A stretch of 64,000 nucleotides of DNA from an uncultured Thermodesulfobacteriota bacterium (GTDB lineage: Bacteria > Desulfobacterota > Anaeroferrophillalia > Anaeroferrophillales > Tharpellaceae), in the NCBI GenBank assembly GCA_964457755.1, contig CAYWGC010000002.1, forward strand, positions 80,621 through 144,620. Reading direction: 5' to 3'. Shown in pieces: positions 1 through 64,000 of this stretch. Positions within the stretch are counted from its first letter, which is position 1. Each line of letters begins with the position of its first letter. The notes beneath the pieces are model-generated. The model did not search any database, was not told where the DNA came from, and worked only from the letters and a program-made list of their open reading frames with translations. A program made the position numbers and the translations under genes.

Positions 1-1
1 G

Positions 2-388
2 ATCTTCTATGGGGCTCTGCCGGGGGAGGTTTTTTTTGAAAATGAGGCGCAATTCAAGCGGGCTGCATCTCTTGGCGAGTCTCTGTTTAGTGGTCAGGAG
101 CGGGTTTTTGCAGACTGGGCCTGCCCGTTATGCGGCAGCGATGTGATTCAGCTCCTGGGTAAAGATCGGATTCAATGTGTGGTATGTCGAAATTACGGCA
201 ATATCTGCCAGGATGGGGATAAGGTAGAGTTGCAGGTCGAGATAAATCCTGAAAATATCTTTTTTACAAAAGAACAGTCCAGTCGACACGGTCTCTGGCT
301 TCAGGGTATGAAAGCCCGGTTTATGCGCTTGCGGCGTAAACTGGCCACTTTGACCGGGGTCTACTCTGATCAAGGCAAATGGCTATAG
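2..388 (+). CDS. 3' end of a gene that starts upstream of the window; C-terminal fragment with CxxC...CxxC zinc-ribbon-like motifs, function unknown
   Basis: The frame is open from window position 2 to the stop at 388. The translation (…WACPLCGSDVIQLLGKDRIQCVVCRNYGNICQDG…) carries paired cysteines. The antisense ORF 128..373 is treated as a shadow. Confidence 0.4.
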   Translation: MFYGALPGEVFFENEAQFKRAASLGESLFSGQERVFADWACPLCGSDVIQLLGKDRIQCVVCRNYGNICQDGDKVELQVEINPENIFFTKEQSSRHGLWLQGMKARFMRLRRKLATLTGVYSDQGKWL

Positions 389-394
389 GAATTA

Positions 395-1438
395 TTATGG
401 AGATCCTTGTGAGGTCATACGGGAGGCAAGGGTCTCTTCAAAGACTTTCAGGAAGGCTGTAACCGCTTTCGGGTCAAACTGGCTTCCAGAGCCATCCTTG
501 ATCTCTTGGATGGCGATTTTAAGGGGTAGGGGTTTACGGTATGACCGTGCCGAGGTCATTGCGTCAAAAGTGTCACAGACGGCAATTATCCGGGCCATAA
601 ATGGGATTTTTTCTCCCGCCAGGCCTTTGGGGTAACCGGTACCGTCAAACCACTCATGATGACCTTCGATAATCGGCAGAAGATGACCGAGAAAAACGAG
701 AGGCTCAAGGATTTTTACGCCTTTACTGGGATGGGTTTTAATGGTTTCATATTCAACTACATTAAGTTTGCCGGGTTTATTGAGGAGTTGTTCAGAAATT
801 CCGATTTTGCCAATGTCGTGGAGTTGAGCGGCATAGAGCAGGTCGAGCCGATCCTCTTCCGGTAGTTTGAGAGTCTCTGCCATCATGGCAGAATATTCTG
901 AAACTCGTTTTGAGTGGCCTTGGGTGTAGCGGTCTTTCTCTTCGATAGCCAGAATGAAAGAACTGACGGTTTGTACAACCCGGTTGTGGAGAGCTTGAGT
1001 GGCCTCTTCAATTCTCTCTTCAAGGGTATTCTGGTAGGCTATCTTATCCTCTTGGAGTTGGCGGAACTCCAGGGCGCGGTTTAAGAGCAGTAAAAGTTCT
1101 TTGACGCGGAATGGCTTGGTCATGTAGTCAAAAGCCCCAAGTCGCATATGGTCGAGAGCCATATCCAGTTGGGCAAATCCCGTGAGGATGATAATTGGGA
1201 TCAGAGGATATTTCTGGGCGCCATGGGCGATAACCTGATCGCCTGAAACTTTTGGCATCTTGAGGTCGCAGATCACCGCATCAATGCTTTCGTGATGTTG
1301 ATCTAACAGGGCGATAGCTTCGTCGCCATCGCAGGCAGTCAGGTATTCGAAATCAAGACTTTCCAGGGTTTCGGAAAGAATCTCACGAATATCTTCTTCA
1401 TCATCAACAATGAGAACTAATTTTTTATCTTTTTGCAT
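395..1438 (-). CDS. Response regulator receiver fused to an HD-GYP phosphohydrolase domain (putative c-di-GMP phosphodiesterase, RpfG-like)
   Basis: The N-terminal REC domain (LVLIVDDEEDIREIL…D…K) is followed by an HD-GYP signature (…HHEWFDGTGYPKGL…, LHDIGKIGI). Confidence 0.85.
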   Translation of the reverse strand: MQKDKKLVLIVDDEEDIREILSETLESLDFEYLTACDGDEAIALLDQHHESIDAVICDLKMPKVSGDQVIAHGAQKYPLIPIIILTGFAQLDMALDHMRLGAFDYMTKPFRVKELLLLLNRALEFRQLQEDKIAYQNTLEERIEEATQALHNRVVQTVSSFILAIEEKDRYTQGHSKRVSEYSAMMAETLKLPEEDRLDLLYAAQLHDIGKIGISEQLLNKPGKLNVVEYETIKTHPSKGVKILEPLVFLGHLLPIIEGHHEWFDGTGYPKGLAGEKIPFMARIIAVCDTFDAMTSARSYRKPLPLKIAIQEIKDGSGSQFDPKAVTAFLKVFEETLASRMTSQGSP

Positions 1439-1550
1439 TATGGTCTCTTTAATCTGTTAGAGAAAGCTTTGCGCCTTTGGTCTCTGTGCCTTGGGGTTGC
1501 GGGTAAAAAACCCGCACAGGTATCTTTACTTTTATTGATAGTTTCTGTTT

Positions 1551-2081
1551 TTGTCAAGTCGTTATCCCGGCTTTGCCGGCTATGGAGGATTTGTTTTGCT
1601 TGAATCGAATTCTATAATCTCAGCGAAGAGTCTGGTTCCGGTGCTGGGGGAATTGCAAAAAAATGGTAAAAAGATTGTTTTTACAAATGGTTGCTTTGAT
1701 ATCCTGCATCCAGGGCACGTCACTTATCTGGCCGCAGCAAAAGAACTGGGTGATATTCTTGTTATCGGTTTAAACTCTGATGCATCTGTCCGCCGATTGA
1801 AGGGAGAAAAACGACCGATTATGGCCGAAGATGCTCGTGCTCTGCTGCTTGCGGCGTTGGCTTCTGTCGATTATGTAACCATTTTCGATGAAGATGATCC
1901 CTATCAATTGATTAGGGTGTTGCAACCAGATATTCTAGTTAAAGGAGGGGATTGGGATACTGCTTCAATTGTCGGACGAGATCTGGTTGAGGCGCGAGGC
2001 GGCAAGGTCTATTCGCTCCCCTTTGTCGATGAGTACTCAACCACATCAATCGTTGAGGAGATAATTCGGCGATATACCTGA
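1551..2081 (+). CDS. rfaE2: D-glycero-beta-D-manno-heptose 1-phosphate adenylyltransferase (RfaE domain II / HldE C-terminal-like cytidylyltransferase)
   Basis: KIVFTNGCFDILHPGHVTYL…VIGLNSD.SV…KG..RPI…R is the cytidylyltransferase (HxGH) family signature typical of RfaE-II; length ~176 aa. Confidence 0.8.
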   Translation: MSSRYPGFAGYGGFVLLESNSIISAKSLVPVLGELQKNGKKIVFTNGCFDILHPGHVTYLAAAKELGDILVIGLNSDASVRRLKGEKRPIMAEDARALLLAALASVDYVTIFDEDDPYQLIRVLQPDILVKGGDWDTASIVGRDLVEARGGKVYSLPFVDEYSTTSIVEEIIRRYT

Positions 2082-2106
2082 TCAGGTGTTAGTCGTCATT
2101 ATGACT

Positions 2107-3291
2107 TTACTGGAGACTGAAGACTGAAGGCTGACCCCTGCTTTTAAGATACTGTGCAGTTGTCAGATTGTTGCATGGGGTTAGTATCAGGTCCTGCCAA
2201 CCCTTTTTACGGGCGTTATTTATGATCTCTTGTAAGGTCACAATCGATTTTTGTTTCTGTTTGAGTGAGCCGGTTAAAGGTGGGATTTCAAATTTAAAAA
2301 TTATTCTCTCTTTTTCATGGACCTGTCCATTTTTAAAGAGTTTTGTCATCGTTGACGTAAGTTCTCTTTCTGAGGTCAGTTCCAACTCCCTTCTGATTCT
2401 TTCTTGATAAGCCATAACCATCAGGTAATCAGCTTCTGATGCAGCTATTGATGCCAAAGTAGAGGCAAACCAGTCGCGTCCCCAATCAGCATTATAGAGA
2501 AGTTCGTAATGGATATTTTGGGCGCAGAGGATTTTTGGTTTCAAAGTGCGGCAGATCGTGAAAATTTCATTGGCAAGGTGCTGTAGATTTAAGGCTTGTT
2601 GTTGGCGCCAGTTGTAAAATGGGGCTCTGTAAGGTTTGATTTCTCTGGCGGATCTGTAGATATCTGCTGGTATTGGAACGACTGTGTGGTTTATCTTTTT
2701 AAAGCCCTGATTGTGTCTGAGGATGAGGTCGTCCTGGAGAAGGATGCCGTCAATTGGGTAGGCGGCGAGATCTTTAAATAGTTGCTTGAGGAAGGCAATA
2801 TTTTCTGGAGCTTGAGGATCCATAAGGTTTTTTTCACGTATAAAATTACCTCGCTTTTTATCATAACTTAAGACTTGCGGTCTTAATTTGCGGGCGTAGT
2901 TGGCTTTTAAAGTTGTCATCCAGGCGAAGATCTTGAGTCCGTTACGGTGCGCGATTTTGCAGGCTGGAGTTAGGATGTCGGTGATGGTTGGAGACTGGTC
3001 GGTATTGAAGTAGACACCTTCCTGGAAATGTTTGCGAACCGACTCTTTTACCAGGTTATGAAAGCGATCTTTGCGATTATGAAAAACCCGCAGGATAATA
3101 GTATTATAGCCCAATTTTTTAAGACCCTGAAAGTACTTCTCGCAAGTGTCCCAATTGTCACCTTCAAGAATCGAAATCTGGGCTCCGATTAAAGGTTTTT
3201 CTTGTGTGAGCGCGGTTTCGGGAATGGTTATGGCAAGAACTCCGAAAATTAAAAACTTCAGAATTTGTAAAAACAGTTGACTTCGTATCAT
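2107..3291 (-). CDS. Secreted/lipoprotein-like glycoside-hydrolase-like protein (YddW/DUF4015, GH10-like TIM barrel family), function uncertain
   Basis: An N-terminal hydrophobic signal segment is followed by a ~370-aa domain whose composition resembles the family-10-like glycosyl hydrolase-like proteins. Recognition is weak. Confidence 0.4.
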   Translation of the reverse strand: MIRSQLFLQILKFLIFGVLAITIPETALTQEKPLIGAQISILEGDNWDTCEKYFQGLKKLGYNTIILRVFHNRKDRFHNLVKESVRKHFQEGVYFNTDQSPTITDILTPACKIAHRNGLKIFAWMTTLKANYARKLRPQVLSYDKKRGNFIREKNLMDPQAPENIAFLKQLFKDLAAYPIDGILLQDDLILRHNQGFKKINHTVVPIPADIYRSAREIKPYRAPFYNWRQQQALNLQHLANEIFTICRTLKPKILCAQNIHYELLYNADWGRDWFASTLASIAASEADYLMVMAYQERIRRELELTSERELTSTMTKLFKNGQVHEKERIIFKFEIPPLTGSLKQKQKSIVTLQEIINNARKKGWQDLILTPCNNLTTAQYLKSRGQPSVFSLQ

Positions 3292-3370
3292 TAATTTAGA
3301 CCTGAAGGGTTACAAAAATAACCACAAATAGACACAAATAAACACAAATGAGAGTGATTTGGTAACCGAA

Positions 3371-4759
3371 TCATGAAAAGAGTGCTTCAGCCAGTTCCTG
3401 CAAGGTGGAAATCTCTTTTAATCCCTGATTTCCACTTGTTTGTGATGAGAGGTTGCCTTGCGGGACAATGATCTTTTTGAAGCCGAATTTCAAAGCTTCA
3501 CTTAAGCGCTGATCGATCATATTTACGCGTCTGATCTCTCCAGTCAGCCCGACCTCTCCGATAACTAAGGTTGTTGCCGGTATCACCTGATCCAGGTGGC
3601 TGGAAAGAATTGCGGCGATCAGGGCCAGGTCGATGGCTGGTTCGACTACCTTTAAACCACCGACAATATTAAGAAATATATCTTTATTACTGAAATTAAG
3701 GCGCAGGCGTTTCTCCATAATGGCAATCATCAGGGCCGCCCGGTTGCGGTCAATGCCGAGGGTTGTGCGCCGCGGTATACCACCGGAGACGGCAGTGCTG
3801 ACCAAGGCTTGGATCTCGGTCAAAATTGGTCTGGAACCTTCAATTGTGGCACTGACCAGGGAGCCTGCCAGGTTTTGCGGACGCTCATTCAGGAAAATGC
3901 TGGAGGGGCTCTCAACTCCAACAAGACCGCTGCCGGTCATCTCAAAAACACCAATCTCATTGGTTGAACCAAAGCGATTTTTGACGGCTCTGAGAATGCG
4001 GAAAGGGTATTGGGTGTCAGATTCAAAATAGAGAACCGTATCGACCATATGTTCAAGCAGTTTGGGGCCGGCGATAGCACCATCTTTGGTGACGTGGCCA
4101 ATTATAAAGATCGGCGTATTGGTTAGTTTGGCAATCTTGACCAGGTGGGCGGCGGTTTGCCTGATCTGGCTGGTAGTGCCGGGGGGGGATTTTATCTCCG
4201 GGCTGTGGCAGGTCTGGATTGAGTCTATAACCAGGGTTTTCGGTTTGAGTTGCCGAAAATTTTTGATGATCTCTTCAATGCCTGAGGCTGCCAGGAAATA
4301 GAGATGTTCGTTATTGATGCCCATACGTCGGCTGCGCATCTTGCTTTGCCCCGGAGACTCTTCGCCGGAAACATAGAGGGTGATATGCTGGGGAATGCTT
4401 AAGCGGTCGAGGATCTGGAGAAGCAGTGTAGATTTGCCAATCCCCGGATCACCACCTACCAGTACGACTGAGCCTTTGACCAGGCCACCTCCTAAAACCC
4501 GATCAAATTCACTGATACCAGTAGCCTGGCGAGGTTGTTCACTCTCATTAATGTTACTAATCGGAATTGGTACTGCAATATCTCCGAGTTCGCTGATGGC
4601 CGCTATCATCTGCGGGGTTTCATGATCACTTGCGGTTTCAGGAGGGGCCTCCCGCATTGTCTCCCACTCATTACAGCCTGGACATTTACCCAGCCATTTA
4701 GCGCTCTGGTAGCCGCATGAAGTGCAGAAAAAGGAGGTCTTATTTTTTTTGGCAACCAT
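3371..4759 (-). CDS. radA: DNA repair protein RadA/Sms
   Basis: N-terminal C4 zinc finger (CTSCGYQSAKWLGKCPGCNEW), RecA-like Walker A (GGDPGIGKSTLLLQ), C-terminal Lon-protease-like domain. Confidence 0.95.
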   Translation of the reverse strand: MVAKKNKTSFFCTSCGYQSAKWLGKCPGCNEWETMREAPPETASDHETPQMIAAISELGDIAVPIPISNINESEQPRQATGISEFDRVLGGGLVKGSVVLVGGDPGIGKSTLLLQILDRLSIPQHITLYVSGEESPGQSKMRSRRMGINNEHLYFLAASGIEEIIKNFRQLKPKTLVIDSIQTCHSPEIKSPPGTTSQIRQTAAHLVKIAKLTNTPIFIIGHVTKDGAIAGPKLLEHMVDTVLYFESDTQYPFRILRAVKNRFGSTNEIGVFEMTGSGLVGVESPSSIFLNERPQNLAGSLVSATIEGSRPILTEIQALVSTAVSGGIPRRTTLGIDRNRAALMIAIMEKRLRLNFSNKDIFLNIVGGLKVVEPAIDLALIAAILSSHLDQVIPATTLVIGEVGLTGEIRRVNMIDQRLSEALKFGFKKIIVPQGNLSSQTSGNQGLKEISTLQELAEALFS

Positions 4760-4776
4760 GTGTCAGTTCTCAGTCT

Positions 4777-4833
4777 TCAGTCGCCAGTCGTCAGTCACCT
4801 AGTGTCAGGGTTTGCTGACGACTGGCGACTGAC
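4777..4833. other. Inverted-repeat hairpin (~16-bp arms AGTCGCCAGTCGTCAG / CTGACGACTGGCGACT) in the rodA-radA intergenic spacer
   Basis: Direct reading of complementary arms at 4779-4794 and 4815-4830. A T-run follows on the + strand only, so its function as a terminator is uncertain. Confidence 0.45.
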
Positions 4834-4840
4834 AACTGTT

Positions 4841-6037
4841 TTAAGCCTTGCGGCGGTAATGGATATTTAAAAGGATGCTGATCAAGACCAGTGAAGTAAG
4901 CATCGAAGTGCCGCCATAACTAAAGAGAGGCAGGGGGATACCGACTACCGGCATAAGTCCTAAAACCATACCAATGTTGATGGTGACTTGCCAGAAAAAA
5001 ATGGCCGCGATGCCGCTTGCAAGATAGCTTCCAAAGCTGTCTTTTGCTTCCATAGCAATATTTAAAGCCCGGAAAAGAAAGGTGAAATAGAGTGCTAAAA
5101 GGACCATCGTTCCTAAAAATCCCCATTGCTCAGCGTAGGTGGCAAAAATAAAATCAGTATGTTGTTCAGGTAAAAAATGCAGGGTGTTTTGCGTTCCTTT
5201 GAGAAAGCCTTTGCCGAAGAGTTTGCCGGCCCCGATGGCAATTTTCGACTGCGCAATATGGTAGCCGGAGCCTAAAGGGTCGTTTTCAGGGTTGATAAAA
5301 GTTAAAACTCGTTGCTGCTGGTAATCGTGCATGAAGTGCCAGCCCGCAAAAGCGGTTGTCAGGGCGCTTAGTGCAATTGTTATAATTGTTCCTCTGGTAA
5401 TTCCGGCAATGAAAATAACGACCCCTGAAATCAAAATAATAAGTAGGGCTGTACCGAGGTCGGGCTGTTTGAGGATCAGGATAGTCGGTAAGGCGACAAT
5501 GATGGCCGGGGTCAATAACTCTTTCAAGTTGTAGGGTGGGGGCAGACGTCGATCGCTTAAGTAGCGGGCCAGGGCGAGGATGACAGAGAGTTTGGCAAAT
5601 TCCGAAGGTTGCACATTCATGCCGCCAATCGAGAGCCAGCGAGTAGCTCCCATATGGTTACTGCCGGCTATCTCGACTGCCAATAACAGCGCTAAACCGA
5701 GTCCGTAGAGAGGGTAGGCCGCTTGGTAGAGGTAGTTGTAATGGAATATAAAGAGCCCACTGCCAACAACCATGGCGATACCGAACCAGGTAGTTTGCCG
5801 GCGGCAGTAAGCTGTCAGCCAGCCTCCGGCATCGGGGTTGTAGGTGGCGCTGTAGATAGTGACGATTCCTAAAAAAACTAGAGTCAATGTCAATCCCAGG
5901 GTCAGATAATCAAAATCATATAGACGTTTACGTTCAAGGGGTTGTTCTGTCAGGCGATTCTTGGGCCAAGGGGTGTACTGCTCTGATTTGGCATCAATAA
6001 GGTGGGTACGTTGTGGGGTTTGTTTGGATAGGTTCAT
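4841..6037 (-). CDS. rodA: Rod shape-determining protein RodA (SEDS peptidoglycan glycosyltransferase)
   Basis: Polytopic membrane protein with FtsW/RodA motifs (…LPEQHTDFIFA…, GGTSM…). It lies immediately downstream of PBP2 in the mre operon. Confidence 0.9.
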   Translation of the reverse strand: MNLSKQTPQRTHLIDAKSEQYTPWPKNRLTEQPLERKRLYDFDYLTLGLTLTLVFLGIVTIYSATYNPDAGGWLTAYCRRQTTWFGIAMVVGSGLFIFHYNYLYQAAYPLYGLGLALLLAVEIAGSNHMGATRWLSIGGMNVQPSEFAKLSVILALARYLSDRRLPPPYNLKELLTPAIIVALPTILILKQPDLGTALLIILISGVVIFIAGITRGTIITIALSALTTAFAGWHFMHDYQQQRVLTFINPENDPLGSGYHIAQSKIAIGAGKLFGKGFLKGTQNTLHFLPEQHTDFIFATYAEQWGFLGTMVLLALYFTFLFRALNIAMEAKDSFGSYLASGIAAIFFWQVTINIGMVLGLMPVVGIPLPLFSYGGTSMLTSLVLISILLNIHYRRKA

Positions 6038-6090
6038 AAGAGATTCTCAAGGATGAAGGATGAATAAAAAAACATGATGAAATATTTGTC

Positions 6091-7986
6091 TTAACCTTCA
6101 TCCTTTGATAAACGTTTTGTGCCTTGGGTAGTGGGCAAAGCCCACTTTAGTTTGTCAAGATAAAACTCTATTGCTTGTCGGGCAATTGGCGCAGCTGTTG
6201 AACCGCCATGACCACCATGTTCAATTAGAACTGCAATAGCAATCTCAGGGTCGCTGTAAGGGGCAAAAGCGGCAAACCAGGCGTGGTCACGAAAACGCCA
6301 AGGGATCTCTTTAGACCCTTTTAAATCCTCAAGGGTCTGTTTGACAACCTGGGCGGTACCGGTTTTTCCAGCCATCTCCCACCCTTCGGTGGTGATCCGC
6401 GATTTAAAAGCAGTTCCACGTTTGTCATTAACCACTTGCCAGAGAGCTTTACGTATGGCCTGCATATGGGGATCGCTTATTTCGACCCGGGTGCCATCGT
6501 TTTTTGTAGAGGTTTTATGGCGCTTGTCTGAAGTTGGTTGAGCGTTCTTATCTTTAACCAGGTGCGGTTTGTAGTAGATGCCTCCATTGGCGAATACTGT
6601 ATACATGGCGGCGATCTGTAGCGGGGTAGTTGTCAGATAACCCTGGCCGATGCAAACTGAAATTGTATCGCCTGTATACCATTGATCATGAACGTTTTTC
6701 AACTTCCATGACGAACTTGGTAAAAGTCCGCTTTTCTCTTCCTGAAGTTCGATGCCGCTGAGATGACCGAGACCGAAGTTGGACCCGTAGGCAGCAATTC
6801 GATCGATCGGAATTCTGGTTGCGAGATTATAATAATAGACGTCACAGGACTCTTTCAGTGAACGGTAGAGATCGACATGGCCGTGACCATAGCGGTTCCA
6901 GCAGCGAAAATTGCTGCGGCCCAGAGTCATGGAACCGTTACAGGAAAATGATGTTTGCGGGGTTATCACCTGATCAGTAAGGGCGACAGCAGCGATCAAT
7001 GGTTTGATCGTGGAGCCGGGGGGATAACGTCCCTGGATTGGGCGATTTTGTAGAGGGTGCAGGGGGTCGCTGTTGATTGTTTGCCAATCTTTAGTGGAGA
7101 TTCGTGTCGCAAAAAGATTGTTGGAGAATGACGGAGTGCTGACCAGGGCCAGAATCTCACCGTTTTTAGGATTAATGGCAACTACGCTTCCGACTTCTGC
7201 ACCCAGCAGATCGAAAGCATGTTGTTGGAGGTCGATATCTATGGTCAATTCCAGGTTTTTTCCAGATTGGGCCGGTATTGTGGTGTAGGAGGATAGTTCC
7301 CGGCCGCGAGCGTTGACTTCGACTTGGCGTTGGCCGTCCTGACCGCGTAAATATTCCTGGTAACCTGCTTCGATGCCGGAGCGCCCGACAAGATCGTCCC
7401 GGGCATAACTTTTATAAGCCTGTAACCCCAGTTCTCGATCATTGATAAATCCCAGATAACCAATAACATGCGAGCATATTTCATCGTACGGATACTCCCG
7501 TATGGGCTCAGTTTCGATGAGAATGCCCGGTAGTTCAAATTTTCGGGATTCGACTCGGGCCAGCTCATTGGGACAGAGATTTTTTTTTAAGGTGATTGGC
7601 CGATGACGGGCACTGCGGGGAGTTTTATTGTATAGAGTTACAATTGTTTCAGTTTTGAGATCATCGATTTGGGTGGCCAGAAGTTCAGCGACATTTTCAA
7701 TTTCATCAATATTCTCAGGGATTAGCTGCAGGTTGAAAGCCAGAGAATTGTCGGCTAGGATTTCCCGGTTTCGATCTGTGATAATGCCTCTTAAAGCCCG
7801 GATTCGTCTGGTTCTTATACGGTTATCTTGTGATTTTTGATTATAATACTCGCCTTGAACTATTTGGATGTACCAAAGCCGGAGAGTTAGGCAAGAGACT
7901 ATTATTGCCATAGCGATCATGATTATGCGTCCATTGACGGCAATCTGTTCGCGTTTATTTTTTTTACTGTTATCTACATTAGCCAT
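6091..7986 (-). CDS. mrdA: Penicillin-binding protein 2 (peptidoglycan D,D-transpeptidase MrdA)
   Basis: N-terminal membrane anchor, PBP dimerisation domain, transpeptidase STIK (…PGSTIKP…), SxN and KTG(T) motifs (…AGKTGTAQ…). Synteny mreBCD-mrdA-rodA. Confidence 0.9.
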   Translation of the reverse strand: MANVDNSKKNKREQIAVNGRIIMIAMAIIVSCLTLRLWYIQIVQGEYYNQKSQDNRIRTRRIRALRGIITDRNREILADNSLAFNLQLIPENIDEIENVAELLATQIDDLKTETIVTLYNKTPRSARHRPITLKKNLCPNELARVESRKFELPGILIETEPIREYPYDEICSHVIGYLGFINDRELGLQAYKSYARDDLVGRSGIEAGYQEYLRGQDGQRQVEVNARGRELSSYTTIPAQSGKNLELTIDIDLQQHAFDLLGAEVGSVVAINPKNGEILALVSTPSFSNNLFATRISTKDWQTINSDPLHPLQNRPIQGRYPPGSTIKPLIAAVALTDQVITPQTSFSCNGSMTLGRSNFRCWNRYGHGHVDLYRSLKESCDVYYYNLATRIPIDRIAAYGSNFGLGHLSGIELQEEKSGLLPSSSWKLKNVHDQWYTGDTISVCIGQGYLTTTPLQIAAMYTVFANGGIYYKPHLVKDKNAQPTSDKRHKTSTKNDGTRVEISDPHMQAIRKALWQVVNDKRGTAFKSRITTEGWEMAGKTGTAQVVKQTLEDLKGSKEIPWRFRDHAWFAAFAPYSDPEIAIAVLIEHGGHGGSTAAPIARQAIEFYLDKLKWALPTTQGTKRLSKDEG

Positions 7987-8004
7987 AAAAAGAGAGTTGA
8001 CAAA

Positions 8005-8520
8005 TTAGGCGGAGAGAATGTTGGGGTTGCTGGGAATGTAGCGAGCCTGAAGAGTATTCAGGCAAAAGAGGATAGGGATCGCAAATATAGTTGTTGTAAT
8101 GATCCCGCCGAAGGCTTTTAAGATGAGGTTGGAAAAGTCAGGAGAGCCGATTGCAATCCCGAGAAAAATGGTCAGGAGAAGTTTGCAGGTGCCGGCGAAA
8201 AGTGCTTGAGGGAAGATGTGGTTCATGAAAACAGTGCGGTTAAGATGGCATCCGGCAAAGAATATGGCGAGGTGTAAAATTGGTTGTATGATACCTGGAG
8301 AGCTGCTGAATAGAGATGTCGTCAGGGAAATTCCAGCAGCAGCCAATAAACAGCGTAGGCCTAGTGGTCGAGAGGTTAGGAAGACTATGAGTACGAGGTT
8401 TAGGTCTGGAGTGAAGCCCGCCGGGATCCCAAGATTTGGGAAGAAACTTGATTCAATCGCTTTTAGAATGAACGCTAAAAAGGTGAAAAATAGTGGTGAA
8501 AAGAGGGTCAGGGTAGGCAT
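8005..8520 (-). CDS. mreD: Rod shape-determining protein MreD
   Basis: Small polytopic membrane protein placed between mreC and mrdA. Confidence 0.7.
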   Translation of the reverse strand: MPTLTLFSPLFFTFLAFILKAIESSFFPNLGIPAGFTPDLNLVLIVFLTSRPLGLRCLLAAAGISLTTSLFSSSPGIIQPILHLAIFFAGCHLNRTVFMNHIFPQALFAGTCKLLLTIFLGIAIGSPDFSNLILKAFGGIITTTIFAIPILFCLNTLQARYIPSNPNILSA

Positions 8521-8524
8521 CGGT

Positions 8525-9358
8525 TTAGGACGTTTTCCGTGAAGGTATTATATAAACCTCTTCAATAGTGTTGAGATCGAATGTTGGTTTTACTTTGATC
8601 TGTTGGCTGAGGCCGTTAGGGTCTTGTTCAGTTTTAACGACAGTACCGACCGTTATGCCTTTGGGGAACATGTTATCAAGGCCTGAGGTGATCAGCGTGT
8701 CGCCGACTTTGACATCGGCGGTACGCTGGAGATGGGCCAGTTCGCAGAGGTCGCTGCCTGTGCCTTGCAGGGTTCCACGAATACGGTTTCTTTGAATTAT
8801 AACGTCGCAAGCGCTATTTTGATCAACGAGTAGGAGGACTTTGGCAGATTGTGGTCCGCAGGCGATGATGCGGCCGATAACTCCGCCTGGTGTAAATACT
8901 GGGTTATTGATTTTGAGACCTTGACGGGATCCACAATCAATTATAAAAATTTGTGAGAGGCTATCAGTTTGCCGGCCAATAATGTGAGCTGCCAGACCTT
9001 GCTCCAGGGTGTCGTGCTGTTTTTTGAAGTTAAGCAGCTGATGCAGACGCTGGTTTTCGATACGAGCTTCTTCAAATTGGGCCAGGCGATGTTTCATGAG
9101 ATCAAGATCTTTTTTTAATTTGGCATTGTTCTTTTTGGTGCCGACCAGGCTGATGTAGTTGTCAAAAATGTTACTACTGGTAGCAAAGGTCCAGTTAATA
9201 GACTTTTGGATAGGGTAGGTCATCGTCAAAGCTGCACGTTCAGCAATGCTGATAAGGCTACCTCCTTTTTGCAGGCCAAAGCTTACACAGAGGGTGGAAA
9301 AAATAAAAATTAATACCAAGCTTAAGAACCAGGGTAGGCGGTGGCTTAACGTGGTCAT
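8525..9358 (-). CDS. mreC: Rod shape-determining protein MreC
   Basis: N-terminal membrane anchor, coiled-coil region, C-terminal beta domains typical of MreC. Position after mreB. Confidence 0.85.
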   Translation of the reverse strand: MTTLSHRLPWFLSLVLIFIFSTLCVSFGLQKGGSLISIAERAALTMTYPIQKSINWTFATSSNIFDNYISLVGTKKNNAKLKKDLDLMKHRLAQFEEARIENQRLHQLLNFKKQHDTLEQGLAAHIIGRQTDSLSQIFIIDCGSRQGLKINNPVFTPGGVIGRIIACGPQSAKVLLLVDQNSACDVIIQRNRIRGTLQGTGSDLCELAHLQRTADVKVGDTLITSGLDNMFPKGITVGTVVKTEQDPNGLSQQIKVKPTFDLNTIEEVYIIPSRKTS

Positions 9359-9389
9359 GACAGTCTCGCTAAAAGTTTAAAGCCTTGGT

Positions 9390-10424
<1,035 letters not shown>

Positions 10425-10899
10425 TTATATAACTCTCTAAATTGAAATCTATAGTGTGATTATAGGGGAGTTTGAAGCGGGCAACAGTTCAGCAACCTCA
10501 ACTCCATCCATGCGAAACTTAACAGTCTGTAAAAATCAAACAACTCTTTTTTGGTTAAGTAAATTCTAATCTTTAAAAGCTTTATTATGTTAACAGGGAA
10601 AGAAAGAAAATTCAAGAAAAATAAATGGTTCCGTCATTTTTTTTAAAAAAAGAGTGGTTCAGTTGAAAATAGAAAATCGTTCGATTTTAATATTGTGAAA
10701 AGCTGACTTGACTCCACCATAAGGATGGATTAAATCTCCTGGGTTAACTATTCAGTTTACTTTTCTATTATTGTAAATATTTTTCCATATTTTACGAGTT
10801 GGCCGAAGAGTTACCTTTTTTTTCTTTGCGACCTTGCGCCTTAGCGGCTTCGCGTTTAGTGTTTTTGCTTCCGGCTCACCCGGTTAAGGACTTTAAACT

Positions 10900-12306
10900 A
10901 TGAATTCATTAAAGCTTCCAGACGAGTTTTGGCTGGAAGATAGTGGCCAGAGTGATGATTACGATGAGACTCGGCATATCTACAGTGTCTCCCAGCTTAA
11001 CGGTGATATCCGTCTGGTTATCGAGGATAACTTCACCCCGGTCTGGGTCGAGGGTGAGATCTCAAGCCTTCGCACCCCGGCTTCAGGACATGTCTATTTT
11101 ACCCTCAAGGATGATCGCTCTCAGCTGAAAGCGGTATTCTTTCGGCGTCAACAAAGGACTTTGCCATACCAGCCGCAAGAGGGAGATCGGGTTTTGTGCA
11201 ATGGGCGTATCAGCCTTTATGAGCCCCGGGGAGAATATCAGATAATTGTCTCCACTATAGAGCTCCAGGGTATGGGTGGTTTGTGGCGAGCCTTTACTCA
11301 ACTTAAAGAAAAATTGATGCGTGAAGGATTGTTCGATACGGATCGAAAAAAAAAGATTCCCTTGTTACCTCGTACTTTGGCTCTGATAACTTCGGCCACA
11401 GGGGCTGCAGTTCACGATATCCTGCAGGTGATCCGCCGCCGTTTTGCCGGGGTTGAAATTATGGTTGTGCCGGTAATGGTTCAAGGTGAACGGGCGGCTA
11501 CTGAAATTGTGGCGGCTTTGGATCTCGTCAGCCACTACTGGCGAGATCGTATAGATACGGTTATTCTGACTCGAGGTGGTGGTTCTTATGAAGATCTGCA
11601 GCCTTTTAATGATGAACGGGTGGCCCGAGCGATTGCGGCCTGTGCAATCCCCTTGATCAGTGCCGTAGGCCATGAGATTGATTTTACAATTGCCGATTTC
11701 GTGGCTGATCTCAGGGCACCGACCCCTTCAGCTGCGGCTGAGTTAGTGATTGCCAACCAGAGTGAAATGGTTGATCGTCTGCACCATCTCAGGCAGCGTC
11801 TTCAGCAGATCGGGCGTTATCGGATAACTCAGGAACGCCGCCGGCTGCAGATGTTGGGCTTGGCTCTGGATCGGGGGAGCGAGGCCGTTTTGCTTCGCCG
11901 TCAGGACTTTATAGAGTTGAAAATCCGTTTTCGGACGGCAATGCTCTCGCGTTTGCGCTTGGTTCGGGAAAATTTAAAAATTCATGAACTTCGTCTCGGT
12001 CAGGTGTCACCGCTGGTTCGTATAAAGCCACTTGCTTATGAAATAAACTCGCAGGAGCAGCGATTTGGTCAGGCAATACGACATCTTTTGGCTGGCAAAA
12101 GACAGTCAATTACAGCTCAGAGTGATCGACTAAAAGCCGCTAGTCCTTTGGCAGTTTTAGCTCGGGGCTATACAGTTGTTGAAAAAGTCGATAATCATCA
12201 GGTGGTCAGCAAAAGTGATGATCTCGTTGTGGGGGAGCAACTGCGCCTCCGCCTGCATCAGGGTGGGGCCGTGTGTAGGGTTGAGGCAGTGATGAATGAT
12301 GAATGA
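10900..12306 (+). CDS. xseA: Exodeoxyribonuclease VII large subunit
   Basis: OB-fold N-terminus (…VWVEGEISSLR…ASGHVYFTLKD…) followed by the ExoVII catalytic region; 468 aa. Confidence 0.93.
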   Translation: MNSLKLPDEFWLEDSGQSDDYDETRHIYSVSQLNGDIRLVIEDNFTPVWVEGEISSLRTPASGHVYFTLKDDRSQLKAVFFRRQQRTLPYQPQEGDRVLCNGRISLYEPRGEYQIIVSTIELQGMGGLWRAFTQLKEKLMREGLFDTDRKKKIPLLPRTLALITSATGAAVHDILQVIRRRFAGVEIMVVPVMVQGERAATEIVAALDLVSHYWRDRIDTVILTRGGGSYEDLQPFNDERVARAIAACAIPLISAVGHEIDFTIADFVADLRAPTPSAAAELVIANQSEMVDRLHHLRQRLQQIGRYRITQERRRLQMLGLALDRGSEAVLLRRQDFIELKIRFRTAMLSRLRLVRENLKIHELRLGQVSPLVRIKPLAYEINSQEQRFGQAIRHLLAGKRQSITAQSDRLKAASPLAVLARGYTVVEKVDNHQVVSKSDDLVVGEQLRLRLHQGGAVCRVEAVMNDE

Positions 12307-12326
12307 TGAATGATGAAAAGGACGTG

Positions 12327-13289
12327 ATGAGAAATAAGCTATCATTTTCAGTTTTTCTGTTTTTTGTGGTGTTTGTGGTGTTTTTGCAGTCGTTTTCTGT
12401 GTGGGCTGAAAACGGGGATTTTGTTTCGCTTACGCAGTCAGGTTATCAGATTTTTTATGCCCCGGGAATTTCGCAGCCGGGGCAGGCAATTGTAGTCGCT
12501 CTGCACTCTCGAGATAGTCTGGCGCAAGCTTCGGCTCATCAACCTTTGCGTATGAGTTTTAGAGACCGTAAATTCTCTCTAGAAGCGGTTGCTCAAGGTT
12601 GGCGCGGGGTTGCGGCAGTACCTTTGGGAACTGCCGCCGGTAAATATAAGCTTACAATCATGCTGCAAAGTGGGGAAGAACTGATTGTGCCGATCACTGT
12701 ACTGGCTCATGATTACGGTGAACAGCGGCTAACGGTGCCGGAGGAGATGGCGACTCCGATACTTGCGGAAAATTTGCAAAAGATCAAACGTGATCGGCAG
12801 AATCTGGGAGTTGCCTATGCTTCTTCCGGAGAGTCTCTGCTTTTTGCAGAGGTGTTTAGGTCACCACTTTCATCGACCATAACCTCTCCTTTTGGTCGCC
12901 GGCGGCTACTTAACGGTAAACCAAAGTCACCGCATGGTGGAATTGATTTTAAGGCTGCTGTCGGAGTTCCTATTGCAGCCGCAGCGAAAGGTCGGGTAGT
13001 ATTAGCCGAAGAGCTCTATTATAGTGGTAATCTGGTGATTATCGATCATGGTCTTGATATCTTTACGCTATATATGCATCTTGATGAGATACTTTGTCGT
13101 CCCGGTGATATTGTTGCTTCAGAGCAAATTATTGGGAAGGCCGGGAGCAGTGGTCGCGTGACCGGGCCGCATCTGCATTGGGGGGTCAAAATTGCCGGAG
13201 TTTTTGTTGATCCGCTCCGTTTTGTTGGTGACAGTAAACATTTGTTAAAACTGCCGTGGGAGGATGGAAATGGCAAAAGTAAGTTTTGA
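12327..13289 (+). CDS. M23 family metallopeptidase (peptidoglycan DD-endopeptidase-like), secreted
   Basis: Signal peptide, then M23 motifs HGGIDF…, …LYMHLDE…, …GPHLHW…. The start was moved to the ATG at 12327, which has an AAGGA RBS 4 nt upstream. Confidence 0.85.
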   Translation: MRNKLSFSVFLFFVVFVVFLQSFSVWAENGDFVSLTQSGYQIFYAPGISQPGQAIVVALHSRDSLAQASAHQPLRMSFRDRKFSLEAVAQGWRGVAAVPLGTAAGKYKLTIMLQSGEELIVPITVLAHDYGEQRLTVPEEMATPILAENLQKIKRDRQNLGVAYASSGESLLFAEVFRSPLSSTITSPFGRRRLLNGKPKSPHGGIDFKAAVGVPIAAAAKGRVVLAEELYYSGNLVIIDHGLDIFTLYMHLDEILCRPGDIVASEQIIGKAGSSGRVTGPHLHWGVKIAGVFVDPLRFVGDSKHLLKLPWEDGNGKSKF

Positions 13290-13491
13290 AGATTCGATGA
13301 AGAGGCTGGAAGAGGTTGTTGGTAAGCTCGAAGGTGAAGAGGTATCATTAGAGGAATCCTTGAAACTTTTTGAGCAGGGCGTCAAGTTGATGCGTTTCTG
13401 CCATCTGCGCTTGAGTGAGGTTGAAGAGAAGGTGCAGGTTTTGGTGGCGGATGAGAAAGAGGGCGGCCAGCTTGAGGATTTTAAAGAATGA
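13264..13491 (+). CDS. xseB: Exodeoxyribonuclease VII small subunit
   Basis: 75-aa helical protein (…SFEDSMKRLEEVV.KLE…SLEESLKLFEQG…). It overlaps the 3' end of the M23 gene, and its stop overlaps the ispA start. Confidence 0.85.
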   Translation: MEMAKVSFEDSMKRLEEVVGKLEGEEVSLEESLKLFEQGVKLMRFCHLRLSEVEEKVQVLVADEKEGGQLEDFKE

Positions 13492-14402
13492 AGGGTCAAT
13501 TAGCGGTTTATCTTAATGCCTATGTACCTCAAATTAACGCCTATTTGCAGGATTTGCTGTTTGCCGATGAACTTGGAGCTCGATTAGCAGCGCCTTTAAA
13601 TGATTCTATGCACTATAGTGTAGATGCCGGTGGCAAACGTTTACGGCCGATTTTGACAATTATGGCCTACCGTCTTCTGGCCGAAGATTGGCAGCGGGCC
13701 TTGCCCGTGGCAGCAGCCTATGAGTTGGTTCATACCTACTCTCTGATTCATGATGACCTTCCTTCTATGGATGATGATGATCTGCGTCGGGGGCGTCCGA
13801 CTAATCACCGAGTTTACGGTGAAGCGATGGCAATCTTGGCCGGTGACGCTCTTTTGACCGAGGCTTTTCGTCTGCTTTCAGAAGAGGTTGAAACTGATCC
13901 CGAAACCGTGCTTAAACTGGTTTCCGGGTTGTCACGAGCCGCCGGGCGTGACGGTATGGTTGGCGGCCAGGCGATCGATATCTTGAGCCAGGGCGTAGAA
14001 AATCAAACGGAATTTACACTTCAGAGTCAGTTACTTGAAACTCTGCATCGTCGAAAAACCGGGGCTATGATTACTGGTTCTCTGCTGGCCGGGGTTGATC
14101 TGGCCCAAGGTGATCTCCAATTACGTTCCCGACTGGCTGAATTTGGTGCAGTTATCGGTCTCGCTTTTCAAGTAGCTGATGATATACTTGATGAAGTTGG
14201 TGAAGAGGAGAGCCTTGGAAAAGATATTGGCTCTGATCGGGAGTTGGGCAAGTTGACTTTTGTTTCTCTGTTCGGCCTTGAACAGGCCCGGCAAAAACTG
14301 GCTGAGCTGCACCGGCAGGCGCTTCTTCTTCTGGAACCATTAGGTGAAAACGGGTCAGGTCTGAAAGCTCTGGCTGACTATATCGTGGAGCGGGATTGCT
14401 AA
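13488..14402 (+). CDS. ispA: Polyprenyl (farnesyl/geranyl) diphosphate synthase
   Basis: First and second aspartate-rich motifs (LIHDDLPSMDDDDLRRGRPT and …FQVADDILD…). Classic xseB-ispA linkage. Confidence 0.9.
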   Translation: MKGQLAVYLNAYVPQINAYLQDLLFADELGARLAAPLNDSMHYSVDAGGKRLRPILTIMAYRLLAEDWQRALPVAAAYELVHTYSLIHDDLPSMDDDDLRRGRPTNHRVYGEAMAILAGDALLTEAFRLLSEEVETDPETVLKLVSGLSRAAGRDGMVGGQAIDILSQGVENQTEFTLQSQLLETLHRRKTGAMITGSLLAGVDLAQGDLQLRSRLAEFGAVIGLAFQVADDILDEVGEEESLGKDIGSDRELGKLTFVSLFGLEQARQKLAELHRQALLLLEPLGENGSGLKALADYIVERDC

Positions 14403-15082
14403 TGCAGAGAATCCATATTATCGGTTGTGGAAAATTTGGTTATCGGGCGCTGGAGTTTTATGCGCAGAAAAGTGAACCTCAAACCTTGGTTCTTGTAGAT
14501 TCTCTGGAAGAAAATTTGCTTGCCGGAAAAAAACTCCTGTCATCTTCTAATGCAAGTTTTACGGCCAGCGATCGTGATGCGGTTGATTATCTGGTTGATC
14601 TCCTGGAAGATCAGCGAGCCTTGCAAAATGACTGGATTATTCCGACCGTGCCACTTCATCTTGCCTTTGCGGTTTTGTGCAGGGTCACGCAGCGGGAATC
14701 TCTGCCCTTTACAACCCTGCCTTGCTTACCTAATCTTTTTACCGGGGAGCGGAACGAAGTTTACAGTAGTCTTGCCGATTTCTTATGTCCCGCCGATTGC
14801 CCTCAGCCCCGAACTCACTGTTTCCATACCGGGAAAAAACGAGATCCCTCTCTGCTCAACCTTCTGGCCCGTCTGGAGTATCGTTTGCAAGGAGGGCAAG
14901 AGGATAATTTACCCTCTATCGTTCTCTCCAGTACCCAAATCGGCCCTGGTCTTGGTGGTTTCCCGTTACTGCGCCTGCGGCGCATAATCGACTTTATTAA
15001 CGATCGATATCCCGGGCCGCTGCTCTTCAGCACAGCCTGTCGTTGTCATGGGGTTACCAATATTTTAGATAGTTACCGGTAG
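14396..15082 (+). CDS. Hypothetical protein with an N-terminal Rossmann-like GxGxxG motif and a C-terminal cysteine-rich region
   Basis: IIGCGKFGYRALEF… at the N-terminus; multiple Cys near the C-terminus (CPADCP…HC…, …CRCHG). Its start overlaps the ispA stop. No family recognised. Confidence 0.4.
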   Translation: MLMQRIHIIGCGKFGYRALEFYAQKSEPQTLVLVDSLEENLLAGKKLLSSSNASFTASDRDAVDYLVDLLEDQRALQNDWIIPTVPLHLAFAVLCRVTQRESLPFTTLPCLPNLFTGERNEVYSSLADFLCPADCPQPRTHCFHTGKKRDPSLLNLLARLEYRLQGGQEDNLPSIVLSSTQIGPGLGGFPLLRLRRIIDFINDRYPGPLLFSTACRCHGVTNILDSYR

Positions 15083-15097
15083 TTATTTTTAAGGTTT

Positions 15098-15766
15098 ATG
15101 TTGAAATTAAAACGGGAAACTCTGAAAAAACGACGTCTTCGGGTACTTGACATTATCTTGGGCTTGTCCCGTCTCTACCCCTTAGCCACTTGTGGGCTTA
15201 TCTACCATAACTCGATTGAACTTCTGGTGGCGGTTATTCTGTCGGCCCAATGCACCGATGTCCGAGTTAACCTGGTAACTCCGGCTCTTTTTGCGCGTTA
15301 TCCCGATGTTAAAGCTTTTGCGCAAGCTTCGCGCGCCGATCTCGAAGAGGCGATCAAAAGCACCGGTTTTTTTCGTAATAAAGCAAAAAATATCCAACTT
15401 TGCTGCCAACAGTTATTGGTCAGGCATGGTGGCAGAATTCCGCCTTCTTTAACTGAGATGGTAAAACTCCCCGGAGTTGGCCGCAAAACGGCCAATGTGG
15501 TTTTGGGGGAGCTCTATGGTCTGCAGGGGGTTGTGGTTGATACCCATGTTAAACGTTTGAGTTACTTGTTGGGTTTGACCAGAAGTGAAGATCCTGTCAA
15601 AATTGAGCAACAGCTGATGCAGGTGGTGCCGGAAAAAGCCTGGAACCTATTTTCCCATCTCTTGATCTATCATGGTCGCAATCTTTGTCCGGCGCGGCGC
15701 CCCGGATGTGAGATCTGCCCGCTACTTAAAAGTTGCCCGGAAGGGAACAAGAAAGTATTTACATGA
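15098..15766 (+). CDS. nth: Endonuclease III (DNA-(apurinic or apyrimidinic site) lyase)
   Basis: HhH-GPD domain (…LVAVILSAQCTD..VN…LPGVGRKTANVVL…) and a C-terminal 4Fe-4S cluster loop (C-x6-C-x2-C-x5-C). Confidence 0.93.
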   Translation: MLKLKRETLKKRRLRVLDIILGLSRLYPLATCGLIYHNSIELLVAVILSAQCTDVRVNLVTPALFARYPDVKAFAQASRADLEEAIKSTGFFRNKAKNIQLCCQQLLVRHGGRIPPSLTEMVKLPGVGRKTANVVLGELYGLQGVVVDTHVKRLSYLLGLTRSEDPVKIEQQLMQVVPEKAWNLFSHLLIYHGRNLCPARRPGCEICPLLKSCPEGNKKVFT

Positions 15767-16293
15767 TTAAAGATTTCACCATTGTTGATATTCCAAGCCC
15801 TAATTATGATGAACGTCCTCCAGGTATGGTGATCGATCTCGTCGTCATTCATGCGATCAGCTTGCCGCCGGGTAAATTTGGCAACGGTCGGGTAGTCGAT
15901 TTTTTTACGAACACACTGGATCTGCAAGCGGATCCCTATTTTACTGAAATTGCTGAACTTAAAGTATCATCACACTATTTTATTGAGCGCCAGGGAGAAG
16001 TTATTCGTTTTGTGAAGGATGAAAAAAGGGCCTGGCATGCCGGGGTCAGTCATTTTCAGGGACGCTATAACTGTAACGATTTTTCTCTCGGTATAGAACT
16101 TGAAGGCGATGACTTTACTTTTTTCAGTGAAATTCAATACCAACGTTTAAATGATCTGTTGCGGCTTATAAGAAGGCGCTGGCCGGCTGTGACCGGTGAC
16201 GGGATTGTTGGGCATTGTCATGTAGCACCGCAACGCAAAACCGATCCCGGGCCATTTTTTGACTGGTCTAAGATAGGAGTAGATATTGTCTGA
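15733..16293 (+). CDS. ampD: 1,6-anhydro-N-acetylmuramyl-L-alanine amidase AmpD (amidase_2/PGRP fold)
   Basis: …VVIHAISLPPG…, …AWHAGVS…, …NDFSLGIELEG… are typical of AmpD; 186 aa. Confidence 0.85.
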   Translation: MPGREQESIYMIKDFTIVDIPSPNYDERPPGMVIDLVVIHAISLPPGKFGNGRVVDFFTNTLDLQADPYFTEIAELKVSSHYFIERQGEVIRFVKDEKRAWHAGVSHFQGRYNCNDFSLGIELEGDDFTFFSEIQYQRLNDLLRLIRRRWPAVTGDGIVGHCHVAPQRKTDPGPFFDWSKIGVDIV

Positions 16294-17281
16294 GAAAAAA
16301 ATCAGCCAACTTTTGATGCTGGGGGTCGCCGGCGAGGGTCTGTCATCTTTTGAGCGCTCAGTTTTTAAACGATATCCTCCAGGCGGAGTGATCCTCTTTG
16401 CCCGTAACTGTATTGACCCACAAAAAACCAGAAGGCTTATTGCCGAACTCCAGGAGATCGCAATTGCGGCCAGTGGTTTGCCCCTGATTGTTGCCATTGA
16501 TCAGGAAGGTGGGTCCGTGACTCGCTTAAAGGTGGGTTTCCCGGATTTTCCTGGTGCTACTTTTTTAGGTTTGCAAGATGACCTGGAAAAGACCCGGCGG
16601 ACGGCACAATCACTCGGGAAAGCTCTGTTTGAGATTGGTATAAACTGTAATCTGGCTCCAGTTGCCGATCTTTACAACGATTCCAGTCGAGTTCTGTTTA
16701 AGCGTTGTTTTGGAAAAGATCCTGGAATGGTTGCAGATCATGTCAAAGCCTATATTGAGGGGCTCCAGAGTTGTGGGATTGCTGCTTGTGTTAAACATTT
16801 CCCCGGTCATGGCACAGTCACCAGTGATAGCCATAAGATGTTACCGGTTTCAACCATTAAGCGGTCGGAGTTAGATTCTCATCTTAGACCTTTTGCGGCG
16901 GCCATTAATGCCGGAGTGAAGGTTATGATGGCAGCCCATCTCAGGTTTCCTGAAATTGATTCAAGGTCAGTGCCCTTCTCACCCCTTTTTTTAAACGATA
17001 TTGCCCGTCTTGAGATGGGCTTTTCCGGCTTGCTGATTTCAGATGATCTTGATATGGCGGCTGTGTCTGAGAGGCCTCTGCCTGAGGTCATGATTGAAGG
17101 GCTCAAAGCTGGTCTAGATATGGCACTTTGGGGCCGCAACCTGAAGCCGGTTGCAGACCCTGAACCGGTGCTGGCCGGTTTTTGTCAAAATATGCAAAAT
17201 TGTGGTTTGCACAAAGAGTTGCTGCAAGCTAAAATGGATAGGGTTGGGCATTTGCGGAACTTCTTTTTTGATAAAATTTAA
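16286..17281 (+). CDS. nagZ: Beta-N-acetylhexosaminidase NagZ (GH3)
   Basis: GH3 N-terminal domain motifs (…VKHFPGHG…, …ISDDL.M.A…); ~331 aa as in single-domain NagZ. Confidence 0.88.
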   Translation: MSEKKISQLLMLGVAGEGLSSFERSVFKRYPPGGVILFARNCIDPQKTRRLIAELQEIAIAASGLPLIVAIDQEGGSVTRLKVGFPDFPGATFLGLQDDLEKTRRTAQSLGKALFEIGINCNLAPVADLYNDSSRVLFKRCFGKDPGMVADHVKAYIEGLQSCGIAACVKHFPGHGTVTSDSHKMLPVSTIKRSELDSHLRPFAAAINAGVKVMMAAHLRFPEIDSRSVPFSPLFLNDIARLEMGFSGLLISDDLDMAAVSERPLPEVMIEGLKAGLDMALWGRNLKPVADPEPVLAGFCQNMQNCGLHKELLQAKMDRVGHLRNFFFDKI

Positions 17282-17305
17282 TGCCACAGGTCAAAACTTT
17301 TCTTT

Positions 17306-18505
17306 TTGAACCACAGAGATCACAGAGACTCCTGTATGGTTAAACTTGGTTTAGAAAATTTTCTTGAATCGGCGCAAGCTCTTCCGCCGGGCTCTCGGGC
17401 AGCCTTTTTAACCCATCAGGCGGCGGTTGATAGTCGTGGGATAACCTCTTTGGAGCGCGTGCGTCAGGCCTTTCCCGATCTGGTGCAGGCGGTTTGGAGT
17501 CCACAGCACGGTTTTTATGGTGATCGTCAGGCCAATATGATCGCATCTCAGGATTTCTCTGATCCTTTATCCGGCTTGCCGGTTTACAGTCTCTATGGAG
17601 AAAAGCGACAGCCAACCCCGGAGATGTTTTTAGGAATCGACCTGGTGCTGGTTGATCTGGTCGATGTCGGTTGTCGCGTTTACACTTATATCTGGACTCT
17701 CTATCTACTGCTCAAGGCGGCCGCAGAAGCCGGGGTTAAGGTTTTCGTACTTGATCGTCCCAACCCACTGGGAGGGCAGGAGGTTGAAGGAAATCTCACG
17801 CGTTTTGATCACATCTCTTTTGTTGGTTTATATCCATTGCCAATGCGCCACGGTCTAACCGTTGGCGAATTGGCCCTCTATTTTAAACGCTATGAGGGGA
17901 TCGATGTCGAGCTTTATATTATTGAGATGAAGGGCTGGTCACGGTACTCATATTTTAACGAAAGCGGACTTTTCTGGGTCTTACCTTCCCCCAATATGCC
18001 AACTTTAGGGACAGCATTAGTATATCCGGGCCAGGTTTTGTTGGAAGGAAGCAATCTCTCCGAAGGTCGCGGCACAACTCTACCGTTTGAGTTGTGCGGG
18101 GCTCCTTTCATAGATCCCAGAGCTTTGTTGGCAGAGATTGATTCTCGCGCTGCAAGTGGACTATTTCTGCGCCCTACCTGGTTTACGCCGACTTTTGATA
18201 AGTGGGTCGGTGAACTCTGCGGTGGCTTGCAGTTGTATGTTGTAGATCTGAATAAATTTTCACCATACCATTTTACTTTGGCGCTGCTTAAAGCTGTTAT
18301 CAGGCTTTATCCTAATGATTTTTCCTGGCTTGCGCCACCATATGAATATGAGTATGAGAAACTTCCCATTGATATTCTGACTGGTGATCCAGCTATCCGT
18401 CTGGCTCTCGAAAATAACGGTGACCTTATTCGGCTAGCAAAAACCTGGGAACCTGTTCTTGAAGAATTTTGTGATCAGTGTTGCAATGTGCAAATCTATA
18501 GATGA
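17306..18505 (+). CDS. DUF1343 family protein (YbbC/NamZ-like putative exo-beta-N-acetylmuramidase)
   Basis: Length and composition fit the DUF1343 family. It lies immediately downstream of ampD-nagZ, consistent with a cell-wall recycling role. The family call is made by eye only. Confidence 0.6.
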   Translation: MNHRDHRDSCMVKLGLENFLESAQALPPGSRAAFLTHQAAVDSRGITSLERVRQAFPDLVQAVWSPQHGFYGDRQANMIASQDFSDPLSGLPVYSLYGEKRQPTPEMFLGIDLVLVDLVDVGCRVYTYIWTLYLLLKAAAEAGVKVFVLDRPNPLGGQEVEGNLTRFDHISFVGLYPLPMRHGLTVGELALYFKRYEGIDVELYIIEMKGWSRYSYFNESGLFWVLPSPNMPTLGTALVYPGQVLLEGSNLSEGRGTTLPFELCGAPFIDPRALLAEIDSRAASGLFLRPTWFTPTFDKWVGELCGGLQLYVVDLNKFSPYHFTLALLKAVIRLYPNDFSWLAPPYEYEYEKLPIDILTGDPAIRLALENNGDLIRLAKTWEPVLEEFCDQCCNVQIYR

Positions 18506-18616
18506 TGTTGCTCTCATAGTCGACTAAAGCGTTAGTTTGACATGATATATTAACTGCCGTATAACTGTTTGGTAAATGTTTAAACAATTTTGTAAAATAT
18601 GTTTAGGGGTGGAACT

Positions 18617-19114
18617 ATGAATAAACCGAGTAAAGTAATCTTCGTTTTATTGTTTATTATGGTCGTTGGTTATTTTTTTTCAGGATGTGCCGGTAATTGT
18701 GGTTACGAGCGTGGGGCCCGTGTAACTCCAGCTTTTATCGCGGCAAGTGGAGCTAAAGTTTACGTCCATCCGCCCCAAGATCAAACCCTCTCCGGCTGGA
18801 TGGAGATCTATATTGATATGGAGCTTGAACATTTAGGCTTCGCACTGGTCGAAGACCCCCATGCTAGTGATCTTATAGCCTACTATTCTTATGCCTACGA
18901 CCCTTCAGAAACTTCCTACATCCGTAACTTCTTGATTGTTTTCAAACCCTATCCCGGAGACGATTCGGCGCTTATGGCTTCAGCCAGCTGTTATCATCGC
19001 TGCTCATCTTCATTTACTCAGGCTGGCGGCCAGGAGGTCCATGAAGCCTTTACTGCCTTGAGAGAAGAGCTCAATGCGGTGGCTAAAACTGAGTACAAGG
19101 ATTCCTGGTTTTGA
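18617..19114 (+). CDS. Hypothetical lipoprotein
   Basis: Signal peptide with a lipobox-like …FFSGC… after a hydrophobic stretch. Start moved to the ATG at 18617, which has a GGTGGA RBS. Confidence 0.5.
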   Translation: MNKPSKVIFVLLFIMVVGYFFSGCAGNCGYERGARVTPAFIAASGAKVYVHPPQDQTLSGWMEIYIDMELEHLGFALVEDPHASDLIAYYSYAYDPSETSYIRNFLIVFKPYPGDDSALMASASCYHRCSSSFTQAGGQEVHEAFTALREELNAVAKTEYKDSWF

Positions 19115-19141
19115 GTCTAAATAAGATGGTTAGTTATTGTC

Positions 19142-19888
19142 TTATTTCAATACCTTGCCTTTAAGATTAATGACCATCTCTTTAACCGGGGTGACTTTTT
19201 CAGCCTTTTTTAAAGCGTTTTTGACGGCCACCGGGAAACCTGAACAGCATGGGACTTCCATGGTGACTACGGTTACACTTTTGATCTCATTTTTTACGAA
19301 CATTTCGCTGAAACGTTCTTCATAATCAGCTAGATCATCAAATTTCGGACAGCCCATCATGACGACGTGGTCACTCAATAATTCCTGGTGCAGGGCGGCA
19401 TAGGCTACGGCCGCGCAGTCCGCCAGGACAAGGATGTCGGCATTGTTGAGGAAAGGGGCGTGGGCCGGAATCAGGCGAATTTGTACCGGCCAATGGCCGA
19501 GGGCGGAAGCTGGGGCTGGACTGCTGGCAGTTTCTTTATTGTCGTTGCAATTCGAAAAAGTTTGCATTTGAGTCGAGGGGCAACCGCAGGCCAAAGTTTC
19601 AAGTCCATTTGAACTCTTTTTGTCAGTTTCGTTGTCTTCTTCACGGTCTTTAAGGTACTCTTCAACTGCTTCGGGGTCGAAATCTTCGGCCATTCTCTCA
19701 ACTATCGAGATCGCTCCCTGCGGGCAATCGCCCAGGCAGGCACCGAGGCCATCACAATATTTCTCGGCAACAGTTTTAGCCTTACCGTTAATTATTTGGA
19801 TAGCTCCTTCATCACAAGCTGGAACGCACTGGCCGCAGCCGTCACATAACTCTTCATCAATCTCGATAATATTACGTAAAATCTTCAT
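19142..19888 (-). CDS. 4Fe-4S ferredoxin-domain protein with an additional cysteine-rich C-terminal domain
   Basis: Two CxxCxxC…CP-type motifs near the N-terminus (CDGCGQCVPACDEG…; CDGLGACLGDCPQG). C-terminal Cys cluster (…GCPKF…, …VPCCSGFP…). Confidence 0.6.
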   Translation of the reverse strand: MKILRNIIEIDEELCDGCGQCVPACDEGAIQIINGKAKTVAEKYCDGLGACLGDCPQGAISIVERMAEDFDPEAVEEYLKDREEDNETDKKSSNGLETLACGCPSTQMQTFSNCNDNKETASSPAPASALGHWPVQIRLIPAHAPFLNNADILVLADCAAVAYAALHQELLSDHVVMMGCPKFDDLADYEERFSEMFVKNEIKSVTVVTMEVPCCSGFPVAVKNALKKAEKVTPVKEMVINLKGKVLK

Positions 19889-19941
19889 AGTACTTCTCCA
19901 TTATTTAAGTGACTTATCCAGATCATCTGGGTTAATTACAA

Positions 19942-20697
19942 TCAATTTATTATAATACTTTTAGTGGCCAGTTCGCGCCCGCTAGTGGTCGAAAAATCTT
20001 CTTTAATATGGGCTGCAAATTCAGTTTCAGAAAAAGGTTTCTCTTTATTCTGGGTTTGCAGGTGATAGATTTGGATGGCATCCTGGACGCACTTATAATC
20101 AAGATTTTCATGCTCTCCAGGGTGATAAATGTGGTCAAGGATGGCTAGAACCTTTTCACTTAACTCCTCTTTGGCATTGAGTCCTTCCAGGAGCTCTCGA
20201 CTCAAACGGACGGTCTCTTTTTCCAGATCTTCCAGTGATGGTTTTATCTCGCTTTTGTCCGCCAGTTTAGCTCCGATATTGTGGAGGTAGGCGGCACAGA
20301 GGACGACGGCCGGACTGGCTCCCTCTTCGGGCACAATTTTAGCTGCAAAACGGGCCACTTTGGTTGCCTGGCCGATATTTTTAAAATCTTTATGAAAATG
20401 TAGCTTCATTTTGAGGGCGACTCGATCTTTAAGGAGGTCATCCCGGCTGGCAAGCAGTTCGGGCGGCAGTTCTCCCATGCATTGTTCAGCGTATTGACAG
20501 TAGGAGGCACAGCCAAAATCCATTTTGGGATTGACTACCTGTTTACCGCAACCTTTGCATTTACAGGTGGTCTGATCCTTGAAAAACTCGATTTCAGTAC
20601 CGCATTCGGGACATTTTGAGTCGAAGATCGCATCGTGTTTCCAGTAACGGGAATCCTGTCCGGGACAACGCATAATATTTTCTCCAATGTTTGGCAC
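19942..20697 (-). CDS. Zinc-ribbon + HD-domain protein (predicted metal-dependent phosphohydrolase)
   Basis: N-terminal CPECG…CKCKGCGK zinc-ribbon; central H…HD-like motif (…AAYLHNIG…, …ILDHIYHPGEHEN…). Confidence 0.5.
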   Translation of the reverse strand: MPNIGENIMRCPGQDSRYWKHDAIFDSKCPECGTEIEFFKDQTTCKCKGCGKQVVNPKMDFGCASYCQYAEQCMGELPPELLASRDDLLKDRVALKMKLHFHKDFKNIGQATKVARFAAKIVPEEGASPAVVLCAAYLHNIGAKLADKSEIKPSLEDLEKETVRLSRELLEGLNAKEELSEKVLAILDHIYHPGEHENLDYKCVQDAIQIYHLQTQNKEKPFSETEFAAHIKEDFSTTSGRELATKSIIIN

Positions 20698-20752
20698 ATA
20701 ATTTAAACTGTATTGATTCTGTATCTTTTAATCTTTTTAATATATAAATTCT

Positions 20753-20766
20753 TTGACTTAAGTCAA
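20753..20766. promoter_or_regulatory. Perfect palindrome TTGAC-TTAA-GTCAA (Crp/Fnr-family-type binding site) in the divergent intergenic region upstream of the Crp/Fnr regulator gene
   Basis: Read directly from the sequence. The TTGAY-N4-RTCAA architecture is the established FNR/Dnr-type consensus. Confidence 0.5.
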
Positions 20767-20878
20767 CCTGGTGAAATATTATTGGGAATATGTTATTGCT
20801 GATTTCAGTTGGCTGCTTTAGTATCTTCAAACCGTTAAAAAATCTGCGAATTTTTGCAATAGATTTTTATGGTGAAAT

Positions 20879-21577
20879 ATGGTCGATTCAAAAGATAAAT
20901 CCTTGGTTGAATGGCTTGGTGAGACCTCGCTTTTTGACGGGATGGAGGAGCTGCATCTGCGTGCCTTGAGCGGGATTGCCATGGTTGTCAGCTATAAAAA
21001 GCGAGCAGCTATTTTCAGTGAAGGTGATCAAGGTAATGGTTTCTATCTGGTAAAAGAGGGCAAAGTTAAGATTTATATGATCTCTCCAGATGGCAAAGAA
21101 CAAATTTTACATATTTTCGGTCCCGGTGAACCGTTTGGTGAGGTTCCGGTATTTGCTGGTAAAAGTTTTCCCGCTCATGCTATGGCTCTGGAAAACAGTC
21201 GCTTGGTTTTTTTGCCCCGGGATGATTTTATTGCTCTGGTTGCCGCCAATCCGGCTTTGGCCCTCAATCTGTTGGCAGCTCTCTCAATGCGGTTGCGGCA
21301 GTTTACCAAGATGATTGACGCCCTCTCTTTAAAAGAGGTTCCCGGTCGTCTCGCGGCTCATCTCCTGTTTCTCAGCGAAAAACAGTCGGATGGGGACCAT
21401 TTAAAGTTAGAACTCTCCAAAACTCAGCTTGCCAGTTTGTTAGGAACAATTCCGGAAACTCTCTCAAGGATGTTGAGTAAGTTGCAAAGGGAGGGGTTTA
21501 TCACGATTGAGGGTGCCAGTATCTCAATTGTTGATCGCCAAGGACTTGCAGAACTGGCTGAAATTGGTAAATTTTGA
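20879..21577 (+). CDS. Crp/Fnr family transcriptional regulator (cNMP-binding domain + C-terminal HTH)
   Basis: cNMP-binding beta-roll (…GDQGNGFYLVKEGKVKIY…GEPFGE…) and HTH (…LSKTQLASLLGTIPETLSRMLSKL…). It lacks the N-terminal Cys cluster of true FNR. Confidence 0.9.
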   Translation: MVDSKDKSLVEWLGETSLFDGMEELHLRALSGIAMVVSYKKRAAIFSEGDQGNGFYLVKEGKVKIYMISPDGKEQILHIFGPGEPFGEVPVFAGKSFPAHAMALENSRLVFLPRDDFIALVAANPALALNLLAALSMRLRQFTKMIDALSLKEVPGRLAAHLLFLSEKQSDGDHLKLELSKTQLASLLGTIPETLSRMLSKLQREGFITIEGASISIVDRQGLAELAEIGKF

Positions 21578-21581
21578 TGGC

Positions 21582-22700
21582 CTAGATATCTAAATGAAGT
21601 TTCTGGCCGACCATTATCTTTGAACTTTTAAGCTTGTTGATTTTTTTTAGTTTTGTAATCGGGATCTTAAAGCGACGACTGATTGCCCCCAGCGTGTCGC
21701 CGGTTCTGACGGTGTATTTTTGCCGGTTCTGGCTGGTTACTTTTGCTAAAGGCTTCAATTTTTTTAGAACAGATGCAACTTTATGCTTACTGCCTTCCGG
21801 GAGATTTAGGTTGAACTGACCACTGGGAAGCTTTTTGCTGACCAAGTGGTGGTTTAATCTCTTCAGAGTATGGTAGGCTAAGCCTGATTTGAGAGCGAAG
21901 TCGGCCAGTGAGAATTCATTTTTCAGTTTTAATGAAAGCGGTTGGGTCGGCAAAGGTTTATAGTGTTGGTCGGCAGAGATTGTAAAGCCGTAAGCTTGAG
22001 GATCAGTAAGAATTATTTTAATGGCCGCTAATCGATAGAGGTAACGTTCACTCTCTTCGGGTAGGCTGAGTTGGTAGTAATTATTTGAGTGCTGTTCATG
22101 TATGGCATTAGTTACCCTTCGTTCTCCGCAATTGTACGCCGCTAATGCTAAAGACCAATTTGAAAATTTCTCTTTGAGAAAAGCCAGGTATCGTAGGGCT
22201 GATTCGGTTGCGGCTAGAGGGTCGAGCCTTTCGTCTATCGAGTTGGTGATGCGCAGGCCCTGATGGCGGCCGGTATGTTTCATGAATTGCCAGAGACCCG
22301 CGGCGCCGGCCCGGGAGTGAATATCTTCGATTAAAGAGCTTTCAGCCACCGGCAGGAATTTCAAATCATCGGGCAGGCCAGCATCTTTCAGCTTTTTCCC
22401 AAAAAACGGAAGGTAGCGGGAACAGCGTTTCAACCACATCAAAACTTGAGCTCGATTATGGACTGCAATCGTGAATTCCCGGTCGAGCATTTCCCGGCTA
22501 TATTGTTCTTGCAAGGGGAGAGGTTCACCGCAGAAAGAGAAGCTTTCAGGTACTTTGAAACAGGGTACGCATTGACATTCAGTCTCAGTCTCTGCTGTTG
22601 GTTGTTTGTCAGCCCCGGCTGGAGAGCTGTTTACCATTGCTAAAAAGAACCCGATGGCAAGGATAATATATTTGATTTTATAAGCTTTTTTGCAGTACAT
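21582..22700 (-). CDS. Membrane-bound lytic murein transglycosylase (SLT domain) with a C-terminal LysM domain, MltD-like
   Basis: SLT catalytic motif region (…ESSL…, …LALAAYNCGERRV…) and a C-terminal LysM (YTVRTGDTLGAISRRF…). Confidence 0.85.
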   Translation of the reverse strand: MYCKKAYKIKYIILAIGFFLAMVNSSPAGADKQPTAETETECQCVPCFKVPESFSFCGEPLPLQEQYSREMLDREFTIAVHNRAQVLMWLKRCSRYLPFFGKKLKDAGLPDDLKFLPVAESSLIEDIHSRAGAAGLWQFMKHTGRHQGLRITNSIDERLDPLAATESALRYLAFLKEKFSNWSLALAAYNCGERRVTNAIHEQHSNNYYQLSLPEESERYLYRLAAIKIILTDPQAYGFTISADQHYKPLPTQPLSLKLKNEFSLADFALKSGLAYHTLKRLNHHLVSKKLPSGQFNLNLPEGSKHKVASVLKKLKPLAKVTSQNRQKYTVRTGDTLGAISRRFKIPITKLKKINKLKSSKIMVGQKLHLDI

Positions 22701-22783
22701 AAGGAGCTATCTAGTATTTTTTTTGATTTTCGTCAACCTAGATGGTCTGAAACCTATAACTGATGTTTAAAATTTAATTTTCG

Positions 22784-23494
22784 ATGTCTAGGAAAAGCGT
22801 AAAAAATAAAAGATCGAGATTGTGGCGGCAATTTCTATTGATAATGTTGCTGTTGATCTTTTTGTTGACGGTTTTACAGGTGTTTGTTTTTGGTTTTGTC
22901 AGGCCCCCTCTGACGATTCCTCGGGCTCGGGCCTGGGTTGCAAGTGCTCTTAAACAAGGAGTTTCGCCTAAATCTCGGCAGTGGGTTAACCTTGAAGGGT
23001 TTTCACCGCATCTGCGGCGAGCCGTACTGGCCTCTGAAGATCAACGTTTCTTGCGCCATCATGGTTTTGATTTTATTGAATTAGGTCTGGCTTTGCAGGT
23101 TCTGCATGAAGGCGGGGCTTTGCGTGGAGCCAGCACGATCTCCATGCAGACTGCCCGAACTATGTTTCTCTGGCCAGCGCGAAGCTGGTGGCGGAAATTG
23201 GCTGAAGCTTACTATACTATGTTGTTGGAATTGATCTGGAGCAAAGATAAAGTTCTTGAATTTTATCTGAACAGTGTTGATTGGGGGCCGGGGATTTTGG
23301 GCGCTGAAGCAGCCTCTCTAAAATATTTTCATTGTCATGCTCTTGATCTCAGTAGTGAACAGTCCGCTTTGCTGGCAGCAGTCTTGCCGGGGCCTCATCT
23401 TTGGCGTCCTGATCGGCCCTCTGATGCGGTTAAACGGCGGGTCGAAAGGATTCGTCAAGAGATGGAAAAGGTACCTTTGGTTGGAGAAAGGTAA
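22784..23494 (+). CDS. mtgA: Monofunctional biosynthetic peptidoglycan transglycosylase (GT51)
   Basis: N-terminal TM anchor and GT51 motifs (…ASEDQRFLRHHGFD…, …GASTISMQ…). Confidence 0.9.
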   Translation: MSRKSVKNKRSRLWRQFLLIMLLLIFLLTVLQVFVFGFVRPPLTIPRARAWVASALKQGVSPKSRQWVNLEGFSPHLRRAVLASEDQRFLRHHGFDFIELGLALQVLHEGGALRGASTISMQTARTMFLWPARSWWRKLAEAYYTMLLELIWSKDKVLEFYLNSVDWGPGILGAEAASLKYFHCHALDLSSEQSALLAAVLPGPHLWRPDRPSDAVKRRVERIRQEMEKVPLVGER

Positions 23495-23699
23495 ACTTAT
23501 GTTGATAGGGATCTGAAAACATCCTGTTTTTAAAGTTAATTATTGTTTATTTGCGAGCGTGCTAATTGATTTTTGGCTTACGGGTCTCAAGCCCGCATTA
23601 GTTGATTTTTATGGTCTTTCTCCTTGACAAGTTCCCGGCAACCGTTGTAGTCATCGTAACTCTCTATTTTTATTAAAAGAAAATATTTGCAGAATATTT

Positions 23700-24494
23700 A
23701 TGGGTTTTTTGGAGAATATTAAATTCTGGCGGCGCCGAAGATCATCTTTGCCTGCGGATGATGAGAATCTTAGTGCAAGCGGGTTTTCCGAGACGAATGC
23801 TTTGGGAGATTGTGACGATCATTGCGCTCATGTCGATGAGGTCGGGACAGCTCTTTATCAGAGTGGGGAAGGCCGGGTTTTTTTGTTTGGCCTCTTGTTG
23901 AGTGTGCTTTTTATCGGTCTGGTAATATACTATCTGTCTATCGATATAAAAGCCGGGCAGACCCTATTGCTAGCCTTTGTGGCGCACACCCTGGGGGGGC
24001 GTGCGGCTGGTATCGGGCTCTGTATTGCCTTTGGATTTTCAACCTGGGTGACGATCGCCTACAATATGTTTCTTGAGGTCTTGATCGTCTGTTACTGTTA
24101 TTCTCTTTTTGTTTTCTCTTTTAAAAATTATCTCAACTGTAAATGGCTTACTACCGCAACTAAAAATGCTGAAAAACAAGCCCTTAAACACAAAAACATT
24201 GTTGCCCGTTACGGCTGGTTGGGAATTTTTGCTTTTGTCATGATTCCTTTGCCCATTACCGGCCCGGCCGCGGGTTCAATTATTGCGTACTTTCTTAAGT
24301 TCAGTGTTAAGCGTAATTTTGCCGCAGTCTTTTCCGGTACTTTGGCATCAATTGTTATCTGGACTTTCTTTTTTGATTATCTTGACCGACATATCGATGT
24401 TTTTAAATATTTTGTGGTTGTGGTATTGTTGATTGTCTTTGTCTCTTACTTTAAAACCATTAAAAAATGGTTTTCCCAGGAGATAGAGGATTGA
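23700..24494 (+). CDS. Integral membrane protein, possibly COG2426 'small multidrug export'-like family
   Basis: ~70-aa cytoplasmic N-terminus then 4-5 TM helices; …IPLPITGP… resembles the COG2426 signature. Weak assignment. Confidence 0.35.
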   Translation: MGFLENIKFWRRRRSSLPADDENLSASGFSETNALGDCDDHCAHVDEVGTALYQSGEGRVFLFGLLLSVLFIGLVIYYLSIDIKAGQTLLLAFVAHTLGGRAAGIGLCIAFGFSTWVTIAYNMFLEVLIVCYCYSLFVFSFKNYLNCKWLTTATKNAEKQALKHKNIVARYGWLGIFAFVMIPLPITGPAAGSIIAYFLKFSVKRNFAAVFSGTLASIVIWTFFFDYLDRHIDVFKYFVVVVLLIVFVSYFKTIKKWFSQEIED

Positions 24495-24578
24495 TATAAG
24501 TTCTGTAGTTATTGATTTACCCGATATGTTTTGCTTAGAGCTGAGTTGTAAAAATTAATTTTATTTAGGTGGAGGGTT

Positions 24579-24860
24579 TTGATGGAAACGAGATTGGCAC
24601 TTAAGGGTGATGTTGCAAATATTGAAACCTGGGATGAGTTTTCACAAGAGCTTAACGCGGCAACTGATTCCGGGGTGGAGAAACTGGTTCTGGATATGGA
24701 GAGGGTAACTTATCTCAATTCAAGTGCGCTGGGCTCTATTGTTAGTGCCCAGAGAAAAGTTGCCGATCGTGAAGGTGAGATGGTGCTGGTCAATGTTTCG
24801 AAAAAATTACTCCAGTTTTTCGAACTCTACAATCTTACGGAAATTCTGACCATCGAATAG
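24579..24860 (+). CDS. STAS-domain anti-sigma-factor antagonist (SpoIIAA/RsbV-like)
   Basis: Typical STAS sequence with the phosphorylatable Ser region (…YLNSSALGSIV…). The ORF-track start is a TTG; an ATG follows at 24582 after a GGAGGG RBS. Confidence 0.8.
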   Translation: MMETRLALKGDVANIETWDEFSQELNAATDSGVEKLVLDMERVTYLNSSALGSIVSAQRKVADREGEMVLVNVSKKLLQFFELYNLTEILTIE

Positions 24861-24920
24861 AGTAATAAATGCGGCTGACCCGAAAATGTTATTTCCAGCA
24901 ACCGGGATTGGGACCTTTAG

Positions 24921-24993
24921 TTTGTGCCCGAACGGAGTGAGGAAGTACCCTTGGGGTGTCCCCTTCGAGCGCCAAGTGAAGCGAAGTTCACTG
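24921..24993. repeat. Copy of a ~45-bp dispersed intergenic repeat unit (GCCCGAACGRAGTGAGGAAGTRCCCTTGGGGTRTCCCC) plus a related flanking segment
   Basis: Nearly identical to two inverted copies at 45800-45843 and 45904-45956 (compared by eye: about 36-40 of 42 positions identical). Confidence 0.7.
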
Positions 24994-25074
24994 ATTTTCT
25001 CTGTCATTTAAGTGCCAATCACAAGAAAGTCCCTCCCCGAGGACTTGCCTGTTTTCCCCTGGGCCCTACTCCGT

Positions 25075-25914
25075 TTAAAAAAGTTCCGATCTTAGGTATT
25101 CGTTCACTTCGCTGAGAATTTCAATAATCATATCACGTTTTTGGGGGAGTTCCGTCGGAATCAATTCAAGCGTGACGGCACCCTCATAGTTGCGCTCTTT
25201 GAGCATGTAGAGAAAACGGGTTAAAGGGAGGATACCGCGTCCTGGAAAGAGATGTTCCCGACCGTGGCCATAATCACTGAAATGGATGTTTTTAATTCTG
25301 CCACTAACTAAAAGGCGTTGGGCTTCGCCGAGAAAGTTGGGGTTGTGGGAACCTATGTGGGTTGTGTCCAAAGTCATGAAAAGATTATGTTTTTCAATAA
25401 AATCAAGCATTTTTTCGGACTTTCTCAGGATGTTTGGGTTGTAGCGAATTCGGTTGCCGATATAGGGCATGTTCTCAAGGGTGACGATGACTTTGCTGTC
25501 GTCGACCAGAGTCTGATAATCTTCAACTTTATTAAACCAGCGCCGAAAAGTAAATTCCGGTGGGAACCAGAACGGGGGATGGAAATTTACTAGTGGGATC
25601 TCAAAATCTCGGGCCAATTCAACGCATTTAATAAGTGAGGTTCCACTATGGCCCCAGCCATGGAGTTTGAAAAAAGGGGCGTGGATCGAAAGGATTGGGC
25701 AGATAGGGAGCAGTTTTTCAATGATTTTATGGGGGTTACTATTCTCGAAAAGAGCGTTGATGATCAACTCGACTCCATCATAGCCACATTCAGAAGCGAT
25801 CTCGAAGATCTCGGAAAGTTTCCTTGTGAAGAGGGTGCCAGCAGAAAGGACGACAGCCCGTCTGGGTGCGATGATCCGGGGCAACGGGTTAAATGTGTGA
25901 TCTGAATCCATCAC
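25075..25914 (-). CDS. Sugar phosphate isomerase/epimerase (xylose-isomerase-like TIM barrel, AP endonuclease family 2)
   Basis: Composition and length typical of TIM-barrel 'sugar phosphate isomerase/epimerase' proteins (…GYDGVEL…, …HAPF…, …VTLENMP…). Confidence 0.65.
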   Translation of the reverse strand: MMDSDHTFNPLPRIIAPRRAVVLSAGTLFTRKLSEIFEIASECGYDGVELIINALFENSNPHKIIEKLLPICPILSIHAPFFKLHGWGHSGTSLIKCVELARDFEIPLVNFHPPFWFPPEFTFRRWFNKVEDYQTLVDDSKVIVTLENMPYIGNRIRYNPNILRKSEKMLDFIEKHNLFMTLDTTHIGSHNPNFLGEAQRLLVSGRIKNIHFSDYGHGREHLFPGRGILPLTRFLYMLKERNYEGAVTLELIPTELPQKRDMIIEILSEVNEYLRSELF

Positions 25915-25977
25915 TCTCTATTAACAAGAGTTACAAATAAATAAAACCAAAATCTTCAGGCCGAGTCATATTTTATT

Positions 25978-26904
25978 ATGGCTAAAGTTATTACAACGAT
26001 TATTCCAATCTTCATGCTGATTATGTTAGGGGCCGGGGCCCGGCGTTTTGGCTTTATGAAGGCCGATTTTATTGCATCAGCCAATCGCCTGGTCTTTTAT
26101 CTGGCGATTCCGGCTCTGGTTTTTCGGGCCTTGACAAAAGCCTCATTACGTTCTGAATTTGATCCCTGGTCGGTGATTATGATGGTGATTGCCGTGCTTT
26201 TTGTGGTCGCGTTGGCAGTTTTCTGTAATCGATGTCGGAAAGCTTTTGATGGACCTTTTCAGGGAACCTTTGCCCAAGCCACTATCCATGGCAATCTTGG
26301 TTATATCGGTTTGGCGGTGGCTTTTTACTATCTCGATGAGAGTGGTTTTGCCCGAGCCAGTATGATGGTTGGTTTTTTAATGATTCTCCAGAACTTGTTA
26401 GGGGTTGTTCTCCTGCAATACTACTGTTGCGAAAAAGAGGTTTCTCGTCGTGGACGCGACCTGCTCGCTTCAGTTCTTTTCAACCCGGTTATTCTAGCGG
26501 CCTTGGCAGGGATTATTTTCAATCTCAGTAATCTCCCTTTGCCGCAGATTTTTGATCGCTTTCTGATGATTTTAAGTGGCTTGGCTTTGCCTATGGGGCT
26601 TTTGTTGATTGGTGCATCAATCTCTTTTGCTATGCTCCGGCAATGGTTGCCGCAGGCAGTTTTGGTTGCCATCTTAAAACTTTTTTTACTCCCGGCCATC
26701 GGTTTGCTGCTTTTTCGATTGGCTGGGGTTGAGGCGCAAACTTTTGCACCGGGGTTGATCCTGTTGGCGGCACCGACCGCGACGCTGACCTATGTCATGG
26801 CCCGCGAGATGGGCGGCCATGTCGACCTGGCCGTCGCCTCAATCTCTCTGACAACAATCCTCTCGGCCTTCAGCTATGCTTTATGGTTGGGTTTTTTAGG
26901 TTGA
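25978..26904 (+). CDS. AEC (auxin efflux carrier) family membrane transporter
   Basis: ~10 TM protein with two repeated 5-TM halves (…IPIF.LI.LG…, …NPVILAALAG…). Confidence 0.75.
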   Translation: MAKVITTIIPIFMLIMLGAGARRFGFMKADFIASANRLVFYLAIPALVFRALTKASLRSEFDPWSVIMMVIAVLFVVALAVFCNRCRKAFDGPFQGTFAQATIHGNLGYIGLAVAFYYLDESGFARASMMVGFLMILQNLLGVVLLQYYCCEKEVSRRGRDLLASVLFNPVILAALAGIIFNLSNLPLPQIFDRFLMILSGLALPMGLLLIGASISFAMLRQWLPQAVLVAILKLFLLPAIGLLLFRLAGVEAQTFAPGLILLAAPTATLTYVMAREMGGHVDLAVASISLTTILSAFSYALWLGFLG

Positions 26905-26935
26905 GACAGGCCGATTTGGAAGAGTCTCGGCCGGA

Positions 26936-27775
26936 TTAGGTCTGTTTGGGAAAAAAATCTTTGATGATTTTACTGAACGGCCCAGGCTGGCCGTTAGCAA
27001 TTATGGTGTCGTCGATCTTTATAACCGGGATAAGATCCATGGTTGAGCTGGTGATCAAAACTTCATCGGCTTTAAGGGTTTCTGCCAGAGTGCACTCGCG
27101 CTCGATTTGTTTAATGCCGTGGACTTTGGCTTGTTGTAATATGTAGCTTCTGGTGACGCCCTTTAAGATGTGCTGGTCGGCGGGGGGGGTGTGCAGCACT
27201 TCATCCTTGATGAAGAAAATGTTGGCGGCCGTACCTTCACGTACCAATCCCGTTTCCGTAACAAAAAGAGCTTCCTGGTAGCCACTCTCTACGGCCTTTT
27301 GTTTCATCATGATATTGGGCAACAGGGCAATACTTTTTATGTCACAACGGCTCCAACGGATTTCAGGGACAGTCATAATTGCAACCCCTTTAAGGGGGAT
27401 TTGTGGGTCATATTCCGGGTGAGCTCTAAAGGTCATGGTCAGATTGGCTTTGATTTTGGAAGAGTAGTTGTGACGGCGAGGTTCAGTACCCCGGGTTATC
27501 TGGATATAGACCATGGTTTCGCTGAAACCGGCCTCTTTGATGCCGTGTTCTATCATAGTGGTAAGTTCTGTTGAAGATGCGGGCAGTTGCAGGAGTATGG
27601 CGTCAGCACTTCTCTGAAGTCTTTCGAGATGTTCCTGGATGAGAAAGGGCTTGCCGCTACGCGTGACAATGACTTCGTAAATGCCGTCAGCAAAGAGGTA
27701 GCCCCGGTCATTTATCGGAACGAAGGCTTTTTCCAAGGGCATGAATCTGTTATTGATATAGGCTATTTCCGGCAT
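26936..27775 (-). CDS. Class IV (fold type IV) PLP aminotransferase: D-amino-acid or branched-chain aminotransferase
   Basis: …NDRGYLFADGIYEVI… and the catalytic Lys region; a 279-aa size favours D-amino-acid aminotransferase. Confidence 0.8.
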   Translation of the reverse strand: MPEIAYINNRFMPLEKAFVPINDRGYLFADGIYEVIVTRSGKPFLIQEHLERLQRSADAILLQLPASSTELTTMIEHGIKEAGFSETMVYIQITRGTEPRRHNYSSKIKANLTMTFRAHPEYDPQIPLKGVAIMTVPEIRWSRCDIKSIALLPNIMMKQKAVESGYQEALFVTETGLVREGTAANIFFIKDEVLHTPPADQHILKGVTRSYILQQAKVHGIKQIERECTLAETLKADEVLITSSTMDLIPVIKIDDTIIANGQPGPFSKIIKDFFPKQT

Positions 27776-27809
27776 CTTAATGTTCCTCTGTTTTGCAGTT
27801 TACTTTGTT

Positions 27810-28565
27810 TTACGCATTGATTTTTGGTCGTAGGCTGTTCCGGTAGTTCTTGGCCTTTTCATTCCTGCTGTTGATAATCTTTTCCAGTCTGGCAAGGGTG
27901 TTTTGTTGTTTTATCTTGCCCTCTTTCTCTTCGAAATAGTTTATTTCATCATCAATCAATTCAATTGCGCGATCAAAAGGAAAAGGGTCGTGATCAGTAT
28001 GGCTTAAAGGAGGTTTTTTGTGCGAAACCTCTTTGATAAGTTTTATGGTTTCGGCGTCTATCTCTTTACTAGTATTAATCAGAGAAGGTGGATCACTTTT
28101 TTTGATAAATGTCAGGGCTGCACTCAGGGCTTCTGGGTAGTCGTCAGAAATATGGCATTTAAAGGGGATGAAATTGAAAAATTGGCCTATTTTAATGCTT
28201 AACTTTAGGGATGGGTTGAGACCATAATAGATTGCGGCTAACATCTGGTCTCGTTTTTTCATTTTGTCTATAACATAGCGTCGAGTCTCTAGAGATACTT
28301 TTTTCGTAATCCCAGAATAGTTGAAAATGTGAATGTAGGGTCTTTTCTGAAAATATTTCTCAATGATTTTAGCTGTAAAATCAAAAGCTTGTATGGCGTT
28401 ATTTAAATTTGGTGTGCCAAAATTATGGGTTAAAAGAATCTGTTCTCCAATAATATCAACAGAGATTTTATAATCTCCCCCGAAACTGACTTTATGCCAT
28501 TCCGGTTTGTTGAGGATAGGTAGTTTGGTGACGGGGCAGATATATGTATCGATGGGTAAACTCAT
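27810..28565 (-). CDS. Hypothetical protein (AT-rich, K/N-rich), no recognisable domain
   Basis: Long ORF whose stop overlaps the upstream acetyltransferase gene. GC is visibly lower than its surroundings. Confidence 0.4.
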   Translation of the reverse strand: MSLPIDTYICPVTKLPILNKPEWHKVSFGGDYKISVDIIGEQILLTHNFGTPNLNNAIQAFDFTAKIIEKYFQKRPYIHIFNYSGITKKVSLETRRYVIDKMKKRDQMLAAIYYGLNPSLKLSIKIGQFFNFIPFKCHISDDYPEALSAALTFIKKSDPPSLINTSKEIDAETIKLIKEVSHKKPPLSHTDHDPFPFDRAIELIDDEINYFEEKEGKIKQQNTLARLEKIINSRNEKAKNYRNSLRPKINA

Positions 28566-29182
28566 AGATGAAGATTTTCTTCTCTGTCAGATATCAGGTT
28601 GTGATTGATAAATTCTTCAATATTTGGTGTTTCAATCAGGTGTAGTTGTTCTCTGATTTTATCTATAGGCCAGTTCCACCAGGCAATTCTGAGGAGCGAT
28701 TCAATCTCCTCTTGAGAGAAACGAAAAGCGATTCTCAGAGCCGGGTTGCCGCCGACAATCTCATAATCTTCAACATCTTTTGCAACCACACTGGCTGCTG
28801 CAATTACGGCTCCATTGCCAATTCTTACACCTGAGAGGATGACCGCCCCTCGAGCAATCCAGACATCATTGCCGATTTCAATATTACCTTTGCCAGTTGG
28901 GTGCTCCCGGTTTTTAGGGAAATTTTCAAGCAGGCGGCCAAAAGGGTAGGTGCTGATCCAGTCACTGCGGTGATTACCGTCAACCAAAAGATGAACATCA
29001 TCAGCGATCGAACAGAATTTACCGATACGCACCCCGTATTTTTGCGACCATCGGTGAATCTTGGGTTTGCCGTAGCTGTAGGCCCCGATTTCGATGTTGG
29101 TCTCTTCTATCAGGTCGCAGGTAAAAGGGTTTTTCTTTTTATCCTTACCCTTGCTGGAGAGTAATTTCTTAATAAAGTTCAT
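28562..29182 (-). CDS. Hexapeptide-repeat xenobiotic O-acetyltransferase (CatB/Vat family: chloramphenicol/streptogramin A acetyltransferase-like)
   Basis: …YSYGKPKI……IGKFCSIADDV… and the left-handed beta-helix repeats (…IGNDVWIARGAVILSGVRIGNGAVIAAASVV…GGNPA…) are characteristic of Vat/CatB enzymes. Confidence 0.85.
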   Translation of the reverse strand: MNFIKKLLSSKGKDKKKNPFTCDLIEETNIEIGAYSYGKPKIHRWSQKYGVRIGKFCSIADDVHLLVDGNHRSDWISTYPFGRLLENFPKNREHPTGKGNIEIGNDVWIARGAVILSGVRIGNGAVIAAASVVAKDVEDYEIVGGNPALRIAFRFSQEEIESLLRIAWWNWPIDKIREQLHLIETPNIEEFINHNLISDREENLHL

Positions 29183-29282
29183 TGTCGATGGTTAGATGAA
29201 AGGGCAGAGGGTAAAAGAGGTATAACGAGTGGCAGTTTATACGGTGTGGTGGTCTTTAAAGTCAAGTTTTTCTTTGTTTTTT

Positions 29283-29360
29283 AACCACGGATTACACGGA
29301 TAACACGAATACCCAAAAGAGTCTTGGTTTTATCCGTGCCAATCCGTGTGATCCGTGGTT
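29283..29360. repeat. 78-bp nested palindromic element (three CACGRAT units facing three ATCCGTG units; perfect 10-bp outer arms AACCACGGAT/ATCCGTGGTT)
   Basis: Read directly. It lies between the FAD-oxidase stop and the acetyltransferase start, at the edge of the low-GC islet. Confidence 0.7.
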
Positions 29361-29391
29361 TTGAAATTTGTTTGGGCTATGTATGATTAGC

Positions 29392-30999
29392 TCAGGGAAT
29401 AAAAACATTGCCGCGGTTGATCAAAAAATCAGGATCGATGGCAGCTTTGCACGCTTTTAACTGCTCGATTGCAGCTTGGTTATAGAGGGTGAGGAAATCT
29501 TTACGTTTGCGTTTACCGGTGCCATGTTCGCCCGAATAGACACCGCCCAAATCTACCGCTTTGCTAATGAAAAGGTCGTAGAGCTCGGCGGCTCGTTTTA
29601 ATTTTTCTTGTTCGGGGAGGAGCGTGAAGTGGAGATGGCAGTCGCCAAAATGGCCAAAAGATAGATAGTCTATACCTTCACTTTTGAGCAGGGCGTGAAT
29701 ATAATCAAGGAATTTGGCGAAATGCTCAGGTGGGACGACGGTGTCGGTCATGATTGTGTAGGTGCCGTGTTTTTGGATTACTTCAAGAGCGTTGGCTGGT
29801 ATTGAGTGGCGAGACTCCATGAAAATCCTGCGTTTTTGATCGCTGTCTAAGGGAAGCACGGCTTCGGGGTCAATTCCGCAGTCAGCCGCCAGGAGACGGT
29901 TGAACCAGAATTCAATTTGCTCCTCGGGGTTTTCGTTACCGATTGGGATTTGCAGGTAAATGGCGACCTGATTGTCACCGTAAAAGAGGCGCTCTTTGTG
30001 ATCCATGTAGCTTAATGAATTGACTCCGAAATACTCAAAAGCGCTTAAAGTACCAAAATTTCCATTAAGTTCACGGTCGAGGAACTGATAAAAAGCAATG
30101 GCCTGTTTTTCATCAGGGAGTGAAAAAAAGAGGTCAAGATAGGCTTTGGGCCGCCGGGATAGTTTTAAGGTGCTGCCGGTAACCAGGCCAAAGAGACCTT
30201 CACTGCCGATAAACATATCGATCAAATCTATTTTACCGTCCGGTGAAGAAAAGGGGCCGCTGGCATTCTTAATCTCTGGTCGGGGGTAAGTCGGTACTGG
30301 CCAAACTCTTTCATGGTCACCACTGTTTAGGATGAATTTCCCTTTGTCAGATATATATTGTCCGCGCACAGCGCTAACTTTCAAGCCGTCGGGCATGAGA
30401 ATGTCAAGTCCCTCAACCCAGTCTCTGGTGGCACCGATTTCACCTGGAGTGAAGCCGGAAGCGTTACAGGCGATGGCTCCTCCGACCCAGGCGTCACCGC
30501 GGCTGGTAGGGTCGACCGGGTAGTAGAGGGTTTTGCTGGTCTCTTCAAGAATCATTTCACGCAACTCTTCAAGGATAATATTGACCGGACTGGTTACCAA
30601 AAGTTTATTCTGATCTATGGAAACCTTGGGTTTATCAAGTTTTGCGGTCGAAAGGACGATGCCGCCTTCAGCAGTTGCGCTGCCAGTTAGATTAGAGCGC
30701 CCACCGGAGAGTGTTATTGGAATCTTCGCCGCCCGGCCAGCCCTCAGGATTATGGCTGCCTGCAGTTCGTTCTCCGGCCGGCAGAGGGCTTCAGCCTGGG
30801 CCGGCAGGTTAGAGCTGTCAGCGGCAAAGCCAGCAATAATCTCGGGATCCAGAACTATCCTTAAAGAGAATTTTTCGTCTAGAAATTCAGCAATTTCCAA
30901 AAGATTTTCTACCCCTTGATGGGTGCTGCAAAAAATATCAATCTCTTGGTATTCAGAATCGCTCAAAACTTTCGTCAGGGGGATGATGTTGGTGCTCAT
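29392..30999 (-). CDS. FAD-linked oxidase (PCMH-type FAD-binding domain; D-lactate dehydrogenase/glycolate oxidase GlcD-like) with an N-terminal extension
   Basis: FAD-binding PCMH region (…GGRSNLTGSA…GGIVL…) and a C-terminal FAD-oxidase domain; 535 aa. Confidence 0.75.
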   Translation of the reverse strand: MSTNIIPLTKVLSDSEYQEIDIFCSTHQGVENLLEIAEFLDEKFSLRIVLDPEIIAGFAADSSNLPAQAEALCRPENELQAAIILRAGRAAKIPITLSGGRSNLTGSATAEGGIVLSTAKLDKPKVSIDQNKLLVTSPVNIILEELREMILEETSKTLYYPVDPTSRGDAWVGGAIACNASGFTPGEIGATRDWVEGLDILMPDGLKVSAVRGQYISDKGKFILNSGDHERVWPVPTYPRPEIKNASGPFSSPDGKIDLIDMFIGSEGLFGLVTGSTLKLSRRPKAYLDLFFSLPDEKQAIAFYQFLDRELNGNFGTLSAFEYFGVNSLSYMDHKERLFYGDNQVAIYLQIPIGNENPEEQIEFWFNRLLAADCGIDPEAVLPLDSDQKRRIFMESRHSIPANALEVIQKHGTYTIMTDTVVPPEHFAKFLDYIHALLKSEGIDYLSFGHFGDCHLHFTLLPEQEKLKRAAELYDLFISKAVDLGGVYSGEHGTGKRKRKDFLTLYNQAAIEQLKACKAAIDPDFLINRGNVFIP

Positions 31000-31018
31000 A
31001 TGCTTTCCTCTCCAGGTT

Positions 31019-32293
31019 TTATGAAAGTTGCAGAATTAGTAGCGGCCCATCTGGAACTACGGCCCAGCGGGCTTGGGGGCCATGTTTTTGCAGTAATTCC
31101 GCTATCGCTTTCTCTAAAGATTTAACTGGTTTCATGTGATATCTCTCAATCTCGTTCAAACTTAAGCCGTCACTGTAGAGCCAGATCGGATGGTCAAGCA
31201 TTATCTGGTAGGTCTCTTGGGCGCACCACTGATCGGGAATAAAAAATTCCCGATCCAAAAGACGTTTTATAAAATTTTTTGGGTTGTCGACCAGATTTAG
31301 AATTTCGATATATTCAGCGCTCCCGGCACCTTCGCTGCAAGCGCTGGCAATAACTATTTCACCGCCCTTTTTAACAACCGGTGCAGCTCCGGTAATGCCC
31401 TTTACAGATTGGTAGAGGTTGCAGTCGAGCGGGGCTCCGGAATTGGTCGTGACGATGAAATCCAGTGGGGCATCAATCTTTTGGCTGCAGAAGGGTGCCA
31501 GAAAACGACAACCTTCCAGATGAGCTTTGATCGGATCACCGGCAAAAACCCGGGTGATCTCTTTTTTAGGGTTGAGGGTTACATTGACAACAAAATCGGC
31601 GCCGACTTTGGTCATAATAGTGATCCCTGATTCATGGAAAGGATTTCCTTCAAGAGCTCCGTAAACCGTCATGGGGTGAGAAATCATCTCTGGGCCATGC
31701 ATGTATTCAAGGGTCTCTATTGAGGCAATGCCGGGTAAAATAGATTTGCGACCGCCGGAGAAACCCGCCCACATGTGGGGTTCGATAAAACCGGTTAGTA
31801 TCTTTAGGTCGGCTGCTATATAGTGGCGATTGATCAAAGCCGCTACTCCGTCATTAATCTCTCCGACCAGAATCATATCCTCTTTTTTTTTAGAAAAGTG
31901 ATTAATTATTTGGTAGTTTTTTGCAATCTCCTCTCCTACCAGTGAGATAAGTTCATCTCCTTCATTAGGGCGATGGCTGCCAGTGGCGATAAGAATAGTG
32001 ATCTCTTCTCTTTTAATACCGGCTTTTTCAATCTCGGCAAGCAGGGGTGGGAGGATGATCCGGTTGGGCACCGGCCGTGTAATGTCACTGATAACTATAC
32101 AGGCGCTCTGTCGGCCTTTGGCGATGTCTGATAAGGGTTTTGCGGCAAACGGGTTTCGCAGGGCATCCAGGATTGCTTTATCCGGGTTTGCGACGGCCGG
32201 TACATCTTGGGGCCGTAATATTCCTTGAAATCCAGGGCTTTTCGGTATTTCAAGTGGCAAACCGTCCAAGCCGTAGCTTAGTGTAACTTTCAT
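31019..32293 (-). CDS. larA: Lactate racemase-like protein (LarA family / DUF2088, nickel-pincer cofactor enzyme)
   Basis: ~424 aa and N-terminal composition typical of LarA-family proteins. Adjacent to an FAD-linked lactate-dehydrogenase-like gene. Confidence 0.65.
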   Translation of the reverse strand: MKVTLSYGLDGLPLEIPKSPGFQGILRPQDVPAVANPDKAILDALRNPFAAKPLSDIAKGRQSACIVISDITRPVPNRIILPPLLAEIEKAGIKREEITILIATGSHRPNEGDELISLVGEEIAKNYQIINHFSKKKEDMILVGEINDGVAALINRHYIAADLKILTGFIEPHMWAGFSGGRKSILPGIASIETLEYMHGPEMISHPMTVYGALEGNPFHESGITIMTKVGADFVVNVTLNPKKEITRVFAGDPIKAHLEGCRFLAPFCSQKIDAPLDFIVTTNSGAPLDCNLYQSVKGITGAAPVVKKGGEIVIASACSEGAGSAEYIEILNLVDNPKNFIKRLLDREFFIPDQWCAQETYQIMLDHPIWLYSDGLSLNEIERYHMKPVKSLEKAIAELLQKHGPQARWAVVPDGPLLILQLS

Positions 32294-32336
32294 TGCTTCT
32301 CCTTCCCTGGGTTCCGTCTTCGCTGGGCTGCTTATT

Positions 32337-32350
32337 TTACCTTAAGTCAA
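32337..32350. promoter_or_regulatory. TTACC-TTAA-GTCAA: near-palindromic Crp/Fnr-type box (12/14 match to the box at 20753) ~45 bp upstream of larA
   Basis: Read directly; shares the TTAAGTCAA half with the perfect palindrome upstream of the Crp/Fnr gene. Confidence 0.35.
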
Positions 32351-32503
32351 ATATCTATGTGCCTGTAATAAATCACAAGATGGTTTGGTGGAAATTTAAA
32401 TCTGTAAGGTGTAATGATTTTTAAACTGAAAAACCACTACGCCCTGCTGGCAGATAATTGAGAGTGTATTAGACTTTTTACAACCTTATCTCAGGGCTCA
32501 ACT

Positions 32504-34459
32504 TCAGCTTTTCAAAGCTTCAAGATCCTTGAAATTTTCCAAGGCTTCAGGGTTAGCCAGAGCATCGCGGTTGGTGATCGGCAGGTTATGAACCATGCGT
32601 TTAACGGCAAGTTCGACCTTTTTGCCGCTGATTGTGTAGGGGATATCAGCCACCGGAATGATTTTGGCTGGAACGTGGCGTGGGGTTGTGCTTTTACGAA
32701 TAGTCGTTTTTATCTGTTTTTCTAATTCGGGGGTCAGTTCAACCCCATCTTCCAGAACAACAAAGAGGACAACCCGAACGTCACTCTCTTCCCAGGTTTG
32801 ACCGATAACGACACTATCTTTAATTTCGGGAATAGTTTCCACCTGACGATAGATTTCGGCGGTGCCGATGCGGACACCACCAGGATTCAAGGTTGCATCA
32901 GAACGACCATAGATGATGACACCACCGGTTTCAGTGATCATGACATAGTCGCCGTGGCACCAGATATTGTTGTAGCGGTCAAAATAGGCATCATGATATT
33001 TCTGGTTGTCGGGATCGTTCCAGAAGTAGATCGGCATTGAGGGGAAGGTGGCCGTGCAGACAAGTTCTCCTTTTTCGCCGTAGAGCGGTTGGCCATAATC
33101 GTCAAAGGCTTCAACTTTCATACCTAAACCGCGGCACTGTAACTCTTCAATATAGACCGGTAGAATCGGATTGCCGAGAGCAAAACAGGAGACAATATCA
33201 GTGCCGCCCGAGATTGAAGCGAGATTGACATCTTTTTTGATGTCGCGGTAGACATACTCAAAACTTTCGGCTGACAGGGGTGAACCGGTCGAGCAGATCG
33301 TCTTGATTGAGCTTAAATCAAAAGTTGTCCCCGGTTTAAGCCCGCTCTGTTGGACGGCGGCCAGAAATTTGGCGCTGGTCCCGTAAACCGAGATTTTTTC
33401 ACTCTCTGCCAGTTTGAAAGTGGCGCCGCCATCGGGATAGAAGGGGGATCCGTCAAAAAGTATAGTGGTTGCGCCTACTGCCAGGGCACTGACGAGCCAG
33501 TTCCACATCATCCAGCCGCAGGTTGTAAAGTAGTAGATACGGTCTTCTCGTTTCAGGTCAACATGGAAGAGATGCTCTTTTAAATGCTGAATCAGGGTGC
33601 CGCCGGTACCGTGGACAATACATTTTGGCGTGCCGGTGGTACCTGATGAGTACATGATGTAGAGGGGGTGATCAAAAGGGAGCTGGGCAAATTCAATCTC
33701 AAGATTATCTTGTTTTTTGAGAAAATCTTGATAATGAACGGCTTTGTCGATAGCGCTGATATCGGCTCTCTCTTCGGTGTAGGGGATGACTACGACTTTT
33801 TTGATGGAGGGCAGAGAACCTAATATTTCGCCAATTTTCTCAAGGGAGCTGAACTTTTTGCCGTTGTAGGAGTAACCGTTGGCGGTAAAAAGGATTTTGG
33901 GCTCGATCTGACCAAAGCGGTCAAGTACGCCTTTGATACCGAAATCGGGTGAACATGAAGACCAGATCGCACCAATACTGGTGGCTGCCAGCATGGCGAC
34001 CACGGTTTCAATCATATTGGGGACAAAGCCGGCGACGCGATCACCGCACTGGACTCCGGCTTCTCGCAAAGCCGCCGCCAGCCGGGCAACCTGATCGTAA
34101 AGTTCAGCGTAGCTGATGCGGACGGCTTCCTGGTCTTCGCCTTTAAAGACTAAAGCTTCGCGATCATCGCGGAAACGTAAAAGGTTTTCAGCAAAATTGA
34201 GACGGGCTCCGCTAAACCATTTGGCTCCTGGCATCTTGTCGCCATCAACCAGTACTTTATCGTAAGTGGTGCTGGCGATGATGCCGCCATACTCCCAGAT
34301 ACTTTCCCAGAAATCAGCTCGTTCAGTAACCGACCATTTGTAGAGTTCGTCGTAGGTTGAGAAATTAAGGCCCTTTTTCTCTTTCAATTGAGTCATCAAA
34401 CAACTCAGATTGGAGTTTTTAATACGTTCGGCAGAGGGTTGCCAGAGTGGTGTTTTCAT
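32504..34459 (-). CDS. Acetoacetate-CoA ligase (acetoacetyl-CoA synthetase)
   Basis: 651 aa; N-terminus (…LWQPS.ERI..SN…F……W…) and AMP-binding motifs (…YSSGTTGTPK…) match acetoacetyl-CoA synthetase. Confidence 0.88.
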   Translation of the reverse strand: MKTPLWQPSAERIKNSNLSCLMTQLKEKKGLNFSTYDELYKWSVTERADFWESIWEYGGIIASTTYDKVLVDGDKMPGAKWFSGARLNFAENLLRFRDDREALVFKGEDQEAVRISYAELYDQVARLAAALREAGVQCGDRVAGFVPNMIETVVAMLAATSIGAIWSSCSPDFGIKGVLDRFGQIEPKILFTANGYSYNGKKFSSLEKIGEILGSLPSIKKVVVIPYTEERADISAIDKAVHYQDFLKKQDNLEIEFAQLPFDHPLYIMYSSGTTGTPKCIVHGTGGTLIQHLKEHLFHVDLKREDRIYYFTTCGWMMWNWLVSALAVGATTILFDGSPFYPDGGATFKLAESEKISVYGTSAKFLAAVQQSGLKPGTTFDLSSIKTICSTGSPLSAESFEYVYRDIKKDVNLASISGGTDIVSCFALGNPILPVYIEELQCRGLGMKVEAFDDYGQPLYGEKGELVCTATFPSMPIYFWNDPDNQKYHDAYFDRYNNIWCHGDYVMITETGGVIIYGRSDATLNPGGVRIGTAEIYRQVETIPEIKDSVVIGQTWEESDVRVVLFVVLEDGVELTPELEKQIKTTIRKSTTPRHVPAKIIPVADIPYTISGKKVELAVKRMVHNLPITNRDALANPEALENFKDLEALKS

Positions 34460-34595
34460 TTTATATCTCTTTTTTTATTATAATTTTATGGAATTAGCTT
34501 TCGTTGTATTCTGTTATAGTTTCACGGGTTGCGATTTCCTCATCGGAGAGTACTGATTTTTCCCTATCGTTAAAGCATGCTGATAAAAAATGCTA

Positions 34596-36227
34596 TCAAC
34601 TGAGCCTGGCAACAACCTTCTCTCTTAAAGCGAGTTTGTCGATTTTACCCGAGCCCAATAGGGGCCATTCATTGTCGTTAAAAAATAGTACATTTTTGGG
34701 GATTTTATAGCGGCTGATCTTGTCTTTGCAGAAGGTGGCGACATCTTCTTGGGCAAAGCTGTGATCTTGATCGGTTTCGATTATAGCGGTAACGGCTTCA
34801 CCCCATTTTTCATGGGGAACCCCAACAACCTGGACGTTTCTAATGCCGGGCATGCTTTCAAGGAAAATTTCAACTTCTTTTTCCGAGACATTTTCACCGC
34901 CGGTTTTGATCATCATCTTGTAGCGGCCGCGGTAAGAGATATTGCCATTTTGGTCTTTACTGCCGTAATCTCCAGAATGGAAAAAACCATCATCGTCAAT
35001 GGCTTTGTTGGTTTCTTCCTGGTTTTTATAATAGCCTTTGAAACGACTCCATCCACGCAGGCAAAGTTCACCGTTTTCACCTGCATCAACCTCTGTTCCG
35101 GTAACCGGATCGACCACTTTTACAGCGATTCCGGGCCAAGGTTTACCATTGGTATATTTTCTGATTTCGGGATCCCTTTCTTCAAACATCATGCTCACAC
35201 CGGTACCTTCACTGAAACCGTAGTGGTGCGCTATAAGTTGGGTGCCGGGGAATACTTTTTTACATTTATCGTACCATTCTGGCCCCGCCGCAAGGAGAAT
35301 ATTTTTGACGGATTTAAGGTCGTGCTTTTCGAATTCAGGGGCGTTGGCAAGAGCGTTGAAATGGGCTTCGAAACCGAAGAAAAAATCAATTTTTTCGGTT
35401 TCTATGATCTCCAGAACCTCCGTTGCCACAAATTCATTGATATGGAGTTGGTAGCCACCGGTCAGTGCTCCTAAAGGAAAATAGACACATCCGGCAATGT
35501 GATAAAAAGGGGAGTTGCAGAGGAGACGGCTGCCGGGCTCCATCCTGAAGGTTCCCGGTAACAGGTGCCAGCCGATGCCAAGGAGGCTGGTGTGGCTAAG
35601 CATCACACCTTTCGGAAATGCCGTACTTCCAGAAGTGAAAAGAATATTGCAGGTATCGGTTGGGGATCCAGCCGCTATCATTGCATCAATCTCTGGTTCG
35701 CTGTATTTAGGATCGGCTGTCTGGAGTTGGAAAAAATCATAGGCGTAAGGATATTTCTGTTCTGTGGGACTAAAACAGATGATTCTCTCCAAGTCGGGGA
35801 GTTCTTTTGATTTGACGTTACGATCTTTCGATGCCGTGATCTCCGGGTCGACTTCACTCAACAGTTGTATGTAATTATTTGGTTTGAGTTGATCTGTCGT
35901 GATCAGGGTTCGTATATCACCCTGGCGGAGAAGATATTTAACCTCTTTGGCGCGGAAGTTGATGTTTATCGGGATGATCACGGCACCGATGATATGCAGG
36001 GCGTATTTAGTGAAAATCCATTCCGGTGTGTTGCCGAAAATGGTTCCTACGTGATCACCCTTTTTTACCCCTAATTCTCGTAGCTGGGCCGCCAGTTTTC
36101 TGACCTTTTGGTAGAGTTGGACATAGGTCATTTTTTCATTTTTGGCAGCAATGGCAATTTTGTTCTCATGAATATCAGCGGCATTACGTAGTGCCTGTGC
36201 GATGGTAACGTTTTCCCAGGTTGACAT
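34596..36227 (-). CDS. AMP-dependent acyl-CoA synthetase/ligase (fatty-acid/short-chain acyl-CoA ligase family)
   Basis: AMP-binding motif (…FTSGSTAFPKGV…), …GYG.SE…, C-terminal …GKI.K… lysine. Confidence 0.8.
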   Translation of the reverse strand: MSTWENVTIAQALRNAADIHENKIAIAAKNEKMTYVQLYQKVRKLAAQLRELGVKKGDHVGTIFGNTPEWIFTKYALHIIGAVIIPININFRAKEVKYLLRQGDIRTLITTDQLKPNNYIQLLSEVDPEITASKDRNVKSKELPDLERIICFSPTEQKYPYAYDFFQLQTADPKYSEPEIDAMIAAGSPTDTCNILFTSGSTAFPKGVMLSHTSLLGIGWHLLPGTFRMEPGSRLLCNSPFYHIAGCVYFPLGALTGGYQLHINEFVATEVLEIIETEKIDFFFGFEAHFNALANAPEFEKHDLKSVKNILLAAGPEWYDKCKKVFPGTQLIAHHYGFSEGTGVSMMFEERDPEIRKYTNGKPWPGIAVKVVDPVTGTEVDAGENGELCLRGWSRFKGYYKNQEETNKAIDDDGFFHSGDYGSKDQNGNISYRGRYKMMIKTGGENVSEKEVEIFLESMPGIRNVQVVGVPHEKWGEAVTAIIETDQDHSFAQEDVATFCKDKISRYKIPKNVLFFNDNEWPLLGSGKIDKLALREKVVARLS

Positions 36228-36444
36228 TAGATTCTCCTTGTTTCATGAATTTGCGCAGTTAGCCCGGCAAAGGAAGTGGGTCTTTAGAAATTTTTCGTAT
36301 ATTTTAATTTGTGGTGAAGTTGTTGTTATTCTCAGATCAAGGCATTGTTTGAAAGTAAACATAGGTATACACTTGGTATTCCGAGGATTGTTTTCAAAAA
36401 AGATTACGCTGAGCTGGGGGAAAAGAGCATATTCTGACAGTCTC

Positions 36445-37782
36445 CTAGTTGAAGAGCACGCTCGGCAGCCAGGTGATGATGTCGGGAAAGATGATTAAGA
36501 GTGCTAAGCCTATTAACTGGAGGCCGACAAAGGGGATTATGCCACGATAGATATGCCCAATCTCAATCCCTTCAGGTGCAACCCCTTTGAAATAGAAGAG
36601 AGCGTAGCCGAAGGGAGGGGTTAAAAATGAGGTTTGTAGATTGACGCACATCAACATCGCAAACCATAACGGGTTGAAATCGAGTTCCATAGCAATAGGC
36701 GTGAAGATTGGTACGGTGACCAGAAGGATGGCCGCCCAATCGATGAACATCCCCATGAAAAAGACGATAGCCATCATAATTGCCAGTACCATAAAGCGGT
36801 TGAGACCGCCGCCTAAGAGAAAGTCGGCGACGACATCACCTCCGCCGATACTGAGAAAGACGGTACTGAAGAATTTACCCCCGATAAAGAGCATCATAAT
36901 CATAGCTGTGGTTCTATAGGTTGAGATGCTCGCCTCTTTTAATACTCGCCAATTAAGTTGTCGGTTAGCCAGAGCTAGAAACATGGCGCCGGCGACACCT
37001 AAAGCCGCGGCTTCAGTCGGGGTCGCAATGCCGGTCAAGATGGTGCCCATTACGGTCAGGATAAGACCTAAGGGGGGGACTAATGATTTTAAGGTCATTG
37101 CCCATTTTTGCATGGCAGTGTGGGTGCGATCACTCTCTTTAATGGGGGGGCCGATTTTGGGGTTGATATGGCAGAGAACGACAATGTAGATAAAATAGAG
37201 GGTGGCAAGTAAGATGCCAGGTAAAATAGCCCCAGCGAAGAGGTTGCCGACCGAGGTCTCTTTATAACCGGTCAGGCCACCATAAATAACCAGCATGATA
37301 CTCGGGGGGATAAGAATCCCCATAGTTCCAGAGGCGCAGATAATGCCGGCGGTCAGCTCTTTCTGGTACCCTTTTTTGATCAGGGCGGGGCCTGCCATTA
37401 GTCCCATAGCGACGACTGAGGCTCCTATGATTCCGGTGGTGGCGGCAAATACTGTGCTCACAACGACTACGGCCAAACCCAGGCCTCCCTTTAAACCGCC
37501 AAGGACAATATAGAGGGATTCAAAGAGTTTTTCCGATACTTTTGAGCGATCCAGAACCTGGGCCATCATGATAAAAAGGGGTACCGCGACGATGACATAG
37601 TTTTGCATCAAGCCCCATGAATTATTGGCAAACATGTCAAAGAGGATGGGGACATTAAAACCGTTGTCTATAAGTCCAAAAAGTGCTGCAACTGCAGCCA
37701 GGGTATAGGCTAAAGGATGACCCATGACGATAGCTATAATCAGGGTGGCGAACATCAGGATAGTGAGGACTTCTGCACTCAT
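36445..37782 (-). CDS. dctM: TRAP transporter large permease subunit (DctM family)
   Basis: 445-aa ~12-TM protein with DctM family composition. Its start overlaps the dctQ stop. Confidence 0.88.
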   Translation of the reverse strand: MSAEVLTILMFATLIIAIVMGHPLAYTLAAVAALFGLIDNGFNVPILFDMFANNSWGLMQNYVIVAVPLFIMMAQVLDRSKVSEKLFESLYIVLGGLKGGLGLAVVVVSTVFAATTGIIGASVVAMGLMAGPALIKKGYQKELTAGIICASGTMGILIPPSIMLVIYGGLTGYKETSVGNLFAGAILPGILLATLYFIYIVVLCHINPKIGPPIKESDRTHTAMQKWAMTLKSLVPPLGLILTVMGTILTGIATPTEAAALGVAGAMFLALANRQLNWRVLKEASISTYRTTAMIMMLFIGGKFFSTVFLSIGGGDVVADFLLGGGLNRFMVLAIMMAIVFFMGMFIDWAAILLVTVPIFTPIAMELDFNPLWFAMLMCVNLQTSFLTPPFGYALFYFKGVAPEGIEIGHIYRGIIPFVGLQLIGLALLIIFPDIITWLPSVLFN

Positions 37783-38294
37783 GATTGATTCTCCTCAGGT
37801 TTGCTGATGACGGTGTTCCAGTCCTGTATCAGTTTGGCGATCATCTGGATTAAAAGTAGGGAAAAGCCTATTGCCATTATGGTTTTAAAGGGGTAGATCG
37901 GAGGGGCCCAGCTGGTCGATAGACGCTCCCAGTTTTTCCATGAATCGAGAGCGTAGCGCCAGGAGTAAAAGGTCATACAGGCAAATGTCGGGAAAAATAT
38001 GATCAGGCTCGTAATGATGCTTAAAATAGCCCTTTTTTTAGTGGGTAGCCGGGCTTCAAAAATATCAATTGAAACGTGGCCTTTATGGAGTTGTGTGTAG
38101 CTTATAGCAAGAATATAGTGGACGCCGTAAATGAAGGTTGTGACTTCAAACCCCCATGAGGTTGGTGCAGCAAATATGTAGCGCATGGCAACCTCGTAGA
38201 TAATAACCGCGACCATTGGCAAAATCAGGAGGGCACCCACGCGGCCGATTTTTTCGTTGATCTGGCCAATCCTACTGTCTAATGTGTGGCTCAT
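37779..38294 (-). CDS. dctQ: TRAP transporter small permease subunit (DctQ family)
   Basis: 171 aa, 4 TM; positioned between dctP and dctM. Confidence 0.8.
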   Translation of the reverse strand: MSHTLDSRIGQINEKIGRVGALLILPMVAVIIYEVAMRYIFAAPTSWGFEVTTFIYGVHYILAISYTQLHKGHVSIDIFEARLPTKKRAILSIITSLIIFFPTFACMTFYSWRYALDSWKNWERLSTSWAPPIYPFKTIMAIGFSLLLIQMIAKLIQDWNTVISKPEENQS

Positions 38295-38403
38295 CTTTTC
38301 TCCGAATATTGAGAAATAAGGATATCAACATCCGGCATGAGTCGTTAATCATTAAAACTCATGCCGGATGCGGTTGCCGGATTTCTTCTAAATCTAATAT
38401 CGT

Positions 38404-39561
38404 TTAATTGGTTTTGCCGTCAATAAAGGTCTGGTAAGGCCAGGGAGTGATGCCGGAACGGATTTCACGCCAATCGGCAAAATCATCAATAAGGGTTTCC
38501 TGAGAGTCGAGAGCCTTTTTAACATCGGGATATTTGGCTTTCAAAGAGTCAAGATGAGTTTTGGCAGTCTTTTTGAAGGCGATGATGGTCTCTTTGTCCA
38601 TTTTAAGAAATTCGACATTCTTTTTAAAGAGTTTGATCGCTTTAATGTCGAGGTTGGTTGTCCAGCTATAACTCCAGAGTTGGGTTTCCTTGGCGCAGGT
38701 TTTGACAATCCACTTGAGATCCTCAGGGAGCTTGTTCCAGGCGTCGGTGTTGAAGGCGAAGCCGAACTGACTGCTGGGTTGATGGACGCCGGGTTCGATG
38801 ACGTATTTGGTGATTTCATCAAAACCCATCGGGTAGTTGAGGGAGGGAGATGAGAACTCGGCCGCATCGATAACGCCGCGTTCGAGGGCGAGATAGACTT
38901 CACCGCCGGGTATCGGGGTGGCTGAGGCCCCCATCATAGTCATAATATCCATAAACCAACCTGCAGTTCTAACCTTTAAGCCTTTGAAATCTTTAAGTTT
39001 AGTGGCTGCTTTGTTAGAGAGCAGGCCCATTTCCTGACCACACTGACCACCCGGTAAGGCAACCATATTATAGCGGCCGTAGAGTTCGTTCATCATCTCA
39101 GCCCCGCCCCGTTCATAGAGCCAGACGTTGTAGAGCTCGGCATCTAAGCCCATGGGGACTGCAGCAAAAGCGACAAAAGCCTCATTTTTACCCTTCCAGT
39201 AGCCGGGCCAATCATGCATGCATTGAGCTGAACCCTTACTCACTGCATCAAAACTCTGCATCGCAGGAACCAGTTCTCCGGCGGAGAAACATTTTATTAA
39301 AAGACGGCCGCCGGATGCAAGTCTTACAGAGTCGGAAAAATGCTGAGCGTAATCAAAAAAGAGTAGTCCTTTTGACCAAGGCATGACCATCTTCCACTTA
39401 ATTGGTTTTTCACTGGAGGTTTCAACTTTTAAACGTTTGACAATTTTATGTCTGGTGTCGGTGCCGAATTTTTCGCGCTTTGCGGCTTCGGCGCCAGTCG
39501 ACATAGCAAACAGCGACAGGGTAAAAGCAATAGCGACCAATAGACTTAAACTTTTCTTCAT
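38404..39561 (-). CDS. dctP: TRAP transporter substrate-binding subunit (DctP family), periplasmic
   Basis: Signal peptide (MKKSLSLLVAIAFTLSLFAMSTGAEA). Start moved to the ATG at 39561, which has a GGGAGAG RBS. Family composition. Confidence 0.78.
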   Translation of the reverse strand: MKKSLSLLVAIAFTLSLFAMSTGAEAAKREKFGTDTRHKIVKRLKVETSSEKPIKWKMVMPWSKGLLFFDYAQHFSDSVRLASGGRLLIKCFSAGELVPAMQSFDAVSKGSAQCMHDWPGYWKGKNEAFVAFAAVPMGLDAELYNVWLYERGGAEMMNELYGRYNMVALPGGQCGQEMGLLSNKAATKLKDFKGLKVRTAGWFMDIMTMMGASATPIPGGEVYLALERGVIDAAEFSSPSLNYPMGFDEITKYVIEPGVHQPSSQFGFAFNTDAWNKLPEDLKWIVKTCAKETQLWSYSWTTNLDIKAIKLFKKNVEFLKMDKETIIAFKKTAKTHLDSLKAKYPDVKKALDSQETLIDDFADWREIRSGITPWPYQTFIDGKTN

Positions 39562-39642
39562 TTTTTCTCTCCCTTTGAAGATTGGTTTGAAAAAAATGCT
39601 TGAAGCTAATTCTTCAAACATTGTTGAAACTAGAATTAATTT

Positions 39643-40420
39643 TTACGAAAAGGTCCAGCCGCCATCAATACTTAAAGCTTGACCGGTAATACATTGGGCT
39701 GACGGCCCGGCGAGATATAGAGCCATGGCAGCTAGGTCTTCGGTTGTAACCAGCTTTTTTAAAGGCTGATTTTTTAAAAGTACCTGCTCTGGAACTTGTT
39801 CTTCGCTGATGCCGTGCTGTTTGGCGAGGTCTATGATCTGTTTTTCGACCAGAGGAGTAAGGACATAGCCGGGACAGATGGAGTTGGCAGTGATGTTCCA
39901 TTCAGCCAGTTCGCAAGCCATGACTTTGGTAAAACCAATAATTCCATGCTTTGCTGAAACATAAGCACATTTCCATGGTGATGGAGTTTTGCCATGGGCT
40001 GAAGATATATTGATGATACGTCCCCAGTTGCCTTTTTTCATGTGGGGGACACAGGCTTTAGTGCAGAGGAAGGTGCCAGTCAACATGACCGAAATCAACT
40101 GATTCCATTTTTCGAGCGGAAATTCTTCAACTTTGCTAATGAATTGGAGGCCGGCGTTATTGACTAGAATATCAACTGAATCGAAGCTTGCGACCGCTTG
40201 CTTGACCATCTCGTTGACACTTTGTTCATTGGCGACATCACAAGCAACCGCCAAAGCTTTACCATTTTGCTCTTTGATTTCGTCGGCACTTGTTTGCGCC
40301 GTAGCTTGGTTGAGGTCCGCGACCACAACCCGGGCTCCATTTTTAGCAAGGTGGGTTGCAATCGCTTTGCCGATACCGCTGCCTGCTCCTGTGATGATCG
40401 CTGTTCTGTTACTGAGCATG
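39643..40420 (-). CDS. bdhA: 3-hydroxybutyrate dehydrogenase (classical SDR)
   Basis: TGxxxGIG (…AIITGAGSGIGKAIA…), NNAG, and …SSAHG… plus the YxxxK region closely match BdhA. The ORF-track N-terminal extension (to 40575) lacks SDR homology, so the start was moved to MLSNR…. Confidence 0.85.
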
Positions 40421-40888
40421 ATTTGGTTTCCTTTGTTAGGATTGTTAGCTGGAAATGATTTTATGGGTTCACCTGTTTTATTAGATTTTAGTTTTGTCCG
40501 GTGGGGGGCCGCGTTTCCATCTGTTTGAGACTGTATTGACTGTTGTGGGGTGGATGAGTGGCATGTTTTTTTCACTTATTATCAATGTGTTTGTAATAAG
40601 GTATACTTTATATAGTTACAGCTATAGTAGGTTGTCGGTGTGAGTCTGATTATTTTAGTCAGCAAAAAACAGACCAGTTGTTAAGAGTGGTTGTGTCGAA
40701 GTTTTTGAAATGGATGATTGTTCTTATAAAACAGTAATTTAAACTTGTAATCAGTATTTATGACTGAACCATCATTGGTTATTAGATTGACGTAATTAAA
40801 TCATTCTAGTATGAATGTGTAGCATATCTTATACACTGTGGTTTTATGTGCTTTTGGATTTTTTGTTGTTGGGTCTAAAGAATGAGGT

Positions 40889-42364
40889 TTGTTTCTTGTT
40901 TTTCAATCTTTTTTCCTTGAACACCGATGTGATTTTAGGGCTTTTAAGTTATTTTGGAAAAGTGGGGGAGCAGTGTCAATAAAACTCTCAAGAGCAGAGC
41001 TTCTTTCATCTTTGGAACTTTGTCACCTGATTATTGATAATATTCATAATGGTGTTATTGTGACCGATGCTGATGGATATATAATTTTTTTCAATAAACT
41101 TTACGGTAGGTTTTTAGGCATTGATCCTGCAGCTCAAATCGGTAAACATACTACTGATGTTATCGAGAATACCCGGATGCATATAGTTGCCAAAACGGGC
41201 ATAATTGAGATTAATAATGCCCATCATTTGAAAAATCAGGATATGGTGGTCCATCGTATTCCGATTAAAAAAGATGGTAAGGTTGTTGCTGTTTACGGTC
41301 AGGTGATATTCAAAGATGTTGGTGATGTGAAGAAATTGGCAGGAGGTCTTTCTCTACTTGAAAGCAAAGTAAAGCTTTACGAAGAGGAGATTTTATCGTT
41401 ACGTTCGACCCGTTATACCTTTGATAGTATTATTGCTGAAAGTTTAGTAATGGGACAATTAAAAAGGGAGGCTTTGAAGGCGTCTGCAACATCTTTATCA
41501 GTTCTGATTACTGGGGAGTCGGGAACTGGTAAAGAGATGTTTGCTCAAGCTATTCACCATGCCAGTAATCGACGGATTCACCCTTTTGTTCGGATTAACT
41601 GTGCTTCTATCCCTCGAGAATTACTTGAAGCTGAGCTTTTTGGTTATGAAAAAGGGGCTTTTACCGGGGCGCTTACTTCCGGTAAGCCAGGTAAATTTGA
41701 ACTGGCTAATCAAGGTTCTATTTTTCTTGATGAAATTGGTGATATGCCGCTTGAAATGCAGCCCAAATTGTTGCGGGTTCTTGAAGAGAAAGAGTTTGAG
41801 CGGGTTGGAGGTATCTCGCCGGTTCGTTCAGATTTTCGGCTTATTGCTGCGACTAATCATCGTTTGATTGAAAAAGTGAAAAATGGTTCATTTCGGGCTG
41901 ATCTCTATTATCGAATCAAAGGTATTCCTCTTGTCATCCCACCATTGCGGGAGCGGCGTGAAGATATTATTTTTTTAGCCCGTGCTCTTTTGCAGGAAAT
42001 GATTCAAGATCTATTTAGACCTGAGATTACTTTTAGCTCTGAGGCGGCCAACGCTTTACTTCTTTATGATTGGCCTGGTAATGTGCGAGAGATGAGCAAT
42101 GTCTTGGGCCAGATTCTTGCTAGCATTGAACATGATGTTATTTCGCTGGCTGATATTCCTTTTTATATAAGGCAGCAGCAGGGGGTTACAGCAAGTCTCA
42201 GTTCGACTCAGAGTTTGGCTCAGATTTTGGCATCTACCGAGCTAAATACAATTCGTCAGGCCTTGGAACTGGCCCAGGGAAATAAAAGTAAAGCAGCTCG
42301 GCAGCTCGGCATCCATCGTACACTTCTCTATAAAAAAATGAAGCGTCATGGTCTGGAATGTTAA
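40889..42364 (+). CDS. Sigma-54-dependent transcriptional activator (PAS sensor + AAA+ sigma-54 interaction domain + Fis-type HTH)
   Basis: GESGTGKE Walker A, GAFTGA sigma-54 contact motif (…EKGAFTGAL…), C-terminal HTH (…AARQLGIHRTLLYKKMK…). The true start may lie downstream of 40889. Confidence 0.9.
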   Translation: MFLVFQSFFLEHRCDFRAFKLFWKSGGAVSIKLSRAELLSSLELCHLIIDNIHNGVIVTDADGYIIFFNKLYGRFLGIDPAAQIGKHTTDVIENTRMHIVAKTGIIEINNAHHLKNQDMVVHRIPIKKDGKVVAVYGQVIFKDVGDVKKLAGGLSLLESKVKLYEEEILSLRSTRYTFDSIIAESLVMGQLKREALKASATSLSVLITGESGTGKEMFAQAIHHASNRRIHPFVRINCASIPRELLEAELFGYEKGAFTGALTSGKPGKFELANQGSIFLDEIGDMPLEMQPKLLRVLEEKEFERVGGISPVRSDFRLIAATNHRLIEKVKNGSFRADLYYRIKGIPLVIPPLRERREDIIFLARALLQEMIQDLFRPEITFSSEAANALLLYDWPGNVREMSNVLGQILASIEHDVISLADIPFYIRQQQGVTASLSSTQSLAQILASTELNTIRQALELAQGNKSKAARQLGIHRTLLYKKMKRHGLEC

Positions 42365-42385
42365 GTTTGTAAAAAGTTAAGAGCG

Positions 42386-42449
42386 GAAAAACACTATGTA
42401 GCATAATGGCTATATAGGTGTAGTCATTATGCTACATAGTGTTTTTTTG
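42386..42449 (+). terminator. Rho-independent terminator: 22-bp perfect stem (AAAAACACTATGTAGCATAATG…CATTATGCTACATAGTGTTTTT) followed by a T-run, after the sigma-54 activator gene
   Basis: Read directly from the sequence. Confidence 0.8.
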
Positions 42450-42510
42450 TAAACGCTTGTAATGAGATGATTTCTAGTTTTGTTAATATAATCCATTTTT
42501 TTGGAGTTTT

Positions 42511-43071
42511 TTGATGGATTTTTTGAGTACTGACATAGGTGGAGCCTGTTTGATCAAGCCTGATATCTTTCGTGACAGGCGTGGTTTTTTTATGGAGACC
42601 TTTAACCAAGGTAAGTACGCTGATGGAGGGGTGCCTTACAGTTTTGTTCAGGACAATATGTCCTTTTCTGAAAGGGGGACGGTGCGCGGTCTTCACTATC
42701 AGCTTAAACAGCCGCAAGGGAAATTGGTCTTTGTCTTGAAGGGGGAGATTTTTGATGTTGCCGTTGATATCCGGCGAGGTTCACCGAGTTTTGGCTGCTG
42801 GATCGGTTATGATCTTTCTGAGAGTAACCGGCACCAACTTTTTGTGCCTCCCGGTCTGGCCCATGGTTTTATGGTGTTGAGCGAGACTGCGGAAGTCTAT
42901 TACAAATGCACTGACCTCTATTCCCATGGAGATGAGTACGGGTTGCTCTGGAATGATCCTGAAATCGGGATAGAGTGGCCCGGTCAAGAGGTTATCCTTT
43001 CGCAAAAGGATACCTCTCTACCGATCTTGGCCACAATCAACAAAGAACATCTGCCGGTCTGGCAGGGGTAG
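42511..43071 (+). CDS. rfbC: dTDP-4-dehydrorhamnose 3,5-epimerase
   Basis: Cupin-fold RmlC motifs (…FMETFNQ…, …RGLHYQ…, …LFVPPGLAHGF…). Confidence 0.9.
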   Translation: MMDFLSTDIGGACLIKPDIFRDRRGFFMETFNQGKYADGGVPYSFVQDNMSFSERGTVRGLHYQLKQPQGKLVFVLKGEIFDVAVDIRRGSPSFGCWIGYDLSESNRHQLFVPPGLAHGFMVLSETAEVYYKCTDLYSHGDEYGLLWNDPEIGIEWPGQEVILSQKDTSLPILATINKEHLPVWQG

Positions 43072-43190
43072 TATTTTAACCACAAAAGGGCACGAAAAAT
43101 CACGAATTTTTTTTGTGTATGTTCGTGGCTAAAAATTAATGTCGGAACTATTTGGATAGATTGTTTAGTAACGGCTGTTCCGAATTAGAA

Positions 43191-44588
43191 CTATTCAAGT
43201 TTATAGCCCGCGGCTTTCCAGGTGCTCATGCCGCCGATGACGCTGTAGACATTTTTATAGCCCCGCTGCTTAAGGATTGAAGCCGCAATATTAGAACGAT
43301 AACCGGACATGCAGATAACACTGATGTGTTGTTCCTGGTCGCGATTGAAGTCCTGGTTAATTAGTTCCGGCAGGGGCAGGTGCTCGGCATTCTCAATATG
43401 ACCACTAAGCCACTCTGATTCATTACGGACATCGAGAACCATGTGGTTGCTGTATTTATCGAGGACATGGTGCAGAGAGTGAACCGTTATCTGGGGTAGA
43501 AAACCGGTCTCTTCGGCGGCCAGAATCCAGCCGCTTAAGCCGATAATATAGCCGTTAATGTTGTCGTAACCAACGCGGCGGAACATGGTTGTGGCGTTCT
43601 CTATATCTTCATGGTTGTTGGCCAGAAGTAGAAGCTCACTCTCCGGTTTGACTACATTCCCTATCCAAGTGGCGGAGTTGGGTGACATGCCGATATTAAA
43701 ACTGCCGGGAATATGGGCTCCGCCGAAGGCAGTTGCCTCCCTTAAGTCAATGAGTATATGGTTTTCCGGGTCTTCAGCCAGAAAATTTTTGCAGGTCAAA
43801 GGTTTGTAGTCACTGATTTTGGGCAGGTCTTTTGTGAGGGGCTGCCCTTTAAGGTTGGTGTCGATGATATGGGTGAAATTTATGGGGCGATGGGGAGTGT
43901 TCTGGCTGAGCTGGGTTCTGAAATCTTCAAAGTTGAGCTCCATGAAAGGGTTGGTACGCCTTTCAAAGCCTAAGGTTGACGAAGGCTTTGCACTGATTCC
44001 AGCACCACAGAGGGAACCAGCTCCGTGGGCAGGGTAGATTTCGACATAATCAGGAAACTCATCCAGTTTTACCCGGAGACTGTGATAGGCATTTCTGACT
44101 TGTTCTTCCAAAAGTTCTCCACCGGCCAGATCGGGGCGGCCGATACTGCCGACAAAGAGCAGGTCGCCAGTTAAGAGCATTTCGACAATATCGCCGCGTG
44201 CCAGATCTGAGATCGCTAAAGATATTGAATTTGGGGTATGTCCCGGAGTTGTGACAACCCTGATTTTGGCATTACCGAGAGTCATTTCATCGCCGTCATT
44301 TAGAGGCAGATGGTCATAGTTAACCGGAGAACCTGCCCCGATATGGATCGCTGCACCGGTTTGGTGACTAAGTTCGGCCGCACCTGATATATGGTCAGCA
44401 TGGACATGGGTCTCGATGATAGCCGTGATTTTTAACTTGTTGATCTGGGCGGCTTTCAGATAGTCGTCAATATCACGTTTTGGGTCAACCACAACGGCAC
44501 GACCATCTTGCGGGCAACCGATCAAGTATGATAGACAGCCGAGTCCTTCGACTTTAAATTGTTGAAAAAGCATTTTCGCCTCCTGCAA
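43191..44588 (-). CDS. MBL-fold metallo-hydrolase fused to two rhodanese domains (persulfide dioxygenase/CstB- or Blh-like sulfur-transfer protein)
   Basis: HxHxDH motif (…ETHVHADHISG…) in the N-terminal beta-lactamase fold; C-terminal rhodanese active-site Cys loops (…LICMSGYRS…). Confidence 0.75.
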   Translation of the reverse strand: MQEAKMLFQQFKVEGLGCLSYLIGCPQDGRAVVVDPKRDIDDYLKAAQINKLKITAIIETHVHADHISGAAELSHQTGAAIHIGAGSPVNYDHLPLNDGDEMTLGNAKIRVVTTPGHTPNSISLAISDLARGDIVEMLLTGDLLFVGSIGRPDLAGGELLEEQVRNAYHSLRVKLDEFPDYVEIYPAHGAGSLCGAGISAKPSSTLGFERRTNPFMELNFEDFRTQLSQNTPHRPINFTHIIDTNLKGQPLTKDLPKISDYKPLTCKNFLAEDPENHILIDLREATAFGGAHIPGSFNIGMSPNSATWIGNVVKPESELLLLANNHEDIENATTMFRRVGYDNINGYIIGLSGWILAAEETGFLPQITVHSLHHVLDKYSNHMVLDVRNESEWLSGHIENAEHLPLPELINQDFNRDQEQHISVICMSGYRSNIAASILKQRGYKNVYSVIGGMSTWKAAGYKLE

Positions 44589-44720
44589 GTATTTAGATTT
44601 TTTAAAATACTAATCTTATTAAGTTTGATTTGATTGGATAGTATGTTAAAAAAGATGAGCTGTCAAGGTCTTTTACCGAACTATTTCTTGTAATTATATC
44701 AATTAATCAGGGAGCGATCG

Positions 44721-45677
44721 ATGTCGGTGAGTGGTCATGAAAATTGTTTTGTCTGTCAAGATGGATTTTGTTTATCAGATATAGATGATTGTCAGTTGGG
44801 GGTCGAGGCGAAGATGGTTTTTGGTTTCGACCATGAAGGGTGGCAGGGCATCCCTCATGGCGGCGTTGCCATGACGGCTCTTCTCGATTTGGCAGATCAT
44901 TGCTGGTTACGGCAAAAAGGTGTGAACCTGGTCTACCCCTTAGAAATTGACTGGCGTTTTGCTGACAGCGTTATTATTGGCAATGAGATGAATTTAAAGG
45001 CGCTTGTTAAAGACGAAAACAGCCTGCTTTTATCGATGCGGCGCCAGGGGAGTGATAAAATATATCTGAGTGCTGAAGTCAAAATGGGCACGGAAGCCGC
45101 AGGGGTTGACTATCCTCTTTTAGACCCGGAAATACTAATGGAAAACCGGGCCCGGCATCAGGCTTTGGACGTTTACGAAAATTGTTTTGTCTGTGGTTTG
45201 AAAAGGCAAAAACCGGGTTTGCAACGCCGCTTTTTTAGAAAGATGGAGATCTCTGGTGAACAATCGGCTGTGATTGTGCGTTTTGGCGGCGTAGCCGATT
45301 CGCAACTGATTGATTCGTTTCAACAGACTCGGGGAATTTTGCATCCCGGTGTCTTAGCGGCTCTTTTGGATGAACTTTGTGGCTGGAGTGGGATTCTGGC
45401 CGAAGACCTATATGGCTATACGGTGCGTTTTAAATTACAGATTAACCGTTTGCCTGCTCTTGGTGAAGAGCTTTTCGGGATGGCACCAACTCCTTCAGTA
45501 CGGGGGCGTGGCGCTCGAAAATTCTACCATCCTCAAGGTGCTCTATATCATAAAAAAGCCGATGGCACTCTGGAGATTATTGTGGTCGCCAGGGGTCAGT
45601 GGATGGCCCGGGAAGAGTTACGGCAGCAGTTTGATGAGACTCATGTCGAAGAGGATCTTTCAGAGGTTGTATTTTGA
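44721..45677 (+). CDS. Hypothetical tandem hotdog-fold (PaaI/YbgC-like thioesterase-like) protein with an internal duplication
   Basis: Two halves each beginning with …ENCFVC… and containing …HGG/HPGV…LLD-type hotdog motifs. Confidence 0.45.
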   Translation: MSVSGHENCFVCQDGFCLSDIDDCQLGVEAKMVFGFDHEGWQGIPHGGVAMTALLDLADHCWLRQKGVNLVYPLEIDWRFADSVIIGNEMNLKALVKDENSLLLSMRRQGSDKIYLSAEVKMGTEAAGVDYPLLDPEILMENRARHQALDVYENCFVCGLKRQKPGLQRRFFRKMEISGEQSAVIVRFGGVADSQLIDSFQQTRGILHPGVLAALLDELCGWSGILAEDLYGYTVRFKLQINRLPALGEELFGMAPTPSVRGRGARKFYHPQGALYHKKADGTLEIIVVARGQWMAREELRQQFDETHVEEDLSEVVF

Positions 45678-45799
45678 GCCTGATATAGACAAAAGGCACA
45701 AAAAAACCGTCTCGCTGTTGGTTCAGGATACTAAAGGGTTAAAATTTGTAACTATTCAGCCAACCTACCGTAAAGTTGGGCTTCAGACTGCCTCGATGC

Positions 45800-45956
45800 G
45801 GGGATACCCCAAGGGCACTTCCTCACTTCGTTCGGGCGCAGCCTCCAGACCGGGCTTTCACCCTAAAGGGCACAAGAGCCCGTGGCGGGCTGAGCCGCGC
45901 TGTGAGCGAAGCGAGGAAGTACTCTTGGGGTGTGTCCCCCTCGAAGTGGGCGAAGC
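45800..45956. repeat. Two inverted copies of the ~45-bp dispersed repeat unit (arms 45800-45843 and 45904-45956) separated by ~60 bp; a hairpin-capable MITE/REP-like element
   Basis: The arms are reverse complements of each other, and both match the unit at 24921-24965. Confidence 0.7.
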
Positions 45957-46014
45957 AAAATTCGACGCCTTTTTTAGTAGCTTTATGCGAAGACTGAATA
46001 GTTACATTGTTTTT

Positions 46015-46503
46015 TTAGTTCTCTTTTTTAAAACTTTTAGAGGCAAGGTCAATGTCTTCGGGGCAGAAGATGAAGAGGGTTTTACCTTCGGATGGTGATA
46101 CCGAACCATAGACATAACTGATGTTGATGCCAGCATCGCCGATCTTTTTGGCCGTGGCTGCCAGGGTGCCGGGTTCGTTGTCAAGTTCGATGGCCATGAC
46201 CGGGGTGATTTCGTAGAGGTAGTCAGCATTAGCAAGCAGATCTAAGGTTTTATCGGTATCGTTTGTCAATAGACGAACCAGAGCAAATTGCGCTGACTCT
46301 TTCTGGATCATGCTGTAACTTGCAGCTGTAGCATGGCGTTTTAGAGCTTTGCCACGTGCTTTGAAAAGTTCCTCGACGTAGCTGGTGGCATCTTGGATAG
46401 TGATGGCATCGATGTTGATATTGTTCTCTGAAAACATTAAAGTGAGTTTGGCCAACTCGCCGGGAACATTTTTAAGAAAAAGGGTTATTTCGGTACGAAC
46501 CAT
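46015..46503 (-). CDS. ACT-domain protein (two tandem ACT domains)
   Basis: Two ~70-aa ACT-like beta-alpha-beta-beta-alpha-beta repeats (…LKNVPGELAKLT…NNINIDAITI…; …LDNEPGTLAATAKKIGDAGINISYVY…). Confidence 0.65.
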   Translation of the reverse strand: MVRTEITLFLKNVPGELAKLTLMFSENNINIDAITIQDATSYVEELFKARGKALKRHATAASYSMIQKESAQFALVRLLTNDTDKTLDLLANADYLYEITPVMAIELDNEPGTLAATAKKIGDAGINISYVYGSVSPSEGKTLFIFCPEDIDLASKSFKKEN

Positions 46504-46607
46504 GATTTTCTCCTGGTTGAAGTATTGTAAGAATCAATTATATTGAAAAATCAGATTACAGGATATTATGATTGTCCATCGCTTGTCAAGAACTTAGACT
46601 ATTATAT

Positions 46608-46647
46608 CACAAAAAGGCCATCGTAAAAGATATTTTACGATGGCCTT
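46608..46647 (-). terminator. Rho-independent terminator (stem AAGGCCATCGTAAAA / TTTTACGATGGCCTT, U-run on the minus strand) downstream of the RR-PP2C gene
   Basis: Read directly from the sequence. Confidence 0.7.
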
Positions 46648-46700
46648 GATATTTATTGAACTCAGTTATTATTTGATTTCAATTTATTTTTACGCCGCCA

Positions 46701-47897
46701 TCAAGGTTTGATCTCGAGGGCCAGTATAGAAACATCATCGCCACAGCCTAATCCTACAGTCCAGAGGTCAACCTCTTTAGTGATTATCTCGAGACTTTCA
46801 TTGAGAGAGAAAGATCTCGAGTTGTTAAGTTTTTCGGTTAGGCGCTCAACCCCGTATTGTTCTCTCTTTGGGTCCATCGCTTCGATAATACCGTCCGAAT
46901 AGAAATAGAGTCGGTCTCCCGGTTGTAAATCGAGGGTCTGTTCTTTGTAGACTTTGCCGACGCCAACCATAAAGCCGATCGGCATGCTGCGCACCTGAAT
47001 CGCCTGGCTGCTGCCATCGACTTTGACATGGATCATCGGCGGGTGACCTGCCGAAATGAAGGTCAATGTTCCCGATTTAACATTTAATTGGCCGTATTGG
47101 ATGGTGAAGTACTGTTCTGTGCTGCTGTCTAAGGGGAAGCGTTGATTGAGGCGGTCGGCAACCTCTTCGGGGCGGACAAGATGGTATCTCTGGGTGCCGG
47201 GGATCTGTTCTTTCAAGAGATCAGATTGTCCCGGGTTGGGATTGATAATCCGGGAGAGGTTGACTGAGAGCAGGGCCGCGGGTACCCCATGACCACTGAC
47301 ATCAAGCAGATAGAGGCCAATATGATCCTCATCTAGATGAAACAGATTTAAAGTGTCACCGGCAAGTTCGTCGCAAGGGACATACTTCCAGGCAAAATTA
47401 ACGGTTTCGCATTCCGGTAATTTAGTGGGCAGCAGAGATTGCTGGATTTTGGCGGCCGCTTCAAGATCCCGGCGCATACGTTCGTTGATTTTTTCCAGTT
47501 CCTGGTTGCGTTGGGCTAGATCTCGTTCAAGGTCGGTTATGCGAAGGCCAACCTTGAGTCGGGCCAGAAGTTCGTCTTTGTCAAAGGGTTTTGTGATAAA
47601 ATCGTCAGCTCCCGAATCCATGCCCGCCAGGATATCCTCTTTTTCGGTGCGGGCTGTCAATAATATGGTGTAGACATAGCCGGGTCGTTCACTTGAGCGG
47701 ATGCGCCGTAAGAGCTCAAGGCCATCCATCTCCGGCATCATCCAGTCGCTGATGACCATCGGAAAATGCTCTTTCTGGAAAAGTTCCCAAGCCTCTTTGC
47801 CATTTTCGGCAGAGGTAACTTCATAGCCCCACTTTTTCAGGCGACTTTCCAAAAGGCGTCGTGACACCCTCTCATCTTCAGCAATCAGAATTTTCAT
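46701..47897 (-). CDS. Response regulator receiver fused to a PP2C/SpoIIE-type serine phosphatase (RsbU-like)
   Basis: REC domain (MKILIAEDERVSRRLL…DWMMPEMDG…) and a PP2C domain (…DVSGHGVPAALLS…, …LYFYSDG…). Confidence 0.85.
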   Translation of the reverse strand: MKILIAEDERVSRRLLESRLKKWGYEVTSAENGKEAWELFQKEHFPMVISDWMMPEMDGLELLRRIRSSERPGYVYTILLTARTEKEDILAGMDSGADDFITKPFDKDELLARLKVGLRITDLERDLAQRNQELEKINERMRRDLEAAAKIQQSLLPTKLPECETVNFAWKYVPCDELAGDTLNLFHLDEDHIGLYLLDVSGHGVPAALLSVNLSRIINPNPGQSDLLKEQIPGTQRYHLVRPEEVADRLNQRFPLDSSTEQYFTIQYGQLNVKSGTLTFISAGHPPMIHVKVDGSSQAIQVRSMPIGFMVGVGKVYKEQTLDLQPGDRLYFYSDGIIEAMDPKREQYGVERLTEKLNNSRSFSLNESLEIITKEVDLWTVGLGCGDDVSILALEIKP

Positions 47898-47908
47898 TTT
47901 TTCCTGTG

Positions 47909-49249
47909 TTAAAAGTAATAACGGCCCATGGGGGTTAATTCAAATTCGTTTACAGTCAGGTATTCCTGTTCTCTGCGGTTGATAAATTTTATGGTTTTTC
48001 CTTTAAAATTTAGACGTCCTTCTTTGAGTAGTCGATAACCTTCATTGCGGCAGCGTTGGCAGGCATCGATCGGGATTTCAATACCCATGCAGGATGAGTT
48101 GCGTTGTGTTTTGGAAGTCAGATGGCGCACTCCGGAGCAACTTGTGCAGACCATTATCTGTTCAAGTTGCTGGTCGCTGATACCGTCGGTATCGTAATAG
48201 ACCGCTTTGGAACGGGTGTCGTATTGGTTTGGTTTGACATTTAAAGGGGGAGGTTTAAGATAGTTCTGCATGGTTTGCGCGCAAAGTTTTTTGATGTACT
48301 CGGTGATTTGAGGGCTTTGGCGCAGGCTTTCAGGATCATAGTCCGGTTCACGTACCTGACTGTAGTCAAGACCGGCCATCGCCAGCACAATCCCGAGGTT
48401 GACATAGGGCAGAGCTCCCTGAATTGAGTAGCCCCCCTCTAAAACGGCAATATCCGGGTTGAGTTTTTCATTGAGGCGGGCGTAGCCCTGGGCCGAAAAG
48501 TTCATATTAGTGATGGGGTCGCCATAATGGTTGTCCTGGCCCGCCGAGTTAATGATCAGATCAGGTTTAAAATCATCAAGAATCGGCTGCACCAGATTAT
48601 CTATGACATGAAGAAAACCTTCATCTGAGGTGTTGGGGGGCAGGGGGATATTGATAGTTCGACCTCGGGCTGTCGGGCCGCCAAGTTCATCACTGAAACC
48701 GGTGCCAGGATAGAGGGTGCGGCCATCCTGGTGCAGGGATATAAAGAGAATATTGGGATCGTGCCAATAGATATCCTGGGTGCCGTCGCCGTGGTGGCAG
48801 TCGGTGTCAACGATGGCGATTTTTTTATTGCCGTAGTTCTCACGAATAAATTCTATCAAGATAGCTTCATTGTTGATATTACAAAACCCCCGATTGCCGT
48901 GAACCACCTTCATGGCGTGGTGGCCGGGAGGGCGAACTAAGGCAAAGGCTTTGTCGACCTGTTTTTCCATGACCAGGCGGGCTGCTTTAATGGCTCCGCC
49001 GGCGGCAACCAAGTGGGATTCGGTACTGACCTCCTGGGGGCCGGGAAAACAGAAGTGAGTTCTTTCGATATCGGCATAGGTGGCAATTTCGGGTTTATAT
49101 TCAGTGATATTTGGAAGATCAAAAACCCCCTCTTCTCGAAGTTGATCCTGAGTATAGAGAAGACGTTCTTCACGTTCCGGGTGGGTCGGACTGATGGCCC
49201 AGTCATAAGCCGGGAAAAAGATGACGCCAAGATGGGTAGAGGTTTTCAT
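47909..49249 (-). CDS. Histone deacetylase-family (arginase/deacetylase fold; AcuC/acetoin-utilisation-like) protein with a C-terminal Cys-rich zinc-ribbon extension
   Basis: HDAC motifs (…RPPGHHA…, …DCHHGDGTQDI…, …GGY…) and a C-terminal CTSCSG…CQRC. Start moved to the internal ATG that abuts the upstream gene's stop. Confidence 0.75.
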   Translation of the reverse strand: MKTSTHLGVIFFPAYDWAISPTHPEREERLLYTQDQLREEGVFDLPNITEYKPEIATYADIERTHFCFPGPQEVSTESHLVAAGGAIKAARLVMEKQVDKAFALVRPPGHHAMKVVHGNRGFCNINNEAILIEFIRENYGNKKIAIVDTDCHHGDGTQDIYWHDPNILFISLHQDGRTLYPGTGFSDELGGPTARGRTINIPLPPNTSDEGFLHVIDNLVQPILDDFKPDLIINSAGQDNHYGDPITNMNFSAQGYARLNEKLNPDIAVLEGGYSIQGALPYVNLGIVLAMAGLDYSQVREPDYDPESLRQSPQITEYIKKLCAQTMQNYLKPPPLNVKPNQYDTRSKAVYYDTDGISDQQLEQIMVCTSCSGVRHLTSKTQRNSSCMGIEIPIDACQRCRNEGYRLLKEGRLNFKGKTIKFINRREQEYLTVNEFELTPMGRYYF

Positions 49250-49250
49250 A

Positions 49251-50933
49251 TTATTTAATTCCTTGAAGATAGTTTGTTTCAAGACCGGGTCTGATTTGGC
49301 AGCTTACGCGGATAGTTTTACTGCCGACCGCGTAATCGTCGACCATGTTAAAGGCCTCGGCCTCTACCACGGAAACGTCTCTATTCAGGATTTCGGGATG
49401 CCCGTTTTCTTTAAGGTGCTGGGTCAGTGCGTTGACGCCATCCTCTTTAGCCTGGTTCAATGAATAAGAGCTGCTGACTTCCTGTTTTATGTCGAGATTA
49501 GGAATAAGCATGACTTTTTTACCGGTATCGGCAAAGAGTTCAATCTCCATAGTCGTTCGGGTCAAAGCTGCCCCGATGGCATTGGCAACCGCAAAATTTT
49601 CCGGGACTTCAGTCTTAAGGTTGAAGACCTGTCCCAGGTTCTGAGCTAAAATTGCTGCGGGCCCGCCCATAATATAGATTTTTTGCGGGTCGATTTTTTG
49701 ACCATGAACAACCTCTTCGACCGTATAGACAGGTCTTTGATTGATCGCTTCCAAAAGTTTGTTGGTTTCTTTATGAATAGTTTTCATAGTCAGTTCAAGA
49801 ACCCTGTCGGCTAATTCGACAACCTTCATCTGGTTTTTTTCGGCAAGGATTTGGAGGCCGGCAAATGATTTTTTACTATTGCCAAGATCGCATAATTTTT
49901 TAACATTACAGGCATCAATCAAAGTTGCTTGTGAACCGCCCAGAGCCAGCGGCGGGCCTAAACGTTTGGGTCCGACCATTATTTTAGCGTTCTTGCCAAT
50001 AGTAATTGCCGAATCGCCGCCAATGCCGATGGAATGCGTGTCGATCGCCCGTACTGAAGTTGCCCGCCCGCCAAAACTAACCCCCTCTTTTTCAAGCAGG
50101 GGAGCGCCATTAGCAAAAATGGCGATGTCCGTGGTGGTGCCGCCGATATCAAGAATGATGGCATCTTCTGTGATTGAACTCAAAGCGATAATCCCCATGA
50201 CGCTGGCCGCCGGCCCCGAAAGAATGGTCTGGATCGGGTTGTTGCGGGAATTTTTGAAGTCGATGGTGCCGCCGTCGGCTTTTAAAATATTTACAGGTGC
50301 GTTCAGGTTATGCTTTTTGAGGCTTTGCGTGATCGCGTCGGCAAAAGTGTTGAAATGCCGCCAAACTGCGGCATTGTAGTAAGCGGTTGCCAGACGTCTG
50401 GGAAAATTGAGGCGGCCGGAAAGGCGATGGCCGATGGCGATAAAGTCGGCCTGTGTGGTGACGAGGTCGGCTAGGGTCTGTTCAATCTCGGGGTTGCGAA
50501 TTGAGAATTTACTGACAACCGCAAAAACTTTGAGTTGCTTTTTTTGGCAGTCGGCAACCGCGTTGTTTGCGGAAAATTCATCTAATTTAAGTTGTAGGGT
50601 GCCGCGATGGTCGATTGAGCCTGCGAGAAGGTAAAAGTTATGGCCGAGGTCACTACTGAAATAGTAAGGCGCCAGGCCCGGGCCGGAGACGGCGAGAACT
50701 CCGACCTCCTCAAGCTCGTTTTCAACAATGGCATTGGTCGTCAGGGTCGTACTCAGATTAATCTTGCTGATGGGTCGAGTTAGGTGGGAGCTTAAGATTC
50801 TTTCTAAAACCGCATCCAGAGAGCCGATCAAATCATTATGGTCAGTCTCGACTTTAGCGGTTGCTACGACCCCTTTATGATCAATAATAACTGCATCCGT
50901 ATGGGTGCCGCCAACATCTATTCCCAATAACAT
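49251..50933 (-). CDS. Hydantoinase/oxoprolinase (HyuA-like, ASKHA superfamily) family protein
   Basis: N-terminal …LGIDVGGTHTDAV… and a second …DIGGTTTD… sugar-kinase/Hsp70/actin-fold phosphate loop; 560 aa. Confidence 0.7.
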   Translation of the reverse strand: MLLGIDVGGTHTDAVIIDHKGVVATAKVETDHNDLIGSLDAVLERILSSHLTRPISKINLSTTLTTNAIVENELEEVGVLAVSGPGLAPYYFSSDLGHNFYLLAGSIDHRGTLQLKLDEFSANNAVADCQKKQLKVFAVVSKFSIRNPEIEQTLADLVTTQADFIAIGHRLSGRLNFPRRLATAYYNAAVWRHFNTFADAITQSLKKHNLNAPVNILKADGGTIDFKNSRNNPIQTILSGPAASVMGIIALSSITEDAIILDIGGTTTDIAIFANGAPLLEKEGVSFGGRATSVRAIDTHSIGIGGDSAITIGKNAKIMVGPKRLGPPLALGGSQATLIDACNVKKLCDLGNSKKSFAGLQILAEKNQMKVVELADRVLELTMKTIHKETNKLLEAINQRPVYTVEEVVHGQKIDPQKIYIMGGPAAILAQNLGQVFNLKTEVPENFAVANAIGAALTRTTMEIELFADTGKKVMLIPNLDIKQEVSSSYSLNQAKEDGVNALTQHLKENGHPEILNRDVSVVEAEAFNMVDDYAVGSKTIRVSCQIRPGLETNYLQGIK

Positions 50934-51152
50934 AATTTTGTCCCGATTCGTTCAATAATAGATAGATTTAATGGGAATTGCATAGCACAAACCCATGACT
51001 TGCGTCCAGTTTAATGTAGAGATTTTAAGATTTTTTGAGAGGGGACTGATTTTAAATCGGTTCCCTTTTTTTGTGGTCTATTGTAAAATGTATATGGCAT
51101 ACACAGAGTTCGCCGTTAGCGGCACAAATATTTTGACAACACAGTAAGATTA

Positions 51153-52196
51153 ATGAGCAAAAATCAGAGAGTAGTCTTAGGTTTTAGTGGCGGGGTTGAT
51201 AGTGCAGCGGCCGCTATTTTACTGCAGCGCCAAGGATACCAAGTAGTTCCGGTCGTCCTTGATATGGGTGGGGCAGATACTTCATTTCTGTTGCAGAGGG
51301 CTGCAAAGATGGCAAAGCATCTTGGGTTAGATTTGCTGGTTGAGTCGGCAGCCGATACTTTTGCCCAGGAAGTGATTGAATATCTGCTTTTTGCCTATAC
51401 TCATGCGCAAACCCCGAATCCCTGTATTCGCTGTAATGCTCGGGTTAAATTTGCCCGGTTGGCGGCGGTGGCCGACCGTCTAGGAATTGAAAAAATGGCT
51501 ACCGGGCACTATTTTAAAAAACTTTCCGGAGTTTCAGACAGCCCGGAAATTTCCTACCATAAAGCTTATGACAAGCGTAAAAATCAGAGTTATTTTCTCT
51601 TTGCAGTGCCGGAATTGTTATTGCGGCGCACTCTTTTTCCATTGGGTGGAATGAGTAAGAGTGAGGCCCTGATTTTGGCAGATGCAGCGGGTTATGAACT
51701 TGATAATTATCGTGAGAGCCAGGAGCTCTGTTTTCTCAACGGCGAAAAATATCAAGAGTATCTGGCCCGGCGGGGAGTGATGGGTGGTCACGGTGAGATT
51801 GTCAATTGTCAGGGGCGTGTAATGGGTAAGCATAACGGTCTGCAAAACTACACGATTGGCCAACGCCGCGGTATGGGGATTGCGCATCCTGAACCCCTCT
51901 ATGTTCTGAAACTTGATTATCCACATAACCGTTTACTGGTTGGTGAGCGGGATGAGGCCTATGGTTGCAATCTAAAAGTGGATAAAATCAACTGGCTGAT
52001 TGAACCACCATCTCAACCTCTTAATATTGAGTGCCAAATTCGTTATCGCCACCAACCAGCCCCGGCTCTTCTGACTCCGCTTTCCGATGGCCGGTTCGAG
52101 ATTGAATTCGAGTCTCCTCAGTTTGCCATAACTCCGGGCCAAGGAGCTGCTTTTTATAATGGAGAGCAGCTGTTAGGCGGTGGTATTATCATATGA
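51153..52196 (+). CDS. mnmA: tRNA-specific 2-thiouridylase
   Basis: PP-loop SGGxDS (…GFSGGVDSAAAA…), catalytic Cys residues, C-terminal beta-barrel. Confidence 0.93.
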   Translation: MSKNQRVVLGFSGGVDSAAAAILLQRQGYQVVPVVLDMGGADTSFLLQRAAKMAKHLGLDLLVESAADTFAQEVIEYLLFAYTHAQTPNPCIRCNARVKFARLAAVADRLGIEKMATGHYFKKLSGVSDSPEISYHKAYDKRKNQSYFLFAVPELLLRRTLFPLGGMSKSEALILADAAGYELDNYRESQELCFLNGEKYQEYLARRGVMGGHGEIVNCQGRVMGKHNGLQNYTIGQRRGMGIAHPEPLYVLKLDYPHNRLLVGERDEAYGCNLKVDKINWLIEPPSQPLNIECQIRYRHQPAPALLTPLSDGRFEIEFESPQFAITPGQGAAFYNGEQLLGGGIII

Positions 52197-52219
52197 GTCG
52201 TGATTATATGGAGGTTGAG

Positions 52220-54340
52220 ATGAAGAAAATAATCACTTCGGTTTTATGGATCATAATTACTCTCCTTTGTTATAGTGAAGCCAACGCTTTCATCGTTGAT
52301 CATCAATGTACGGATAGTAGCAAAATTCCTGTTGCATGGTTGCAGGCAGCCAGAAACAATCTGCGCATGGGCTATTCTCATACATCTCATGGCAGTCAGT
52401 TGATCAGCGGCATAAACGCATTTCGTGGTAGTGAAGGTTCGAGATATTATTTCACCAGTTCCGGTTGGGGGGCCGTAAGCGGAGTTTTTATAAATGATTA
52501 CTGGGCGAATGATGGGGCCGGAGACCTTGGTCATAATGGTGACTTGAGTTGGGTGACTGCAACTGAAACCATGCTTGATAATCCTGCCAATGACCGGAAT
52601 GTGGTGATGTGGTCATGGTGTGGCGGCGTTAGCGATAACACTGCAAGCGGTATCGATATATACTTAAATGCCATGAACCGCCTTGAACAACTCTATCCTC
52701 AGGTTTCTTTCATCTACATGACCGGTCATCTGGATGGCGGTGGAGTGGTGGGTAATTTGCATCAGATGAATGAGCGCATTCGCAATTACTGCCAAGATCA
52801 CAATAAGATACTTTTTGATTTTGCCGACATTGAAAGTTATGATCCCGATGGTGCAATCAACTATATGCAACTTAATGCCAATGATAATTGTGATTATAAC
52901 AGTAATGGCAACAATCGAAATTGGGCCCGTGAATGGCTTTCTGCTAATCCGGCCAGCACCTTGGCAGTGGAGGCCGAGAGTTGTGGGGGCTGCGCTCATT
53001 CACAATATTTAAACTGCGTTCTTAAAGGCCGGGCCTTTTGGTGGATGATGGCCCGTATTGCCGGTTGGGAGCCTGGCATTCCAGATCCTCCGGTTACGCT
53101 CTCAAAACTCTATTACCCGCATGTGGTCAGTGGGGATGGAGTTTGGGGAACCGAGATATGCGTACTCAATCCCAATAGTAATCAGACAGTTAATGGGATT
53201 TTTAAGGCCTTCGCTAATGACGGCCGAGCGGTTTCTGACAATCTAATTTTAAGCCTTGCTCCGCAGGCTCGTCGAGTAATAAACATCGCCACGCAATTTA
53301 GAGACCCTCAAAGTATTGGCTATATTGTTCTAGAAAGTGATTCCGAGAATCTTACCGGATATATGAAATTTTTTATCAACGGAGTCTGTCGGGTTGCCAT
53401 ACCCGTGGTCTCTCAGCTTAATTCAGGAGCTGTACCAATCTCTCATATTGCTTCAGATCAGTACTGGTGGACCGGTATAAGTTTGCTTAATACGACACTA
53501 TCGGAAAAAATATTGTCCATATATTTCAATAATGGAGTGCTGAAAAACGTAACACTCAGTGCTGGAGAACATCGGGCTTTTTCGATAAAAAGTCTGTTTG
53601 ATAACACTCCTCAAGCAGATATCAATTCTGCGATAATAGAGGGCATGACCGGAGTCATTGGTTTGGAACTTTTCAGCAATTCTAACCAGTTAAGCGGCAT
53701 ATTGTTAAGTGATAAGAGCTCTACTGAAATCTGTTACCCTCATGTCGTCGATGACCTGCAGTGGTGGACGGGGATTGTGGCATACAATCCATTTGATATG
53801 GAATCTATTTTGACAATTTCACCCTTTACTGGAGACGGTTCACCATTACCGCTTAAGACGGCAACACTTTTACCATTTTCAAAGTACTGGGGGTCTGTGA
53901 GTTCGCTTGCTTTAGCGTCGGAAACTGCCTGGTTTAAGGTTGAAAGCACCACTGGGATTTCCGGCTTTGAGCTTTTTGGCAGCAATGATAGTCAGCGTCT
54001 GGCCGGCTACTCCGGGGTTGCGATCAGTGGAACTGACGGCGTTTTGGCTAATCTTGAAGAAGATGGTTGGTCAGGTATCGCATTGGTCAATATCAGAGCA
54101 ACCTCGGTAACCGTTCAACTTAAAGCATATGATGATTCTGGCGCTCTTATTGCGACTAAATCAATAGATCTCAAAGCTTACGAGAAAAAAGTGGAAGTTG
54201 CCTCCACATTTTTCAGCACCAGTATCGCCGGCGCCACTTACATTACCTACACCGTGGAAGGTGATGGTGAATTGGTTGCTTTCCAGCTCAACAATAGCAG
54301 TGACAACACCATGCTTGATGCCTTACCAGCTATCAGATAG
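52220..54340 (+). CDS. Large secreted hypothetical protein: ~240-aa N-terminal domain of unknown function followed by several ~100-aa repeats with the conserved motif …[YN]PH[VI]…W(W)TG[IV]…N…
   Basis: Signal peptide (MKKIITSVLWIIITLLCYSEANA) after a GGAGG RBS. Internal repeats seen directly (YPHVVSGDGVWGTEICVLNP… / YPHVVDDLQWWTGIVAYNP… / YWWTGISLLN…). It is paralogous to the ORF at 59135. Confidence 0.5.
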   Translation: MKKIITSVLWIIITLLCYSEANAFIVDHQCTDSSKIPVAWLQAARNNLRMGYSHTSHGSQLISGINAFRGSEGSRYYFTSSGWGAVSGVFINDYWANDGAGDLGHNGDLSWVTATETMLDNPANDRNVVMWSWCGGVSDNTASGIDIYLNAMNRLEQLYPQVSFIYMTGHLDGGGVVGNLHQMNERIRNYCQDHNKILFDFADIESYDPDGAINYMQLNANDNCDYNSNGNNRNWAREWLSANPASTLAVEAESCGGCAHSQYLNCVLKGRAFWWMMARIAGWEPGIPDPPVTLSKLYYPHVVSGDGVWGTEICVLNPNSNQTVNGIFKAFANDGRAVSDNLILSLAPQARRVINIATQFRDPQSIGYIVLESDSENLTGYMKFFINGVCRVAIPVVSQLNSGAVPISHIASDQYWWTGISLLNTTLSEKILSIYFNNGVLKNVTLSAGEHRAFSIKSLFDNTPQADINSAIIEGMTGVIGLELFSNSNQLSGILLSDKSSTEICYPHVVDDLQWWTGIVAYNPFDMESILTISPFTGDGSPLPLKTATLLPFSKYWGSVSSLALASETAWFKVESTTGISGFELFGSNDSQRLAGYSGVAISGTDGVLANLEEDGWSGIALVNIRATSVTVQLKAYDDSGALIATKSIDLKAYEKKVEVASTFFSTSIAGATYITYTVEGDGELVAFQLNNSSDNTMLDALPAIR

Positions 54341-54493
54341 TGCTATGAGAAAACCCACACAAGGGAATTTGCTTAATTGTTTAATTTACTGGGTGCAATA
54401 AAAAATAATTAAAAAGAATATTTTCATTGCTTTAGAATGTTAAAAGAATTTATATGAATATAAATGAATAACAGATGGCGGGGAGGTTTCCAG

Positions 54494-54754
54494 ATGTCAA
54501 AAGTAGTGACCCTTAGACTTTCAGATGAAGAATATAATCTCTATGCAAAAGCCGCTAAAGTTGTCAAACGGCCGATATCCAACCTGATTAACTACCTGGC
54601 ACAACAACAGCTTGAAGAGAGTATTTTTATTGACCAGATAGAGATGGATGAGATTATTGGGAACCCAACTTTGCTTGAATCCCTGAAACAGGGTTCCATC
54701 GATGCAGAACTCAATCAAGGATCGTTTGTTGATGTATATGATATTCGAGACTAA
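54494..54754 (+). CDS. Type II antitoxin (ribbon-helix-helix/RelB-DinJ-like)
   Basis: 86-aa protein, N-terminal …VVTLRLSDEEYNLYAKAAK… RHH-like. Its stop overlaps the downstream RelE/ParE-like toxin. GGGGAGG RBS. Confidence 0.6.
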   Translation: MSKVVTLRLSDEEYNLYAKAAKVVKRPISNLINYLAQQQLEESIFIDQIEMDEIIGNPTLLESLKQGSIDAELNQGSFVDVYDIRD

Positions 54755-55004
54755 AACTTTTTTGAAGTCGCTTGAGCAAGTTTTTGGTGGACAACAGGGA
54801 AAAATTAAAAAGAAACTCCGGGGATATGTTTACCAGCAACTAAAAATCTCACCGGCGTTTGGCTCTAATATTAAAAAGCTCCGAGATTGGGATCCTCCCA
54901 CTTGGAGATACAGAATAAGCTCTTACCGATTCTTTTATCAAATTGATGAAAATCAGAAAATTGTCTCTATGATCCTGGCTGAACATCGTGGTAAGGCTTA
55001 TTAA
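54732..55004 (+). CDS. RelE/ParE-family type II toxin (mRNA interferase-like)
   Basis: ~90 aa; C-terminal …YRISSYRFFYQIDENQKIVSMILAEHRGKAY is typical of RelE/ParE. Its start overlaps the antitoxin's last codons. Confidence 0.7.
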   Translation: MYMIFETKTFLKSLEQVFGGQQGKIKKKLRGYVYQQLKISPAFGSNIKKLRDWDPPTWRYRISSYRFFYQIDENQKIVSMILAEHRGKAY

Positions 55005-55069
55005 GGCATAATGGTTGATTTGACACCGACCCCAATTCTACTCACTATGACAAACGAAAGGGAAAATGA

Positions 55070-55231
55070 ATGACTAATGGTAAAAACAACGGAGCGAACC
55101 TTGGCTTCGAAAACAAATTATGGGGAATGACCGACAAAATACGCGGTCATATGGACGCTGACGAATTGCGTGTTCTCAGTGTTGAGAAGTTGGTTGACGG
55201 ATTAAACCTTAATGGGGTTCACAATGGCTAG
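55070..55231 (+). pseudogene. hsdM: 5' remnant of a type I restriction-modification methyltransferase gene (hsdM N-terminal ~30 codons, then divergent sequence and a stop)
   Basis: MTNGKNNGANLGFENKLWGMTDKIRGHMDA… matches the widely conserved HsdM N-terminus (…LGFE.KLW.AADKLRG.MDA.EYK…). Homology is lost after ~aa 30, and the ORF stops at codon 54, overlapping the ATPase start. Confidence 0.6.
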
Positions 55232-56219
55232 AGCTGACTTGCTAACCGCTCTCGTCAAATTTGGAATGGCTGACGACAAGATCCGGTTCCAAAAAGTTGT
55301 CGAGTCGATCATCGCAGAAGAGCGAGCGAAGAAACACACAGTGTTGGCCGAGAAGCTGGAAGATCTGTTGCGCTCGATTCCTGTAGCGAAACCAGTTTCT
55401 AACGGAACCGCCATATTGGATCATCGGGTCAGTAATTTCGTCCGAGAAGTGATACCAGAGCGGAAACTCGACGATCTTATATTGCCATCGGAAGTACTTG
55501 AGATAGTGCGGGAAGTTGTTCAAGAGTACCATCGAATTGACCTGCTTCGATCATACAATTTGGAACCTCGCAATCGAGTACTGCTCATCGGTCCACCAGG
55601 AAACGGTAAGACGTCTCTGGCTGAAGCCATTGCTGAATCGTTGATGGTACCGTTACTTGTCGTTCGGTACGATGGTGTGGTGGGCACCTACCTTGGTGAA
55701 ACTGCCGTTCGTTTGCGAAGGTTGATGGAATATGCCGCCACACGGAAATGTGTTCTGTTCCTTGATGAGTTTGAGACGTTAGGCAAGGAGCGGGGCGACA
55801 CTCACGAAACCGGGGAAATAAAACGAGTCGTCAGTTCCTTGCTTCTACAGATTGACTCGCTGCCCAGCCACGTGGTCGTGGTTGGAGCCACCAATCACGC
55901 AGAGCTTCTCGACCGGGCTGTCTGGCGACGGTTTCAAGTTCGTATGGTTTTGCCCGAACCGACTCGTGCGAGACTGGCCGATTGGTTTGCAAGGTTTGAA
56001 CGTAGGATCAATGTGCCACTGGGATATGCACCAGAGACATTAGCGAAGAAGCTCCAAGGTGTGAATTTTGCCGAAGCTGAGGAATTCGGGGCGAGTGTGT
56101 TTCGCAAGTACGTACTCGAACAACCTGATTCAGACATGAAATCGATTGTTAATCGTACGTTGAAGACCTGGTCAGCACGTTCGGCCAAAACGAAACAGCA
56201 AAACGGGGGCAAAGACTAA
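55212..56219 (+). CDS. Classical AAA-family ATPase (single AAA domain, short N-terminal helical region); first gene of a two-gene ATPase-peptidase operon
   Basis: Walker A LLIGPPGNGKTSLAEAIA, Walker B VLFLDEFETL, sensor-1 …VVVGATNHAELLD…, Arg-finger region …AVWRRFQ…. Alternative start at ATG 55224. Its stop overlaps the next gene's start (TAATG). Confidence 0.85.
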   Translation: MGFTMARADLLTALVKFGMADDKIRFQKVVESIIAEERAKKHTVLAEKLEDLLRSIPVAKPVSNGTAILDHRVSNFVREVIPERKLDDLILPSEVLEIVREVVQEYHRIDLLRSYNLEPRNRVLLIGPPGNGKTSLAEAIAESLMVPLLVVRYDGVVGTYLGETAVRLRRLMEYAATRKCVLFLDEFETLGKERGDTHETGEIKRVVSSLLLQIDSLPSHVVVVGATNHAELLDRAVWRRFQVRMVLPEPTRARLADWFARFERRINVPLGYAPETLAKKLQGVNFAEAEEFGASVFRKYVLEQPDSDMKSIVNRTLKTWSARSAKTKQQNGGKD

Positions 56220-58798
56220 TGCCGGTTCGACCATTATTGCTATTTCCCGCTCCCGAACTTGCAGAAAAGGGTAATTTGCCCCAAGGTTTTAGACGGACTC
56301 ATAAACCTTCGCATGGCAGGCAAGGAGAGAGGGTGTCTCCCATCTTCGCTCAACTTCAGGCGGCATTCGATGCGCGGCAAGTCGAACTACAGAAAACGGC
56401 TGCCGGTGTAGAGCCAGAACAGGTTTTGGTGATTGAAACCATCGGTAACATCGAGGATTTTGCCAATGCTGTTCGTCGGATTGAAGGGCTTGAATGGATG
56501 GGGGAAATTGAAGTTGAGGAGATTACACCGGATGAGGATTTCTATGACGAGAAAAAACCGGAAAAAGAATTAAGTGGTCGTCTCTATCTGGTCATGACAA
56601 ATCAGCAGGCATTGCGAGAACTGCTTTCATTGTGGAATCGCTATAAAAATGATGAGAACATGACCTTTGATCGTGGCTTTGCCAAGTTTCGCGACGTGTT
56701 TCTCTGCCTTAATGATATTCGGCGTTGGGATGTGCAAGACCGCCTCGCTGAAACCGGTGTGTTGGATGTTTGGCGTGAGGATATGGAGCATTTTCCCGAT
56801 CAGCCGGTTCGAGGTGAAATCGAACTGTGGTTTCGCAATTCTGAAAGCAAGCGGCAAGACGCGGAGCTTCAGCTCACTTTATTGATTGAGGTGCTTGGTG
56901 GAAGAGTTTTGAGCCAATGTGTTCTTAGCGATATTGCCTATCACTCGATCTTGGCCGAATTGCCGAGGCAAGTTGCACAACAGGTGATGGATCACTCGAG
57001 TGTAGAGTTGGTCAAATGCGACAGCGTCATGTTCTTCAGGCCAGTAGGCCAAATGGCGACGGGCAAGTCACCGGTTGAAGGTGACCTGACGGATTTTGAA
57101 GTTTCTGAGGATCAAGAACGGCCATCCGGTGATCCGGTTGTTGCTATTTTTGACGGGCTTCCTTTGACCAATCACAGGTTGTTAGCAGATCGTTTAGTAA
57201 TCGATGATCCAGACGATTTCGCCTCGTATTACACTGTGGCCGATCGTGTGCATGGGACTGCAATGAGTTCGCTTGTCGTTCAAGGTGATTTAAGCAACGG
57301 GGAAAACCCGTTGGCTCGGCCTGTCTATGTTCGCCCGATCATGAAACCCATCGATTGGCATCGGTCTCCTCGTCCCGAGTATATCCCAGCAGATGTGCTT
57401 GTTGTTGATCTTATTCACCGCGCGGTTCGTCGCATGTACGAGGGTGATGGTGCGGGTGATGCGGCGGCGCCTGGCATTCGAATCATCAACCTGTCGATAG
57501 GCGACTCGAGCCGTCAATTTACGCAAGCCATGAGCCCCCTCGCACGACTCTTGGATTGGTTGAGTGTAAAATACAAGGTGCTCTTTGTCATCAGTGTGGG
57601 AAACTACCCTGATGACATTGACACCGGGATTTCGGTAGATGACTTTAATGATCTTGGCGATCAAGATCTCGAAGAGCTCAGTGTCAAGAAGCTATACGAG
57701 AACGCACGCCATCGGAGCCTACTCTCTCCCGCCGAGAGCATCAACGGCATCACGGTAGGTGCGCTGCACCGTGATGATTCTACTGTGAGCCATAGCGGAG
57801 ACACCATCAACCTGTTTGAAAATGCTCTTCCAAGTCCGGTGTCTGCATTTGGCAGCGGATACCGCCGCTCCGTAAAACCTGATTTAATCTGCCATGGTGG
57901 CCGAGTTTTTTACAATCGACCTATAGGCACGAATGCCAACGCCATTCTCAAATCCCGCCATCTTCGAATAGCGCCGGGCAACGAAGTTGCGTCACCGAGT
58001 AGCCATCCTGGCGACTTAAACAAGACTGCGTATTGTTGCGGAACCAGCAATTCGGCTGCGCTTATAAGTCGAGCGTTGTCTATTTGTCACGACTCGTTGT
58101 TGGATATATTCAATGAGCAAGCGCCTGACATTGAATTCACCACGTATATTGCCCCCTTGCTCAAGGCGATGATTGTACATGGATGTTCGTGGGATGATAT
58201 TGGGGAACGCCTTCAACAAATACTGCAAACTGCTGACAATGGTCGCCAAATCCGCAATTGGATAAGCAGATGGCTTGGGTATGGGGTTCCAGATTATTCG
58301 AGGGTTTTAGATTGTACGGAACAACGGACATCAATACTCGGGTTTGGGCAACTCAATGATGGAGAGGCCCATGTGTTTAGTCTGCCACTTCCGCCGTCAT
58401 TGGCCGCTCGACGTGACAGGCGTAGACTAACCGTGACATTGGCGTATTTGTCGCAAGTCGCCTCAAGCACCCAACGATATCGAATTGCCAACCTATGGTT
58501 CGAAATCGAAGGCGTTGCTTTGGCTTCCGGCAGACAAGATGCCGAGTGGCGTACAGTTAGACGTGGAACCGTTCAACATGAAGTATTTGAAGACGATAGA
58601 GCGGTCCCATTCAGCGACGGTGATACTTTGACAATTAAAGTCAACTGTCGAAAGGACGCACGTCGAATGGAAGAGCCGACTACTTATGGATTGGCAGTAT
58701 CACTCGAAGTAGCGGAGGGCATTGATATACCCATTTATAACGAGGTACGTACTCGAATAGCAACTGCTATTGAGATTCGAGCTAGAGAAGGGCTGTAG
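56219..58798 (+). CDS. Intracellular S8-family serine peptidase (subtilase) with an unrecognised ~300-aa N-terminal domain; second gene of the ATPase-peptidase operon
   Basis: Complete subtilase catalytic elements in order: Asp (…VVAIFDGLPLTNH…), His (…VHGTAMSSLVV…), oxyanion Asn (…IINLSIGDS…), Ser (…YCCGTSNSAALISRA…). No signal peptide; 859 aa. Confidence 0.85.
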   Translation: MPVRPLLLFPAPELAEKGNLPQGFRRTHKPSHGRQGERVSPIFAQLQAAFDARQVELQKTAAGVEPEQVLVIETIGNIEDFANAVRRIEGLEWMGEIEVEEITPDEDFYDEKKPEKELSGRLYLVMTNQQALRELLSLWNRYKNDENMTFDRGFAKFRDVFLCLNDIRRWDVQDRLAETGVLDVWREDMEHFPDQPVRGEIELWFRNSESKRQDAELQLTLLIEVLGGRVLSQCVLSDIAYHSILAELPRQVAQQVMDHSSVELVKCDSVMFFRPVGQMATGKSPVEGDLTDFEVSEDQERPSGDPVVAIFDGLPLTNHRLLADRLVIDDPDDFASYYTVADRVHGTAMSSLVVQGDLSNGENPLARPVYVRPIMKPIDWHRSPRPEYIPADVLVVDLIHRAVRRMYEGDGAGDAAAPGIRIINLSIGDSSRQFTQAMSPLARLLDWLSVKYKVLFVISVGNYPDDIDTGISVDDFNDLGDQDLEELSVKKLYENARHRSLLSPAESINGITVGALHRDDSTVSHSGDTINLFENALPSPVSAFGSGYRRSVKPDLICHGGRVFYNRPIGTNANAILKSRHLRIAPGNEVASPSSHPGDLNKTAYCCGTSNSAALISRALSICHDSLLDIFNEQAPDIEFTTYIAPLLKAMIVHGCSWDDIGERLQQILQTADNGRQIRNWISRWLGYGVPDYSRVLDCTEQRTSILGFGQLNDGEAHVFSLPLPPSLAARRDRRRLTVTLAYLSQVASSTQRYRIANLWFEIEGVALASGRQDAEWRTVRRGTVQHEVFEDDRAVPFSDGDTLTIKVNCRKDARRMEEPTTYGLAVSLEVAEGIDIPIYNEVRTRIATAIEIRAREGL

Positions 58799-59134
58799 AA
58801 ATGAACCATCTCAACGAAGCAAAAATATGACCATGGTGTGCTTTGAGAATTTCACTACATTGAATATGGATCGGACGTTGCTTTTGATGGCTCGAGCACA
58901 GAAAGTAATGCGGAAGCAGATTATATCGACATTGTTCTCATCGGATGCTCACCGAGAGCTCTGAACTTGTGCTCGAATAGGCGACGGTTGCTTTGTAAGG
59001 AATGTGCAGTAGAGTTAATGAAACCGCTCAACAAAGCGCTGTACTGATCGGTTGTTCCGCTACGCTCCATTGCCGTCAATGAGCCTGCTCGTTATTTACC
59101 CAACCAATGGCAAAGTTTACGCCGGATACAATAC

Positions 59135-59860
59135 ATGGGTGTTTGGGCAAATACTGGTTCTGCCCGAACTGGAACAGTGACGATAGGCGGTATTTTAAGT
59201 GATACATTTAAGGTGTCACAGGAAGCTGCACCTGGAACTTATAGCTATGAATATTTTTCACCATATTACTCTTCTTCAGAAGTTGACTGGACTGGTGTTG
59301 CCTTAAGTAATGCTAGTTATGATCATGAGGCTTCTATAGAGGTTGTAGTTCGTGGTATGAATGGAGACCTTTTAAGACAGATTTATAAAAATCTTCCAGC
59401 CAGTGGCAAAACAACTTTAGTAGTAGATGATTTAAGTTCCGGATGGTTGCATGTTAGATCAGATCAACCTTTGTCCGGCCTTGTCTTTCTAGGTCGTGGC
59501 CTGTATATGGCTGATATTCCTTTTGTTGACAATCTCGAACAAAATCTTGTTATCCCCCATATTGCTCAGGATGATGATTGGGATACGACTCTTATGATCT
59601 GTAACCCACAGACCAGCAGCGTTAATGTAAATGTAATAAATGTTAACGATCAAGGGCTAATAGTGGCTCTGAGAAACTTAACACTTGCGGCTAAAGGCAG
59701 CGGTTGTTTTCTGTTAAGTGATCTTTTTGGGTCTCAAGCTCTAACCGGTAAAATATATCTTCATGCAACTTCAGGAATATCTGCTTTTGCGCTTTATAAC
59801 AATGTGAAGAGCGGCGGCAGCTGGTTTGCCGGTATCAATGCTACACTATTAACTGATTAA
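59135..59860 (+). CDS. Repeat-domain protein fragment paralogous to the C-terminal repeats of the 52220..54340 protein; lacks a signal peptide (possibly 5'-truncated)
   Basis: …NLVIPHIAQDDDWDTTLMICNP… and …ISAFALYNN… align with …YPHVVDDLQWWTGIVAYNP… / …ISGFELFGSN… of the upstream paralogue. An in-frame stop lies at 59078. Confidence 0.45.
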   Translation: MGVWANTGSARTGTVTIGGILSDTFKVSQEAAPGTYSYEYFSPYYSSSEVDWTGVALSNASYDHEASIEVVVRGMNGDLLRQIYKNLPASGKTTLVVDDLSSGWLHVRSDQPLSGLVFLGRGLYMADIPFVDNLEQNLVIPHIAQDDDWDTTLMICNPQTSSVNVNVINVNDQGLIVALRNLTLAAKGSGCFLLSDLFGSQALTGKIYLHATSGISAFALYNNVKSGGSWFAGINATLLTD

Positions 59861-60113
59861 GTTAGAATTGCCGATGAATTGATTTTGAAGGTTATTTCTC
59901 CATTAAATTTTTTCAACGGCAGAATTCAATGGAGATTGACCTTCCCAGATTGAAATATTTTATGGTACTCTACAAAGAGTCCGGCAATATAGCCGGGCTC
60001 TTTGTCATTCAGATGCTTTTGGGAACAAAGTGAATAAAAGGTGATGCCCGATTAGCGTGAGCGAAAGCTTTCCTATGTGGTTAAAAAGGCATGGCGCCGG
60101 GCTGGAGTTGTAA

Positions 60114-61466
60114 ATGCAGAAAAAAAAATTACAACGTGTCAAGATCGAAACCCTAGGTTGTAAGGTGAATCATTATGAGAGTCAGGGGTTGGCTGCCGAG
60201 TTTCGTCGGCAGGGTTGGCAGGTTGTTAAAAAAGGGCCCTGTGAGGCGGTGGTTATTAATAGTTGTGCGGTTACCGCAGAAGCGGGACGGCAGAGTTTGC
60301 AAACCGCGAGAAGAGCCCTTAAACGTTATCCCGAGGCTCAGGTAGCTCTGGCGGGCTGTGCGGTGGTGGCTGAGCCTCAAAAGGCTGTAGAAGTTGAAAA
60401 ACTAGGGGCGGTTTTCGGCAATGCCGGGAAAAAAGATCTGGTCTCCAGATTAACCGGGCAACTCGAAGGAGAGGCCGTTGACTTAGCTGAGCAAATCGGC
60501 ATTTATGGTGAGCTTGCGGTTGATCTTTTGCGGGCCGATTTAGACCGAGGCCGGAGTCGGGCTGTAGTCAAGATTCAGGATGGTTGCAACTCTTTCTGTC
60601 GTTACTGTATTATTCCTTATCTGCGGGGTCGTTGTCGCAGTTTGCTGCCAGAAACAGTGTTGGCCGAATGTTGCGAATTGGTTGACGCAGGATTTCACGA
60701 GGTGGTTTTGACCGGCATTCATATCGGTCGTTATGGGGAAGATTTAGGGGGTGGTTTCAGCCTGACTTCGCTGCTTCTGCAGCTGGTTGCTGAATTTCCT
60801 GAACTGCGTCTGCGGCTTGGCTCCCTACAGCCGCATGAGATAACCCCGGAGATCATTTCACTATTGCTCGATCCGCAAGCTTCGGTCTGTGAACATCTGC
60901 ATCTCTCGTTGCAGTCGGCCAGTGACCGGGTTCTGGGGGCTATGGGACGCCCTTATCGGCGTCACGATATTGAAAATATCTTTACTTTGCTTGCCGCAGG
61001 TGCCGGACATTTGAATATCGGTACTGACCTGATTGTCGGGTTTCCGGCCGAAGATGAAAAGTCGTTTCAAGAAACTCTGGATCTGGTCAAAACGGTTGAA
61101 CTTGGTTATCTTCACGTCTTTCCCTATTCCCCTCGTCGGGGCACGGTGGCCGCCTCATGGCCGGATCGGATTCCGGCAAGCGAAAAAAAGGCGCGGGCCG
61201 CAGAGTTGGGGGCTTTGGGCCAAAGTAAGCGGGAGGCTTTTGCTGAAAAAAATCTGGGCTGTAATCTTAAAGTATTGCTCGAAAAAAAGGTCGAAGATAA
61301 ACGTTATGGGGAAGGTTGGTTTGGCCATAGTCGTAACTATCTGCCGGTACTGGTGACCAAACAAGCAGTTGATACTTGTTTGCAGATTGGATCACAGGTG
61401 ACGGTCCAGGCGCATACCTGGGATGGTCGTCGATTGATAGGCTCTTGGGAGAGATCCCGGTGTTAG
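60114..61466 (+). CDS. Radical-SAM methylthiotransferase of the MiaB/MtaB/RimO family (450 aa, MtaB-like)
   Basis: N-terminal MTTase domain Cys triad (…ETLGCKVNHYE…), radical-SAM CxxxCxxC (…CNSFCRYCIIP…), C-terminal TRAM-like region. Confidence 0.88.
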   Translation: MQKKKLQRVKIETLGCKVNHYESQGLAAEFRRQGWQVVKKGPCEAVVINSCAVTAEAGRQSLQTARRALKRYPEAQVALAGCAVVAEPQKAVEVEKLGAVFGNAGKKDLVSRLTGQLEGEAVDLAEQIGIYGELAVDLLRADLDRGRSRAVVKIQDGCNSFCRYCIIPYLRGRCRSLLPETVLAECCELVDAGFHEVVLTGIHIGRYGEDLGGGFSLTSLLLQLVAEFPELRLRLGSLQPHEITPEIISLLLDPQASVCEHLHLSLQSASDRVLGAMGRPYRRHDIENIFTLLAAGAGHLNIGTDLIVGFPAEDEKSFQETLDLVKTVELGYLHVFPYSPRRGTVAASWPDRIPASEKKARAAELGALGQSKREAFAEKNLGCNLKVLLEKKVEDKRYGEGWFGHSRNYLPVLVTKQAVDTCLQIGSQVTVQAHTWDGRRLIGSWERSRC

Positions 61467-61486
61467 TGGCTTGTTTCCGTGTGACT

Positions 61487-62533
61487 TCAGCGAGGAGAAG
61501 CAGGCTGGATTTTCTTTAAGTTATCAAGGCTCTCTTCGACCTCTGCCAAGTACTTTTGGAGCTTGCAGTTATCCGGTGCCAAGCGCAGAGCCCCTTTCCA
61601 CAAATCCCGGGCCTTGGAGAAGTTGCCAGCGGAGAAGAGCTTCAATCCTAAAAGTCGGGTAAACTTAACAATGTCTGTGGTCAAAGGTTCTCCGGGTGAA
61701 GACAGCTCCAAAACGTACATTGTATGGCAGGCCGCACTCTCCAGATCATTTTTCTGCTCGGCCTTTTTGGCCGCCAAAAGACCATTGCTGATAATATCCT
61801 GGCGTTGAGTTCGTATCGCCTGTAAATGTTCTGCACCATCTTTGCCAAAGAGTTTTGCCGCAGCTTCGTCTTGCAAAAGTTGCTTGATCTTTTCGGAAAG
61901 GCCGGAATCCATATGCATCAGCATTTTTGCAAAGTGTTTTTGCTCCATCTCCTCATGTAGTAAGATATGCATAGCATTTTGTATTCTTGCCGCTTCCAGT
62001 TTGAGATCATTGTTGTCAGGGGAGAGAACTATTGCATCCTGCACCAATGAAAGAGCCTCATCCAGATTTCCATTTGATTCCAGACTGCGAGCTTCCTCTT
62101 TTAAACCGCTTATTTGTGCATTGATGGAGCGCTCAACTTTTTTGAGTAAATTTCGGGCCCAATAGTATTTAGGGTAAATGTCGAGGGACTTCTGGAGAGT
62201 AGTCTGGGCCTCAAGAAGTTTTCCCTCTTTCTTGTATTTTAAGGCCTCAAATACATAGGCATCGGCCTGGTTAAGCTTAAATCGTGAAAGCTGGATTGTT
62301 TCCGAAACCTTTTCTGGACATTTTAAACCGCTCTTGATGAGTTTGTCGGCGAGATCAACGGCTTTTTTATGTTCGCCTGTTTGAGAAAATTTTAGAATTT
62401 CAGTGTATTGAGGATTATTCTCGGTTTCAGTTTCGGTTTTGGTTTCGGTTTTGGTTTTTGAATTTGGAACTGTATATTTTGCATCAAGTACTGTTTCAGG
62501 TTTGGTAAGAGCACATCCCGATGTCATACTCAA
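61487..62533 (-). CDS. TPR-repeat lipoprotein with an N-terminal (TE/TK)n low-complexity linker
   Basis: Lipobox (…MTSGC…), …TKTETKTETETEN… encoded by a hexanucleotide tandem repeat at 62421-62462, then multiple TPR-like helical repeats. Confidence 0.65.
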   Translation of the reverse strand: MSMTSGCALTKPETVLDAKYTVPNSKTKTETKTETETENNPQYTEILKFSQTGEHKKAVDLADKLIKSGLKCPEKVSETIQLSRFKLNQADAYVFEALKYKKEGKLLEAQTTLQKSLDIYPKYYWARNLLKKVERSINAQISGLKEEARSLESNGNLDEALSLVQDAIVLSPDNNDLKLEAARIQNAMHILLHEEMEQKHFAKMLMHMDSGLSEKIKQLLQDEAAAKLFGKDGAEHLQAIRTQRQDIISNGLLAAKKAEQKNDLESAACHTMYVLELSSPGEPLTTDIVKFTRLLGLKLFSAGNFSKARDLWKGALRLAPDNCKLQKYLAEVEESLDNLKKIQPASPR

Positions 62534-62559
62534 AAGAAAAAGCCCTATAATGGTTACTG

Positions 62560-63990
62560 CTATTGCATCTTTGATTGCTCTACCTCCCTTAAAATAGCAT
62601 CAATTTGTCCATCTTTTTCGAGTTTTAATAAAATATCTACAGGGCCAGGATCAAACTGTTTGCCGCACTCTTTTTTGATTCTTGAGAGTGCTTCCTCTCT
62701 TGACAACGCTTTTCGATATGGGCGGTTTGAAGTCATCGCATCAAAAGCATCAACCAAATTGATAATCCGTGCAGCTAGGGGGATCTCATCTTCTTTGAGC
62801 CCATCCGGATAGCCTGAGCCATCGTAATTTTCGTGATGGTGCCGGACAAACAGGGCAATCTCCTGATAATTTGAGAGTGGACTTAGAATCTTGGCACCCA
62901 TTTCAGGATGACACTGTATCTCCTTGAACTCTTTATCCGTCAGAGGGCCTGCTTTACATAAAATACCTACCTTTACCCCGATTTTTCCCACATCGTGAAG
63001 GATTGCCGCAAGTTCCAGCTCTTCGCACTGTTTTTTATCCATTTCGAGGTGGTTGCCGATCGCCACGGAAATTTGTGCAACCCGGTCACAATGACCTCGC
63101 GTGTAGGCGTCTTTCGCTTCTACGGCTTCAGCCAGGGCACTTACAGTCTCTTTGAAGTTTCGCTGATTTTGTTGACGGGCCGAGTGGAGTTGGTCGACCA
63201 TTTTGTTAAAGTGCCGTGTGAGTCTGCCGACTTCATCAAGACTATTATTTTCAACTCGGACAAGCAGATCTCCAGATCCTAAGGCCTGGACAGCCTCTTC
63301 CAATCTTTTGATGCGGTTAACGTGGATGCCGGCAAGCAGAAAAACCCCTAAAATCCCTAATCCTGCACCCAGAGCAAGAGGGAGAATCAGGCCTGTTGCG
63401 GTTTCTAGCATAGCTTGGTCAATGTGTTTGACTCCCAAGCCGACAACTGCAGTTCCGACCTGAATGCTTTCAACCTCAATCGGTTGAGAAGCCTGGATGA
63501 TATCCTTGTTCGGACTGGGGACTCCATCCGGTAACATACTTCCTGTTTTTGCTGGATCAGAATGGTAGAGGATACAACCGCGATGATCCATGAGGTAGGC
63601 ATATTGAACTTCGCTGTTTTGACTTACAGATTCTATCAGGGAACCAAGACGCAGTTCGTCCTGATTTAACAGTGGGTCTCTTGCGTTAATAACAATATTG
63701 TTTGCCAGTGATTGCGCCCTTTTCTGACTTTCAAGGGAGAGAAAAATCTTTTCGTAACGCATGAAGGCAAAGAAAAGTAAAGCTACAACAAGTAGGAGCA
63801 GGACGGAAAAAGAGAGAGCTACCTTCCACCGTAAAGAAAAGGTCAATGGGTTGCGGAAATCATTTTGGGGTTTTTGTGTTGCCGATTTTTTTTGAGACAA
63901 GGCAAAGTTTGCCTTGTTTTTCATGAGAACTTGGAGGTTGCTGCGGCACTGAATATTGGAACTGCTTTCTGGAGCTCCATTTTTCCACAT
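62560..63990 (-). CDS. Membrane-anchored sensor HD-GYP phosphohydrolase (periplasmic/extracytoplasmic sensor + HAMP-like linker + HD-GYP)
   Basis: Two TM segments flanking a ~150-aa sensor region, HD-GYP core (…HDVGKIGV…, …HHENYDGSGYPDGL…). Confidence 0.85.
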   Translation of the reverse strand: MWKNGAPESSSNIQCRSNLQVLMKNKANFALSQKKSATQKPQNDFRNPLTFSLRWKVALSFSVLLLLVVALLFFAFMRYEKIFLSLESQKRAQSLANNIVINARDPLLNQDELRLGSLIESVSQNSEVQYAYLMDHRGCILYHSDPAKTGSMLPDGVPSPNKDIIQASQPIEVESIQVGTAVVGLGVKHIDQAMLETATGLILPLALGAGLGILGVFLLAGIHVNRIKRLEEAVQALGSGDLLVRVENNSLDEVGRLTRHFNKMVDQLHSARQQNQRNFKETVSALAEAVEAKDAYTRGHCDRVAQISVAIGNHLEMDKKQCEELELAAILHDVGKIGVKVGILCKAGPLTDKEFKEIQCHPEMGAKILSPLSNYQEIALFVRHHHENYDGSGYPDGLKEDEIPLAARIINLVDAFDAMTSNRPYRKALSREEALSRIKKECGKQFDPGPVDILLKLEKDGQIDAILREVEQSKMQ

Positions 63991-64000
63991 ACATTTATCA

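What the first reader, a model, noticed from the sequence alone, without database searches (positions are those of the whole stretch)
56219..57130. Unassigned ~300-aa N-terminal domain of the S8 peptidase (candidate sensor/regulatory module)
Residues 1 to about 300 precede the catalytic Asp (about aa 312) and show no motif I recognise. They are charged and helical in places (…EEITPDEDFYDEKKPEKELSGRLYLVMTNQQALRELLSLWNRYKND…). In NTPase-effector conflict systems such extensions are commonly the trigger-sensing or autoinhibitory module. This domain is the most likely place for genuinely new biology in the window.
Basis: inference. Interest (0 to 1): 0.6.

Follow-up and report, generated by a model that had tools for sequence, protein, structure and literature searches.

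The report
N-terminal regulatory module of IetS protease
The unassigned first 300 residues belong to IetS, the toxic serine protease of the known IetA/IetS anti-phage (toxin-antitoxin) pair. They are predicted to fold into a conserved tail, a long helix and two small alpha/beta lobes, and the lobe next to the protease seems to sit where the inhibitory pro-piece of ordinary subtilisins sits.

Summary
Residues 1-304 of the 859-aa ORF at 56219-58798 precede the catalytic Asp312 and match nothing in Pfam, NCBIfam or PDB sequences.

The gene is not an orphan. It is IetS (PADLOC PDLC04233, E=0, full length). It is translationally coupled (TAATG overlap) to the AAA+ ATPase IetA at 55212-56219. Together they form the known IetAS/Gao_Iet defence and toxin-antitoxin pair, whose mechanism is still unpublished.

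The N-module is real, folded and strongly conserved. A profile finds 1622 cluster representatives, and in the 150 best listed hits it lies at the N-terminus of ~860-aa proteins or fragments of them. It occurs in at least 15 phyla, and 78 of 80 genomic loci have IetA directly upstream.

There is no I9 sequence match and no signal peptide. The module is subfamily-specific: the founding pTiC58 IetS does not share it by sequence.

Best reading: a composite autoinhibitory pro-region coupled to IetA. A sensor role is unproven. Interest is moderate.

The parts
55212..56219 (+). ietA: 335-aa classic-clade AAA+ ATPase, the antitoxin partner. Its stop overlaps the ietS start by 1 nt (TAATG).
   Evidence: PADLOC IetA PDLC04232 2.5e-149. 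Pfam AAA 2.1e-29 at residues 123-248. NCBIfam IteA 1.8e-65, below the equivalog cut-off. The sequence shows Walker A GPPGNGKT, pore-loop YLGE and Walker B FLDEF, motifs conserved in 77 of 77 partner genes.
56219..58798 (+). ietS: 859-aa cytoplasmic S8 serine protease, the toxin/effector, with an intact triad D312/H345/S610 and oxyanion N462.
56219..56260 (+). Conserved N-terminal tail, residues 1-14 (MPVRPLLLFPAPEL; family consensus M-x-[ED]-[RK]-P-L-L-h-F-P-x-P).
   Evidence: M1, P5 and L7 are near-invariant in 102 representatives that are mostly 38-47% identical to the query. pLDDT is below 50 in the isolated N-domain model but averages 81 with short strands in the full-length model. The tail is therefore predicted to pack on the rest of the protein.
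56261..56311 (+). Variable, basic, disordered segment, residues 15-31.
   Evidence: pLDDT below 50 for residues 15-24. One of the two most variable parts of the N-region (2.73 bits; only the 276-304 linker is higher). pI 10.9 for residues 1-30.
56312..56392 (+). Long alpha-helix, residues 32-58.
   Evidence: DSSP helix H32-58 in both models.
56393..56728 (+). Lobe A, residues 59-170: ferredoxin-like beta-alpha-beta-beta-alpha-beta lobe with an acidic surface loop (residues 104-117) that is an insertion hot-spot.
   Evidence: Secondary-structure order E68-75, H81-85, E92-102, E118-127, H129-144, E164-169, with pLDDT above 90 in the N-only model. It is the best-conserved part of the N-region (entropy 1.99, against 2.01 for the catalytic domain). 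Invariant V71, F161 and W170. Inserts after residue 112 in 8 of 102 representatives, for example P0362.
56729..56806 (+). Connector helices, residues 171-196, carrying invariant R175 and near-invariant D174 and W185.
   Evidence: Helices H172-176 and H181-191. Conservation.
56807..57043 (+). Lobe B, residues 197-275: second ferredoxin-like lobe, directly before the protease domain. It is prodomain-like (I9-like) in fold and in inferred position.
57038..57052 (+). Near-invariant R-P-x-G-Q motif, residues 274-278, at the exit of lobe B. Candidate pseudo-substrate or processing site (inference).
   Evidence: R274 in 93, P275 in 91, G277 in 88 and Q278 in 101 of 102 representatives.
57044..57130 (+). 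Variable acidic, Pro-rich linker, residues 276-304, joining lobe B to the catalytic domain.
   Evidence: Highest entropy in the protein (3.17 bits). Disordered in the isolated model (residues 284-299 below 50). Partly ordered in the full-length model (291-300 mean 79, 301-310 mean 94).
57131..58198 (+). S8 (subtilisin-like) catalytic domain, residues 305-660.
58199..58795 (+). C-terminal helical and beta-sandwich region, residues 661-859, also unassigned by Pfam.

Best explanation
Residues 1-304 are the subfamily-specific N-terminal regulatory pro-region of IetS, the cytoplasmic subtilisin-like toxin/effector of an IetA-IetS (Gao_Iet) anti-phage, toxin-antitoxin pair.

Shown here:
- It is a folded, conserved module. 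It consists of a conserved N-tail, a disordered basic stretch, a long helix and two unrelated ferredoxin-like lobes.
- A near-invariant RPxGQ motif and a variable linker of about 25 aa connect it to the catalytic domain.

Inferred:
- The protease-proximal lobe B works like a subtilase propeptide. It would act as an intramolecular chaperone and inhibitor docked on the catalytic domain. The RPxGQ segment or the N-tail would occupy or shield the substrate cleft, so the protease is made latent inside the cell.
- The extra parts (tail, helix, lobe A) couple this latch to IetA. IetA has an intact polypeptide-threading pore loop, and published work shows its ATPase activity is needed to neutralise IetS.
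- When phage infection disables or diverts IetA, or perturbs the N-module, the latch opens, possibly by autoprocessing. IetS then degrades cell proteins and aborts the infection.
For: Identity of the system:
- PADLOC IetS E=0 over residues 1-854 and IetA 2.5e-149.
- TAATG start/stop overlap.
- 78 of 80 related genomic loci have IetA directly upstream, mostly with overlapping stop and start.
- Close homologues lie in defence islands, next to Kiwa and Cas9, next to BREX/WYL genes, or inside type I R-M operons.
- Literature: ietA is the antitoxin, ietS the toxin, protease activity is required for defence, and the mechanism is unknown (PMC13069673). The system acts by abortive infection and is triggered by expression of a phage protein (bioRxiv 10.1101/2022.08.27.505566).

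Fold:
- AF2 N-only model has pLDDT 84.5 and pTM 0.78, with two beta-alpha-beta-beta-alpha-beta lobes.

Position, from one rigid superposition of the full-length model (pTM 0.84), all:
- Pro-subtilisin E 3whi_B aligns 309 residues, against about 235 for mature thermitase and proteinase K.
- PCSK9 pro+catalytic 5vla_A aligns 319, against 244 for the catalytic chain alone.
- Pro-kumamolisin aligns 301, against 251-254 for mature sedolisins.
- PfSUB1 with its prodomain aligns 310, against 268 for the PvSUB1 catalytic domain.

Context-dependent ordering: the N-tail (pLDDT below 50 rising to 81) and the distal linker (below 50 rising to 79-94) become ordered only in the full-length model.

Conservation: the N-module is as conserved as the catalytic domain. 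The RPxGQ motif and the N-tail motif are near-invariant.

IetA: pore-loop [YF]LGE, Walker A and Walker B are intact in 77 of 77 partners. Its nearest NCBIfam relatives are the Cdc48, PAN and FtsH unfoldases.
Against: - No sequence-level match to Inhibitor_I9 in this protein or in 67 relatives.
- AF2 may carry a learned bias toward pro-subtilisin arrangements.
- Lobe A has low confidence in the full-length model (pLDDT 42-62).
- No IetA-IetS complex could be predicted. Whether IetA touches the N-module at all is untested.
- Autoprocessing is unknown.
Confidence: 0.5

Rival explanations
1. Trigger sensor. The N-module, especially lobe A with its acidic insertion-prone loop, directly binds a phage protein or a small molecule made during infection, and allosterically switches the protease on. 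The two lobes would act like tandem ACT-type ligand-binding regulators.
For: - The module is the part that differs between IetS subfamilies. The founding pTiC58 IetS, phrog_3964 and several PADLOC IetS models align only from the catalytic domain onward, as expected for a specificity module.
- There is an insertion hot-spot after residue 112.
- Expression of a single phage protein triggers IetAS toxicity.
Against: - Within the subfamily the module is as conserved as the catalytic domain, over representatives mostly 38-47% identical to the query and at least 15 phyla. This is unlike arms-race sensor surfaces.
- Foldseek TM-scores are 0.15-0.3 with rmsd above 11 Å for almost all hits, so only the generic lobe fold matches.
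- No ACT Pfam hit.
- No ligand-site residues could be identified.
- Published data do not say which protein senses the trigger.
Confidence: 0.25
2. IetA handle only. The N-module is mainly the docking platform and threading tag for the IetA AAA+ ring. The conserved N-tail followed by a disordered basic stretch would be the initiation site. IetA would continuously unfold or remodel IetS to keep it harmless, and the N-module would have no intrinsic inhibitory function.
For: - A conserved terminal motif followed by a disordered segment of about 17 aa is the usual entry site for AAA+ unfoldases.
- IetA has intact pore-loop-1 [YF]LGE and Walker motifs in 77 of 77 partners, and it resembles Cdc48, PAN and FtsH.
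- An active IetA is needed to tolerate IetS (PMC13069673).
- The two genes are strictly and tightly linked.
Against: - In the full-length model the N-tail is ordered against the protein body, not free.
- IetA is 35% identical between this system and pTiC58 along its length, yet the two IetS N-regions are unrelated by sequence. This argues against a conserved IetA/N-module interface.
- No complex model could be made.
Confidence: 0.2
3. Ordinary pro-region. The stretch is just a long, divergent I9 propeptide of a secreted housekeeping subtilase, with no link to conflict systems.
For: Prodomain-like fold hits and the pro-enzyme alignment lengths. One noise-level Pfam hit to Fervidolysin_NPro-like (E 0.08) in 1 of 67 relatives.
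Against: - The N-terminus (MPVRPLLLFPAPELAEKG...) has no hydrophobic signal peptide (sequence).
- The region is 300 aa, not about 80 aa.
- No I9 sequence match.
- The gene is obligately coupled to an AAA+ gene.
- PADLOC assigns it to IetS at E=0.
- Close homologues lie in defence islands and R-M operons.
Confidence: 0.03

Closest known systems
IetS of the IetAS / Gao_Iet anti-phage system (PADLOC models PDLC04233/PDLC04234; the clade Pfam names after Y4kK)
   Same: The PADLOC profile matches end to end, including residues 1-304 (E=0). The partner AAA+ gene IetA lies upstream with overlapping stop and start. The catalytic triad is intact. Close homologues lie in defence islands. Plasmid-borne members in Rhizobium, Bradyrhizobium, Mycolicibacterium and other genera share the N-module.
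   Different: Nothing substantial. It is a chromosomal copy next to a RelE/ParE-type TA pair. It lacks the helicase or R-M partners seen in many relatives.
Founding IetS/IetA of Agrobacterium plasmid pTiC58 (Yamamoto et al. 2009, J Bacteriol 191:4656, cited in PMC8562856 and PMC13069673) and the NCBIfam IteS_antiphage equivalog
   Same: The gene pair and order are the same. IetA is 35% identical. The S8 catalytic and C-terminal parts are homologous. The N-terminal region before the catalytic Asp is of similar length, about 285 aa.
   Different: The pTiC58 N-region is not detectably related. BLASTP aligns only residues 302-713 at 21% identity. The N-module HMM gives E 0.14 with a negative score. 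The NCBIfam IteS model matches only residues 163-578 at 76 bits, against a 900-bit cut-off. This protein is therefore a different subfamily, and only the lobe B region is shared.
Subtilase propeptide / peptidase inhibitor I9 (pro-subtilisin E, PCSK9 prodomain, Tk-SP ProN, POIA1)
   Different: No sequence similarity to I9. No signal peptide. About 200 extra residues lie upstream. A 25-aa variable linker sits between the lobe and the catalytic domain. Processing is unknown. Regulation involves an AAA+ partner rather than secretion.
N-terminal extension of intracellular subtilisins (ISPs) with the LIPY/F motif (PMC6220982)
   Same: Both are cytoplasmic subtilases that need self-inhibition. Both have a short conserved hydrophobic-hydrophobic-Pro motif within the first 10 residues (IetS P-L-L-h-F-P). 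In the model the tail is ordered only in the context of the whole enzyme.
   Different: The fourth motif position is not aromatic in IetS. The ISP extension is about 18 aa and lies directly before the catalytic domain, whereas the IetS tail is about 300 residues away in sequence. Contact with the active site was not verifiable here.
Tandem ACT-domain regulatory modules (AHAS small subunit, aspartate-kinase regulatory subunit, SerB2 N-terminus)
   Same: Two consecutive ferredoxin-like lobes. These are the best Foldseek matches to the whole N-module (E 1e-4 to 1e-2).
   Different: TM-scores are no higher than 0.3 and rmsd values are large, so only the generic lobe topology is shared. No ACT sequence signal. 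The two lobes are not detectably related to each other (hhalign).

Membership tests
IetAS / Gao_Iet defence system (IetS component) | S8 subtilisin-like protease with an intact catalytic triad | tested here: met
   [not shown]
IetAS / Gao_Iet defence system (IetS component) | Match to curated IetS profiles | tested here: met
   PADLOC PDLC04233 E=0, 1104 bits, residues 1-854 of 859. Residues 1-304 alone give 4.5e-114.
IetAS / Gao_Iet defence system (IetS component) | Adjacent co-oriented AAA+ ATPase gene (IetA) | tested here: met
   ORF 55212-56219 is IetA at 2.5e-149. It overlaps ietS by 1 nt. The same arrangement occurs in 78 of 80 related loci.
IetAS / Gao_Iet defence system (IetS component) | Anti-phage activity, and toxicity neutralised by IetA | not testable with these tools
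   Only literature on other members is available.
NCBIfam NF042956 IteS_antiphage (equivalog) | Score at or above the curated cut-off of 900 bits | tested here: not met
   76.2 bits, residues 163-578 only. This is a related but different subfamily.
Founding pTiC58 IetS subfamily | Full-length homology, including the N-terminal region | tested here: not met
   BLASTP aligns only 302-713 at 21% identity. The N-module HMM gives E 0.14 with a negative score.
Peptidase inhibitor I9 / subtilase propeptide (Pfam PF05922) | Sequence match to the family profile | tested here: not met
   No hit at E up to 10 for residues 1-304. None in 67 relatives at E up to 1.
Peptidase inhibitor I9 / subtilase propeptide (Pfam PF05922) | Beta-alpha-beta-beta-alpha-beta fold directly preceding the S8 domain | tested here: met
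   [not shown]
Peptidase inhibitor I9 / subtilase propeptide (Pfam PF05922) | Docked on the catalytic domain at the propeptide site, with its C-terminal tail in the active-site cleft | tested here: inconclusive
   Pro-enzymes align about 40-75 more residues than mature enzymes. This is consistent with the same position, but coordinates and contacts could not be inspected.
Peptidase inhibitor I9 / subtilase propeptide (Pfam PF05922) | Autocatalytic cleavage and release or degradation during maturation | not testable with these tools
   Needs biochemistry. The invariant RPxGQ motif is only a candidate site.
ACT domain regulators | ACT sequence profile, and a ligand-binding beta-alpha-beta-beta-alpha-beta dimer interface | tested here: not met
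   No ACT Pfam hit. Foldseek TM no higher than 0.3.
ISP-type N-terminal extension (LIPY/F motif) | [LVI]-[IFLV]-P-[YFH] within the first ~10 residues, binding across the active site | tested here: inconclusive
   66 of 102 representatives have [LVI][IFLVW]P in the first 30 aa, but the fourth position is variable and not aromatic. Binding to the active site is not verifiable.
Pfam PF27210 Y4kK_2nd | Match to the family profile | not testable with these tools
   Listed as a weak precomputed hit in two homologues that are 63% identical to the query (P0187, P0203). The model is absent from the local Pfam copy.

The most novel reading that the evidence does not exclude
The N-module is a new kind of switch for a cytoplasmic subtilase. 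A prodomain-like lobe and a pseudo-substrate segment (RPxGQ or the PLLxFP tail) are held in place or continuously reset by a dedicated AAA+ unfoldase. The distal ACT-like lobe A reads an infection signal, either a phage protein or a metabolite. This would be an ATP-powered zymogen latch. IetAS would then be the first defence system in which an unfoldase guards a protease zymogen. Its recurrent insertion between hsdS and hsdR would make it a PrrC-like guard of restriction-modification.
Probability: 0.15. Interest if true: 0.75.

Novelty: new member of a known kind. Interest (0 to 1): 0.4.

Why it matters
IetAS is a widespread, experimentally validated anti-phage and toxin-antitoxin system. The paper that says so most recently (April 2026) still calls its mechanism unknown, and my searches of the held library found no mechanistic or structural study. 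The N-terminal third of the protease is the obvious place where activity must be restrained in the cytoplasm.

This analysis turns 'unassigned 300 aa' into concrete, testable elements: the N-tail, lobe A, the prodomain-like lobe B, the RPxGQ motif and the linker. It shows that the module is subfamily-specific, whereas IetA and the catalytic core are shared. It also points to a zymogen-latch model controlled by an AAA+ unfoldase.

If the model is right, it would explain how an ATPase can act as an antitoxin to a protease. It would also give truncation and point-mutant designs for kill-switch or protease-activation tools.

Tried and rejected
- Sequence searches of residues 1-304 against Pfam (E up to 10), NCBIfam and PDB chains, with a single sequence and with a profile, gave only noise: RNA_replicase_B at 0.032, adenylyl cyclase-associated protein at 0.22.
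- The afdb50 Foldseek library was not available, so I could not see which AlphaFold-database proteins share the whole two-lobe module.
- hhalign of lobe A against lobe B found no similarity, so an internal duplication is rejected.
- tblastn against 50,697 phage records found no match. PHROG phrog_3964 covers only residues 300-855.
- The exact protein is not in the contig collection, so the source organism was not identified. The closest genome hit is a KSB1 MAG at 88% identity.
- Stand-alone 'N-domain only' proteins were checked in two cases and rejected. Both are split or frameshifted IetS genes in decayed loci.
- The idea that the cassette split a single flanking gene was rejected. The flanks are paralogous repeat proteins, 28% identical over 131 aa.
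- Yamamoto 2009 (PMC2704731) is not held, and no paper mentions y4kK or y4kL.
- Promoter and terminator scans around the cassette found no more sites than the shuffled controls.
- My early assumption that the N-module is shared with the pTiC58 founder was tested and is false.


Full report
**1. What is at the coordinates**

The window holds an 859-aa ORF at 56219-58798 (+). It is preceded by a 335-aa ORF at 55212-56219 (+). The stop of the first ORF and the start of the second overlap by one base (GAC TAATG CCG).

The finding's interval, 56219-57130, is exactly residues 1-304, and the quoted peptide is residues 100-145. Pfam sees only Peptidase_S8 at residues 307-622. The catalytic residues are D312, H345, N462 and S610.

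Residues 1-304 have no match above noise in any curated resource:
- no Pfam match even at E up to 10;
- no NCBIfam match;
- no PDB sequence match with a single sequence or a profile.

The region is acidic, with pI 4.7.

**2. What the gene pair is**

PADLOC assigns the large ORF to IetS (PDLC04233, E=0, 1104 bits, residues 1-854). It assigns the upstream ORF to IetA (PDLC04232, 2.5e-149). Residues 1-304 alone score 4.5e-114 against the IetS models, so the 'unassigned' region is already part of the family definition used by defence-system finders.

NCBIfam's IteS and IteA equivalogs match only partially and far below their cut-offs (76 of 900 bits and 221 of 510 bits). This marks a different subfamily.

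The literature held here says the following:
- IetAS was first described as a serine-protease/AAA-ATPase toxin-antitoxin pair on pTiC58, and later as an anti-phage system.
- Protease activity is needed for defence, and IetA mutants cannot be cloned.
- The system acts by abortive infection and becomes toxic when a phage protein (SPbeta yosG) is expressed (bioRxiv 10.1101/2022.08.27.505566).
- A homologous pair is a validated TA module in mycoplasmas (PMC8562856).

No structural or mechanistic paper on IetS turned up in the library.

**3. Is the N-module real, and how widespread is it?**

The N-part alone finds 111 proteins at 35-91% identity. The full protein finds 2309 proteins. The best 120 are mostly ~855-865 aa (a few are N-terminally shorter, 780-810 aa) and 59-92% identical, with S8 as essentially the only Pfam domain.

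A profile restricted to the N-module (A3) finds 1622 representatives of 50%-identity clusters (838 at E below 1e-30). In all of the best 150 the module starts at or near the N-terminus, at residues ~1-315 of ~850-880-aa proteins or of fragments (one, P0362, has a 65-aa insert).

The two short 'N-only' proteins I checked in context are split or frameshifted genes in decayed loci, and several others in the alignment end in frameshift-like sequence. I therefore found no evidence that the module occurs alone or on another effector. Only the best 150 of the 1622 hits were listed, so I could not examine more distant relatives.

A scan of one genome per species confirmed 165 loci. The 80 fetched span at least 15 phyla. 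Of these, 78 have IetA directly upstream, and the other two are cut by the contig start. The gene junction is most often -1 or -8 nt.

Close homologues sit in defence contexts:
- next to Kiwa and Cas9;
- next to WYL and BREX genes;
- inside type I R-M operons.

**4. Conservation pattern**

Within the subfamily the N-module is as conserved as the catalytic domain. Over 102 representatives mostly 38-47% identical to the query (one at 56%), the column entropies are 1.99 for lobe A, 2.22 for lobe B and 2.01 for the S8 domain. Only the segment 15-31 (2.73) and the linker 276-304 (3.17) are variable.

The best-conserved positions are:
- invariant: V71, F161, W170, R175;
- near-invariant: E73, W93, F108, W139, D174, W185, E200, E202, W204, R212, Y241, H242, R274, Q278;
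- the N-terminal motif M-x-[ED]-[RK]-P-L-L-h-F-P-x-P.

Between subfamilies the picture reverses:
- The founding pTiC58 IetS (located) aligns only over residues 302-713 at 21% identity.
- The N-module HMM does not recognise pTiC58 IetS, and PADLOC models match it only from residue 208 onward, the best from 283.
- phrog_3964 likewise matches only residues 300-855 of the window protein.
- IetA, in contrast, is 35% identical to its pTiC58 counterpart over about 250 residues.
- The NCBIfam IteS and PDLC02198 models do reach back to residues 157-163 of the window protein, so the lobe B region is more widely shared than the tail, helix and lobe A.
- Plasmid-borne members in Rhizobium, Bradyrhizobium, a Rhizobium rhizogenes pTi, Mycolicibacterium and other genera carry the same N-module.

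A newer Pfam release has a family 'Y4kK_2nd' (PF27210). It is a weak precomputed hit in two homologues that are 63% identical to the query. It is absent from the local Pfam copy, and no paper mentions y4kK.

**5. Predicted structure**

With a 67-sequence alignment, AlphaFold2 gives a confident model of residues 1-304 (pLDDT 84.5, pTM 0.78):
- residues 1-24 disordered;
- a long helix, 32-58;
- lobe A: E68-75, H81-85, E92-102, E118-127, H129-144, E164-169;
- connector helices;
- lobe B: E197-203, H209-225, E229-236, E241-248, H250-258, E270-274;
- residues 284-299 disordered.

Both lobes have the ferredoxin-like beta-alpha-beta-beta-alpha-beta order. They are not detectably related to each other (hhalign).

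- ribosomal protein S6;
- ACT-type regulatory domains;
- subtilase pro-regions and I9 inhibitors: ProN-Tk-SP 8.1, pro-kumamolisin 8.0, POIA1 7.3, PCSK9 prodomain 6.7, CspB prodomain 6.2, Aspergillus alkaline protease 6.1.

Foldseek ranks tandem-ACT regulators first, but with TM no higher than 0.3. No solved structure therefore resembles the whole module.

**6. Position relative to the protease**

| Pro-form | Residues aligned | Mature or catalytic-only form | Residues aligned |
|---|---|---|---|
| Pro-subtilisin E (3whi_B) | 309 | thermitase, proteinase K | ~235 |
| PCSK9 pro+catalytic (5vla_A) | 319 | PCSK9 catalytic chain (2w2m_A) | 244 |
| Pro-kumamolisin (1t1e_A) | 301 | mature sedolisins | 251-254 |
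| PfSUB1 with prodomain (8pol_B) | 310 | PvSUB1 catalytic domain | 268 |

This is the result expected if one ferredoxin-like lobe occupies the propeptide site. By adjacency that lobe would be lobe B.

Two segments that are disordered in the isolated N-model become ordered in the full-length model:
- the N-tail, residues 1-10 (pLDDT below 50 rising to 81, with short strands);
- the distal linker (291-310, pLDDT 79-94).

The near-invariant RPxGQ motif (residues 274-278) lies three residues after the last strand of lobe B. This is about where the tail of a subtilisin propeptide enters the active site. A variable linker of about 25 aa follows, long enough to reach the start of the catalytic domain without cleavage (this reading is inference).

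**7. The partner**

IetA is a classic-clade AAA+ protein. Its nearest NCBIfam relatives are Cdc48, PAN and FtsH. In 77 of 77 partner genes it keeps Walker A (G[PA]PGNGKT), the pore-loop-1 motif [YF]LGE and Walker B DEF. These are the hallmarks of a polypeptide-threading unfoldase (established knowledge of AAA+ proteins).

Published genetics shows that an active IetA is needed to tolerate IetS. This makes an ATP-dependent restraint on the protease the most economical model.

**8. Mechanism proposed, and how sure I am**

- Near-certain: this is IetS of an IetAS system, and the N-module is a genuine, conserved, subfamily-specific domain assembly.
- Likely (about 0.8): the architecture of tail, helix and two ferredoxin-like lobes.
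- Plausible (about 0.5): lobe B acts as an uncleaved or cleavable prodomain-like chaperone and inhibitor.
- Speculative (about 0.3): the N-tail or RPxGQ acts as a pseudo-substrate, and the tail plus disordered stretch is the IetA entry site.

The sensor reading remains open, and three observations favour it:
- the module is the variable part between subfamilies;
- lobe A has an insertion hot-spot;
- the lobes have ACT-like topology.

It is not supported by any diversification within the subfamily. An ordinary secreted-subtilase pro-region is excluded. There is no signal peptide and no I9 sequence match. The region is 300 aa long, and the gene is obligately linked to an AAA+ gene.

**9. Novelty and score**

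The locus is a new member of a known kind, and defence-finder HMMs already cover the N-region. The new contribution is the structural dissection and the prodomain-like reading. A subtilase specialist would find this reasonable rather than surprising. It does make the open question 'how does an ATPase neutralise a protease toxin' directly testable.

- Interest: 0.4.
- Most novel reading not excluded: an AAA+-reset zymogen latch with an ACT-like sensing lobe. Probability about 0.15; interest about 0.75 if true.

Noticed in passing
window 54464-55004 (+): Directly upstream of ietA lies a small type II TA-like pair. It consists of a 96-aa ribbon-helix-helix protein (DUF6290 at 2e-4, RHH_5 weak) and an overlapping 100-aa ParE/RelE-like toxin (ParE_toxin at 1.5e-4, just under the Pfam cut-off). 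The 4.7-kb stretch 54.4-58.8 kb is therefore a two-module conflict islet.
   Followed up: partly
[not shown]
   Followed up: partly
related loci L007, L012-L014, L019, L020, L031, L043, L056, L090: In about 10-15 of 80 related genomes, ietA-ietS is inserted on the same strand between hsdS and hsdR of a type I R-M operon. From my own knowledge, this is the slot that the anticodon nuclease gene prrC occupies in the EcoprrI locus. It suggests a possible 'guard of restriction' role.
   Followed up: partly
related loci L018, L026, L028, L030, L032, L033, L036, L040, L042, L050, L062, L063; also L005 and L008: In 12 of 80 loci the order is a ~941-aa DNA methyltransferase, then ietA-ietS, then an SNF2-family helicase with a C-terminal nuclease-like tail. 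In Thioalkalivibrio a DEAD/ResIII helicase precedes ietA. This resembles the recently described ietHAS variant (PMC13069673). The window's copy has no helicase.
   Followed up: partly
window 52193-54340 (+) and 59135-59860 (+): The genes flanking the cassette are paralogous repeat proteins with no Pfam match. They are 28% identical over 131 aa and share a recurring motif of the type 'PH[VI]...W.T...NP'. The conflict cassette sits between them and is slightly GC-richer (0.50 against about 0.44-0.45).
   Followed up: partly
L008 (Vibrio harveyi) and L009: Decayed copies of the system. In L008 IetS is split into 263 + 592 aa, IetA is fragmented, and an upstream helicase is in three pieces. In L009 there are a truncated AAA gene and IetS fragments of 326 + 116 aa. 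Many of the short N-terminal hits look like such pseudogenes or contig-end fragments.
   Followed up: yes
L091 (pTiC58) 27874-31374: The founding IetA/IetS pair of pTiC58 shares IetA (35% identity) and the catalytic and C-terminal parts of IetS with the window's system. Its ~285-aa N-terminal region is unrelated by sequence. 'IetS' therefore covers at least two different N-modules.
   Followed up: yes
P0187, P0203 (63% identical homologues); L090: A newer Pfam release lists PF27210 'Y4kK_2nd' as a weak hit N-terminal to the S8 domain in two homologues. Pfam has evidently begun to define domains in this region, named after the NGR234 plasmid protein Y4kK. The model is not in the local Pfam copy, and no paper mentions it.
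   Followed up: partly
window 56552-56554 region (after IetS residue 112); P0362: The acidic loop of lobe A (PDEDFYDEKKPEKE) is an insertion hot-spot. Eight of 102 representatives carry inserts there, and P0362 carries about 65 extra residues.
   Followed up: no
window 55212-56219 (IetA): IetA's first ~80 residues, before the AAA core, are also unassigned by Pfam. They are conserved as far as pTiC58 IetA, where the alignment starts at residue 5.
   Followed up: no
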